A stretch of 64,000 nucleotides of DNA. It comes from Eledone cirrhosa (lineage: Eukaryota). A program made the translations under genes and the position numbers. Shown here piece after piece: positions 1 through 64,000 of this stretch. The notes under the pieces are model-generated. The model was given only the letters and a program-made list of their open reading frames with translations, did no database searches and was not told the DNA's origin. Within the stretch, counting starts at the first letter, position 1. Every line of letters begins with the position of its first letter. The stretch covers positions 22,196,001 through 22,260,000 of the forward strand of contig OZ024742.1 in NCBI GenBank assembly GCA_964016885.1, written 5' to 3'.

Positions 1-205
1 CTTCTACGTTAAATGTCTTTATCTGTTCTTCTTTACTGTCGTAGGCGTTGAGTAAAATATCTTTAAATCTGTTACTGGTTGAGGGGACTTTCAGCTTCCA
101 GATCTTTCTTCTCCAGGTTGGCCTCTGTTTCAGGGCTCGTCTAGTTCTGACCGTGAGGTCGCTGACAACTAAGCTATGTTGGGATGTACATTCCTCACTA
201 GGGAA
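1..205 (-). mobile_element. RTE LINE fragment (end of APE endonuclease and linker)
   Basis: Minus strand translates to PSEECTSQHSLVVSDL...RRKIWKLK, homologous to 14297-14510 of the long RTE copy. Confidence 0.85.
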
Positions 206-243
206 TATATATATATATATTTATATATATATATATACATTTA

Positions 244-280
<37 letters not shown>

Positions 281-281
<1 letters not shown>

Positions 282-502
282 CGATATTAATAAATGGAAA
301 CTATATTTATAAAACCATATTTATTTCATTATACATATTTCAAAGATACCTGAAATATGTATAATGAAATAAATATGGTTTTATAAATATAGTTTCCATT
401 TATTAATATCGTATATCTACTCCAAAAATGTGTCGAGTGCTTTATATCAGTTATAAAAATATTTACTTGTTGTATCCCAACAACTTTAAATAGAACTTTT
501 GC
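281..502 (+). mobile_element. Fold-back pLTR-like element, family A (62-bp perfect arms plus tail)
   Basis: 281-342 is the exact reverse complement of 351-412, with loop AAGATACC. Homologous to 9311-9891 and 47700-48375. Confidence 0.8.
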
Positions 503-510
503 ATATATAT

Positions 511-1146
<636 letters not shown>

Positions 1147-1363
1147 CACACACATTCATACACCAAGCCAAAACTCGGTTCAGTATTAACATGACATGAC
1201 CACCTGAGCTAGCAGGGTTCACAACAAGATAACTTGTCTAATCCATGCCAGCATGGAAAAATAGATGTTAAATGGTGATGGTGATGATACACACACACAC
1301 ACACACACATACATATATATATATCCAGGGAGTGTAACTCGTTTTTCCATTACCATTGTAAGG

Positions 1364-1453
1364 GGTCTGACGAGCCACAGCGCATATTACAGAGTCGGGA
1401 TAGATCGATACAGATCTAACCTTGAGGTGATCAGTGGCGAAACGCGCATCACC
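1364..1453 (+). ncRNA. Type I hammerhead ribozyme with long stem II (family B)
   Basis: GGT-CTGACGA-GCCAC...GTGGC-GAAA-CGCGCA-TC-ACC. The second copy at 35726 has a stem II with paired substitutions. Confidence 0.75.
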
Positions 1454-1639
1454 AACCAATAAATGTAATGAAGGAGTAACCACTCATCCTTGTTATTTTA
1501 TTTCACTACAGATATATATATATATCATCATACTGGTTTCATTATCATCATCATCAATTTATATCTGCTTTTCAAGCTGGGAACATACTAGTCTCTGATA
1601 ACTCTTTACATTTACTCTTTGTGTTGCAGGTCCTGTACA

Positions 1640-2210
1640 GGAGGAGGAAGGGTCTTTTATATTATGGTATGTCACCAGTCAACTTGGTCTTGTGTCATAT
1701 CATTTGTAAGGTTTAATTTGTTGAAATAATTCTTTACAGTTTTGTCCCATGTCTTCCTAGTTCTTCGCTTTTCCCACAGATCCAATACCAACTATTTTAA
1801 ATGTTCAGCACTCTTTAACACAATTCTCGCCATTGCTCTCCTTACTCATCACATGACCATGACTCTTTAGTTATCTATCTTGTTCACTAGATTCAGTTCT
1901 TCCTATATTCAGGTTTTTCTCTCAGCTCACTTGAGCTGATCTGTAGCTAATGTACATTAACTCCCATGTTACCACAGACTTGACTAGGGTTTAGCAATCA
2001 TGGCACATACCATGGGCACCCCTTGAAGCTGTAGTACCACTTGAAATAGGAGAACTTTCTATTAAAGTCAGATAAGTTATCATCAGAGAGTGAATATAGA
2101 AACTTCTTCAGATATATGATCTGTTTAGGATTATCATGGGTGAGAAGTACCGTGATGGCTGCATCAGTAAAAACTAGGAAGACACAACTGTAATTTTCAT
2201 CTAACACCTG
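1640..2210 (-). mobile_element. Degenerate RTE RT C-terminal fragment
   Basis: Decayed similarity to the FRYLGD...LYxAC...HGSETW...WYGHV...GRPRKTW segment. Confidence 0.6.
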
Positions 2211-2350
2211 TGGACATACTTACAAAATCAGAGAACAGTACAGTCCCATGACTATCAGAAACATTTTTTAATGTTCAGAGTTGCTGAAGATAGAATAAAC
2301 CACCTGCATCAGTTGTTAGCTGTTGGGAGACTACACCCTCAAAATTGCAA

Positions 2351-2552
2351 TGCTTCCTGAAATTCGCCAACACTACACCTGATATTTCCCCTCCTTTTCC
2401 ACACATGCATGTGTGTGTGTGTCTGTGTGTATATCATGACTCATATACTGTTCACTTTCCTGACTTTTCTATATTATTCTATGTACTATACATGTACCTT
2501 TGGTGAGTTGTAGTGCACCTGAGCACTGTACACAATAATTTTCATAATTATT
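2351..2552 (+). repeat. Dispersed repeat, probable LINE 3' end (also 3307-3495, 6213-6345 minus, 36080-36135 minus)
   Basis: All copies share GTAGTGCACCTGAGCACT/ATGTACACAATAATTT followed by an (ATT)/(AT) tail; three also share TTCGCCAACAC upstream. Confidence 0.7.
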
Positions 2553-3723
2553 ATATATTGTTTTTCAATTTAAAAAATCAACACAATTGGTATTTTTGAG
2601 CTGATTTTATGGTTACATGAGAGACTTGTGTCAGACACTAGAGAAGGGACACAATTTCACTGCTTGCCACAGGCACTATTTTCTCTAGTTACACCTTGGT
2701 ATGTTACACTATAATAACATATACAATACTCCATATTTATATAAAAATTTCATGAAAACTCTCCAAGATGTAAAATTAACTTCAAAAATATTCTAAGCTG
2801 CTAGAAATATACCAACATCTCCAGTATTCTTATAAATTACCATTAATCTGAAAACAAACTGGAAATATGATGAGAAAAGACCAGTGATGAAGAAGACAAA
2901 ATATTTTTTTATTTATAGCAATAGATTTACTTAACTGAATAGCTTTTTTTTTAAAAAGTTATTATATGTATTTTTACTTTTATTTTGGAATGTTATTTTT
3001 TTAATCTTTTCTAAAGAATTGGCACCAGACAGTCCATTTAATCAATTCCTTATTAAATATAAAACTCAGCACATCGTCTTCTCATGACTTTCCTCACTAC
3101 TGACTTCAGACTAAAGTTTGTCATTCAAATGAACAAACAGCTTCTTCTATAGATAAATGTATACCAAAATACTGTCTGTGACTTATTCCTGGAATCAGTA
3201 TCAATTCTCCAAACACACGTTGACAGCATCATCCATACAAAAATAGGAAACTCTATTATCATAATTTGCAAGTTCAAATGAAGGTCATGTTAGCTTTGTC
3301 CCTCCATGCTTCCTGAAATTCGCCAACACTACACCTGGTATTCCCCCTCCATACACACACACGCGTGTGTGTCTGTGTATATCATGACACATACACTGTT
3401 CACTTTCCTGACATTTGTACATTATTCTATGTACTACACATGCACCTTTGATGAGTTGTAGTGCACCTGAGCAATGTACACAATAATTTTCATCATATAT
3501 TGTATGAGTGTTCTAGTTGGTTCCGCAGCAGAAAAGCTTACTAATTAAATTAACATCTAAGTGACTGGGTATTCCACCAGGCATGTGTACTTTTAACATA
3601 ATTCTCAGGGAGATTCAGCATGACACAGTGTGTGTGTGTGTGTGCTGAAGGTAACCTTATGAATTACAGGTACATTCCCTCTGGCTGACTCTCAAACATC
3701 ATTATCATTATGTTAATAATTGT

Positions 3724-3820
3724 TGGTGAATTGGCAGTATCGGTAGAGGGTCAGACGCCATGCTTTGCAGCACAGTTACGTCCCTTTACGGACTGAGTTC
3801 AAATCCCGCCGAGGTGAACT
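3724..3820 (+). mobile_element. tRNA-derived SINE family 2, truncated
   Basis: TGGCAGTATCGG...GAGTTCAAATCCCGCCGAGGT. Fuller copies are at 35872 and 46395. Confidence 0.75.
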
Positions 3821-4498
3821 GTGTAAGTGATGTTGGTGATGATGGTGATGATGATGATTGTTTTAGTGTTGTTATTGCTGCTGGTCAGAATAATGATGAT
3901 GGAGAGTTTGTTGTTGTGGTGATGGTGTTGGTGGTTGTGGTGGTTATGATGACAATAAGGATAATGGTGATGTTGATGATGGTTTGTGGTGGCGGTGGTA
4001 ATGATGATGATGATGATTTTAGTGTTGCTGTTACTGCTAAGAATAATGATGATGATGATGATGGTGATAAAGTGCAGGTGAATCTTTACAGAAATGACTG
4101 AAAATGTTTCCAAGATATATTTGAACAGCAAATGAAAAAAAAAAAAAAAATTCAAATTTCAATATATATTTTTCTGAGGAATTTCAATTAAAATGTCAGT
4201 ATTGGTTTGGGGAAGGATATCTAAGTATTTATTACATAAATTGGAATTTCAAACTAACAGAAAATATACACGAAGCCTCAGTGGAACAATAAAAAAAAGG
4301 GAGATAACTTGTTTATATACTATGTCAGAACTGTAATTAACCCCCTCATCATATTTCTAATGAAAAACACTGCTTGTGGTTGTCAGACAATTTTGAAAAC
4401 TTTATTTACAATTGTATAAATAACATTACAAATTTGGGTGTGGTTACCTCTTAACATCCTGCAATGATTTACTTCTTGTCATCGCTGGTGGCTCGCCA

Positions 4499-4915
4499 TA
4501 CTGAGGTGTCAGGTGATGCCAGTGATAGTGCCAGGTTATCTCAGCACCTTAGCCTCGCCATCACCTGTAGTAATGTTGCGAGCATGTTGGCTTGCCTCAA
4601 AGTGTTTGACCCTTATGATGTGCTAACGACTGTCGCCTTATTGAGGTATTAGGTGATGCCAGTGAGGGTTCCTGGTTGTTTCAGCACCTTAGCCTCGCCA
4701 TCACCTGTAGTAATGTTGCGAGCATGTTGGCTTGCTTCAAAGTGTTTGACCCTTATGATGTGCGAACGACTGTCACCTTACTGAGGTGTCAGGTATGATG
4801 CCAGTAAGAGTACTTGGTTATTTCAGCGCCTTAGCCACACCATCACTTGTGGTAATGTTGCGAGTGTGTTGGCTTGCCTCAAATTGTTCCATTGACCCTT
4901 ATGATGTCGCCTGAT
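4499..4915 (+). repeat. Tandem repeat, about 140-bp unit x3
   Basis: TA(C/T)TGAGGT...GATGCCAGT...TTGACCCTTATGATGT recurs at about 4499, 4640 and 4779. Confidence 0.9.
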
Positions 4916-5778
4916 TGTCGTACTTGGTGGTGAATTAATGGTCGTTTTCGTTTTTGTTTCCCCTTTTTGTGTATCATATTTGATATATTTTTGTGTACTA
5001 TATTTGTGAGGTTCCTAGCAATACTTAACTGTATATTTTGTGTGTGTTTATATTTTCATTCTGTAAAGATTTGTAATATTTATACAACTGTGAATAATAA
5101 AAGTTCCCATGTTTACATAAAATTTTAGTAGAAAACATTAAAAAAAAAAGGTTTGTTAATTCAACCGTTTATAATATCTTTACTAGTGGACAGGTTTGGG
5201 GGATTCTTTTTAATGTAATGTAGTCAGAGTGATGTTTTCTACTTTTCAAGAGAGTCTTGCTAATGTAGTCCAAGGTTTTGCAACTGTCGATGTGTGGAGA
5301 ACTTCAACTTTATTCTTTAGCTCAAAATAATGAAACATACATTATGTTTGTCTACACAGATATCGATGAACTTACTTTACTATAAACTACTGTTAAGTTC
5401 TTTCGTTTGGTTTACGGTCCCTATCATTCAGTTTGAAATAAAAATATAATGTATAGAGTAGGGGAAATAACTCATGCATGTTACATTTATTTAAACAGCT
5501 GTTAACTCTTTTGTTACCTCCATATTTCTAATGAAAGACACCGTCTGACTTTCAAATAATTTCGAACGTAATCAGAATTTAAAAGGGATTAAGTAATATA
5601 ACTAACTTTGAAGTTTCAGGTGGCTTGATATGGGAAGATTTATAAGGAAAAACAGTAGAAAAGAGCCACAAGAAACGATAAGAAGTAGAGAGTTAATTAA
5701 ATAAAGGTAGGGCATAAAATATTGTCCAGGTATAAAAGATTAAAGAAATGTTTCTAGAAATTATTCAGTAAAGTTTAA

Positions 5779-5934
5779 CCCTTTAGCATTTAAACCGGCC
5801 ATATCCACGCAGAATTCTCTCACCTCTTTCTGTTCAAACTGGTCGTAACTTGCTACTCATACTGATGTTAAGGTATTGTTCTCAAAATAAATAATATCAA
5901 AAATACAATAGTATGTATAGAATAATGCAAAGGG
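5779..5934. mobile_element. piggyBac-like MITE
   Basis: TTAA|CCCTTTAGCATT ... AATGCAAAGGG|TTAA: terminal inverted repeats with a TTAA target duplication. Confidence 0.7.
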
Positions 5935-6146
5935 TTAAGGAATTCCATAAATAGAGATAATGAAATTGTCCACCACCACCACCGACGCTGTTGTCATCAT
6001 CATCATTTAATGTCTGTTTTGCCTACTAGCAAGGGTTGTACGAATTACTATAGTCCAATGGCTACTGGCAGTTAGAGGGCACAGGTGAAACAGAGCAGAG
6101 AAAAGATAGAAATTGAAAAATAGAGGAGAGTGGGCAGTTACAGAAA

Positions 6147-6204
<58 letters not shown>

Positions 6205-6345
6205 ATAAAAATAATGAAATTATTGTGTAAAGTGCTCAGGTGCACTACACCTCATCAAAGGTGCATGTATAGTACATAAAATAATATACAAATGTCGAGG
6301 AAGTGAATAGTGTATGGAGGGGGAACATTAGGTGAAGTGTTGGCG

Positions 6346-6690
6346 AAGCTCAGCTCTCACCACTTGCAGCAAGTTCTTCCTTGGTCTTCCTCTTCTGTGG
6401 CTTCTTTCCACTTGGATTACTTGGGATTTCTTTACCCAACTATCATCATCCATACACATGCCCATACCAATTCAGTCTCCTCTCTTGTACACTACTTCTG
6501 ATTCCTCTTATACTCAGTTTCTCCCTCAGTTTATCCATGTTTTATCAATCTCACACATTTTACATGGCACAACCATCAAAACCTGCTTGCTTCATATCTC
6601 TCCAGCCCCCACATATCCTCACTGTTCACTGCTTATATTTCACAACCATGCAGCATGGTACTTCACACAGAGGCGTCATACAGCTAACCT
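6346..6690 (-). mobile_element. Degenerate RTE 3' ORF fragment
   Basis: Homologous to 12230-12530 (WYGHV, GRPRKT and LRWM-like motifs on the minus strand). Confidence 0.65.
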
Positions 6691-7214
6691 GTATATATAT
6701 GAATATAGTAAATTGTGGTGAGTTTGTCAATCAAAGAGCTGATGTCAGCATTTCAGAGTGTATAAAACTTGCTATATGAGACAATTTGGAACTAAATATA
6801 TGCTTTTCATCTACTACAGTATATATATAACACATATAACACATCGTTCTAAAATAAAAAATATATATTTAACATATTTATATCACATATATTAATATGA
6901 ATAATTTTATATTATACATATTACCCCCTCCCCCATATATATCTATATATATATATGGATGTGTTACATTATATTTATATTTATTTATATTTTATATATA
7001 TTTCCATTTATATATGTATATTTATATTATATATATATTTTCATTTATATATGTATATTTATATATGTCTCACTCTCTCTCCCTCTTTATATATATGTGT
7101 GTATATATATACATATATATATATACATACAAATAGTCATTTATATATATATATACATATATACATACATATATTTATTTAGTATATACATATATTCATT
7201 TATGTATATATATG

Positions 7215-7298
<84 letters not shown>

Positions 7299-7729
7299 AT
7301 ATACTTTTAGTATATTTATTTCAAACAATAAAAGGAGAGTTTATCAAAGAACATTTTTTGTTGTTTTAAATGATACAATTGCTCTCAGTATTTGAGGAAC
7401 CATCAGTATATATCTGTTTCAGTATACACTCACAGTATACACACATACATATATACTCAGCCACACTAACACTTGCACACACACACACATATATACACAC
7501 ACACATGCACACCCACAGAAAACATATATACACGCATACTCAAACAGACGCAAACCCACGCATACCCCCACCACCACCACACAGAGTCAGACATGCACAT
7601 ATAGGCACCTCAAACACGTGTGTGTGTATATATATATATGTATATATGTATATATACACATATATGTGTGTGTGTGTTTATAGGTATGTATATATGTTTG
7701 AGAGTGTGTGTGTGTGAGTATGAGTGAGT

Positions 7730-8970
<1,241 letters not shown>

Positions 8971-9310
8971 AATACCGTATTTTTTATTAAATTCTGCCAT
9001 TCAGCTGTGATAGATGCAGTCATTTGATGTTGTTTGGGAACTGTTTTGATGTGAGACTTTTGGTGTTGTCTCGATAGACGCAACATATATACTATGTTTA
9101 CTATATATATACATAGATATATACATACACACACACATTAACATTACATACATATATATGTGCGTGTATGTGTACATGTATATATATATCTATATGTATA
9201 TACACATGCACACACTTTATATCTGTGTGTGTGGGTCTATATATGTGCATGTTTGTGTACATATGTGTGTGCATGTCTGCATTTCTGTCTCTCTCTCTAT
9301 ATATATATAA

Positions 9311-9886
9311 GTGGAAGGGATATTTAATTTGTTGGAAATTCCGCAAATATAAATGTTTATAACTGATTCAGAGCACTCGTCAGTTTTCTTGAGTAAATAT
9401 TCAATGATATTAAATAAATGGAAACTATATTTATAAAACCATATTTATTCTATTGTATATATTTCAAGGGTACCAAAAACTTTGGTACGCTTTCATCAGA
9501 TAAAATATAAAGAGTGTTTTATAAATTTTGACATAGCCAAGGAAATCATACTTTATCAGTTGAATATTCCTTGGGTAGTGAGATTATAGAACAGATTTTT
9601 CAAACTTAAGCAAATGAATAACAAGACCATGGCATCATATTCATTTGCATAATCATATTCATTTGCATAAAATCCATGTTTGAAAAATCCGTTCTATAAT
9701 CTCACTACCCAAGTAATATTCAACTGATAAGGTATGTTTTCCTTGGCTATGTCAACATTTATAAAACACTCTTTGTATTTTATCTGATGAAAGCGTACCA
9801 AAGCTTTTGGTACCCTTGAAATATATACAATAGAATAAATAAGGTTTTATAAATATAGTTTCCATTTATTTAATATCATTTAATAT

Positions 9887-9891
<5 letters not shown>
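9311..9891. mobile_element. Fold-back pLTR-like element, family A (203-bp arms, HHR-like core)
   Basis: 9403-9605 is inverted at 9678-9880 with a few mismatches. CTGATGA-AAGCGTACCA..TGGTACCCTT-GAAATATATA at 9784-9827. Flanked by TA. Confidence 0.85.
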
Positions 9892-9945
<54 letters not shown>

Positions 9946-9948
<3 letters not shown>

Positions 9949-10218
9949 ATAATAATACATTTGAAGACTAAAATCCAAAGAGGGCTCGATAAGGATAATA
10001 TTGGTAAACGGAAAAGAAAATGCTGACAAATTGTTCACAGTGAAAAATAGTTTAATTAGGAAAAAGTGAGAATTAGTAATAGTATTGGTTAGTATTCAGT
10101 TTTGGTTTTAAGTTTTACCAGTTGCGCATTTCTAATGCTTTTCAAAAATAATTTTGAGATAGAGCGTCCGTGATGTTTGCTCTAATCTAATTAGAGCAAA
10201 CATCACGGACGCTCTCTC
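9946..10218 (-). mobile_element. pLTR-like fragment with degenerate U3/A8 HHR and terminal 25-bp hairpin (family C)
   Basis: Minus strand TTGAAAA-GCATT-aga-AATGC-GCAACTGGTA (10112-10149). Perfect inverted repeat 10161-10185/10191-10215. Confidence 0.6.
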
Positions 10219-10659
10219 TATATATATACATATATATATATATATGTATAGATATATATATACACACATACTATAAATGGAAATTAGCGATATAGAGAGA
10301 CCATAAAGATAGCAGTTGTTTTCATAGTTTAAGCCTTAAAATACATCTCCTACATGCTTTAAGTACATGTAAACTCATTAAAACACACTTTTGTATTTAA
10401 ACACCAAAAACAGCCCGTAATGATCGTATAGAAACTACCACCAACCATCGTATGACTAGTTACCAATGAGGACCATTGCCAGCCACGGTAGCCACTTGGT
10501 TATACACTGTACATCTCCCGTCAATCTATGAAGGGTTTGTAGAGGATTAGAGAAAAACACAATCAGTTAAAGCCTTAAGATGTCCCTTCCTTACGCTATA
10601 CACTTCAATCACATCGAAACTTATTAAATAAGTTTAAAATTTAAACATTTTTTATTCAG

Positions 10660-10816
10660 ACGTACGTACCGCGATAAGAACATAGATATTTTCTAACGAA
10701 AAATCCGTGCTGTATCGAGGATTACCGCGATAAGAAATTAGATACATTCCAAAGAAAAATGCGCGATGTAGCGGGACTGCGAAAAGTGAACCGCGATATA
10801 GCGGGGGTTTACTGTA
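10660..10816. mobile_element. Tc1/mariner-pogo-like DNA transposon right end
   Basis: Ends CCGCGATATAGCGGGGGTTTACTG|TA. Subterminal repeat TACCGCGATAAGAA occurs twice. No left end was found. Confidence 0.55.
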
Positions 10817-10840
10817 CTGTATATATATGTGTGTGTGTGT

Positions 10841-11269
10841 AAATCCCTAAAACTCGAGAAGTACCCAACCGATTCTTTTCAAACTTTACATGTGTATTAC
10901 TTATGTTTCAGGGAGTGTTATGCACATAAAAATTCAACCTTTTGATCTCCTAGGGCCTGCATTAAGTAAAAAACTGCGTTTTTTCAGCTTTTTAGGGGTT
11001 TTTCGAGGCGTTACATCAGACTGATTTCCTTGAAATTGTAACTATGTATTAGTCAGTCTCTTCTTCATACCGTGAGCAAAGAAAATCCAACTTTTTTATG
11101 GCCTAGGGCCCGCATTAGGTGAAAAACTTCATTTTTTCAGCTTTTTAGGGCTCTTTTCGGTTTATTTTCTTTACATATTGTCCAGGCATGCAGTTTTTCC
11201 ACGATTAGGTCTGTTGGCGGCCTGCGTTCCAAAATACCCTATCCCATGCACGCCGGGTACCACTGCTAG
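10841..11269 (+). mobile_element. Non-autonomous Helitron-like element
   Basis: 3' end CCCATGCACGCCGGGTACCACTG-CTAG|T. Internal duplicated unit CCTAGGGCC(T/C)GCATTA...TTTTTTCAGCTTTTTAGGG. Confidence 0.65.
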
Positions 11270-11455
11270 TATATATATATATAACACTCTATATGTGTAT
11301 ATACGTGTATAGATATATGGGTCTACACGTGTGTGCAGTGTGAGTCTGATGTGAGTCAATAAACTTTGCAGTGTGAGTCTGATGTATAGACTCAATAAAC
11401 TTTCCAGCTTTGAATTCTTTATATCATATACAATGCTTCAAGTAAACTACAAATT

Positions 11456-11533
<78 letters not shown>

Positions 11534-11659
11534 GTGAGATTTACAAAATGAAAAATAACTGAGGTGTCCTACACGACTGAAAGTATAAAGAAAAAAAGAT
11601 GAAATCGAAAATGCAACTGGAGTCTTATTTTAAAAAAAATATATATATTTATTTGGTTC

Positions 11660-11695
11660 CTTTACCGGTTTCGCAGTTCTTCTGCTTTTCAAAAG
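11660..11695 (-). ncRNA. Minimal type I HHR, U3/A8 variant (family C)
   Basis: Minus strand CTT-TTGAAAA-GCAG-aagaa-CTGC-GAA-ACCGGT-A-AAG, with a palindromic stem III. Confidence 0.7.
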
Positions 11696-11799
11696 TAGAG
11701 TTGAGATGGAGGGTCTGTGGTTTTTCTCACATATATATATATATAGGGAATATATATATATATATATATAGGGTATATATATATAGGGAATATATATGT

Positions 11800-13272
11800 A
11801 TCATCATCATCATCATCATCACCGTTTTACGTCCGTTCTTCCATGCTAGCATGGGTTAGATGGGTTGTTCTGTTGTGGGCAGTGTCTGGTCGGCTGACCA
11901 TGCCTTGCTCATACAGGAACTGATTTGGCTTGATTTGTACAGCTGGATGCCCTTCCTAACACCAACCTCATTTACAGTGAGTGCTGGGTGCTTTTTCCGT
12001 GGCGCCTACACATCCACTTTACAGTGTGGACTGGGTGCTTTTTTGCCGTGGCACCTCCACGACCACCTTGCAGTGGGAGGGTGTGGGGCATATTGTCTAT
12101 ATGCTTCAGCTTGTACCCATGGGAGGTCGGGTACTCTGTATTACTGCGTGACGCCACAGGTCACGGTCGTGTGTCACCGCCTTTGAGAGGTGTAATTGGG
12201 TAAGGTCGGCTTTTATCACCTCATCCTAGGTCTTCTTGGGTCTCCCCACTCCACGGTCTCCATTGACTTTTTATGCAGTTGTCATCCTTCATACGCATCA
12301 CATGTCCATACCAACGCAACCACCTCTCCTGCACACATCATTTGATTCCTCTTATGCTCAGTCTCTCTCTCAATTCATTTATGCTTTGTCGTTCGAGTAT
12401 ATTACTATTACACATCCATCGGAGCATGCAGGCTTCATTTCTTTCTAATCTACGTAAGTCTTCCACCTTCAGCGCCCAGGTCTCACTACCATGTAACATT
12501 GCTGTTCGGATACACGCATCATACAGTCTGCCTTTAATTTTGAGGGAGAAGCCTTTTGCAGCTAGCAGTGGCAGTAGTTCCCTGAATTTCTTCCATCCCG
12601 TTCTTACCCTAGTTATTGTACTTCCTGAACACCCACCTCCGCTACTAATTCGGTCACCTAGGTAGCAGAAGCTATCTACTGTTTCTACAGAGCCCTCCCA
12701 GAGATTGGTGGTACTTGTTTCCTGTGGCTGTTTGCTGCTTACTGTCCCAGCACAGCTGCTGCATGTGAAGCCTACATTCTTAATTAGGGTTCCTGAGATC
12801 ACGCTACATCTCTTGTGTACCCATTGTTTGCATTTGGGGCAGAGAATGGAGTTCCTACCTACACCTTTCCTACATACTGAGCAAGGCCATTTCCCTGAGG
12901 AGATCTGGGTTCTGTTTTCTCGTCTACTTACAAGGACCTTAGTCTTTGTCATGTTGACTTTGAGACCCTTTCTTTCTAGTCCCTGCTTGGAATTTCTTCT
13001 CTAGTTCTACCATAGATTCAGCTATAAGTGCGAGGTCATCAACATACAGGAGTTCCCATGGGCATCCGGTCTTAAACTCCTCCGTTATTGCCTGCAGGAC
13101 TATGATGAACAGGAGAGGGCTAAGAACAGAGCCCTGGTGGACACCAACCTGTATGCTAAATTCCTCGCTATACTCATTGTTAATCCTAACTTTGCTGACT
13201 GCTCCCCTATACATGGCTTGTACAGCTTTCACAAGCCATTCATCTACTCCTAGTTTTCTAAGAGCCAACCAG
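11800..13272 (-). mobile_element. 5'-truncated RTE LINE (RT, 3'UTR, (GAT)n tail)
   Basis: ORFs 12939-13268 (GVHQGSVLSP, YVDD) and 12338-12952 (PHD-like finger, YLG, HGSETW). Confidence 0.95.
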
Positions 13273-13299
13273 AGGGAACATATATATATATATATATAT

Positions 13300-16200
13300 A
13301 CCTACCCAATATCCCTCCCACCCGCCCCCACGCACCACCATTATTACGTGGGCCAATCATAAGTCAGCGGCCTATGCTATCACTTACCTGGTTGCCTTTC
13401 GATATGATGGATGGACTACGGAATTCTGGAGAGTTTGAAAATAAAAATCTGGACACTCAGTGACAATGCCAAAGATAAAGACAAATTCACCTCATGCTGC
13501 CGGACGAGAATGCAAGGATTCCTCCTCTTTGTTTCGGCCGCGGATGGCTAACATAACCCCATCTCCCTCACTCCACCCTGCGCCCCACTACTCCCACCCT
13601 CCAAACGCAATTCAAAACTTCAGAGTTGGTACCATGAATGTAGGCACCCTAAAGGGTCGCTCTAACGAGGTTGTAGAAATGCTTGAACGTAAGGAGGTCG
13701 ATGTTTGTTGTATTCAAGAGACCAGGTGGAGGGGTGGGTCTGCTAGGTATATTGTGGGTAAAGAACGATGCTATAAGCTTTTCTGGGTGGGAAATGACAA
13801 TGGGCTGGGTGGAAGCAATCATGGTAGCAGAAAAGTGGGCAGATAAGATAATAGACGTAAATAGGGTGAACGACAGAATAATTAAAATAAGACTTGTCCT
13901 CAATAGAACTACTGTGACAATAATATCTGCATATGCACCACAATCCGGACTGCCTGGCATTATAAAAGACAGATTCTATGAGACATTGATGCTCACTACC
14001 TCCCAAATAACCGACAGTGACTACATAGTTATCGCTGGCGACCTAAATGGTCACGTTGGACAACATTGTGACGGCTATGATGGAATCCATGGAGGCTATG
14101 GGTTTGGTACTAGAAATGAGGAAGGCTCCAGAATCATGGAATTCTGTGACGCAAATAACCTAACTATCTGTAACACTAACTTCAAAAACGAGACAATCAC
14201 TTGATCACTTATAGATCGGGGGGAACACACAAGCCAGGTAGATTATATCCTTACCAGGAGACATGACAGAGTGTCTGTTGTAAACACTAAATCCCTCCCC
14301 CATGAAGAATGCACCTCTCAACATAGACTCATAATTAGCGACGTAGACTCAACATAGACTCATAAAACTCGAGACATACTCGCCAACAGAAGAGGACTAT
14401 CCTCAGGAGAAAAATATGGAAGTTAAAAGACCCCACAGCCAGTAATAAATTTAAAAGCATATTACTTGATGCTTTTGATAGTAAGGAAGAGCAATTAGAG
14501 TCGTACAATATAGAGGAACAGTGGGAATTCCTGAAAGCTAACCTGCTGAAGGCAACAGATGAAACCTGTGGCTGGAGCAGGCCTATAGGCAGGAGGAGAG
14601 TAACTTGGTGGTGGAACAGGAAGGTGGAGGGGTCAATCAAGGCCAAAAAGCAGGCTTGGAAAGCATGGCGGGATGGGAGAAGTAGAGAAGACTATCAAGT
14701 GGCCAGGAGGGAAGCTAGGAGACAAGTGTACTTCGCAAGAAGGGAAGCAGAGGAAAGAAAGTTCAAGCATGTTCTACAACGCGAGGACCAAAAACGTGAG
14801 GTGTTCAGGATTGCTAGGCAATGTGTCAAGGAAAACAGTGATATTGTTGGGGAGAAGTGTGTCCTTAATGATGATGGTGTACTTGCCATCACTGATGCTG
14901 ATAAGAAGGTAGCTTGGAAGTGTCACTACAAAAGGCTACTAAATGAGGAGAATAATTGGGAGAAAGACAATCTCCCCCACATCGACCCAATAGAGGGACC
15001 AGCAGTGCAAGTTGAAAGTAGTATAATAAGTAAGGCGATCAAAGACATGAAGACGGGCAAGGCGGCCGGGCCTTCGGAAATAGTTGCTGAAATGCTGAAA
15101 GCATCTGGAACGGTGGGACACACTATGGTCACCCGGATAGTAAACCAAGTCATACAGAATGGGGTCGTTCCAAAGGACTGGCGCAGCAGCATCATCATTA
15201 ACTGCTACAAGGGAAAAGGTGATGCCTTAGATAGGGGAAACTATAGAGGCATTAAATTAATTGACCAAGTCATGAAGGTCACAGAAAAAGTAATAGCGAC
15301 AACTAATCAGAGAGCGAATTGATCTAGACGAAATGCAGTTCGGGTTTGTGTCAGGTAAAAGTACAACAGACGCTCTCTTCATTGTACGACAACTACAGGA
15401 GAAGTACCGAGCTAAAAGTAAACCCCTATACTTAGCCTTTGTCGACTTGGAGAAAGCTTTCGACAGAGTCCCCCGTTCCATTATCTGGTGGGCTCTTAGA
15501 AAACTAGGTGTTGACGAATGGCTTGTGAGAGCTATACAAGCCATGTATAAAGAAACAGTCAGCAAGGTTAGAATTAACAACGAATATAGTGAAGAGTTTA
15601 GCGTAAAAGTTGGTGTTCATCAGGGCTCCGTCCTTAGCCCCCAACTATTTATTCTTGCCCTTCAGGCTATAACAGAGGAGTTCAAGACTGGCTGCCCATG
15701 GGAACTCCTATATGTAGATGATCTAACGCTCATAGCTGAATCAATGGCTGAACTAGAGAAGAATTTACAAACATGGAAGCATGGCCTAGAATCAAAAGGC
15801 CTTAAAGTTAACTTGTCTAAGACTAAAGTTCTAGTTTGTAGGAAGGAAAATAGGGCACCGGTCCCATCTGGGAAATGGCCATGCTCAGTGTATAGGAAAG
15901 GAGTAGGCAGAAACTCCATTTTATGTCCCAAATGCAAAGTATGGGTGCATAAAAGATGTAGTTGGATCACAGGTAAGCTAACTAAGAATATAGATTTTAT
16001 ATGTGGCCGGTGCTCTGGTGCAATAAGTAGCAGCAAGTGCCCACTGAATACTAGCTCATTCCATTGCACAGATGGTTCTATAGAAATATTGGACAGCTTC
16101 CGTTACCTGGGTGACAAAATCAGCAGTGGGGGAGGGTGCTCTGAAAGTACAGTAGCTAGAGTCAGAACGGGATGGAAAAAGTTCAGAGAGCTTATACCAC

Positions 16201-17056
16201 TATTGGCCGCTAAAGGGTTCTCTCTAAAAATGAAAGGCAGGCTGTATGATGCCTGCATACGAACAGCAATGTTACATGGCAGTGAGACCTGGGCATTGTG
16301 TGCAGAGGATATACACAGACTGGAGAGAAACGAAGCTTGCATGCTCCGCTGGATGTGTAAAAGTAATATACGTGAACGGCAAAGCATAAACGAACTAAGG
16401 GAGAAATTAGGAATAAGAGGGATCAGATGTTGTTTATTTGAGAGAAGACTACGTTGGTACGGTCACGTGATGCACATGAAAGACGACAGCTGTATAAAAA
16501 AGTGCAGGGCGATAAAAATAGACGGTAGCCATGGAGTAGGCAGACCCAGAATAACCTGGGACGACTTGATAAATTCCGACCTCACACACTTACACCTCTC
16601 CAAGACAATGTCACTGGACTGAGATCTTTGGTGCTACACAGTTATACAGAAGACCCGCCTTACCTAAGTACAAAGCGAAACCTACAGTCAGTAGGCACCT
16701 CTAACAAAATACATCCCCGTCCCCACTACCCCCACCCCATCCACACCACCGCCTTAAATGTGAAGTTATGTTGGTACCACAGTCCGAAACAAATGAGGTT
16801 GTGTAGGTGTCATGACAAAAAAAACACACAGTCCACGCTGTAATGTGGCCGTGTAGGTAACACGGTAAAAACCCCCCAGTCCACACTGTAAACGTGGTTG
16901 GTATTAGGAAGGGCATCCAGCCGTAGAAAACCCGCCAGACAGTCCTATACGAGCAGGATAACCAATCTTGCCTCAAGTGGGAAAACTCCCGTCCAAACCC
17001 ATGCAAGCATGGAAGATGGACGTTAAACGATGATGAGGATGATGATGATGATGATG
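13300..17056 (+). mobile_element. Near full-length RTE LINE, frameshifted (APE endonuclease plus RT)
   Basis: GTMNVGTL..IQETRW (ORF 13460), SAYAPQ/GDLNGH (ORF 13683), NYRGIKL (ORF 14624), QFGF/DLEKAFD/YVDD (15333-16622), then 3'UTR and (GAT)n tail. Confidence 0.97.
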
Positions 17057-17204
17057 ATATATAGGGAATATATATATATATATATATAGGGAATATATAT
17101 ATATATAGAGAATATATATATATAGGGAATATATATATATAGGGAATATATATATATATATAGGGAATATATATATATATATTCCCTATATATATATATA
17201 TAGG

Positions 17205-17235
<31 letters not shown>

Positions 17236-17237
<2 letters not shown>

Positions 17238-17355
17238 AGGGCACGCTGAAAAGTTCATTGGCTGACTATGAAGAAGTGATGCTAGAGCTGTGAAATCTTG
17301 CATGCATCAATTTCAACTTTTCTTATTATTAATAACTGCATTGTTTCTTTCCAAG
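17236..17355. mobile_element. Mariner-like terminal fragment
   Basis: TA|CAAGGGCACGCTGAAAAGTTC resembles mariner TIR starts. Only one end is present. Confidence 0.45.
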
Positions 17356-18065
17356 ACCCATGTTAAAAATAAACCTCATTTGGTCATTCCATGAGAGTAT
17401 CTTGGTCAATCAACACTCATACATATACAAGATTTGCTTCCTTTGGGTTTGTCTGTGTCAAATTCCTTCACAAGTCATTAATTAGCCTGAAGCTATTGTA
17501 GAAGCCACTTCTCTAAAGTTCCACACAGTGGAGAGAACCTGACCCCACATGGCTGCAGAGTAAACTATTTTACTGCAGAACCATGCCTGCACATACCCAG
17601 CCATACCACCATCAATACCACTCAGGCATATCTGCAGCTGTCCCTCTCACACTCTCTCTCATTCTCTCTATCTCTCTCATGCTCTCTCTGTCTCTCTCTA
17701 TCTCTCTCTATCTCTCTCGCACTCTCTCACACTCTCTCTATCTCTCTCACACTCTCTCTATCTCTCTCACGCTCTCTCGATCTCCTGGACACTCTCTATA
17801 TCTCATACGCTCTCTCTGTCCCTCCCACGCTCTCTCTATCTCTCTCAAGCTCTCTTTCTTTCCCTCACACTCTCACTGTCTCTCTCTGTCTCTCTCATGC
17901 TTTTTATCACTATATCTTTCCATTTCTCTTCTCTTTCCCCCCCTCTCAATCTCCTTCTCACTCTCTACCTCTCACTTATTATCTCTCTCATACACACACT
18001 CTCTCTCTTTCTCCTAAACCATCCCATTCTCTACAGACACACATACTTTCTCTCATGCAAGCTCT

Positions 18066-18558
18066 TCTACACAGCCATATCGGAAGCTACACAGCCATAT
18101 CTGAAGCTACACAGCCATATCTGAAGCTACACAGTCATATTGGAAGCTACACAGCCATATCTGAAGATACACAGCCATATTGGAAGCTACACAGTCATAT
18201 TGGAAGCTGCATAATCACATTTGAAGCTACACAGCCATATCGGAAGCTACACAGCCATATTGGAAGCTACACAGCCATATTGGAAGCTACAGAGCCATAT
18301 TGGAAGCTACACAGCCATATTGGAAGCTGCATAACCATATTGGAAGCTACACAGCCATATCTGAAGCTACACAGCCATATTGGAAGCTACACAGCCATAT
18401 TGGAAGCTGCATAACCACATTTGAAGCTACACAGCCATATTGGAAGCTACACAGCCATATTGGAAGCTACAGAGCCATATTGGAAGCTACACAGCCATAT
18501 TGGAAGCTGCATAACCATATTGGAAGCTACACAGCCATATCTGAAGCTACACAGCCAT
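18066..18558 (+). repeat. 20-bp minisatellite (TGGAAGCTACACAGCCATAT)n
   Basis: About 24 units, with variant units recurring in a higher-order pattern. Decayed relatives continue to about 19200. Confidence 0.95.
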
Positions 18559-19827
18559 GTCATTACTCCGCACCTAAACAAACATGGCTGCATCAACACC
18601 ATGCAGTCATATCTGCAGCTGCACAGACATATCTGCACTTAACCAGATAAGTCTGCACCTTGCACTTATATTATCATAGCTGCACCTATCAGTATCCAGC
18701 TATGTCAGTGTCTATATCACACAGCCATGTTTGTATCTGCACTTAACTAGCTATATTTACAAACTGCACAAACACAGCTATGCCTGCACCTACACAACTA
18801 TACCTGCACAAATACAGCCATAACTGCACATATACAGCCATACATGCACCAACACAACCATCTACATAGCCATACTTGCACCTACAGCCATACTTGCATC
18901 TACATTGGCATTACTGTGCATACACAGGCATATCTGCAATTACACACCAACATAGGCATACATGCACCTACATAGTTATGCCTGCACATATACAACCATG
19001 CATGCATCTACACAACCATAGCTTTACATACACAGGCATGTTTAAACCTAAACAGACATATGTGCACCTTAACAGATATTATACCCATCTAAACAGGTAT
19101 GTGTAAACAGACATTTGTGTATCTAAACAGACATTTGTGCACCTAAACAGACATGTGTACATCTAAACAGACATGGGTGCACACATATAAACATGCCTGA
19201 ACCTATAAAGCCATATTCTAAATATTTATTTCAGCAACACTTTAAAACTTTATTTTTTATAAGAATAATTTTCTGTATTATTGATTTAAGTAAAAAACAA
19301 AAAATAAATAAACAAAAAAAAAAACAAGGTAAAAATACAAAGAACAACAAACAACAATTAATAATTACTGTGTTATTTCTAATTATCAGATTTCTTAACA
19401 GATAACATTAAAGTGAAGATATATAATAATATTTACAAAGCCCTGGGGTGGGATGTGTTCTTACTTTAATTGAGTGGAAATATTTTATTATTGATACAGA
19501 TTTTTAATTAATAAATATATTTATCTAATCTTGTTTCCGTATTTGGTCAATCATATTTAATAGTGAAGAATCTTCTGGTAAAAAAGAAGCCCCATGGAAT
19601 TGGAAATGTGAGAGATACAATACAGTAACTTTAGCTCTTTAGAATTCTTGTAAATAATCTATGGCTATTTGTAGAAACTCTTAATTTATATTAGCATCGG
19701 TAAACTTGATAATGTCTAATGTGATGTTTCGATCGAGTAACTTGGTCAGTCTCAACAAAGACACACACAGACACATACACACTCACATGTATACATACAT
19801 TCTTCATATATATATACATACAAATAA

Positions 19828-19868
<41 letters not shown>

Positions 19869-20124
19869 TATTTTTATCAATATATATATTATACATATTT
19901 ATATTTATATCAATATACATATATCTATACATATATATTTATATCAATGTGTATATATATATATACATACATATAAGTATATTTATATTAATGTGTATAT
20001 ATATACATATATATATTTATATCAATGTGTATATATATGCATATATATTTAAATCAATGTATATAAATATATATATATGTATATTTATCAATATATATAT
20101 ATATATATCAATATATATATATAT

Positions 20125-20180
<56 letters not shown>

Positions 20181-20281
20181 ATACATGCATATAAAAATAT
20201 ATATCTATATATCTATCCATCTACAACATCTATATATATATATATCAATACATGTATATCTATATGTATATATATGTATGC

Positions 20282-20351
<70 letters not shown>

Positions 20352-20647
20352 ATATGTGTATACCATTGTTGGTCATAAACATTCTTCTAGATTGTAAAAT
20401 CTATAGCGTGTATAGAAACACATAAAATCCAGGAATCCATTTTGTCTGGTCTTTGTATTGGAAGCGGCAGTTAGAATTTTCCTTCTGACCGCTTTTCACT
20501 TTTTCTTTTTCCGATATCCTGATCCATTATTCTATATTTATAATCCTTGAAGGTCCTAGCTATATTTAACATCACAATATCAATAATAACACACAACAAA
20601 ACACACACACACATGTATATATATGTACAAACTCAGACAAATGGGCA

Positions 20648-20685
<38 letters not shown>

Positions 20686-21041
20686 TATATATATATATAT
20701 ATATATATGTATAAGTATGAATACATACAAATATATATATATATGTATACACATAGATACACACACACACACATGGATATATACACACACATGCATATAC
20801 ACACACACACATGTATATATATATATGCGTATGGTATAGCATGATCCACAGATGATCATTTGATATATCCAAACCTTAACATACATTGTAATCAATAGAA
20901 TTTGGATCTCGGCCAAACTTTCCATGATAAAAACTTTCCTTTTTATTATTTTCAATAGAATTATGGTTTGTTTATTTGTGGTGGTAGTGGTGGGGCCTGA
21001 TTTTATGTATATACATATATATATATATATATATATGTGTA

Positions 21042-21217
<176 letters not shown>

Positions 21218-21605
21218 TATATTTATACACATATAAATATATATACAAATACATATATATTACATATATAGATATATACAAATATATATATATATATATA
21301 TATATATTGTTACAGATAAAAATACATGCTCATACAACACACACATATACAACTCGCACATACACACACACATACAACATACATATACATACACACACAC
21401 ATACACACATACAACATACACACACACATACAACATATACATACACAAACACATACAACATACACACACATATAACACACACACTCATACAACACACACA
21501 CATCAGTTGATCACTTCATACATATAAACAAAAATATCAAATTTGGTCAGTTGTCAAAATTATTATTACTTGATACTATATATATATATGGATTTACATA
21601 CATGT

Positions 21606-21667
<62 letters not shown>

Positions 21668-21719
21668 ATTTATATATATATATATATATATGGATTTACA
21701 TACATGTATATATACATGT

Positions 21720-21782
<63 letters not shown>

Positions 21783-21794
21783 TATGATAATAAT

Positions 21795-22010
21795 GGAGCT
21801 GTGGCGCTGCAAATGGGTTACATATGAAAAAGTTTGTCCTCATCAGTGGCCTTCCAACCGTCGTAGGCATTTCATAGCACCACGGCCATTGCCAATACGA
21901 TTTGTTTTTATTGATTTATTATCTTAATCAAGACAGACAAACTGTAATATTATTATTAGTATATTTCAATCTAGCTAACTTGGTCATTTACAATACGAAC
22001 ATGTGTTTAT
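21795..22010 (-). mobile_element. Family D element fragment (permuted HHR-like motif)
   Basis: Minus strand TGAAATGCCTA...CCACTGATGAGGAC...CATATGTAACCCAT, shared with 27038-27100 and 47526-47590. Confidence 0.55.
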
Positions 22011-22037
22011 CAAATATATTAATTTATATTAACTTGT

Positions 22038-22069
<32 letters not shown>

Positions 22070-22172
22070 ATATATATACATATATATATTATTATTATAT
22101 ACACATATATATATATATATATATACATGTATATATATACATATATATATATACACATGTATATATATATAT

Positions 22173-22212
<40 letters not shown>

Positions 22213-22217
<5 letters not shown>

Positions 22218-22548
22218 CATCATCATCATCATTTTATGTCCGCTTTTCCCTGCTTGCAAGGGTGGGACGGGAACTGATTCTGGCTTGATTTCTACAGCTG
22301 GATGCCCTTCCTAACACCAACCTCATTTACAGTGAGTGCTGGGTGTTTTTTTGCCATGGCACCTCCATGACCACTTTGCAGTGGAATGATAGGGACCCTA
22401 TCATCTCATTTCTACAGCTGAGTAAACTGGAGCAATGTGAAATAAAGTGTCTTGCTCAAGGAAACAACACATCACTCGGTCTGAGAATTGAACTCACAAC
22501 CTTTCGATTGCAAGTCCAATGCTCTAACCACTAAGCCATCTGCCTCCA
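22213..22548 (-). mobile_element. tRNA-derived SINE with RTE tail
   Basis: Same family as 511-850. Confidence 0.9.
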
Positions 22549-22653
22549 TATATATACATATATATATTTACATGTATAGATATATAAATATATACATATA
22601 TATATATACATATATATATACGTATATATATATATTTATACATATATATATAC

Positions 22654-22725
<72 letters not shown>

Positions 22726-22741
22726 GTGTATATACATGGGT

Positions 22742-22812
22742 GATGTGTTGGTGTAATGGTAGCACAGTGGTCTGGATAACAAAAGATGTGGGTTCGACTC
22801 CCATGTACATCA
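22742..22812 (+). pseudogene. tRNA-like sequence (tRNA pseudogene or SINE head)
   Basis: GATGTG/TACATC acceptor-like stem, A box TGGTGTAATGG, T-loop GGTTCGACTCC. The anticodon stem pairs poorly. Confidence 0.55.
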
Positions 22813-23007
22813 ATACTCATCTTTTTCATTTTTCTGAGGGTTCTAAACCCCATTATCAGACTAAGATTTCTTTAGTCAAAAACATACGGTGAAAGCTATT
22901 CTATTTTCTAATTTCAAACCTGCTCACTGTTTCAAAACATACTTACATATTTATATACATATCATCATCATCATCATCATCATTTAACGTGACATATATA
23001 TATAGAC

Positions 23008-23038
<31 letters not shown>

Positions 23039-23201
23039 TGCACACACACTGATATATATATATATGTGTGTGTGTGTACTTTTGGTTGATGGGTGTGTAT
23101 ATGTTTATTTATATACAGTTTGGTTTGATGGATAGTTAAGGAATCTATGGAAGTTGGTTCTGCCAAATTTATCCTCAACTTAGAGAACAACTTGCCAAAT
23201 G

Positions 23202-23238
<37 letters not shown>

Positions 23239-23857
23239 TACAATAACAGAGATAGTTTAAAGCTAAACTCTGACTGGTAACCATCTCACTCAACAAACAT
23301 TAGGTTATATTAAAATATAAACCCAATTTAAGTGTTTAGGGTGCTAACAATATGTATAATGTGGAAAAACCAGTTGTATTATTTTATGAGATATAATTAA
23401 AGTTAAAGTATATCTCTCTTTCCAAACAATTGTTTCATTATAAGTTTTCTACTAGTTTGGGAGAATGTTTCCAGTTTATGTAGAAGCCTAATATATATTC
23501 TTGTAAGAATATATTTAGGTGGGCACTTATAAATCATCAGTGGAAGCCCATTAAACATTGATATAAGAAAACAATTTCTTACCGCTGTCAAAAATCATGT
23601 CCGTAAAGTAGCTCTCTCTCGCCTCGAATGACCACCGAATTTGAAATTCCAGCAGTTTTTGACTGAGGAAGTATCATAGCGACACGAAGCGGGAAGGGGA
23701 GACAACTCACGAAATGAGGAAAAAAATAATATACACGCGGGTTAATTAGTTTTTTTGAAAACATTATCAATCCAACGTGTTTAAGAACTCAATTGAAAAT
23801 AAAAAAATAAATATATGCTAGTATATATATGTATATATATATATATATGCTAGTATA

Positions 23858-23916
<59 letters not shown>

Positions 23917-24657
23917 CGGCGATGAATTAGTTTATACGAACATGCTAGACAACAACATGACGGTAACATAGACAACATAGAAATTAGAATAATATCTAAA
24001 CATAGGAATGACCCAGCAGATAGGCAAATCAGAGAGGCCAGTGAAATAGAAATTAGAAGACCAAAGCTAAACAGAAAGAATGAGTGGAACAACAACAACA
24101 CCCAAACAAACAACACTGACCTAAGAGAAGTATAAATAAGTAAATAAATAAAATAAAATAAAATAAGATAAATAAATACATACACAAGCACGATAACAAC
24201 AAGCACATAAACACACACTAGTCACCCAGCAGACACAACACTATACACACTAGTCACACAGCACACATAACACTATACACACACGCAAACGCATGCGCAA
24301 AAAAGACAAAATAAAATAAAATAAACAAACAAGCAAATAAATAAATAAATATATAGACAGACTGAATAAAAAAATGGTGTAGACATACAACACAACAGGA
24401 GGAAAAAATATAACACCACTGACGATGTTGCAGATGTGCAACGAAAGATTTATGTAAATTATGTAAACTATATATATGTGTTTGTGTCTATATTGTATCT
24501 GTATTATTTTTGACCGTCGGTCAGTCAATGGCAACATTGAGGACCGAGTAAGTTAGATCGCAGATATAAAAGACAGCGAGAAGCGAAAACCAACCAAACA
24601 GTGAGTGTGTTCTGTTATTAATTCTGGCAATATTACGCAAATATGACCCTCCCCAAG

Positions 24658-24722
<65 letters not shown>

Positions 24723-24767
24723 GTATATATATATGTGTATATATATATAAATATGTATATATATATA

Positions 24768-25776
24768 AAAGATTCAGAGAGCTTATACCACTATTGTCCG
24801 CTAAAGGGTTCTCTCTAAAAATGAAAGGCAGGCTGTATGATGCCTACATACGAACAGCAATGTTACATGGCAGTGAGACATGGGCATTGAGTTCAGAGGA
24901 TATACGCAGACTGGAGAGAAACGAAGCTTGCATGCTCCACTGGATGTGTAATAGTAATATACATGAACGGCAAAGCATAAACGAACTAAGGGAGAAATTA
25001 GGAATAAGAGGGATCAGATGTTGTTTACTCGAGAGAAGACTAGGTTGGTACGGTCACGTGATGCACATGAAAGACGACAGCTGTATAAAAAGTGCAGGGC
25101 AATAAAAATAGACGGTAGTCACGGAGTAGGCAGACCCAGAAAAACCTGGGACGACTTGATAAATTCCGACCTCACACACTTACACCTCTCCAAGACAATG
25201 TCACTGGACCGAGATCTTTGGTGCTACACAGTTATACAGAAGACCCGCCTTGCCTAAGTACAAAGCGAAACCTACAGTCAGTAGGCACCTCTAACAAAAT
25301 ACACCCCCGTCCCCACTACCCCCACCCCATCCACACCACCCCCTTAAATGTGAAGTTATGTTGGTACCACAACATCCAGTCCGAAACAAATGAGGTTGTG
25401 TAGGTGTCACAACAAAAAAACACACAGTCCACGCTGTAATATGGCCATGTAGGTAACACGGTAAAAACCTCCCAGTACACACTGTAAACGTGGTTGGTGT
25501 TGGGAAGGGCACCCAGCCGTAGAAAACCCACCAGACGTGTAGGTGTCACGACAATAAAACACACAGTCCACGCTGTAATGTGGCCGTGTAGGTAACACGG
25601 TAAAAACCTCCCAGTCCACACTGTAAACGTGGTTGGTGTTAGGAAGGGCATCCAGCCGTAGAAAACCCGCCAGACAGTCCTGAGCAAGACAACCAATCTT
25701 GCCTCAAGTGGGACAATTCCCGTCCAGACCCATGCTAGCGGGGAAAATGGACGTTAAACGATGATGATGATGATGA
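24768..25776 (+). mobile_element. RTE 3' fragment with about 140-bp 3'UTR duplication
   Basis: FRELIPLL...HGSETW, duplicated UTR unit, (GAT)n tail. Confidence 0.92.
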
Positions 25777-25787
25777 TATGTATATAC

Positions 25788-26006
25788 ATGGACATGCTCA
25801 CCGACATCCAGAGTTGACATTGCACTCAGTGCTCCTTTGGGAGCCCCTACATGGACACACTAGAAGAGGAAGACCAAGGTTAACATATGTTGATGCCCTA
25901 AGGACAGACACTGGTCTGTTGGAGATGCAGGATATGGCAGCGATAATGAGGGACAGAGACCGCTGGAGAGAACTCGTCCATGAATTTTACCCGCCTTAGA
26001 TAGATA
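25788..26006 (+). mobile_element. 3' end of a second RTE-like LINE family (also 27389-27517)
   Basis: [32 protein letters not shown], then a (TAGA)n tail. Confidence 0.8.
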
Positions 26007-26016
26007 TATATATATA

Positions 26017-26622
26017 TGGTATGGACACGTGATGCGCATGAAAGTCGATAGCTGTATAACAAAGTGCAGGGCAATAAAGATAGACGGTAGTCACGGAATA
26101 GGCAGACCTAGAAAAACCTGGGACGAGCTGATAAACTCCGACATCACACACTTACACCTCTCCAAGACAATGTCACTGGACCGAGACCTTTGGCGGTACT
26201 CAGTAACAGAGAAGACCCGCCTTACCTAAATATATAGTAAAACCTACTCCAGCCAGTAGGCATCTCTAACAAATACACCCCGTCCCACCACCCCCACCCG
26301 ATCCACACCACCCCGTTCTATGTAAAGTTATGTTGGTGCCGCGCCATCGAGGCCGAAACAAATGAGATCGTGTAGGTGTCACGACAAAAAAACACACAGT
26401 CCACGCTGTAATGTGGCCGTGTAGGCAACACGGTAAAAACCTCCCAGACCCACACTGTAAATGTGGTTGGTGTTAGGAAGGGCATCCAACTGTAGAAAAC
26501 CTGCCAGACAGTCCTATGCGAGCAAGACAATCACTCTTGCCTCAAGTGGGACTACCCCCGTCCAAACCCATGCAAGCGTGGAACACGGACGTTAAACGCT
26601 GATGATGATGATGATGATGATG

Positions 26623-26623
<1 letters not shown>
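26017..26623 (+). mobile_element. RTE 3' fragment
   Basis: Nearly identical to the reverse complement of 41760-42342; the translated ORFs are identical. Confidence 0.92.
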
Positions 26624-26653
<30 letters not shown>

Positions 26654-26656
<3 letters not shown>

Positions 26657-27132
26657 CTTCCCTGCTCTCTCTGTTTCTCTCACCTTCTTTCGCCCCCTCT
26701 GTCAGTTACACTTTCTCTCGACTGACCTCTTCCTCACACTTCCACTCACTCACTCTCTGTTTCTCCCCTTCTCACTTCCTCCCGTTTGGTTTGTGTAGGT
26801 CTTTTCTTGCTCACATCTGACACACATCAACATGGTCTGTACCTCTCTCGCTCATGAAATCCACCCAGTTTATGCTGACCGGACAACCATGTTGCTTGTT
26901 TATTTTCCTATCTTCGGTTTGCTTTTATCCTTCTATGTTGTTTACTTGTCCTCCTCGCTTTATGCGATTTACTGGTCCCAATAACTTTTTTTTACTTACT
27001 GCTCGCACCAACCTGAGGTATCTGATTTTTAATGCGATGAAATACCAATGGTGGTTGGAAAATCTCTGACGAAGGACTATTTTTATCATATGTAACCCAT
27101 GTGCAAAACACGCAGTATTCTTCTTTCTTCTC

Positions 27133-27138
<6 letters not shown>
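26654..27138 (+). mobile_element. Family D element (CT-rich leader plus permuted HHR-like motif)
   Basis: Colinear with 47140-47609. Flanked by (TA)n on both sides. Confidence 0.65.
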
Positions 27139-27188
<50 letters not shown>

Positions 27189-27199
27189 CATATATATAC

Positions 27200-27230
<31 letters not shown>

Positions 27231-27243
27231 CATATATATATAC

Positions 27244-27280
<37 letters not shown>

Positions 27281-27301
27281 CATACATACATATATACATA
27301 C

Positions 27302-27355
<54 letters not shown>

Positions 27356-27515
27356 ATATATATATACATATATATATATACATATATATATGTTGATGCC
27401 CTAAGGACAGACACTGGTCTGTTGGAGATGCAGGATATGGCAGCGATAATGAGGGACAGAGACCGTTGGAGAGAACTCGTCCATGGATCTCGGGAATTTT
27501 ACCCGCCTTAGATAG

Positions 27516-27546
<31 letters not shown>

Positions 27547-27555
27547 CATATATAC

Positions 27556-27602
<47 letters not shown>

Positions 27603-27984
27603 ATATATATATATATATATATAAATTTATTTATATATATATAATTATATATATATATAAATTTATATATATGTATATCAGTAAATTTCCTATCACATCC
27701 ATGCTTACATATATATATATTATCCAGACTCCTGGTGTATAAATGTTTGTATGTATTTATATCTTGATGCATGTATATATGTTTGTATGTATGAATGTAT
27801 GCATGTCTATATGTATATGGAGATTTGCATGTATTTGAATATATAGTGTTATTTAGATTTGTTTGCATAAATTAGTTTGTATATGTGGGTCTGTGGCCCT
27901 TGCTAGCACAGAAAGCGGACATTAAAACGACATTGATGATAATGATGATGATGATATATATATGTATGAATATGTGTATTTCTA

Positions 27985-28015
<31 letters not shown>

Positions 28016-28783
28016 GTAAATAAATATGTGTGTGAGATAGACAGAGGGTGAGTAAGCATGTATCAGTATGTATATATATAAGTATATATTAATATAATAT
28101 ATATATATATATATTAATATAATATAATATATATATATATATATATGTTTGATTTATCTCTGCACACACTCAGATACACACACATACACTTACACATACA
28201 CATACCCATACAAAGGCACATATATACAGCATTATATATGCATATTAATCAACTGGTGTATTCATAGGTTTGAGTAAAGAGAGCGTGTACGTGCATAGAG
28301 ACAAGATTATATAAAGTCATATTTGAGACAAAGGTTAGATCTTTACATCTATTGATAAACACATCAGAAATTTGATAGTTTCATATCTTTTTAGGCTTTG
28401 CTGCTGCTGCAGTCAAATGAAAGAAAAACAAAGATTTTTTTACTATTTTTGGCCAGAACTTTTCATGTCATAAATTCGCACCAATCTTACCCTTAAAGAT
28501 AATTAAATAAAGATAACAGAATCTTTCAGACTATCGCATGAGTGTATGTATATATATATATATATATAAATTCAGCGAGAATCGCATTTCGGCGGGTAGA
28601 AATAATGAAACGTAAGGCAAATTCTGAGTCATGCTGGCAAGTGCTCCATGGGCTAAAAGACCAGAGCTATAAACATAGGCTATAAAGGCCAAACAAACTG
28701 AGAAGGCGGTCATGAAGCCATAAACCACCTAAGCCAAAAAACAAGTCAAGCTAAACAGATCAGACAAAATAAATGACATAATC

Positions 28784-28824
<41 letters not shown>

Positions 28825-29248
28825 TATATCTAACAAACCTGGACCTATATATATATATATATATACATGCATACGTATATATACTACGCATGTGTATATA
28901 TATTATACATATACAATCCTTATCACGTCCTCTTTGCATTTTGGTCTTTGTATTTATTATTACTATATATATATATATCTGCGTTCACAGATTGATTTTT
29001 TTTTGTTTCACAAGATCCCGTTAAGTGTGAAAGCAGCGATTCTTTGCTTAAACTTTAATCTGTTATTTTAATAAATATATAAAAATGTATATATCTATAT
29101 ATATATATATATATAGAAAGGAAGCAGCCATCCTTTGGATGTGCAATGTAAATGTGAGAAAATAGTAGAGTGTGGATTAACTGAGGAAAAACTGGGTCTA
29201 AAAGGAATCCGAAGTGGTGTACAAGGAAAAGATTGCATTGGTATGAAC

Positions 29249-31620
29249 ATTGCTAGGCTATGTGTCAAGGAAAACCGTGATATTGTTGGGGAGAAGTGTG
29301 TACTAAATGATGATGGCGTACTCGCCATCACTGACGCTGATAAGAAGGTCGCTTGGAGGTGTCACTACGAGAGGCTACTAAATGAGGAGAATAAATGGGA
29401 GAAGGATAGTCTCCCCCAGATCGATCCAATAGAGGGACCAGCAGTGTTAGTTGAAGGTAGTATAATAAGTAAGGCGATCAAAGATATGAAGACGGGTAAG
29501 GTGGCTGGGCCTTCGGAAATAGTTGCTGAGATGCTGAAGGCCTCTGGAACGGTGGGACACACCATGGTCACCCGGATAGTAAACCAAGTCATACAGAATG
29601 GGGTTGTTCCGAAGGACTGGCGTAGCAGCATCATCATTAACTGTTACAAGGGTAAAGGAGACGCCCTAGATAGGAGTAACTATAGAGGCATTAAATTAAT
29701 CGACCAGGTCATGAAGGTCACGGAAAAAGTAATAGTGCAACTAATCAGAGAGAGAATCGATCTAGATGAAATGCAGTTCGGGTTTGTGTCAGGCAAAAGT
29801 ACCACAGACACTCTTTTCCTTGTACGACAACTACAGGAGAAGTACCTAGCTAAAAGTAAACCCCTATACTTAGCCTTTGTCGACTTGGAGAAAGCCTTTG
29901 ACAGAGTCCCCCGTTCCATTATCTGGTGGGCTCTTAGAAAACTAGGTGTTCACGAATGGCTTGTGAGAGCTATACAAGCCATGTATAAAGAAACAGTGAG
30001 CAAGGTTAGAATTAACAACGAATATAGTGAAGAGTTTAGCGTAAAAGTTGGTGTCCATCAGGGCTCTCTTCTTAGCCCCCTACTATTCATTATTGCTCTT
30101 CAAGCTATAACAGAGGAGTTCAAGACCGGCTGCCCATGGGAACTCCTATACGCAGATGACCTAACGCTCATAGCTGAATCAATGGCCGAGCTAGAGAAGA
30201 AATTCCAAACATGGAAGCACGGCCTAGAATCAAAAGGCCTTAAAATTAACATGGCTAAGACTAAAGTTCTAGTTTGTAGGAAAGAAAATAAGGCGCCGGT
30301 CCCTTCCGGGAAATGGCCATGCTCAGTGTGTAGGAAAGGCGTAGGTAGAAACTCCATTTTATGTCCCAAATGCAAAGTATGGGTGCATAAAAGATGTAGT
30401 GGGATCACAGGTAAGCTAACTAAGAACACAGATTTTACATGTGGCCGGTGCTCTGGTGCAATAAGTAGCAGCAAGTGCCCACAAAATACTAGCTCTTTCA
30501 ACTGCGCAGAGGGTTCTATAGAAATATTGGACAGCTTCCGTTACCTGGGTGACAAAATCAGCAGTGGGGGAGGGTGCTCCGAAAGTACAGTAGCTAGAGT
30601 CAGAACGGGATGGAAAAAGTTCAGAGAGCTTATACCACTATTAGCTGCTAAAGGGTTCTCCCTAAAAGTGAAGGGCAGGTTGTATGATGCCTGCATACGA
30701 ACAGCAATGTTGCATGGCAGTGAGACCTGGGCATTGTGTGCAGAGGATATACACAGACTAGAGAGGAACGAAGCTTGCATGCTCCGCTGGATGTGTAATA
30801 GTAATATACGCGAACGGCAAAGCATAAACGAACTAAGGAAAAAATTAGAAATAAGAGGGATCAGATGTTGTTTACTCGAGAGAAGGCTACGTTAGTATGG
30901 TCACGTGATGCGCATGAAAGACGACAGCTGTATAACAAAGTGCAGGGCAATAAAGATAGATGGTAGCCACGCAGTAGGCAGACCCAGAAAAACCTGGGAC
31001 GAGCTGATAAATTCCGACCTCACACACTTACACCTCTCCAAGACAATGTCACTGGACCGAGACCTTTGGCGGTACTCAGTAACAGAGAAGACCCGCGTTA
31101 CCTAAATACAAAGTAAAACCTACTACAGTCAGTAGGCATCTCTAACAAAATACACCCCCGTCCCACCACCCCCACCCCATCCACACCGCCCCTTTCAATG
31201 TAAAGTTATGTTGGTGCCACAAAATCCAGGCCGAAACAAATGAGATTGTGTAGGTCTCACGAAAAAAAGACACACAGTCCACGCTGTAATGTGACCGTGT
31301 AGGCAACACGGTAAAAACGTCCCAGCCCCACACTGTAAATGTGGTTGGTGTTAGGAAGGGCATCCAGCTGTAGAAAACCTGCCAGACAGTCCACGCTGTA
31401 ATGTGGCCGTGTAGGCAACACGGTAAAAACCTCCCAGCCCCACACTGTAAATGTGGTTGGTGTTAGGAAGGGCATCCAACTGTAGAAAACCCGCCAGACA
31501 GTCCTATGCGAGCAAGACAACCACTCTTGTCTCAAGTGGGAAAACTCCCGTCCAAACCCATGCAAGCGTGGAACACGGACGTTAAACGATGATGATGATG
31601 ATGATGATGATGATGTGATG
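29249..31620 (+). mobile_element. 5'-truncated RTE LINE with long RT ORF
   Basis: ORF 29135-30895 with YADD and a PHD-like finger, premature TAG at 30893, 3'UTR with a 112-bp duplication, (GAT)n tail. Confidence 0.97.
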
Positions 31621-31993
31621 TGCATGAATCATGATCACTGGATGAAAAAGTGCCAGGCTGGCCAGGAGTATGGGGCAGACTGACTCTTAAGTGGTGGCAT
31701 GTGGAATAGATTTACTTGCAGAAGCAGGAGTAGGTTGACAGACACTAAGTTAAGTTACCAAATCATATTTGTGTTTATTGTTATGGTTTATTGAAATACA
31801 CCTGTTAGAGTGAGATCTAAAAGGAGATGAGTGAAGGGTGTTTGGATGAGAAGAGTGTGAATATAGTGGATAGGATAGATAAGAGGATAGAAGGGGTCTA
31901 TAGTAGATTAGGAAAAGACGATTTAACAGGGGCATATATGGTGCCCTGCTTCTAAGACTGACTCATTTTCGTAAATAGATGAAAGAAAGGAAG

Positions 31994-32195
31994 TATGAAG
32001 TTTCCAAAAAGACTAACTTCGGTAAATAGACATTGAGAGAGGAATTGGTAGATTAGAACAATTTGATATGAAGTTTCCAAAAAGACTGACTTTAATAAAT
32101 AGACAATTACAGAAGAATTGGTGAATTTATACAGTTTATTATGAATTTTCCAAAAATATTGACTAACTTTTGTAAATAGACAACAACAGAGGAAT
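31994..32195 (+). repeat. Tandem repeat, 73-bp unit, about x3
   Basis: TATGAA(G/T)TTTCCAAAAA at 31994, 32067 and 32140. Confidence 0.8.
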
Positions 32196-32785
32196 TAAAA
32201 TGGTACAACAACAAAAATCTAAAAATAAATATGTAAACATTGATCTGATATTTCTAGAATATCTCTCCAAAGCTGTCTTTTTCGACTTTCTGACACTGAA
32301 ATATAGAATAAGGTTGCACCCCTCCCCACCAAAATATATTATATAAAAATAAAACAAACAAACAAAAACACAACAAAAATTAAAAAAATAAGAAAAATTA
32401 AATGTAAGTAAACTATGGAATGAAGATTTCTATGAAAAAAACAACAAAAAATCTAGAATTTTGTTTATATGATTAATGAGGTTTTATATATGTTGTTATA
32501 TATATTTTTGCCAGAGGAAGCACATCTTTAGTTACTCTTGTGTGTTCAGATTGAAAGATTAGCTGGAAATTTTTGGAGATCTTTATCAAGCAGAAAAACC
32601 TGCACTTCTCTCCATTGTACCTAAAACTTGAGCTCTACCTTATCTATGGTAACATGTAGAAACCATTGGGATTTCTCCCCAACCATCAATGTTGCTCTTT
32701 TACTGATGTTTTCTAAATGAAATGAAAACTGCTTGTCTGAGTTATTTTTCAGAAATCATCATCGTCATCATCATTATCAGCACTG

Positions 32786-32838
<53 letters not shown>

Positions 32839-32889
32839 AGCAACAAAAGCAACAGCATCATCATTATCATCATCATCATCATCATCATT

Positions 32890-33556
32890 AGATGACCATG
32901 TCTTGCTTATACAAAACAGTTACTGGCTTGGTTTCTACAGCTGGATATTCTTCTTAACACCAACATAGCCACTTTTACAGTTTCGATTGAGTGCTTTTTG
33001 TCATGGCACCAACATGGCCACTTTACAGGGTGGACTGGGTGCTTTTTGTCTTATCACCAACATGACCACTTTACAGAGTGGACTAGGTGCTTTTTGTAAT
33101 GTCACCAACATGGCCACTTTTCAGGGTGGACTGAGTGTTTATTGTCATGTCACCAACATGGCCACTTTTTCAGTTTGGACTGAGTGCTTTTTGTCATGTT
33201 GTCAACATGACCACTTTACAGAGTGGACTGGGTGCTTTTTATCATATCACCAGCAAGGCCACTTTACAGAGTGGACTAGGTGCTTTTTATCATTTCACCA
33301 ACATGACCACTTAACAATGTGGACTGAGTACTTTTTCTTATGACACCAGCATGGCCACTTTACAGGGTGGACTGGGTGCTTTTTGTCATGTCACCAACCT
33401 GGCCACTTTATTGAGTGGATTGAGTGCTTTTTGTCATGTGACCAAAATGGCCACTTTACAGTTTGGACTGGGTGCTTTTTGTCATATACCAACATGGCCA
33501 CTTTACAGAGTGGACTGGGTGCTTTTTGTCATGCCGTCAACATGACCACTTAACAG
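32890..33556 (-). repeat. RTE 3'UTR-derived minisatellite, about 39-bp unit
   Basis: About 15 units of CCACTTTACAG.GTGGACTGGGTGCTTTTTGTCATGTCACCAACATG, adjoining an RTE 3' end and a (CAT)n tail. Confidence 0.85.
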
Positions 33557-35172
33557 GAGTGCTAAAATATCAGAATTTGGCAGTGGTGGTAGCAGTGGTG
33601 GTGGCAGTGGTGGTGAATGAGGTCTTGGTCATGGTGTTGGCAATGATGGCGGTGATGATGGCAATGATAATGCTCCAAAATTCTGTTCTACAGTTAGATT
33701 GAACCTAAGACCTCAATGTTTATAAATCAAACTGCAATATATAATATATTTCATGCTTCCATTAGCCATTTATCTAAGTTCCTTCCTCTCTCAGCCATCA
33801 TTAATATATGATAAAATTGATTTATATTCATCAGTAAATAAAATAAAAATTAGACTAATTGTTCTCATTGGGAATTACTAACAATCTTAATGATTTACTG
33901 TTATTTGGCCATTGCCTGCTTTCATGGAACTCTTTCAAATAGTCAGCATTATTATTTCACAATGTTATTTCTATGACATTCAGGTTTTATTTATCAATAA
34001 GCTATAGATGATATAATCTCCCATCATTAATTTATGCTGTCTAGTTGTCATCTCTCTCACAAAGTCTCTACAATGTTTATTGTTTCAGCTTCTGTACTAG
34101 AGCACTATAAAGATGGGTCTGCCTGTCTGATTGTCTGACTGTCTATCTGTCTGTCTGATTGCCTGTTTCACTGTCTATCAGTTTGTTTGTCTGTCAGTTT
34201 GTCTGTCTATAGTTGAGGGTTGTTCTATCTCCGGGGTATAAAACAACCCACTTATAACGCCTCTTCCCTATTGGGGATTTCGATTGTTGAATTTGTTTAA
34301 CAAATTTTTTTACATGATTGTATGTAAAATCCACGGCATATGTGCGTGTATTGTCCTCTTTTCTTGTGCACCCTTGTGGCAAATAAAGAAATCTATCTAT
34401 CTATCTATCCTACCTGTCCATCCATCCCGCCATCTAGCTGTACAAACCATTCATTCAACTCTCTAGCCATCCATCCATTCAGCTATCCCTCTATCTACCT
34501 ACACCTCCATACCTATCTATCAACCATATCTGTCCATCCACCCATCTCTCAATCAATCCAGTCATCTATTTATAGAGTGATAGATCCATTCATCTATCCA
34601 TATCTATCTATTAATCAATTGATTTATCCATCCACCCATCTCTCAATCTGTCTGTCTATGCATCCATTCATCCATCTATCTATCTCTCTGTCCATCTATC
34701 TGTCCATCTATCTAACTATCTATCTCTCTGTCCATCTACCTAACTATCCAACCATCTATCTATCTATCTGTCCTGCCATCTATCTTTCTACCCATCTATC
34801 CATCCATCCCTCCATCTACCCCTACTATGTATTTCTCCCGTCAACATCTACCCACTATCCTCAATCCAAGGGAACACAGCTAAATTTCCACAAATAAATC
34901 AAATAAATCAATTCTCTTACGATAATATCCACATTTTACTGTATGTTGTTATATCTATGTACAACTTGTCTTACATCAGATATGTCAAACCAATGATGAT
35001 GTATTAATATTCATAGAAAACCAACAAGTCAACAGTGAAATATTTCTGAATATGTTATTAGACATCTTTCAGATAACATCACCAGAAACAACAAGGGAAC
35101 CTTTATATTTTCACTTGATCTGCTAGAACTAACAACCAAATCAACCTCAAATCACACCCGGTATTATATATA

Positions 35173-35540
35173 TCATCATCACCATTTTACACCCATTCTT
35201 CCATGCTAGCATGAGTTAGATGGGTTGTCCTGTTGTGGGCAGTGCCCGGTTAGCTGACCTTGTCTTGCTCATACGGGAACTGATTTTGGCTCGATTTCTA
35301 CAGCTGAATGCTCTTTGTAACACCAACCTCATTTACAGTGAGTGCTGGGTGCTTTTTTTCCATGGCGCCTACACGACCACTTTACAGTGTGGGCTGGGTG
35401 CTTTTTTGCCATGGAATCCTCGACCACTTTGAGAGGTTCAATTGGGTAAGGTTGGCTTTTGTCACCTCATCCCAGGTCTTCTCCATGGCTTCCATCGACT
35501 TCTAGTGTTCTGCACCTTTTTATGCAGCTGTCATCCTTTA
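35173..35540 (-). mobile_element. RTE 3' end (subfamily of the 11800 copy)
   Basis: Colinear with 11812-12290, with an internal deletion. Confidence 0.85.
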
Positions 35541-35725
35541 TCTCTTTCTTATTTTCTCTCTCTCCCTTTCTATCTTTCTCTGAAAGAAATCTACTGTACT
35601 CAGGCCTGGAGAGGGATGGGCCCTGCCAGGCTTAAAATGCCCAAGAAATGCCGTAGGACAATATGGTGCCCCTACGACACTATCAGAACTTACAGGACCA
35701 TACCATCATTAACGAAACCAAAAGA

Positions 35726-35810
35726 CTGCTGAGCTATTAATTCCAGAGTTGGGCCTGATCAATACAGATCAAACCTTGAGCTGATCAATAGCGAAATGTG
35801 TGTCACACCT
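35726..35810 (+). ncRNA. Degenerate HHR, family B second copy
   Basis: CTGCTGA-GCTATT...AATAGC-GAAA-TGTGTG-TC. The stem II loop is homologous to 1389-1432. Confidence 0.6.
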
Positions 35811-35871
35811 GAATAAACTTAATGATGATAATCTGACACCTCGTTCCAACTTATTAAATATATATGATATG

Positions 35872-36057
35872 GTGGGTGGATTGGCAGTAGAGGTTCGGAC
35901 GCCATGCTTTGCAGCAAAGAGTTACGGCCCTTTACGGTCTGAGTTCAAATCCTGCCGAGGTTAACTTTGCCTTTCATCCTTACGGGGTTGATAAAATAAA
36001 GTACCAGTAATACACTGGGATAATTGCTGGCCTTGTGCCAAAAGTAGAAACAATTAT
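35872..36057 (+). mobile_element. tRNA-derived SINE family 2 (also 46395-46607; tail fragments 36145-36357)
   Basis: B box GAGTTCAAATCC followed by GCCGAGGTTAACTTTGCCTTTCATCC..GATAAAATAAAGTACCAG. Confidence 0.85.
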
Positions 36058-36539
36058 ACATATATGATATATAATATAATGAAAATTATTGTGTACAGTG
36101 CTCAGGTGCACTACAATTTATCAAAGGTGCAAGTATAGCATTGAAGTCGATATACTGGACTCCCTCCTCAACTTGCTGGCCTTGTCCCTAAAGTAGAAAC
36201 AATTATTAAGAAGGAAGTCTTGCAAAGATTGTCAACCTTGACTTTCATATTTCCAAAATTGATAAAATAGGTACCAGTAAAATACTGGTGTCAATATAAT
36301 ACAGTTCCCCTCCCCTACAATTGTTGGCCTTGTACCTATGATATAAACCATTATTAAGAAGGAAGTTGCTCTGACTACTAGAATAGAGAAACTGTATATA
36401 ACTACATATCAGCTATTGTTATAGTGTTTGTTGGTTGTTGGTGGAATCAAATTAGTTTGGCTATATCAGATGTCCTCTTTGGTAATCTCTGGTTCATTTT
36501 TTATTTCATTCTTGTCTGCATCCCTCTTTATACATACAT

Positions 36540-36625
<86 letters not shown>

Positions 36626-36680
36626 AATATAAATATATATATTTATATGAATAAATATAAATATACATATATACACATTT

Positions 36681-36724
<44 letters not shown>

Positions 36725-36832
36725 CACACATACACACATATTGATCATCATTTAATGTTTATTTTTCAAAGTTATATATATGTATATGTGTGTGTACACA
36801 CATCATCATCATTTTACATCCGCTTTTCCCTG

Positions 36833-36878
<46 letters not shown>

Positions 36879-36956
36879 TGTATATTGTTATAATTTGGGA
36901 GGGTCATGCTGCCAATAAAATAGAATATCTTGCAAAACAAATACTAAAACAAAGTT

Positions 36957-36988
<32 letters not shown>

Positions 36989-37049
36989 CACGCACATTTA
37001 TATATATATATTCAATGTTGATATTGATAAACATTCCTTTCTCACTTTC

Positions 37050-37084
<35 letters not shown>

Positions 37085-37212
37085 ATTAATATAAAAATAG
37101 TTTTATATTTTTTAAATTACAATCCAAACAAGAATATCTTCATCGATTAATTAGTAGCTACATTTTGGAAATGTAAAAATGTTGACCTTATCATTTTTTA
37201 ATTTATATATAA

Positions 37213-37720
37213 CTAGCTGATGTACCCAGCTTTGCCCGGGTAAACAGAGGATAAGAGAAGAGAGGTAGAAGAGGAAACGTCTGTATTGGATGTTTGTCTG
37301 GTTTACAGTATGAAGCAAGACATGGTGTGTGTGTGACCCCCCTCTCCCCCCAAAAAATCAGTAAAATATCTTCCAGATACACCAAATTCTTCGTTCTATC
37401 GTTCGTGCATAGTATATGAAGATTTCCAGGTGTTTCCACTCATGAACAACCTACATATAACAGGCCATAGGTAAAAAGCAATTATCTTGTTTTCAATCCT
37501 ACAACTTTGAAACTGGGCTTTATTTATGGTCTGATAGCCAAACTGTCTCTAACAGGGAACTGAAGTCTTGAGAATGGCAGCTCAGTAGAGCAACGGATTA
37601 GAGGAATCTTGGGAATAAATGCATTTTCTCTTTGATGAAGCCTCTAGGAGAAGGTTCATCTTCCGCTTGACTGTAAAGCATGTCCTATTGCATAGATGTG
37701 GCTGGTTCACATTTCTCAAA
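37213..37720 (-). mobile_element. Helitron 3' end with decayed PIF1-like helicase C-terminus
   Basis: Minus strand HLCNRT, TINKAQ, GLLYVGCS*V and TKNLVY motifs, then ACCCGGGCAAAGCTGGGT hairpin and CTAG|T. Confidence 0.8.
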
Positions 37721-38004
37721 ATGATGATGGAAGTGTCAATCTTTTATATCATATATAGATATAGATAATTATATATTGATATAGAAATAGATATATATAT
37801 AGAAGCAAAGAAAATTTCAATGATATGAAAGATTTCCTGGTGGAAGTTCAGGTGTACTCCGGACTGCTATCCAGTTTCGGGGTGAAAATCCAACGATGTG
37901 GTGAAGGTGTTGGACTTATGATAATAATGCCATGGGTTTGATTCCTGACTAGGTTGTATGTTGTGTTCTTGAACAAAACACCTCATTTCACGTTGGTCTA
38001 GTAT

Positions 38005-38312
38005 ATCATCATCATCATCATCATCGTTTAACGTCCATCTTCCATGCTTGCATGGGTTTGGACGGGAATTTTCCCACTTGAGGCAAGATTGGTTGTCTTG
38101 CTCATATACGACTGTCTGGCGGGTTTTCTATGGCTGGATGCCCTTCCTAACACCAACCACGTTTACAGTGTGGACTGGGAGGTTTTTACCGTGTTACCTA
38201 CACGGCCACATTACAGCGTGGACTGTGTGTTTTTTTGTCGTGACACCTACACACCCTCATTTGTTTCGGACTGGATGTTGTGGTACCAACATAACTTTAC
38301 ATCGAAAGGGGT
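38005..38312 (-). mobile_element. RTE 3'UTR fragment
   Basis: Matches 16750-17040 in reverse complement. Confidence 0.88.
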
Positions 38313-39468
38313 GTATACTCAGTATACTCAGCTGAAAATGAGTGCCAGCAATAGTTGGGGGTTTAACCCTGTAATGGACTGTCATCCTGTCCAGGGGGAA
38401 GTCTTGTACTCTCAGTCACTTACCACAATGGAAACTGAGATAAACACTGCCTAATGAACCTCCGAACTCGAGACTTTAGGCTTATTTTTATTTGTTCTGA
38501 CTCTCTGTGATCTGATTTCAAATCTCAGCAAGGTTAACTTTGTATTTCATATTTTCTGAGTTGACAAAGAATTAGTGTGAGGCTGGTGGTGGGGGTAGGC
38601 GGGGTCTCTGTGAGTTGTAATATTGATGATGGTGATGATAATGATGAAGATGCTGATGATGATGAAGATGATAAGAAGAACGAGGGGGTGAAGATAACAA
38701 TGTTGTTGATGATGATGACAATGATGATTATATTGATGATGATGATGATGATGGCGATGAAGGTACTGCTGCTGCTGATGATGAGGAGAATGCGGGGGGG
38801 GGGGGGGGTTGAAGATAATGATGATGATGGTGATGCTGCTGCTGCTGCAATAGAAGATGGTGATGCTGACAATGTTTCTGCTGCTGACGACGCTGCTGCT
38901 ACAGATGCTGCTGATGAGTGTGTACTGTAAAACTGGAATTATCCAGCTAATCTCCACATTTATGATGTTCAATTATTTCTAGCAGAAAGAGATTGAGGAA
39001 TATCTGAGGAGAGTGAAAATTATAGTGATTGTTTGGCTACTTATCTCTCTAAACTATTTAACAACACCTTACTGAGGTTTACCACATGGTATGTTGGTGA
39101 GAGAGAGAGAGAGAGAGGGGGGTGGAAGGTGGGAGAGAGAGAGAGAGAGAGACTGGAAGGTGGGGAGAGAGAGAGTGAGAGAGAGAGAAACTGGAAGGTG
39201 GGGAGAGAGAGAGAGAGAGATAGAGGGAGAGAAAGGAGAGAGAAAGGAGAGAGAGAAAGGAGAGAGAGAAAGGAGAGAGAGAAAGAGAGTGGGATAATAT
39301 ATATATATATATATATAATGAGGAAGAAAATCTAACTGACAGACAGATAGAAATAAAGAGATAGATTACTACATAGATACATATAGATAGTCAGATATAT
39401 ATATATATACATATATACATACATATATATACACATATATATATATATATACATATATATATACATAC

Positions 39469-39501
<33 letters not shown>

Positions 39502-39504
39502 CAA

Positions 39505-40184
39505 AGTATAACAAAGTGCAGGGCAATAAAGATAGACGGTAGCCACGGAGTAGGCAGACCCAGAAAAACATGGGACGAGCTGATAAATTCCGACCTCACA
39601 CGCTTACACCTCTCCAAGACAATGTCACTGGACCGAGACCTTTGGCGGTACTCAGTAATAGAGAAGACCCGCCTTACCTAAATACAAAGTAAAAACCTAC
39701 TACAGTCAGTAGGCACCTCTATCAAAACACACCCCCGTCCCACCACCTCCACCCCACCCACACCGCCCCTTTCAATGTAAAGTTATGTTGGTCCCACAAC
39801 ATCCAGGCCGAAACAAATGAGATCGTGTAGGTGTCACGACAAAAAACACACAGTCCACGCTGTAAATGTGGCCGTGTAGGCAACACGGTAAAAACCTCCC
39901 AGCCCCACACTGTAAATGTGGTTGGTGTTAGGAAGGGCATCCAGCTGTAGAAAACCCGCCAGACAGTCCACGCTGTAATGTGGCCGTGTAGGCAACACGG
40001 TAAAAACCTCCCAGCCCCACACTGTAAATGTGGTTGGTGTTAGGAAGGGCATCCAACTGTAGAAAACCCGCCAGACAGTCCTATGCGAGCAAGACAACCA
40101 CTCTTGCCTCAAGTGGGAAAACCCCCGTCCAAACCCATGCAAGCGTGGAACACGGACGCTAAACCTGATGATGATGATGATGAT
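39505..40184 (+). mobile_element. RTE 3' fragment with 113-bp UTR duplication
   Basis: Same duplication breakpoint (ACAGTCC) as the 29249 copy. Confidence 0.92.
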
Positions 40185-40204
40185 ACATACATATATACAT
40201 ACAT

Positions 40205-40759
40205 ATATGGTGGCTGCCAACTCGTTTTCGAGTACGACCACTAGTTTATATCCATATAGGAGAACCGCTACCGATGCGCTGAACGAGTGTGACTTTTCAG
40301 TCCAGCCAGCGACTTGAAAACTCTGTTACAAACACTACACTTGTGACAATTATTGACACATTGTGCTGGCCCCATGGTACCATGTGATGACAAGTGCAGA
40401 GAGATCTCCAGATATAAAGCAATGCCTGTGCCGTGAAGCTTTTATAGTGAGCAAAGGCACTGCACAAAGCCAGTCCCGCTCTCTTAACCAAGATGATATT
40501 TACCAAAAAGAAGAACAAGTCAACATCATTGGATACCATCAGGGTTGCAGGTGTTATATCAGAGTTTTCCTTCTCTTAGGATTCTGCCTTGACAAAGGTT
40601 TAGGGGTCATCTCTGGTCATTTTGGAAGGCCATTGACTCTTAAGAGCTCCTTTGCCCTTTGACAGGTTTTGTTTTTAGTCCTGCAGGATGTCCAAAGTCA
40701 CCCTCCTCACCAAGAAACCTTGGTGGGGTTGCCAGTTTAGTCGCCAACGACCCGACCCA
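40205..40759 (-). mobile_element. Probable LINE 5'UTR fragment with 3' half of an HDV-like ribozyme
   Basis: Minus strand starts TGGGTC-GG-GTCG-ttgg-CGAC-TAA-ACTGGC. GC-richer than the flanks. Confidence 0.4.
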
Positions 40760-40878
40760 TACATATATACATATACATACATATATACATACATATATAT
40801 ATACATACATTATATATATATATATATATATACATACATATATACATACATATATACATACATATACACATACATATA

Positions 40879-41233
40879 TGGAGGCACATGGAGGCACATG
40901 GCTTAGTGGTTAGAGCATTGGCCTTGCAATCGAAAGGTTGTGAGTTCAATTCTCAGACCGGGTGATGTGTTGTTTCCTTGAACAAGACACTTTATTTCAC
41001 ATTGCTCCAGTTTACTCAGCTGTAGAAATGAGATGATAGGACTAGGGTCCCTATCATTCCACTGCAAAGTGGTCGTGGAGGTGTCACGGTAAAAAAGCAC
41101 CCAGCACTCACTGTAAAGGAGGTGGGTGTTAGGAAGGGCATCCAGCTGTAGAAATCAAGCCAGAATCAGTTCCCGTCCCACCCTTGCAAGCAGGGAAAAA
41201 GCGGACGTAAAAATTAAATGGTGAAATGATGAT
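40879..41233 (+). mobile_element. tRNA-derived SINE with RTE tail
   Basis: Same family as 511-850. The first 10 bp (ATGGAGGCAC) are duplicated. Confidence 0.9.
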
Positions 41234-41737
41234 ATATATACATATATATATATACATATATATACATACATATATACATGCATACATGCATACATACATA
41301 CATACATACACACATTTATACACACATACACGCATACATACATACATACATGCATGCATGCATGCACGCACGCACACACACACACACGCACACATACATA
41401 CATACATACATACATGCATACACACATACATATATACATACATACATACACACATACATGCATCCATCCATCCATCCATACATAGATACATACATACATA
41501 CATACATAGATACATACATACATACATACATACATGCATATATAGATACATACATACATACATACATCCATATATAGATACATACATACATAGATACATA
41601 TATACATATATACATACAGCTAGATAGGTGGATAGATAAATATAGATAGATATATTAGACAGAGAGATAAATAGGCTGACATACTGATTGACTGATGGAC
41701 AGACATATAGATAGATAAACAAACAGACAGACATGTA

Positions 41738-42824
41738 TCATCATCATCATCATCATCAACGTTTAACGTCCGTGTTCCACGCTTGCATGGGTTTGGACGG
41801 GGGTAGTCCCACTTGAGGCAAGAGTGATTGTCTTGCTCGCATAGGACTGTCTGGCAGGTTTTCTACAGTTGGATGCCCTTCCTAACACCAACCACATTTA
41901 CAGTGTGGGTCTGGGAGGTTTTTACCGTGTTGCCTACACGGCCACATTACAGCGTGGACTGTGTGTTTTTTTGTCGTGACACCTACACGATCTCATTTGT
42001 TTCGGCCTCGATGGCGCGGCACCAACATAACTTTACATAGAACGGGGTGGTGTGGATGGGGTGGGGGTGGTGGGACGGGGTGTATTTTGTTAGAGATGCC
42101 TACTGGCTGGAGTAGGTTTTACTATATATTTAGGTAAGGCGGGTCTTCTCTGTTACTGAGTACCGCCAAAGGTCTCGGTCCAGTGACATTGTCTTGGAGA
42201 GGTGTAAGTGTGTGATGTCGGAGTTTATCAGCTCGTCCCAGGTTTTTCTAGGTCTGCCTATTCCGTGACTACCGTCTATCTTTATTGCCCTGCACTTTGT
42301 TATACAGCTATCGACTTTCATGCGCATCACGTGTCCATACCAACGTCGCCTTCTCTCGAGTAAACAACATCTGATCCCTCTTATCTCTAATTTTTTCCTT
42401 AGTTCGTTTATGCTTTGCCGTTCACGTATATTACTGTTACACATCCAGCGGAGCATGCAAGCTTCGTTCCTCTCTAGTCTGCGTATATCCTCTGCACACA
42501 ATGCCCAGGTCTCACTGCCATGCAGCATTGCTGTTCGTATGCAGGCATCGTACAACCTGCCTTTCATTTTTAGTGAGAACCCTTTAGCAGCTAATAGTGG
42601 TATAAGCTCTCTGAACTTTTTCCAACCAGTTCTGACTCTAGCTACAGTACTTTCAGAGCACCCTCCCCCACTGCTGATTTTATCGCCCAGGTAACGGAAG
42701 CTGTCCACTATTTCTATCGAACCCTCTGCGCAATTGAAAGAGCTAGTAGTTTGTGGGCACTTGCTGCTACTTATTGCACCAGAGCACCGGCCACATGTAA
42801 AATCTATGTTCTTAGTTAGCTTAC

Positions 42825-42828
<4 letters not shown>
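41738..42828 (-). mobile_element. 5'-truncated RTE LINE, uninterrupted C-terminal frame
   Basis: ORF 42130-42885 (TGKLTKN...EKTRLT), 3'UTR and tail. Confidence 0.95.
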
Positions 42829-42858
<30 letters not shown>

Positions 42859-42864
<6 letters not shown>

Positions 42865-43762
42865 GTTAAAAATGTACATCCACATATGTATACTGAAACA
42901 CTAGTATGCACATGATTACACACACGTATACATATGTAGATGTACCGAGTTTTTCACTGGTCACTTTACTGTGAGTGTCCAGCTATTCTGTATGTAAACA
43001 CACAGACAAACCGGCTTTTAGAGTCATACAGGTTTTTGAGGAAACACCTTTCCTCTATTCTCCAGAAAGCCAGACAAGGAATATTGAACTAGTTTCGATG
43101 TTGTTACATCTCATCAGCAATATTTACCTATCTTCCGGCATCTCTAGAGAATCGTAAAAGCACATATCGTTATATGCTTTTTCTATGAAAATTAGTAGTG
43201 GGCAGACTAACTTGCATAGAGCGTAAGTACGTACCGGTTCAACGGAGACGATAAAAACAAATAACGAAACGAAATTTAATTCCGTTTCGTTATTTGTTTT
43301 TATCGTCTCCGTTGAACCGGTACGTACTTACGCTCTATGCAAGTTAGTCTGCCCACTACTAATTTTCATAGAAAAAGCATATAACGATATGTGCTTTTAC
43401 GATTCTCTAGAGATGCCGGAAGATAGGTAAATATTGCTGATGAGATGTAACAACATCGAAACTAGTTCAATATTCCTTGTCTGGCTTTCTGGAGAATAGA
43501 GGAAAGGTGTTTCCTCAAAAACCTGTATGACTCTAAAAGCCGGTTTGTCTGTGTGTTTACATACAGAATAGCTGGACACTCACAGTAAAGTGACCAGTGA
43601 AAAACTCGGTACATCTACATATGTATACGTGTGTGTAATCATGTGCATACTAGTGTTTCAGTATACATATGTGGATGTACATTTTTAACTTAATTGTTTA
43701 AGCGTCTGTCATACAAAAGTGAGTTACAAACGAAACGAAATTTAATTCCGTTTCGTTATTTG

Positions 43763-43768
<6 letters not shown>
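42859..43768. mobile_element. Palindromic HHR element, family E (413-bp arms; 466-bp monomer plus 40-bp terminal redundancy)
   Basis: 42859-43271 is the reverse complement of 43283-43695. 43263-43302 is repeated at 43729-43768. (TA)n on both sides. Confidence 0.95.
43430..43474 (+). ncRNA. Canonical minimal type I hammerhead ribozyme (mirror copy 43080-43124, minus)
   Basis: AATATTG-CTGATGA-GATGT-aaca-ACATC-GAA-ACTAGT-T-CAATATT. Predicted cut after GUU at 43467. Confidence 0.9.
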
Positions 43769-43796
<28 letters not shown>

Positions 43797-43798
<2 letters not shown>

Positions 43799-43887
43799 GG
43801 GTGTCCCCAAAAGCTGTATACACACTTTGATTACCTGTACTGGCAATATTTATGTTGAAATGTGTATACATTTTTGGGGACATCATG
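43797..43887. mobile_element. Tc1/mariner-type MITE, about 90 bp
   Basis: TA|CAGGGTGTCCCCAAAAGCTGTATACAC ... GTGTATACATTTTTGGGGACATCATG|TA. Confidence 0.75.
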
Positions 43888-44047
43888 TATATAGATTTAT
43901 TGATAGATAGATATAGATATAGATATAGATATTTAAAGAGACAGACAGATAAAGACACATATAAATAGATAGATAGACAGACAGAGAGACAGACAGACAG
44001 ACAAACAGAGACATACATATAAACAAATAGATAGCGACACAGATAGT

Positions 44048-44136
<89 letters not shown>

Positions 44137-44483
44137 CCATATAAACAAACAAATAGATAGAGACACAGATATATAGATATATAGTTATACAGAGAGCAGT
44201 AGTGTGTCTAGTGAGAGATCTTTCATAGTAAGTTTTCCTTGATTTCTATAATCACGATCTTTTGTCTTTAAGATGAAAACTTTAATGAATAGACTTCCAG
44301 TCTTTGGTATATATTGACTGGAATTTTGGCTGCTTTTGAAGTAGATGTCTATAAAACTTGAAGATTTTCGCATTCTTCAAGAACCTTCAATCAAATATTT
44401 TTCTACAAATATTATTCAATTAGCTCTCCACCTCCACTTCAAATTCCACTTCCTTCCCTCCTCCCCTCCAACTACCCATGTTC

Positions 44484-44635
44484 CTTCTTCTTCTTCTTCT
44501 TCTTCTTCTTCTTCTTCTTCTTCTTCTTCTTCTTCTTCTTCTTCTTCTTCTTCTTCTTCTTCTTCTTCTTCTTCTTCTTCTTCTTCTTCTTCTTCTTCTT
44601 CTTCTTCTTCTTCTTCTTCTTCTTCTTCTTCTTCT
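44484..44635. repeat. (CTT)n microsatellite
   Basis: Seen directly. Confidence 0.98.
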
Positions 44636-44705
44636 ATGTAATTGGACTAAATTCTCTGAGACAAAATATACCATTTTCTATTTACTCAACAGTAACAAAT
44701 AGAAA

Positions 44706-46250
44706 CACCACCACCATCACTGCCACCACCACCAACACCACTAATGCCACCATCACCATCACCAACAACACCACCATCCGCACCACCACCAATAACATCA
44801 CCAACACCACCACCACCAATAACACCACCACCACCAATAAGATCACCACTGCCACCACCACTAATGCCACCAGCAACATCACCACCATCCTCACCACCTC
44901 CAAGAACATCACCACCATCACCACCACCACCACCACCACCACCACTAATGCCACCATCACCAACAACAACATCACCAACAACACCACCATCCCCACCACC
45001 ACCAATAACATCACCACCACCACTAATGCCTTCATCACTAACAACACCAACAACACCAACATGCCCACCACCACCAATAACATTACCACCACCACCACCT
45101 CCACTAATGCCATCATCACCAACAACACCACCATCCGCACCACCACCAATAACATCACCACCACCACTAATGCCTTCATCACTAACAACACCAACAACAC
45201 CAACATGCCCACCACCACCAATAACATTACCACCACCACCACCTCCACTAATGCCATCATCACCAACAACACCACCATCCGCACCACCACCAATAACATC
45301 ACCAACACCACCACCACCACCACTGCCAACACCACTAGTGCCAACACCACCATCACCAACAACACCATCACCACCACCACCACCAACTCCACTAATGCTA
45401 CCATCACCATCACCAACAACAACATCACCAACAACACCAACAACACCACCATCCCCACCACCACCAATAACATCACCACCACCACTGCCAACACCACCAT
45501 CACCAACAACACCATTACCACCACCACCAACTCCACTAATGCTACCATCACCATCACCAACACTACTACCATCACCACCAACAACAACATCCCCTCCGCC
45601 ACCACCTCCACCATCACTGCAAACACCACTAATGCCACCACCAGCATGATCAACACCACAAACACCACCACCACCAACAACAACATCAACAACACGATCA
45701 CCACCACTGCCTACACTACAACCACTGTCATCACCACCACCACCACCACTAACACCACCACTGCCATGCCACTACCACCACCACCACCATCACCACCAAC
45801 ACCGTCACCACCACCACCACCACCACCACTGCCATCACCACTGCCATCACCACCACCACCATTACTAACACCACCACTGCCATGCCACTACCACCACCAC
45901 CACCACCACCACCATCACCACCAACACCGTCACCACCACCACCACCACCACCACCACCACCATTACTAACACCACCACTGCCATACCACTACCACCACCA
46001 CCACCACCACCACTGCCACCACCACCACCACCACCACCATTACTAACACCACCACTGCCATGCCACTACCACCACCTCCACCACCATCACTAACACCACC
46101 ACTGCCATGCCATTACCACCACCACCACCACCATCACTAACACCACCACTGCCATGCCACTACCACCACCACCACCACCACCACCACCACCACCACCATC
46201 ACCACCAACACCGTCACCACCAACACCATCACACCAACAGCAGCACCACA
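44706..46250. repeat. Complex (CAC/CAA/CAT)n satellite with internal longer duplications
   Basis: Trinucleotide-phase low complexity. The block at about 45000-45145 repeats from about 45146. Confidence 0.92.
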
Positions 46251-46654
46251 AACAACAAGAAAATGTGTAGTAGAAGTACCTGTAGTAGAAGTAGTAGTGG
46301 TAACAGCATTAGCAGTGGTAGTAGTTGTAGCAGTAGCTGCAGTAATAGTAATATCAGCAGCAATAGTAGTAGGGTTATTATTATTATTATTATTGTGGAT
46401 TGGCAGTATCGGTAGAGCATCGGGGACCCGGTTTCAAGGCATAGAGTTACGGCCCTTTACATTCTGAGTTCAAATCCTGCCAAAGTTAACTTTACCTTTC
46501 ATCCTTAGGGGGTCGATAAAATAAAGTACCAGTTATGCACTGGTGTCGATTTAATTGACTTTCCCATCATTGCTGGCCTTGTGCCTGAATTAAAATCTAT
46601 TATTATTATTGCTAGTAGTAGTAGTCATGATGGTAGTAATAGTAGTAGTAGTAA

Positions 46655-46706
<52 letters not shown>

Positions 46707-46883
46707 CATGATGGTAGTAGTAGTAGTATGAAGCATGAGAGGCATGAGATAAGAGAGATCAAAAGATTGTCATTGTAAATGTAAGATAGCTGACAGGCTG
46801 CATGTGTGTGTATGTATGTGCGTGTATGTGTGTAAGTGTATATATATGTGTGTGTGTAAGTGTATATATATATATATATATAT

Positions 46884-47605
46884 AATAAAATAAGTCCCTC
46901 ATCAGTGATTTGCCGAAGATCATAGATATTTCATTGCATTAAAAATCATATATCTCACTTCGGTGCAATAATAACCAAAATAAGTTATTAGGACAATTAA
47001 AACGCGTAAAGCGAGTGAGACAGGAGAACAACAGAAAAATTAGCATACCTTAGGGGAGAAACAAGCTTCAAAAATTATTCGTTTAGCATAAGCTAGGTGA
47101 ATATATGAGAGCTGAGATATTTTAATACATATATTTACCACTGCGATTCTGTGTTTTTTTCTCTCTCTCTTACTGTTCCCCCATTCTCTCTGTTTCTCCC
47201 CCTCTGTCTTGTCCGTTAACTCTTCCTCACACTTTCACTCACTCACTGTTTTTCTCCCTCTTCTCTTCATTTCATCCTGCACTCACGAACGCTATTTTTT
47301 CTCTCTCTGCTCAATGGCCTTCGTTTGTGTTGGTACTATTCTCTCAGCTCTCATATATTCACCTAGCTTATGCTAAACGAATAATTTTTGAAGCTTGTTT
47401 CTCCCCTAAGGTATGCTAAATTTTCTGTTGTTCTCCTGTCTCACTCGCTTTACGCGTTTTAATTGTCCTAATAACTTATTTTGGTTATTATTGCACCGAA
47501 GTGAGATATATGATTTTTAATGCAATGAAATATCTATGATCTTCGGCAAATCACTGATGAGGGACTTATTTTATTACATGTTACCATGTACGACCTGCAG
47601 TATTT

Positions 47606-47609
<4 letters not shown>
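46884..47609. mobile_element. Family D fold-back element (about 233-bp arms, CT-rich spacer)
   Basis: 46884-47116 is inverted at 47343-47575, nearly perfectly. Flanked by (TA)n. Confidence 0.9.
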
Positions 47610-47699
<90 letters not shown>

Positions 47700-47703
<4 letters not shown>

Positions 47704-48375
47704 GAAACTATATTTATAAAACCATATTTATTCTTTTATATATATTTCAAGGGTACCAAAACTTTTGTACGCTTTCATCAGATAAAATGCAAAGTGTGTT
47801 TTATAAATTTTGACATAACCAAGAAAAATACCTTAACGGTTCAAGTTTTCCTTGGATAGTGAAGGGATAAGAGAAGAAAAGTCAGATATTTCAAATTGTT
47901 AAGATGAGTATGCAAATGATGTTGAAAAAATGTTATTTTAGACGCTATGGAGAATTTAAATAATTATGATATGTGTATGTATGCATAGAAGAAAAATGAA
48001 GAAGAGCTTGTATTTACGTTAATTTGGGGGAAAGGTGGAATATGATTCCAGAGTTTAAATTTAAATTTATTTACCTATATTATGAGTTATAATATTGTAT
48101 ATATGGACGTTAAACGAAGATGATGATGATGATGAATCAATTAGATTATATGAAGAATTATGGTTATAAGTATTTTTATCTTATTACATTACAATAGGTT
48201 ATATGTATATAAATATCTATATAGATTAATAATTGTGCATGTATTAGTATTATAGAAATAGAAATAATTTACAATTATTAATTGTTTCTAATATGAAAAA
48301 CAGTTGAGTGCTCTGAATCAGTTATTAACATTTATATTTGTTGAATTACCAACAAATTGAATATCCCTTTTGCTT
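47700..48375. mobile_element. Family A pLTR-like element (minus arm 47700-47935; plus tail 48290-48375)
   Basis: Homologous to 9417-9580, including the TTTCAAGGGTACC...CTTTCATCAG HHR-like core, and to 9311-9385 in reverse complement. Confidence 0.75.
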
Positions 48376-48376
48376 A

Positions 48377-48703
48377 TCATCATCATCATTTTACGTCCAC
48401 TTTTCCCTGCTTGCAAGAGTGGGATGGGAACTGATTCTGGCTTGATTTCTACAGCTGGATGCCCTTCCTAACACCAACCTCATTTGCAGTGAGTGGTGGG
48501 TGCTTTTTTGCGGTGGAACCTACACGACCACTTTGCAGTGGAATGATAGGGACCTCAGTCTCTATCATCTCATTTCTACAGCTGCTTAAACTGGAGCAAT
48601 GTGAAATAAAGTGTCTTGCTCAAGGAAACAACACATCACCCGGTCTGAGAATTGAACTCACAACCTTGCGATTGCAAGCCCAATGCTCTAACCACTAGGC
48701 CAT
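48377..48703 (-). mobile_element. tRNA-derived SINE with RTE tail
   Basis: Same family as 511-850. Confidence 0.9.
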
Positions 48704-48715
48704 ATATAGTCTTCA

Positions 48716-48873
48716 AGTTTATATGAGCTGGAAAGCAGGTGTGATTTCATGTGTGGGCAACTGGTAAAAATTTCCGTCTTTGTGTTCAGGCAGGTATTAA
48801 ATTTTGCTCTGATATTTACATAGAGCACTCTTCATTTCTATGACTTTTTCTGTTTCCAACGGAAATTTCAATA

Positions 48874-48875
<2 letters not shown>
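48716..48875 (-). mobile_element. Inverted PLE fragment (GIY-YIG C-terminal tip plus GAGTGCTCT tail segment)
   Basis: 48716-48814 is the reverse complement of 49999-50097. Confidence 0.75.
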
Positions 48876-48912
<37 letters not shown>

Positions 48913-48913
48913 C

Positions 48914-48992
<79 letters not shown>

Positions 48993-48994
48993 AA

Positions 48995-49782
48995 GGTGTT
49001 AAAGTTTGCTTGAAGCATTGTGAAATGTGTAAAAATACGTATTTAAGAAAGCCACAACAATGCAAAGGGAAATCTCGAGGTAGGAAGTGAAATATAGATA
49101 GGAAAAACAGGTGAAAGTGAAAGTTGAGAGAGACAAAGATGAAAACAAAACAAAGGTAGAAGGGTTACCGTAGTAGAGATTTTAATCCCAATATTTCGGG
49201 CTCACGCCCATCAACGGGGGAAAAGTTAATTTGGCAACCGAGTTTGGCACGATTCTCCGATAGTCTGAATAGGTCCCTTATGGGTGCAAACAAGTCCTGG
49301 CTCAGGTGTAATGATAAGAGGGTGTTAAAGTTTGCTTGAAGCATTGTGAAATGTGTAAAAATACGTATTTAAGAAAGCCACAACAATGCAAAGGGAAATC
49401 TCGAGGTAGGAAGTGAAATATAGATAGGAAAAACAGGTGAAAGTGAAAGTTGAGAGAGACATTTCACATTTCACAATGCTTCAAGCAAACTTTAACACCC
49501 TCTTATCATTACACCTGAGCCAGGACTTGTTTGCACCCATAAGGGACCTATTCAGACTATCGGAGAATCGTGCCAAACTCGGTTGCCAAATTAACTTTTC
49601 CCCCGTTGATGGGCGTGAGCCCGAAATATTGGGATTAAAATCTCTACTACGGTAACCCTTCTACCTTTGTTTTGTTTTCATCTTTGTCTCTCTCAACTTT
49701 CACTTTCACCTGTTTTTCCTATCTATATTTCACTTCCTACCTCGAGATTTCCCTTTGCATTGTTGTGGCTTTCTTAAATACG

Positions 49783-49787
<5 letters not shown>
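48995..49787. mobile_element. Family F element: 326-bp monomer x1.4 (minus) plus inverted monomer (plus), HHR-like core
   Basis: GGTGTTAAAGTTTGC at 48995 and 49321. 49033-49355 is inverted at 49465-49787. Motif TCCC-CCGTTGAT-GGGC-gtga-GCCC-GAAATATT-GGGA at 49599-49634. Confidence 0.9.
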
Positions 49788-49820
<33 letters not shown>

Positions 49821-49826
49821 CTCTGA

Positions 49827-49891
<65 letters not shown>

Positions 49892-49897
49892 CTCTGA

Positions 49898-49954
<57 letters not shown>

Positions 49955-49960
49955 CTCTGA

Positions 49961-51676
<1,716 letters not shown>

Positions 51677-51745
51677 CTAGTGGTTAGAGCATTGGGCTTG
51701 CAATCGAAAGGTTGTGAGTTCAATATATATATATATATAGAGAGA

Positions 51746-52424
51746 GAAGATGAATATAAAATGAAAGTGCTTTTATAAAGAAATTTATTAGGTATTGACA
51801 TATGTTTCTGTAACAGACGGAATACCTATGTATCGCTGCTTGCGTAATCATATAATGTTAGCAAGTATTCGATAGCGAATGTATAATCAGTTGTCACTTC
51901 TTCAGAGATATTGGATAAATTGGAAAAAATCAGAAAAATCAAAGTATTTATATTAGTTGTAAGAAAGGAAGAAGAGAGGGGATAGTATATGACAGATGGC
52001 AATTCAATTTGCTGGTAAACAAGTATATAGAAGGTTTTTAATGAAAATACAATGAGTATATGGCTTATTTTATCTAAATAAGAATTTTGGGAGTGCCTAT
52101 TTTAATCTATATTTGACCAATTGAACAATGGACAGGGCTCGTCGTTTGGTGTAGTAGTATTAATACAGATATAAAGTGTCAATTAAGGAAGAGGGAGATT
52201 TTTACTGCTACTGTATAACAACAATGCTGGTAGCCTGCTGGTATATGCATTAAGGAATTGAATTAAGAAATCTATTTTTATCTATAGCAGTTTATATTAA
52301 ATGGTAAAGAATAGAAGAGTTGATAGAATTAAGACTAATAGAGAATGTTAATATGTATTTTGACAATCAAACGGAGATGGAGACAGGCGTTCAATCCTGG
52401 TAGCGTTTGTAATATGAAAATGTA
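51746..52424 (-). mobile_element. PLE segment A (inverted pLTR / 3' region)
   Basis: Reverse complement of 53598-54277. Confidence 0.92.
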
Positions 52425-54390
52425 AAAATATTAGAAAGCTTTTTAAGGAACTAGGATTAAATATTACGTTTGAATATAACCGCAAAGAGGTTAATTTCCT
52501 TGATGTTACTTTGAATCTCAATACAGAAACGATTAAACCGTTCCATAAACTAAATGAGAACCTTAAATATGTAAATACGGGTTCTAACCATCCACCCTTT
52601 ATAATTAAATCCATCCCTAGAAATATTTCCCTTAGAAACTCCCGCCTGTCGTCCAACCAGCAAACCTTCAAAGAACATGCCGAATATTATGATGAAGCAC
52701 TTAGCAAGGCTGGACACCTAGATAATATAGAGTATATAGTCGACGATCACAAAAACACCCAAAATAAATCTCATAGAGGTAGAAATAGCATAGAATCACC
52801 ACCATACATACACTACCGCAATAGACACACTAATAGTCGCACACCACCAAACAGAAGTCGATGTAAAGAGTATATATGGTACAACCCGGTCTATAACAAC
52901 TCTATTAAAACCAATCTACCCTCACAATTCTTTCGATTAGTTAAAAAACACTTTTCAACATCACATAAATATAATAAAATCTTAAACCCTAACACTATTC
53001 GACTTTCATATTCAACCGCCCCGAATATTGAACAACATATAAAAAAGCTTAACGCTAAACGGTTGTATAAACGCCTTCCAACACATAACAATACACGTAA
53101 AACATCGGCTATAACATCACAAAACAACAAACAACATCCCGTCCTGCCTAAGCAACCTCATCAACCCATCCATGGTAATACAACAACGCATAATTATAAC
53201 TGTAACTGTGTCCAACCAGGAATGTGTTCGTTGAACAATCAGTGTCTTGAACACAACATCATATACAAATGTACTATTGAATCGGGTAGCCAGAAGTGGT
53301 ACTATGTGGGGTCTACAGCTACCTCCTTCAAATCTCGCCTTTATAGACATCGTTACTCGATAAAACATGAAAACCAGCGTTATGTAACAACACTCGCAAA
53401 CAAGGCTTGGCAGCTGCGCGAAAATAACCAACAATTTAACCTAAAATGGGATATAATAGCAGCTGTCCCTGCATATTTCCAAGGACAGGAATTTTGTAAA
53501 TTGTGTAATAAGGAATTATTTTGTATTATGAAATCCAAAAATATTTTATTAAATAACAGAATAGAGCGATCGTTATACTGTAACCATCGCTTGAAATCTA
53601 CATTTTCATATTACAAACGCTACCAGGATTGAACTCCTGTCTCCATCTCCGTTTGATTGTCAAAATACATATTAACATTGTCTATTAGTCTTAATTCTAT
53701 CAACTCTTCTATTATTTACCATTTAATATAAACTGCTATAGATAAAAATAGATTTCTTAATTCAATTCCCTAATGCATATACCAGCAGGCTACCAGCATT
53801 GTTGTTATACAGTAGCAGTGAAAATCTCCCTCTTCCTTAATTGACACTTTATATCTGTATTAATACTACTACACCAAACGACCAGCCCTGTCCATTGTTC
53901 AATTGGTCAAATATAGATTAAAATAGGCACTCCCAAAAATTCTTATTTAGATAAAATAAGCCATATACTCATTGTATTCTCATTAAAAACTTTCTATATA
54001 CTTGTTTACCAGTAAATTATATTGCCATCTGTCATATACTATCCCCTCTCTTCTTCCTTTCTTACAACTAATATAAATACTTCAATTTTTCTGATTTTTT
54101 CCAATTTATCCAATATCTCTGAAGAAGTGACAACTGATTATACATTTGCTATCGAATACTTGCTAACATTATATGATTACGCAAGCAGCGATACATAGGT
54201 ATTCCGTCTGTTACAGAAAGATATGTCAATACCTAATAAATTCCTTTATAAAAGCACTTTCATTTTATATTCATCTTTTCTACATTTCTCCGGAATATAA
54301 ATTATACTCGTTGAGCAAACCTACACGTATGTTGTTCATCTCTAACGTGACGATATATTATCACTACATTATTGATAACTTGAAATTTTT
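52422..54390 (+). mobile_element. PLE segment B (RT thumb, GIY-YIG endonuclease, pLTR)
   Basis: ORF 52511-53632: SNHPP, WYNP, CNC..C..C, IIY..YYVGST..FKSR..H, CKLC..E, LNNR. Confidence 0.95.
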
Positions 54391-54396
54391 ATATAT

Positions 54397-57300
54397 AGAA
54401 AAGATGAATATAAAATGAAAGTGCTTTTCTATAGGAATTTATTAGGTATTGACATATCTTTCTGTAACAGACGGAATACCTATGTATCGCTGCTTGCGTA
54501 ATCATATAATGTTAGCAAGTATTCTTCAGAGATATTGGATAAATTGGAAAAAATCAGAAAAATCAAAGTATTTATGTTAGTTGTAATAAAGGAAGAAGAG
54601 AAGGGATAATATATGACAGATGGCAGTTCCATTTGCTGGTAAACAAGTATATAGAAGGTTTTTAATGAGAATACAATGAGTATATGGCTTATTTTATCTA
54701 AATAAGTATATGGCTTATTTTATCTAAATAAGAATTTTTGGGAGTGCCTATTTTAATCTATATTTGACCAGTTGAACAATGGACAGGGCTGGTCGTTTGG
54801 TATAGTAGTATTAATGCAGATATAAAGTGTCAAGTAAGGAAGAGAGAGATGTTCACTGCTACTGTATAACAACAATGCTGGTAGCCTGCTGGTATATGCA
54901 TTAGGGAATTGAATTAAGAAATCTCATTTTATCTATAGCAGTTTATATTAAATGGTAAAGAATAGAAGAGTTGAGAGAATTAAGAGTAATAGAGAATGTT
55001 AATATGTGTTTTGACAATCAAACGGAGATGGAGACAGGTGTTCAATCCTGGTAGCGTTTGTAATATGAAAATGTAGATTTCAAGCGATGGTTACAGTATA
55101 ACGATCGCTCTATTCTGTTATTTAATAAAATATTTTTGGATTTCATAATACAAAATATTTCCATTTACACAATTTACAAAATTCCTGTCCTTGGAAATAT
55201 CCCATTTTAGGTTAATTGTTGGTTATTTTCGCGCAGATACCAAGCCTTGTCTGCGAGTGTTGTTACATAACGCTGGTTTTCATGTTTTATCGAGTAACGA
55301 TGTCTATAAAGGCGAGATTTGAAGGAGGTAGCTGTAGACCCCACATAGTACCACTTCTGGCTACCCGATTCGATAGTACATTTGTATATGATGTTGCGTT
55401 CAAGACACTGATTGTTCAACGAACACATTCCTGGTTGGACACAGTTACAGTTATAATTATGCGTTGTTGTATTACCATGGATGGGTTGATGAGGTTGCTT
55501 AGGCAGGACGGGATGTTGTTTGTTTTGTGATGTTATAGCCGATGTTTTACGTGTATTGTTATGTGTTGGAAGGCGTTTATACAACCGTTTTGCGTTAAGC
55601 TTTTTTATGTTGTTCAATATTCGGTGCGGTTGAATATGAAAGTCGAATAGTGTTAGGGTTTAAGATTTTATTATATTTATGTGATGTTGGAAAATGTTTT
55701 TTAACTAATCGAAATAATTGTGAGGGTAGATTGGTTTTAATAGAGTTTTTATAGACCACGTTGTACCATATATACTCTTTACATCGCCTTCTGTTTTGTG
55801 GTGTGCGACTATTAGTGTGTCTATTGCGGTAGTGTATGTATGGTGGTGATTCTATGCTATTTCTACCTCTATGAGATTTATTTTGGGTGTTTTGGTGATC
55901 GTCGACTATATACTCTATATTATCTAGGTGTCCAGCCTTCCTAAGTGCTTCATCATAATATTCGGCATGTTCTTTGAAGGTTTGCTGGTTGGACAACAGG
56001 CGGGAGATTCTAAGGGAAATATTTCTAGGGATGGATTTAATTATAAAGGGTGGATGGTTAGAATCCGTATTTACATATTTAAGGTTCTCATTTAGTTTAT
56101 GGAACGGTTTAATCATTTCTGTATTGAGATTCAAAGTAACATCAAGTAAATTAACCTCTTTGAGATTATATTCAAACGTAATATTTAATCCTAGTTCCTT
56201 AAAAAGTTTCTAATATTTTTACGCATCCTTTCTAAATTCTGGTTATTCATATGCTTAACTAATAGGAGCGCATCGTCACGGTAGAGTCCACCGTGGAGAT
56301 CCTTGAATTTTCCTTGTAGTCTGTGGGTGATATAAATTCCCACAAGATCAGTTACTTCCGCCGAATCATTGGAACCCATAGTTATATCAAAATTAGAAGG
56401 TCTATCTTTGCGATCCCAGTAGCTATCATCAAATTTAACTTAAATAGTTTTTCTCGCTTCCATAATAATACTAATTTCATCATCCGTAAGGTCGGAGTTA
56501 GCCTTAGCGAACGAAAGGGCTTCATGCAGTGTATTAGGTGAGATTGAGGAATAATATTCATCAATATCGAACTGAATAAATTTTGATTTCTTCTTATCAG
56601 TAATGCTATTAAACCATCTTATTGCCTCATGGGTGTTACCCCATGGTTTAATATCTACTTTAGTCTTAACTTGGGGGATAATTCTGTCTAATATATATTT
56701 GCTAATTTTGCCTGTATCAGATTTAGAGGGGCATATAAGTCTAATTTTAGGGTCAGTATCGAAGTTTACCTTATGGTTGAAGGATGGTGTAGCTGGTGTT
56801 AAGGGTTGCGTTCTATCGTCAATACAAAGTTTTTTAACAATTTCACATGCCGAGTTGTTGATGTTTCTAAGTGTAGCTTCATTAGTTTTCTTGTATTTTT
56901 TATGCAATTCTTTACGGATGAAGTTATTGGAAGTGTCCACATCCATGGTATATACGTTTGATGTTTTGTCTGCTCTAACAATAATTCCATTGGTGTGTTT
57001 TAGATTATTGAGCAGTGGTGTGATGTCATTCTGTAGTTTATTGTTTTTCCGTTTTGTAAATTTAATCTCCATGATCGTATCCATTAGGTCCTGTTCAATT
57101 GCATCCAAAAGTGGGTTTGAGGGTGGGTTTTTGTAAGATTTAAATCCAAATTTATCCTTGTTAAGATCCGATGTTTGGTTTATACGGCTTTTTCAAAATG
57201 GAATGTTTTCCATCTGATTCGTCGAATAAAATCATTGGTCCTTCGTATCATACCTAGAATATATTCCTTTTTTGCCTGAATAGGTATGTTTTTTAACGAC

Positions 57301-57472
57301 ATATCCAATTGTTGCCTTTCCATTTTAGAGACGTATGCTGAATTAGTTGCTCAACTGTATAGGAGATTATTAAAATTTCAAGTTATCAATAATGTAGTGA
57401 TAATATATCGTCACGTTAGAGATGAACAGCGTACGTGTAGGTTTGCTCAACGAGTATAAATTATATTCCAGA
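54397..57472 (-). mobile_element. PLE segment C, near full length, frameshifted (ATG at 57323, stop near 55041)
   Basis: MERQQLDMSLKNIP..., ADKT, QFDIDEYYSSI, MGSNDSAEVTDLVG, GLYRDD, then GIY-YIG. Partial 5' pLTR at 57373-57472. Confidence 0.95.
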
Positions 57473-57475
57473 GAA

Positions 57476-58906
57476 AAACATCACATAAATATAATAAAAT
57501 CTTAAACCCTAACACTATTCGACTTTCATATTCAACCGCCCCTAATATTGAACAACATATAAAAAAGCTTAACGCAAAACGGTTGTATAAACGCCTTCCA
57601 ACACATAACAATACACGTAAAACATCGGCTATAACATCACAAAACAACAAACAACATCCCGTCCTGCCTAAGCAACCTCATCAACCCATCCATGGTAATA
57701 CAACAACGCATAATTATAACTGTAACTGTGTCCAACCAGGAATGTGTCCGTTGAACAATCAGTGTCTTGAACACAACATCATATACGAATGTACTATCGA
57801 ATCGGGTAACCAGAAGTGGTACTATGTGGGGTCTACAGCTACCTCCTTCAAATCTCGCCTTTATAGACATCGTTACTCGATAAAACATGAAAACCAGCGT
57901 TATGTAACAACACTCGCAGACAAGGCTTGGCAGCTGCGCGAAAATAACCAACAATTTAACCTAAAATGGGATATAATAGCAGCTGTCCCTGCATATTTCC
58001 AAGGACAGGAATTTTGTAAATTGTGTAAATGGAAATATTTTGTATTATGAAATCCAAAAATATTTTATTAAATAACAGAAAAGAGCGATCGTTATACTGT
58101 AACCATCGCTTGAAATCTACATTTTCATATTACAAACGCTACCAGGATTGAACACCTGTCTCCATCTCCGTTTGATTGTCAAAATACATATTAACATTCT
58201 CTATTACTCTTAATTCTCTCAACTCTTCTATTCTTTACCATTTAATATAAACTGCTATAGATAAAATGAGATTTCTTAATTCAATTCCCTAATGAATATA
58301 CCAGCAGGCTACCAGCATTGTTGTTATACAGTAGCAGTGAAAATCTCTCTCTTCCTTACTTGACACTTTATATCTGCATTAATACTACTACACCAAACGA
58401 CGAGCCCTGTCCATTGTTCAACTGGTCAAATATAGATTAAAATAGGCACTCCCAAAAATTCTTATTTAGATAAAATAAGCTATATACTCATTGTATTCTC
58501 ATTAAAAACCTTCTATATACTTGTTTACCAGCAAATTGAATTGCCATCTGTCATACTATCCCTTCTCTTCTTCCTTTCTTACAACTAATATAAATACTTT
58601 GATTTTTCTGATTTTTTCCAATTTATCCAATATCTCTGAAGAAGTGACAACTGATTATACATTTGGTATCGAATACTTGCTAACATTATATGATTACGCA
58701 AGCAGCGATACATAGGTATTCCGTCTGTTACAGAAAGATATGTCAATACCTAATAAATTCCTATAGAAAAGCACTTTCATTTTATATTCATCTTTTCTAC
58801 ATTTTCTCCGGAATATAAATTATACTCGTTGAGCAAACCTACACGTACGCTGTTCATCTCTAATGTGACGATATATTATCACTACATTATAGATAACTTG
58901 AAATTT
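57476..58906 (+). mobile_element. PLE segment D (GIY-YIG plus pLTR)
   Basis: ORF 57583-58050; colinear with 52958-54388. Confidence 0.95.
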
Positions 58907-58954
58907 ATATATATATATACGTATATGTATTGTACATATACACATGTATTGTAC

Positions 58955-59020
<66 letters not shown>

Positions 59021-59033
59021 TAGAGAGAGAGAG

Positions 59034-59142
59034 AGAAATGGCTTCTACAGGACAAGAACTGTTTCATTTAAAAAAAATTCACCTGGCTTTCCCGATGATT
59101 CCTTTTGAATGAAACAGTTCTAGTCTTGAAGAAGTCATTTCT
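59034..59142. repeat. Imperfect 40-bp inverted repeat (MITE-like or structured RNA)
   Basis: AGAAATGGCTTCTACAGGACAAGAACTGTTTCATTTAAAA versus TTTTGAATGAAACAGTTCTAGTCTTGAAGAAGTCATTTCT. Confidence 0.7.
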
Positions 59143-59859
59143 ATATTAAACATGATGTTTACACTGTACTAATCTGTGGTTAACCCAGATTGAACCCGGC
59201 ACACACACATATATATATATATACACACAAATATATATATTGTTTATATTGAATGGTTTATCTCACAGGTGGCTGGGTTTGTGATCCTGTCACTCCAATT
59301 AGCAGGTGAGAATGCAATAAGCAAAAGCAGTCAACATTGTGTCTATCTTCCATCATAGCTGTGGTATATCATTGTTAGTACAGGAAGTTAAATACTTCAA
59401 TGTGAAAAATAAGCTGGCCAGATTCCAATATCATATTTTAATGTTACATAATTACATTATACATATTTTTGTGGCTTGCTTACATCATCAGACTATGGTG
59501 TAAGACAATTGATGATGTCATCATATATTATGAACTTAAAAGATTTAGTTAAGTAATTCTTACTGGGTTACAGCAATCTACAAAGAATTGATGCTGGGAC
59601 AGTCTGGCTGATGATGCCATCACTATGATGGACTGTCTGATAACATAAACCAGCCACAGAAATATGTATTATTTTATGCAACATTAAAGGAAGATATTGG
59701 AACCTGGCATTCTAATATATTCATTGAAATATGTCAAAGGTGATGACATAGGACCGTCATCTCTGGCACTATGCAGTAATACGGAAGACTTGACTTCCCA
59801 TGTGCAGGGGCTGAGGCATACATCTAGTATGCTTCATCTTACCTCCCCTCACCACTCCC

Positions 59860-60354
59860 AAACACCACCCATGTTGTAATCACACCACCCACATCGTCAC
59901 ACCCCACCCTTAGATCAACTTCCCCAATCCCATGCATTTCCCCCACCCAATCCCCAATCCACAATATAAAGTGATCATCTTGGTGCCACAACTATGAGTG
60001 CCCAGGTCACACTGTAAAGTGGTCATATAGTTATCATGACAAAAATGCCCAGCCCTCACTGTAAAGTGGATATGTTGGTGACACGAGATAAAGTGCACAG
60101 CCCACACTGTAAAGTGGTCATATAGGCGCCCAGTCCAAAGAGTAACATGGTTGTGTAGGTGTTTGGGCAAAAAGCACCCAGTACACACTGTGAATGTGGT
60201 TGTCATTAGTAAGGGCATCCAGCTATAGAAACCAAGCCAAAATCTGTTCTGTGTGAACAAAACATGGTCTTTTGATCTGGTTTGTCTCACAACAGCACAG
60301 CTCATCTAACCCATGCTAGCATGGAAAATGGATATTAAAAGATGATGATGATGA
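59860..60354 (+). mobile_element. Old RTE 3'UTR with repeated CACTGTAAAGTGG units
   Basis: AAGGGCATCCAGCT..CCATGCTAGCATGGAAAATGGA and a (GAT)n tail. Confidence 0.8.
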
Positions 60355-60811
60355 TATATATATATATATCACTGTTTTGATGTCTACTTTATATTTATAT
60401 ATATATGTACTTTATGTACATGTATGCATGTATATGTTTGTATGCATGTATGCCTGTGTGATATCATTCAATAAAGATGATATTCAACTGTAGATTCAAG
60501 TTATATTTCATTGTGAAACTTTACATTTATTTGATTAAAATAAAGATTATGTCTTGTTTACCTCTACTGCTATCTCTTTGATATTGTATCATTTGATAAC
60601 TTGATATTGCTAAATGTATATCAGTCGCAGACTATTCACAATGGACTGTGTGCATTTTATATATTGTGAGTGAATGGGACAATATCATCATCATCATCGA
60701 TATATATATATTGATATATATGTATGTAAAAGTTAGACAGAAATAACAAAACAAACAGCACAGTACATGGAAGAAATATATTAGTTTAATACTTGAAATA
60801 GCAGGAAGAGA

Positions 60812-60850
60812 GTGTTAACGTTTCAGACACTAATCCTTCATCAGAAGATA
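60812..60850 (-). ncRNA. Degenerate minimal HHR in a pLTR-like fragment (about 60725-60935)
   Basis: Minus strand TT-CTGATGA-AGGA-ttagtg-TCT-GAA-ACGT-T-AA. Stem I is weak. Confidence 0.5.
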
Positions 60851-61035
60851 GAGATAGAAATCGAAGATAAATAGAAAGTAAGGAGTGATAAGAGGTAGGA
60901 AGTGGGAAAATGAGGAAAAGAAATGGGGGAGACAAACACTTATAGAATATTGCCTCAAAAATTCCCAGCTAACCTATACCAGCATGGAAAATCCAATATA
61001 AGAACCAGGATATTATACATACATATATACATTTA

Positions 61036-61936
61036 TCAGAGAGCTTATACCGCTGTTGGCCACAAAAGGTTTCTCTCTAAAAATGAAAGGCAGATTGTAT
61101 ATGCCTGTATACGAACAGCAATGCTACATGGCAGTGAGACATGAGCATTACGTGCAAAGGACCTGCGCAGACTGGAAAGGAACAAAGCATGCAAGCTCTA
61201 TTGGATGTGTAATAGTAATATACGCGAACGGCAAAACATAAATGAACTAAGTGAGAAATTAGGAATAAGAGGGATCAGATGCTGTTTACTTGAGTGAAGA
61301 CTACGTTGGTATGGCCACGTGATGCGCATGAAAGATGACAGCTGTATAAAAAAGTGCAGGGCGATCAAAATTGATGGTAGTTACGGAGTAGGTAGACCCA
61401 GAAAAACCTGGGACAATCTGATAAATTCTGACCTTACACACTTGCACCTCTCTAAGACAATGTCACTGGACCGAGATATTTGGGTTACGCAGTAATACAG
61501 AAGACCCGCCTTGCCTAAGTACAAAGCGAAACGTACAGTCAGTAGGCACCTCTTAACCAAATATACACCCCAATCCACTACCCCTACCCTATCCTCCAAC
61601 TCCCACCAACACCACCCTCTCTCTCTGTAAAGTTGGTACCACAACAACCAGTCCAAATAAATGAGATAATGAGATCGAGATCGTGTAGGCGTCGCGATAA
61701 AAAAAAACACAGTCCACGCTGTAATGTGGTTGTGTAGGTAACACGGTAAAAAGTTCCCAGTTCCACACTGTAAATGTGGTTGGTGTTAGGAAGGGCATCC
61801 AGCCGTAGAAAGCCTGCCAGATAGTCCTATATGAGCGAGACACGGTCACTCGACCAACCTTGCCTCAAGTGGGACAACTCCCGTCTAACCCATGCTAGCG
61901 TGGAAGATGGAAGTTAAACGAAGATGATGATGATGA
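61036..61936 (+). mobile_element. RTE 3' fragment, degenerate
   Basis: [17 protein letters not shown], 3'UTR and tail. Confidence 0.9.
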
Positions 61937-61972
61937 TATACATTTATGTAAATATATATATATATATATATA

Positions 61973-62780
61973 TTTGTGAAACATGTTTAAATTTTGAAGT
62001 TCGGACTGATCTGCGGAAAAAGTTTGAATTTTGAAATTTAAACTTGTCTAGGTACCAAGGCCTTTTGCCGATATGTGTTTGTGAGTATTGATTTATTATT
62101 TTTTAGATCGACACAGGCAGACTATATGTATTTGAATTAAGATATTTCATTCTAGCTATTTTATTGTCAATTACAATAAAAACACGTAAGTGTTTATCAT
62201 ATATTAATTTATACTGCTCAGAAATGTTTCTTAGAGCTAAAATAATTGTAAATGACCCCATTGAGTGTAAACTCTAAATTATATTATATTACTGCTCCCT
62301 CAGTTGAGCTGAATTCGTAATCCCATATAAACGGCTGTTATTTCTAGCACTATGAGTATGGGAGGCTAGAGGACTGGAATAATTCGTGTGCAAAACCTCG
62401 TGTATTTTCGCTACGTTAACCAGACCTTAGATATTTTTCCGAGGTGAAGTTACTTAATTTTTCTGGGTACCTATTGATAAACACAGACAATTAATTATTT
62501 CACTACTAATTAATTAATTATTTCACTATTATACCATCCTTTGTGAAACATGTTTAAATTTTGAAGTTCGGACTGATCTGCGGAAAAAGTTTGAATTTTG
62601 AAATTTAAACTTGTCTAGGTACCAAGGCCTTTTGCCGATATGTGTTTGTGAGTATTGATTTATTATTTTTTAGATCGACACAGGTAGACTATATGTATTT
62701 GAATTAAGATATTTCATTCTAGCTATTTTATTGTCAATTACAATAAAAACACGTAAGTCTTTATCATATATTAATTTATA
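61973..62780. mobile_element. Family G element: 567-bp monomer x1.4 (about 240-bp direct repeats) in (TA)n
   Basis: 61973-62213 is repeated at 62540-62780 with about 2 mismatches. Confidence 0.85.
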
Positions 62781-62886
62781 TATATATATATGAATTTTGT
62801 ATATCTAATGATCCCTAGCTTGTTAGGGTGTGTTTACGAATAAACACTTGGAAATCCTTATATATATATATATATCTCATGGTTTT

Positions 62887-62952
<66 letters not shown>

Positions 62953-62957
<5 letters not shown>

Positions 62958-63170
62958 TGTTTATATTGACACATTGCCTTGCAATCCTGAACATTTCACA
63001 TTTTTGGTCCTCGCCTTGTAGAACATGTTTGAACTTTCTATCCTCTGCTTCCCTTCTTACAGTCCTATACAAGCGAGACACGGCCGCCCGATCAATCTTG
63101 CCTCAAGTGGAACAATTCCCCTCTAATTCCCCTCTAACCCATGCTAGCGTGAATGATAGAGGTTAAACGA

Positions 63171-63173
<3 letters not shown>
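62953..63173. mobile_element. RTE with inversion: minus-strand ORF piece joined to a plus-strand 3' end
   Basis: 62953-63058 encodes RREAEDRKFKHVLQ on the minus strand. 63059-63173 is the 3' terminus on the plus strand. Confidence 0.75.
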
Positions 63174-63251
<78 letters not shown>

Positions 63252-63267
63252 TATATATATATATATG

Positions 63268-63610
63268 TTAGGTAATTCCGAAAGAAAAGCAAAGGAAAAA
63301 AGAGTGCTCTATGTATAGAACAGAGCTATTTAATTGGGAAGTGAACAACACAATATATAACTACTCCATTACCAAAGGTTTCTGGATCACAGACGATAAC
63401 AATAACAATATAATATACATCTGGATCAGTCGTCAGGCAAAGATGTTATAGATAAAAGATATGATTTTAAATCTCATTTCAACATCTTTTATCTTTAATA
63501 TATCTGTCTGACGACCGATCCAGATGTATATTATATCATTATCGTCTGTGATCCAGAAACCTTTGGTAATGCAGTAGTTGTATTTTGTATTATTCACTTT
63601 CTAATTAAAT
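63268..63610. mobile_element. Older fold-back pLTR-like element with HHR-like core
   Basis: About 63328-63460 is inverted at about 63484-63610 (diverged). CTGACGA-c.GATCCAGATG...CGTCTGTGATCCA-GAAACCTTTGGTA at 63508-63568. GAGTGCTCTATGTA is shared with 48816-48829. Confidence 0.75.
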
Positions 63611-64000
63611 ATATATATATTTCGTTTCTGAATTTGTTTAGCAAGATTCTTTATCTGAAAACGTGTGTTGAAACTGATATTGTTATGCTTTTGGAGGGTC
63701 ATGTTGCCAATAAGAAAAACACGCACCAGTTGCTTTCATCCAATTTATTATAAATTAAATTTATAAATTTAAGAATTTATAAATTTCTGGTTGGTTGGTT
63801 GGTTCCATAACTGGACGGTTGTTCATATATTATCAAAGTTCTTTCGTCACACATTCTGTAACCTCTTCAGTGACTGGGGATTCTTTTCTTTGTTTTTGTG
63901 CCTCTCCTTTGTTTTGTCCTACGCCATCTTGTTTTTATATATATATATCCTCCTCCTCCTCCTCATCATCATCATCATCATCACCGTTTAATGTCCATTT

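Follow-up and report, generated by a model that had tools for sequence, protein, structure and literature searches.

Probable two-ended insertion of a young hammerhead retrozyme family into (TA)n targets of Eledone cirrhosa

Known relatives and the palindromic locus

We compared the palindromic insertion analyzed here to the closest described mobile elements. Animal non-LTR retrozymes (PMC7229834; 10.64898/2026.07.22.740005) share with it non-coding tandem units carrying one type I hammerhead each, a GC content of 36%, sizes from dimers to 31-mers and co-occurring Penelope-like elements (PLEs). In axolotl HHR_Amex1, stem III again consists of one pair and a palindromic tetraloop, and this form (palindromic CUAG in our unit) is called dimer-dependent in axolotl (PMC7229834). 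The 466-nt unit is longer than the 150-450-bp range of PMC7229834 but lies within the 51-972 bp of 10.64898/2026.07.22.740005. Head-to-head arms with fixed, paired ends are not described in the available text of these papers (the word 'inverted' occurs 0 times in that of PMC7229834), and their supplements may describe inverted copies. A circular template for retrozymes has been proposed (PMC7229834). In the present family, transcription, ribozyme cleavage and the circle are predictions.

The second group comprises the EN+ PLEs Penelope/Poseidon, Neptune and Naiad (PMC8557442, PMC3846280, PMC11167929). They resemble our family in their partial tandems, inverted 5'-truncated arm and one-sided tail, in their AT-rich or (TA)n targets, in having two internal reverse transcriptase (RT) start sites, and in that both target strands are cut and extended. 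This layout of partial tandems, inverted truncated copy and one-sided tail is given in PMC8557442, where the origin of the inverted arms and the tail is stated as open, and in PMC11167929 the tail is the stretch between the two RT start sites. Self-priming at PLE palindromes was already proposed in PMC3846280, and the idea of a self-priming hairpin is thus not itself new. Unlike EN+ PLEs, the retrozyme has no ORF, its tail measures 68-74 nt rather than 30-40 bp, and its two sites are paired on opposite ends, whereas the PAc assay of PMC11167929 saw no strand difference in the start site. The retrozyme also has no homology to the pLTR of any PLE sampled.

A third comparison is offered by twin priming of L1, in which both target ends prime a cDNA on a single RNA and microhomology links the two, yielding an inversion. 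Two-end priming on one RNA and the microhomology join recur in our model. In contrast to L1, the retrozyme priming sites are fixed, internal and ~70 nt apart, there is no poly(A), and its arms, either of which can be a multimer, have sequence in common.

The locus lies in a 64,000-nt stretch of DNA, here called the window. Its features are given below in window coordinates, with monomer position m1 set at 43263:

42828-42859, no strand: left (TA)16 target microsatellite, read from the sequence
42859-43271, minus: arm B, monomer m433 down to m21; its outer end is the family site B (m433-439), which abuts (TA)n genome-wide
43073-43132, minus: type I hammerhead of arm B, the mirror copy, with extended stem I (Rfam HH9 match at 43064-43135)
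43263-43291, plus: internal hairpin, m1-29, with a 9-bp stem and an 11-nt loop; the stem is the 9-nt overlap joining both arms, and the loop is in arm-A orientation
43263-43769, plus: arm A of 507 nt, made up of a 466-nt unit and 41 nt more; its outer end is the family site A (m41)
43337-43344, plus: octamer-like motif that reads ATGCAAAT in most family copies and also in a sister family; the window copy differs by one A>G
43422-43481, plus: type I hammerhead with a 13-pair stem I containing a UA bulge, a 5-bp stem II, and a 1-bp stem III capped by palindromic CUAG
43609-43680, plus: long internal hairpin, m347-418, which the sister family shares
43696-43769, plus: PLE-type 'tail', 74 nt between start sites B and A, on one arm only
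43767-43793, no strand: right (TA)n target microsatellite, read from the sequence

The arms at 42859-43271 and 43283-43695 are exact reverse complements of 413 bp each with 0 mismatches, and the only unpaired positions within 42859-43695 (43272/43282 and the center, 43277) all lie in the 11-nt loop. Positions 43263-43303 recur exactly at 43729-43769, a repeat of 41 nt at a spacing of 466 whose last T also counts in the TA run. The window copy holds 1.09 + 0.89 units. When the monomer is circularized, its longest stop-free frame is 60 aa; the RT plus GIY-YIG ORF of an autonomous EN+ PLE is absent from the element. The original prediction had described a perfect palindrome flanked on both sides by (TA)n, lacking a credible ORF, with a turn sequence at 43263 that recurs at 43729 to define a 466-bp monomer and with the hairpin as a built-in piece of it, and all of this holds. 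Its proposal that copying went past a whole unit of a circular or tandem RNA is supported as well. Its 40-bp terminal redundancy is a real repeat, yet one of 41 nt that only reflects where arm A stops, 507 nt from site A, and it represents no defined feature. We take the octamer-like motif to be a candidate snRNA-type promoter element. Rfam miRNA and snoRNA matches at the locus fall under gathering and reflect its hairpins.

The hammerhead cores (43430-43474 on the plus and 43080-43124 on the minus strand) are both recognized by Rfam HH9 with 36.5 bits (E 2.4e-7), short of the gathering score of 52, and no Rfam match here reaches gathering. Cleavage is predicted after GUU at 43467, with GUC in its place in 20 of 80 loci. 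The type I assignment and the positions of one hammerhead per arm were thus correctly called, whereas the description as a canonical minimal ribozyme, with the short helices known from PLE pLTRs, does not fit a stem I that extends to 13 pairs across the UA bulge and shows covariation (over the whole ribozyme, 6 of 19 pairs are altered on both sides in five rows drawn from the family and its sister family). The core is almost invariant, and stem II carries a compensatory swap in 33 of 80 loci. Each unit contains a type I hammerhead, and we found 3,582 exact core matches genome-wide (0 for a control pattern), many spaced 466-470 bp. From this conservation and covariation, a self-cleaving retrozyme RNA is predicted. 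The view of the element as retrozyme-type and related to PLEs, with a predicted type I hammerhead of the dimer kind, is supported. A search with Hammerhead_1 for a partner element returned an unrelated ribozyme family only. This second abundant hammerhead family (L226-L243) scores over the Hammerhead_1 cut-off, and two of its loci, L241 and L242, form an inverted pair.

Family census and paired insertion ends

A search of the genome with the monomer gave 412 candidate places, 39 of which were scored. By exact pattern matching we located 1,940 junctions between site A and (TA)n, and 573 forward-strand matches for site B next to (TA)n, with 0 matches for either control pattern; the reverse-strand count for site B is inflated by a variable gap in the pattern. 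The element belongs to a young family of non-LTR retrozymes, whose 466-base repeat encodes no protein and is inserted at ~2,000 places in the genome. Insertions are laid out as (TA)n, inverted arm, join, direct arm, (TA)n. The outer ends are fixed at m41 (site A) on one side and m433-439 (site B) on the other, 68-74 nt apart. The inner joins are variable, with arm lengths from <20 nt to ~14 kb. An inverted truncated arm and a one-sided tail between two fixed ends, as looked for in a PLE-mobilized non-autonomous element, are therefore present.

Two junction samples were used to assess the pairing of the ends. To limit bias, we followed contig C1 in chromosome order for the first sample and took the earliest 60 A junctions in regions new to our set; with one close pair counted once, these represent 59 distinct loci. 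An inverted B arm was found at 44 of them (36 arms of at least 30 nt, one of these placed by coordinates only, and eight of 7-16 nt), no visible second arm at nine and another outer end at four; two ran off the region. Among the resolved loci of this sample there were no A+A insertions. The second sample comprised the first 40 distinct B junctions, 21 already in our set and 19 new, and 35 of these had an A partner, four had no second arm and one was a three-armed B..B insertion. The best-match sample agrees with the A+B rule, yet it includes an A+A case with partly discordant arms (L039) and a near-A+A case (L049); L188 is B..B. A scan for target-site duplications, which in non-LTR retrozymes exceed 4 bp when present, found no excess (18/74 loci versus 52/216 in the control), and single clear duplications with non-TA letters occur at L134 (48 bp) and L191 (56 bp).

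A diverged sister family (L166:8300-9500, L169:1900-2460, and pieces in L178 and L182) has a ~500-bp unit that is 72-77% alike in places and has the whole unit plan in common. It contains the octamer and the long hairpin, its compensatory ribozyme carries a GUA site, and a motif in the tail is conserved. Read-derived contigs contain both junction types, with loose TA ends behind 43303 and 43695. Contigs from run X6, whose run type is not given, extend over the entire unit; contigs cannot reveal circles. Among the runs screened, none with raw RNA contained the unit, and we give no weight to RNA entries with a share of 0.04. Runs X4, X5 and X7, labeled as three other organisms (B, C and D), also contain contigs closely matching the unit, and those of X4 and X7 cross the unit junction. 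Transfer has to be weighed here against contamination or mislabeling; run X21, labeled organism B, gave 0 reads on the window locus.

The element itself is ordinary, being another, new animal retrozyme family, here with a probable two-ended insertion of PLE type. The value lies in the census, as a short, young passenger of ~2,000 copies allows nesting, haplotype and end pairing to be counted. Tests of nesting, haplotype and end pairing, or of array variants, were not found in the main texts of the open-access literature searched.

Two proposed priming sites on a shared template

We next consider whether the two arms have a common source. Arms of the same insertion share their haplotype: with up to 47 diagnostic sites compared, 0-1 differences separate the arms at 62 of 67 two-armed loci, versus 8% of random arm pairs. 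This includes the non-nested loci open to the haplotype test, in which neither arm lies inside the other and 7/7 differ at no diagnostic site; non-nested L143 has a private variant in both arms. Both arms thus derive from one template. Microhomology of at least 3 nt was found at 22 of 47 filler-free junctions, versus 6.8% in the null; 35 of 82 junction calls had fillers or poor alignment, and automated calls with a large negative overlap, which came from diverged copies, were replaced by hand-read BLAST coordinates. For two cDNAs of like sense, pairing is restricted to inverted homologies, of which the hairpin stem and A-run/T-run pairs are examples; joins of the latter kind are seen in L043, L045 and L057.

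It is likely, at a probability of roughly three in four, that each arm is a reverse transcript in its own right, made on a shared RNA template at one of the two ends of a (TA)n cut, probably by a Penelope-like enzyme, and that the pair was joined at the hairpin for its 9-nt complementarity. A tandem array would be transcribed, would cleave itself at GUH and would be ligated to a 466-nt circle, as the motif and PMC7229834 suggest. The GIY-YIG/RT protein of a PLE may then nick both strands of (TA)n; here the TA flanks are observed and the enzyme is a presumed one. Synthesis would begin from m41 (site A) on one DNA end and from m433-439 (site B) on the other, two positions separated by 68-74 nt; the ends are observed, and priming is modeled on PMC11167929. 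Each cDNA would run for a variable, independent length, observed up to ~31 units, probably by rolling around the circle. The same-sense cDNA 3' ends could then pair at a short inverted homology, for which the observed microhomology speaks, and be filled in by repair. In the window copy, each arm would have ended after roughly a single turn, and their meeting in the hairpin would account for the perfect palindrome; the 9-nt complementarity of the hairpin stem is the likely reason for their joining there.

The layout recurs in autonomous PLEs of the genome. Autonomous RT+GIY-YIG elements have inverted arms of up to 100% identity, TA flanks and one-arm tails of ~40-65 nt. Three are very young (L211, L215 and L216; G000 C4:233.39M, C2:69.85M and C4:361.56M), with inverted arms of 2.3-3.9 kb at 99.9-100% identity and, in L215 and L216, a ~40-nt tail on one arm. 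Their family has many copies with open frames of ~900 aa and near-identical young copies. Further PLE families with a CxxC before GIY-YIG (L157, L161, L164, L167 and L169), which we take to be Neptune-like, have one-arm tails of ~41-65 nt and TA flanks. A pLTR resembling the monomer was found in 0 of 49 PLE-selected loci by low-stringency BLAST, out of 10,596 GIY-YIG candidates, and the search for a partner by GIY-YIG, by protein search and by BLAST of the 49 loci returned only neighboring retrozyme insertions. Against two-ended priming stand the lack of a PLE partner among these 49 loci, a tail of 68-74 nt versus the published 30-40 bp, an over-representation of joins at the hairpin, the end pairs of L039 and L188, and a target-site-duplication scan at control level.

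We investigated the arrays for traces of their template. They reach ~31 units (L099). In young arrays, the units of one locus are clonal and set it apart from other loci; at several loci, arrays of 1.6-6.9 kb disagree internally at 0.0% of positions and diverge from the family by 0.4-2.6%. Private variants occur in all 11-16 units of both arms in L044, L111, L172, L043 and L063; L172 (G000 C5:113.17M) is an array of 460-bp units, with all 11 alike in both arms. On the ribozyme strand, variants fixed in all units covering the site comprise 29 A>G versus 11 T>C at 87 loci, whereas single-unit variants comprise 25 versus 26 (Fisher p 0.03 for fixed versus single-unit). Strictly private fixed variants are A>G in ten cases and T>C in one, and three of these ten A>G are found in both arms of the window copy (43539, 43643 and 43655). 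In a more diverged subset there is no bias among all fixed variants (18 versus 18), with strictly private ones at 5 versus 2. A 5' G precedes 1/29 of the A>G sites and is depleted, as expected of ADAR, and a 3' G follows 3/29, which is no excess. That strand-biased changes sit in all units, in both arms alike, speaks for repeated reading of a lone single-stranded unit, in line with rolling on the monomer circle proposed in PMC7229834. The clonal arrays and the A>G bias together suggest that a monomer, possibly an edited one, was copied by rolling circle; the bias could also come from wrong polarity, or from errors of RT or a polymerase, instead of editing.

We tentatively consider, at somewhat less than even odds, that one circular 466-nt RNA edited by ADAR serves a dimeric Penelope-like enzyme as template, with two cDNAs begun on it ~70 nt from each other and extended around it up to 31 times. 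Each of the ~2,000 insertions would then be the record of a single reaction. The clonal arrays and strand-biased fixed variants make the circular-template proposal of PMC7229834 testable. If this circular, edited reading is true, the arrays would be genomic evidence for circle-templated retrotransposition, a two-ended account of PLE inverted arms and tails would replace self-priming, and a route would exist for A-to-I edits into heritable DNA changes.

The template of a two-ended insertion could also be linear, a long transcript reading through a clonal source array, with no need for a circle; we consider this possible but rather unlikely. Long arrays exist, as the 31-unit L099 shows, ribozyme cleavage is dispensable in vitro (PMC11167929), and inner ends are slightly in excess at the ribozyme cut (7 versus 3.3 expected, p 0.05). 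L035, L041 and L063 moreover show higher-order patterns, with unit variants that alternate or recur at period 3/4, which may reflect multimeric circles or later duplication. A linear template, however, can only shorten arrays, and a strand-biased variant in all units requires one unit copied repeatedly; the near-invariant ribozyme core and the compensatory changes in stem II also speak against it.

It is improbable that arrays and arm identity arose after insertion by unequal exchange and gene conversion, as in the satellite model of 10.64898/2026.07.22.740005. The periodic, duplicated variants of L035 and L041 and the mosaic units of L063 would be expected from such a process, but either of the inverted arms can hold an array, the arrays terminate precisely at site A or site B, and arms that are non-overlapping or non-nested still share haplotypes. 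Change at the DNA level would in addition be strand-symmetric, as it is for the single-unit variants.

Joins at the hairpin

In the original prediction, a single cDNA turns on the internal hairpin (m1-29) and serves as primer for its second strand, making the element a hairpin-primed replicon. The window copy fits this description, with arm B nested in arm A, identical arms and the three private A>G in both. Where one arm served as template for its partner, the two have to be nested. We analyzed nesting in 55 position-ordered A+B loci, 45 of them with both arms of at least 30 nt. In 10 of these 45 the arms are non-nested and cannot be mutual copies, versus 13.8 expected if arm lengths are independent (95% range 9-19) and 0 under snap-back. 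The lengths of arms A and B are uncorrelated (rho 0.06), and mirror lengths occur in 4/45.

Joins at the hairpin account for 3 of the 55 position-ordered copies (L112, L129 and L187), versus ~0.4 expected by a rough estimate, and they recur when L053 is included. In hand-read BLAST coordinates, inner arm ends fall inside the hairpin in 21 of 195 cases versus 12.1 expected (unadjusted p 0.01), and turns are symmetric in 16 of 74 versus 11.3 by chance. L187 has the exact turn of the window copy, with the loop in arm-A orientation, but its A arm of ~41 nt is too short to have templated the B arm of 418 nt. The hairpin is thus a mild hot spot for joining, not the mechanism. Short fold-back fillers at some junctions (L038, L150) indicate that transient snap-back does happen, and at the window copy alone it may have acted, given the nesting of arm B in arm A. 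It leaves the near-constant pairing of A at one end with B at the other unexplained. The original prediction had named beforehand, as an observation that would speak against it, turn points in other copies that are unrelated to the hairpin, and this is what the genome-wide copies show for most turn points. As the family mechanism, snap-back is refuted, and we rate this rival reading overall as highly improbable; the counts reject self-priming for this retrozyme family in favor of two-ended priming. Seven A arms stop at m67-68 (window 43329-43330), versus 0.8 expected, in a post hoc comparison that is borderline in a scan test; these stops may mark a transcript 5' end or an RT stop.

A fold-back artefact of assembly or library is extremely improbable, since the 0 mismatches and the want of a single read record across the locus (the RAD reads of X23 come from other copies, and the Logan contigs of X1 and X2 are short) are outweighed by sides that differ beyond the arms (74-nt tail, different flanks), by both junction types in read-derived contigs and by the same layout in dozens of loci, diverged ones included. 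A chimera is unlikely for the window copy, too, as its right arm has 74 nt and a flank that are missing at the left, and its ends obey the A+B rule.

Other repeats lie close to the insertion. Directly to its right, a small TA-flanked, MITE-like element with terminal inverted repeats occupies window positions 43795-43887. On the left, a high-copy repeat at 42130-42827 on the minus strand, probably a LINE piece, ends exactly at the left TA run; its intact homologues continue without TA. Elsewhere in the window, RT open frames are found at 29117-30895, there with a PHD finger, and at 15297-16622, and tRNA-like Rfam matches beside TA runs at 22481-22538, 22742-22812 and 51666-51737 are probably SINE heads.

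Follow-up and report, generated by a model that had tools for sequence, protein, structure and literature searches.

A predicted non-circularly permuted hammerhead at the 3' end of a high-copy Naiad-type repeat in Eledone cirrhosa

Our analysis indicates that the 3' end of a high-copy, Naiad-type Penelope-like repeat in Eledone cirrhosa probably encodes, on its plus-strand RNA, a hammerhead whose conserved blocks are permuted in a non-circular way. The motif lies in a window of 64,000 nt (the whole stretch of DNA that was analysed, whose positions are used throughout), which consists of AT-rich, microsatellite-laden DNA of animal type with LINE fragments. Comparison of its copies gives good support to a fold of type SGC, in which the cleavage-site strand (S) precedes both GAAA (G) and CUGANGA (C).

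A search of the window with nhmmer returned four homologous matches, three copies and a mirror arm of the first, and no others at E<=10:

47118 to 47608, plus strand: copy 1 carrier repeat, about 490 nt, CT-rich, with a (TA)n run as its 3' limit
47465 to 47565, plus strand: copy 1 predicted ribozyme, whole; type-SGC core in which a four-way junction divides stem II
46880 to 47117, minus strand: mirror arm, inverted and 5'-truncated, with (TA)n at its end; identical ribozyme at 46894-46994
26654 to 27138, plus strand: copy 2 repeat, flanked by (TA)n runs; ribozyme at 26974-27078
27022^27023, plus strand: copy 2 cut as predicted by hammerhead analogy
21781 to 22036, minus strand: copy 3 repeat, of a diverged subfamily, flanked by (TA)n runs; ribozyme layout at 21935-21835

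Copies 1 and 2 are both about 490 nt long, non-coding and bounded by (TA)n, and the copy 1 carrier contains no internal ATG-started ORF of more than 35 aa. The mirror arm, which the original prediction had listed beside three diverged copies, differs from 47342-47579 at 2 of 238 positions and thus represents the same insertion as copy 1 rather than an independent copy, while the homology of the copies themselves stands. Missing from this arm is 47580-47608, the 29-nt tail of the copy 1 carrier. No ORF with an N-terminal GIY-YIG, a CxC motif and a reverse transcriptase (RT) was found inside the ribozyme copies of the window, and the 19 ORFs scanned, out of 78 listed, gave LINE-like RT, PHD and endonuclease matches only. 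The LINE-like pieces lie at 29117-30895, 15297-16622, 13677-14204 and 12338-13000: a 592-aa frame in which a PHD finger comes after the RT, another frame with an RT, a weak match to an endonuclease and, standing apart on the minus strand, a PHD finger. Also present among microsatellites are tRNA-like matches (22742-22812, 22481-22538 and 51666-51737, one of them tRNA-Ser by ARAGORN), which are possibly SINE heads.

The 680 records of sequencing run X1 sum to a depth of 150,000-300,000 over the motif against 3,000-9,000 across much of the upstream part, a difference that points to a very abundant repeat family. The copies in the window may represent an autonomous Naiad truncated to its 3' end, or they may form a 0.5-kb non-autonomous retrozyme-like unit. 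Record 9 of run X3 (window 47200-47605; library type not on record) is a single 489-nt contig of depth 2.2 in which 47512-47605 is followed by 89 other letters and then by 47200-47505, that is, a head-to-tail unit of about 495 nt. Both of its ends lie within 6 nt of the predicted cut; contigs cannot reveal RNA ends, and this one record is not evidence of cleavage.

A listing of all helices places the blocks of copy 1 in the order Site, GAAA, CUGANGA, with the cleavage-site strand upstream of GAAA. All of the parts lie on the plus strand:

47465 to 47469: 5' strand of helix IIa, paired with 47562-47565 (4/4), with a possible U47469.G47561 wobble
47469 to 47490: hairpin IIb, 6-7 bp
47490 to 47495: 5' strand of helix IIc, the functional stem II; partner 47521-47526, directly 5' of GAAA; pseudoknot 1
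47496 to 47501: 5' strand of the 'I' helix, which links stems I and II; partner 47541-47546
47504 to 47516: block S, with a stem III strand (47504-47509; U16.1 = 47509), H17 (A47510) and a stem I strand (47511-47516)
47521 to 47535: block G, with the 3' strand of IIc, GAAA (47527-47530) and the 3' strand of stem III (47530-47535)
47548 to 47565: block C, with the 3' strand of stem I (47548-47553; pseudoknot 2), CUGAUGA (47554-47560) and the 3' strand of IIa

Stem III of copy 1 (47504-47509 with 47530-47535) begins with A15.1-U16.1, and stem I (47511-47516 with 47548-47553) adjoins CUGAUGA; position numbers such as U16.1, H17 and A15.1 are those that we take to apply by the hammerhead convention. 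The cut in copy 1 is accordingly placed by analogy, as a prediction, at 47510^47511, after A47510 and about 98 nt before the end of the element. CUGANGA, GAAA and the UH core are complete in copies 1 and 2 (in copy 2, GAAA at 27039 and CTGACGA at 27066), and the six helices form 34/34 pairs in copy 1 and the mirror, 32/34 in copy 2 and 29/32 in copy 3, with stem III at 6/6 and 5/5. Copy 3 (on the minus strand, GAAA at 21873 and CTGATGA at 21846) is probably inactive because U16.1 is missing and IIc has decayed (3/5). MAFFT alignments had suggested a 13-nt deletion in this copy, which we reject, as pairing based on coordinates recovers the full layout.

Stem II formed directly between blocks G and C amounts to 1 bp: its GAAA-side strand pairs upstream instead, and the strand 3' of CUGANGA pairs with 47465-47468 rather than with block G. 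In an alternative register, A47490-U47526 together with U47469.G47561 leaves no unpaired junction base; copy 3 also allows it, and copy 2 is mismatched at both places. By eye, the IIb loop agrees with its positional counterpart in the Octopus Naiad consensi if 47483 is read as A, which is more frequent there than other letters in runs X1 and X5.

Much of the original prediction survives in this scheme. GAAA does come before CTGATGA, which is followed by GGGAC with no GAAA downstream; the hairpin upstream of GAAA is real (47491-47495 with 47521-47525) and recurs among the copies, except that the arm assigned to it in copy 3 (21894-21890) fits better as a stem III strand; and a GTCC-type strand further upstream indeed pairs with the GGAC after CTGANGA. 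The proposal of a permuted hammerhead-like RNA that departs from the usual Penelope type I layout, with a four-way junction in place of stem II, is likewise borne out, and both helices named there either covary or are conserved. What does not hold is the circular permutation in type II order, the actual order being non-circular. The stem III proposed after GAAA is a single pair whose U is A in copy 2, the stem I proposed there pairs at 4, 3 and 2 of 4 positions in copies 1-3, and the cleavage site assigned after 47536 is misplaced. Stem I had looked weak in the older copies because it had been given the wrong partner; the correct one pairs at 6/6, 6/7 and 5/5 in copies 1, 2 and 3.

Between copies 1 and 2, the SGC structure shows 5 two-sided compensatory changes in 27 pairs, a count reached by 12 of 500 shuffles, and two broken pairs, both terminal; slid controls gave at most one two-sided change. 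This direct count rests on two related copies, and their covariation, taken alone, is modest. In the 'I' helix, three of the six pairs are changed on both sides in copy 2, and copy 3 adds further two-sided changes in stems I and III. Identity between copies 1 and 2 is 11/12 in the core (the difference being H17), 40/52 at paired and 33/48 at other positions. Contigs of four sequencing runs vary at 11 sites inside 47463-47570, six of which constitute three partner pairs: 47498/47544 (variants at 36% and 41%), 47500/47542 (91% and 84%) and 47506/47533 (94% and 17% in X1, 100% and 65% in X5). The other five comprise one U.G wobble, three loop or linker sites and one that removes a terminal pair, and no variant is listed for these contigs in the core, stem I or IIa; in one contig a single nucleotide is inserted after 47541. 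In copy 2 the three partner changes all occur together in cis; the run tables themselves give no phase and omit differences close to contig ends, and the window itself may come from X1. The G.U intermediates favor the plus strand as the RNA strand.

It might be argued that these pairings arose by chance, or belong to an unrelated structure (e.g. one with C/D-box-like words), in an AT-rich repeat. Over 47380-47608, Rfam gives four weak snoRNA matches (E 0.5-7) and no hammerhead; at gathering score it finds only three tRNA matches in the whole window, and among the 150 listed of 245 matches in an E-value scan hammerheads appear only at 43064-43135 and 43419-43490. However, Rfam models cannot represent the S-G-C order, and a C/D-box snoRNA would explain none of the covariation, for which reason we reject it; a SECIS element was also rejected by eye, as no helix II is present. 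When everything outside the two core boxes was shuffled, the SGC arrangement with four helices of at least 5 bp occurred in 3 of 20000 shuffles of copy 1 and in 1 of 20000 of copy 2. The compensatory changes already contradict chance, these controls and the recurrence by eye of the same layout in Naiads of four phyla (below) also speak against it, and this explanation is in our judgment extremely unlikely. Within the window, an SGC descriptor matched copies 1 and 2 and the mirror only, and a descriptor scan found no type-CSG motif elsewhere. A pattern scan of metagenomes for the core words hit at least 118 loci, with no family member among the matches listed; the 119 listed included one minimal SGC core and none with outer helices. 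The type II (G-S-C) hammerhead of the original prediction, in which stem III is a single pair, a hairpin downstream of GAAA serves as stem I and the cut falls after 47536, would fit the 4-bp hairpin stem of copy 1 and its UA at 47535-47536. Minimal Penelope hammerheads have one-pair stems III, as exemplified by a type I motif at 43430-43474. However, copy 2 has lost UH, A accounts for 17% (X1) and 60% (X5) of summed contig depth at 47535, the stem keeps 2/4 pairs in copy 3, and the loop is not palindromic. Covariation above shuffles was not found for this structure, since just one of its 14 pairs changes on both sides from copy 1 to copy 2 and 240 of 500 shuffles reach that count, and its mean pairing probability is 0.02, so that it has next to no chance of being the right one. 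A viral scan (124 loci, 129 matches) yielded 37 ordinary type II hammerheads, which have a direct stem II of at least 3 bp and mostly long stems III, and two weak SGC-core matches without supporting helices. One viral contig (L158-L160) carries seven type II hammerheads spaced a few hundred bases to 2 kb apart, a known kind of cluster.

Several other repeats of the window carry similar words. A repeat with CTGATGA forms an inverted pair at about 9450-9830 and occurs once at 47700-47830, directly after the (TA)n of copy 1, with no match to the SGC or CSG descriptors. Another inverted pair (about 63380-63560) has CTGACGA in each arm and no hammerhead descriptor match, and an AT-rich repeat with CTGAAGA has four near-identical copies on both strands, at 51905, 54119, 54529 and 58636.

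In the type-SGC fold, which is well supported, the cleavage-site strand pairs forward twice: stem III joins it to the letters that follow GAAA, and stem I to those that precede CUGANGA. This creates two pseudoknots, and the extra helix ties together the far ends of stems I and II. The chain is opened just after CUGANGA, the GAAA-side strand of stem II pairing upstream, with IIa and IIb sealing the four-way junction. By analogy with the hammerhead family, self-cleavage after A47510 would leave a 2',3'-cyclic phosphate and a 5'-OH. The role, which is the least certain step, might be to cut tandem or read-through transcripts into unit-length RNAs. Such unit-length release has been shown in animal retrozymes, and it is the role that was proposed for the type I hammerheads of Penelope-like elements (PMC8557442, bioRxiv 10.64898/2026.07.22.740005). 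Since genomic copies span the cut site, insertion must start from RNA that is uncut or re-joined; in vitro, unprocessed RNA was the main substrate of an anole element (PMC11167929).

Some features speak against activity. The conserved G10.1-C11.1 pair is absent, 11.1 being U in all three copies; a possible partner of this U is A in copies 1 and 3, and copy 2 has a mismatch there. The helices of copy 1 are short and AU-rich, with isolated duplexes at -2.3 to -7.0 kcal/mol; pseudoknot-free folding retains IIa and IIb as well as the 'I' helix and III, and is unable to score I and IIc alongside them. On one side, only 2-3 nt connect the 'I' helix to stem III, a short link that is difficult to place on the known hammerhead structure, as it also is in the published SGC (PMC10085705).

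These weaknesses lend themselves to two other explanations. The fold could be derived from a hammerhead and no longer cut here, serving instead as a protein-binding or priming signal for the Naiad RT at the RNA's 3' end. The replaced G10.1-C11.1 pair and the weak helices would agree with this, as would the fact that genomic copies span the cut site. In vitro, moreover, another Penelope-like element could insert without cleavage (PMC11167929). However, copies 1 and 2 retain all catalytic-core letters and the UH site, the runs list no core variant, and related SGC and CSG RNAs do cleave (PMC10085705); we therefore regard a non-cutting fold as unlikely. The short linker could also be relieved if the helices formed between two RNA molecules, as a strand-swapped dimer. 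Minimal Penelope hammerheads have been reported to work as dimers. Against this, a palindromic loop such as those behind the known dimers is missing, and published SGC and CSG ribozymes with equally short links cleave during transcription (PMC10085705), which makes a dimer very unlikely.

We suggest that the window repeat probably belongs to the Naiad clade, because it shares both fold and insertion anatomy with it. Naiads have (TA)n targets, inverted 5'-truncated copies, a 30-40 bp tail at one end and very high copy numbers (Craig et al. 2021, PMC8557442), and the window copies resemble them in their (TA)n target, inverted truncated copy, one-end tail (29 nt) and high copy number, though the (TA)n, inverted-copy and tail features are also common to other Penelope-like clades. 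In that paper, Naiads are stated to be without canonical hammerheads, and some bear 'HHR_core' or 'HHR_half_core' marks that fit no descriptor (PMC8557442). We inspected the last 400-450 nt of 29 of the 54 published consensi (File S5) by eye, without computed pairings: 7 have the window layout, 2 another SGC form, 4 the CSG form, 1 is ambiguous and 15 have none. The assignments, all by eye, are as follows:

Naiad_Obim, Ovul and Esco (cephalopods): window layout
Amil and 2_Movir (cnidarians): window layout
Plae (acanthocephalan): window layout, IIa and IIb partly cut off
Bfor (ctenophore): window layout, stem I only 2 bp
Ptep and Lpol: SGC core with another stem II arrangement
Smim, 1_Nbra, 3_Nbra and Hpol: plain type CSG
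Ppla: ambiguous

By eye, the helix letters of all seven window-layout Naiads are unrelated to those of the window motif; the Amil Naiad, for instance, has 13 pairs in stem III, 6 each in I, IIc, IIa and IIb, and 10 in the 'I' helix. In six of these seven, the core-closing pair is G-C, its G coming from the upstream strand. The type CSG layout was seen by eye in nematode and spider Naiads, and one additional CSG motif in an unnamed entry. The window copies differ from the Naiad consensi compared in being at most about 0.5 kb long, without ORF, and in their helix letters, and no clear likeness to the 3' ends inspected by eye was seen outside the ribozyme. The 3' ends of Naiad_CGi, 1_Skow, 1_Pfla, 1_Chem and 2_Chem have no hammerhead words and share another conserved motif.

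The closest known relatives of the fold are the type-SGC ribozymes (HRIMA-1 and variants), a double-pseudoknot permutation that cleaves in vitro at the predicted site; all reported examples come from metatranscriptomes, and no genome of a known organism was found to contain one (Eckert et al. 2023, PMC10085705). The window motif has the same S-G-C order and the same two pseudoknots. The published SGC has a short link between stems I and II and a helix joining the two (PMC10085705), and the window motif likewise has a joining helix, which is 6 bp long and covarying, with a 4-nt link. However, one strand of this helix lies 5' of block S in the window motif and 3' of block C in the published SGC, whose stem II forms directly between blocks G and C rather than as a four-way junction. 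Furthermore, block C of the window motif is interrupted after CUGANGA, a separation assumed to be impossible in PMC10085705. The one-pair direct stem II and the U at 11.1 weaken membership of any described type and not the claim that the motif works like one. By analogy, the window motif would work like type SGC, yet it falls outside the class as defined. The published descriptors would miss it because they demand CGAAA, CUGAUGA(U)G and a direct stem II (PMC10085705).

Type CSG is represented by two unique sequences from soil DNA, which cleave in vitro and for which no host is given (PMC10085705). It shares its cyclic block order with the window motif, and the 'I' helix encloses block C in both; CSG is opened before block C, whereas the window motif is opened inside stem II. 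The window fold would thus be a circular permutation of the plain type-CSG ribozymes of nematode and spider Naiads, and the most apt description is that the cyclic order common to SGC and CSG has been opened immediately 3' of CUGANGA, with two additional helices closing the gap. The layout of the two soil-DNA ribozymes (PMC10085705, supplementary figure 10) looks, by eye, identical to that of the nematode Naiad motifs, and these ribozymes may come from Naiads of soil animals.

Canonical Penelope-like elements and animal non-LTR retrozymes carry type I hammerheads near the 3' end or in the pseudo-LTR, and the window motif is likewise near an element end; like retrozymes, its repeat is a short non-coding unit, possibly head-to-tail (one contig). 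Type I is a three-way junction and often minimal, whereas the window motif forms a double pseudoknot, and both stem I and stem III are full (PMC7229834, bioRxiv 10.64898/2026.07.22.740005, PMC11167929). Ordinary type I hammerheads do occur nearby: 42854-43700 holds a 423-nt near-perfect inverted repeat, (TA)n-flanked, with a minimal Penelope-type motif in each arm (43064-43135, minus; 43419-43490, plus; Rfam HH9 at 36.5 bits, gathering score 52) that has, by eye, a palindromic 4-nt loop III and a 7-bp stem I. This repeat is a second, ordinary Penelope-like family.

The original prediction had raised the possibility of an undescribed ribozyme variant, and nothing matching was found in the open-licence PMC and bioRxiv literature. 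Within that scope, we found no report of permuted (non-circular) hammerheads in Naiads or animal genomes, and 'type-SGC' appears in the discovery paper only. On balance, we lean toward the broader view that many Naiads, in ctenophores, cnidarians, acanthocephalans, nematodes, chelicerates and cephalopods, carry active non-circular hammerheads as a series (plain CSG, SGC and a four-way-junction form opened after CUGANGA, the last outside the six block orders to which hammerhead permutations had been considered limited), that animal genomes are their main high-copy home, and that the window family is perhaps a 0.5-kb retrozyme-like unit that releases monomers. Animal ribozyme counts are probably too low, because current Rfam models and published descriptors miss the fold.

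Such a series would give non-circular RNA permutations, hitherto a matter of unassigned environmental contigs, a place in animal genomes, where thousands of natural variants would be open to covariation and structural work. A hammerhead core that tolerates a strand break beside A9 would bear on the origins of permutations and on ribozyme design. Moreover, the finding would overturn the statement that Naiads lack hammerheads and would account for the orphan 'half cores'. The case for Penelope-like elements thriving in the absence of a ribozyme would fall away, and the role of the ribozyme in Penelope retrotransposition would become testable across clades.
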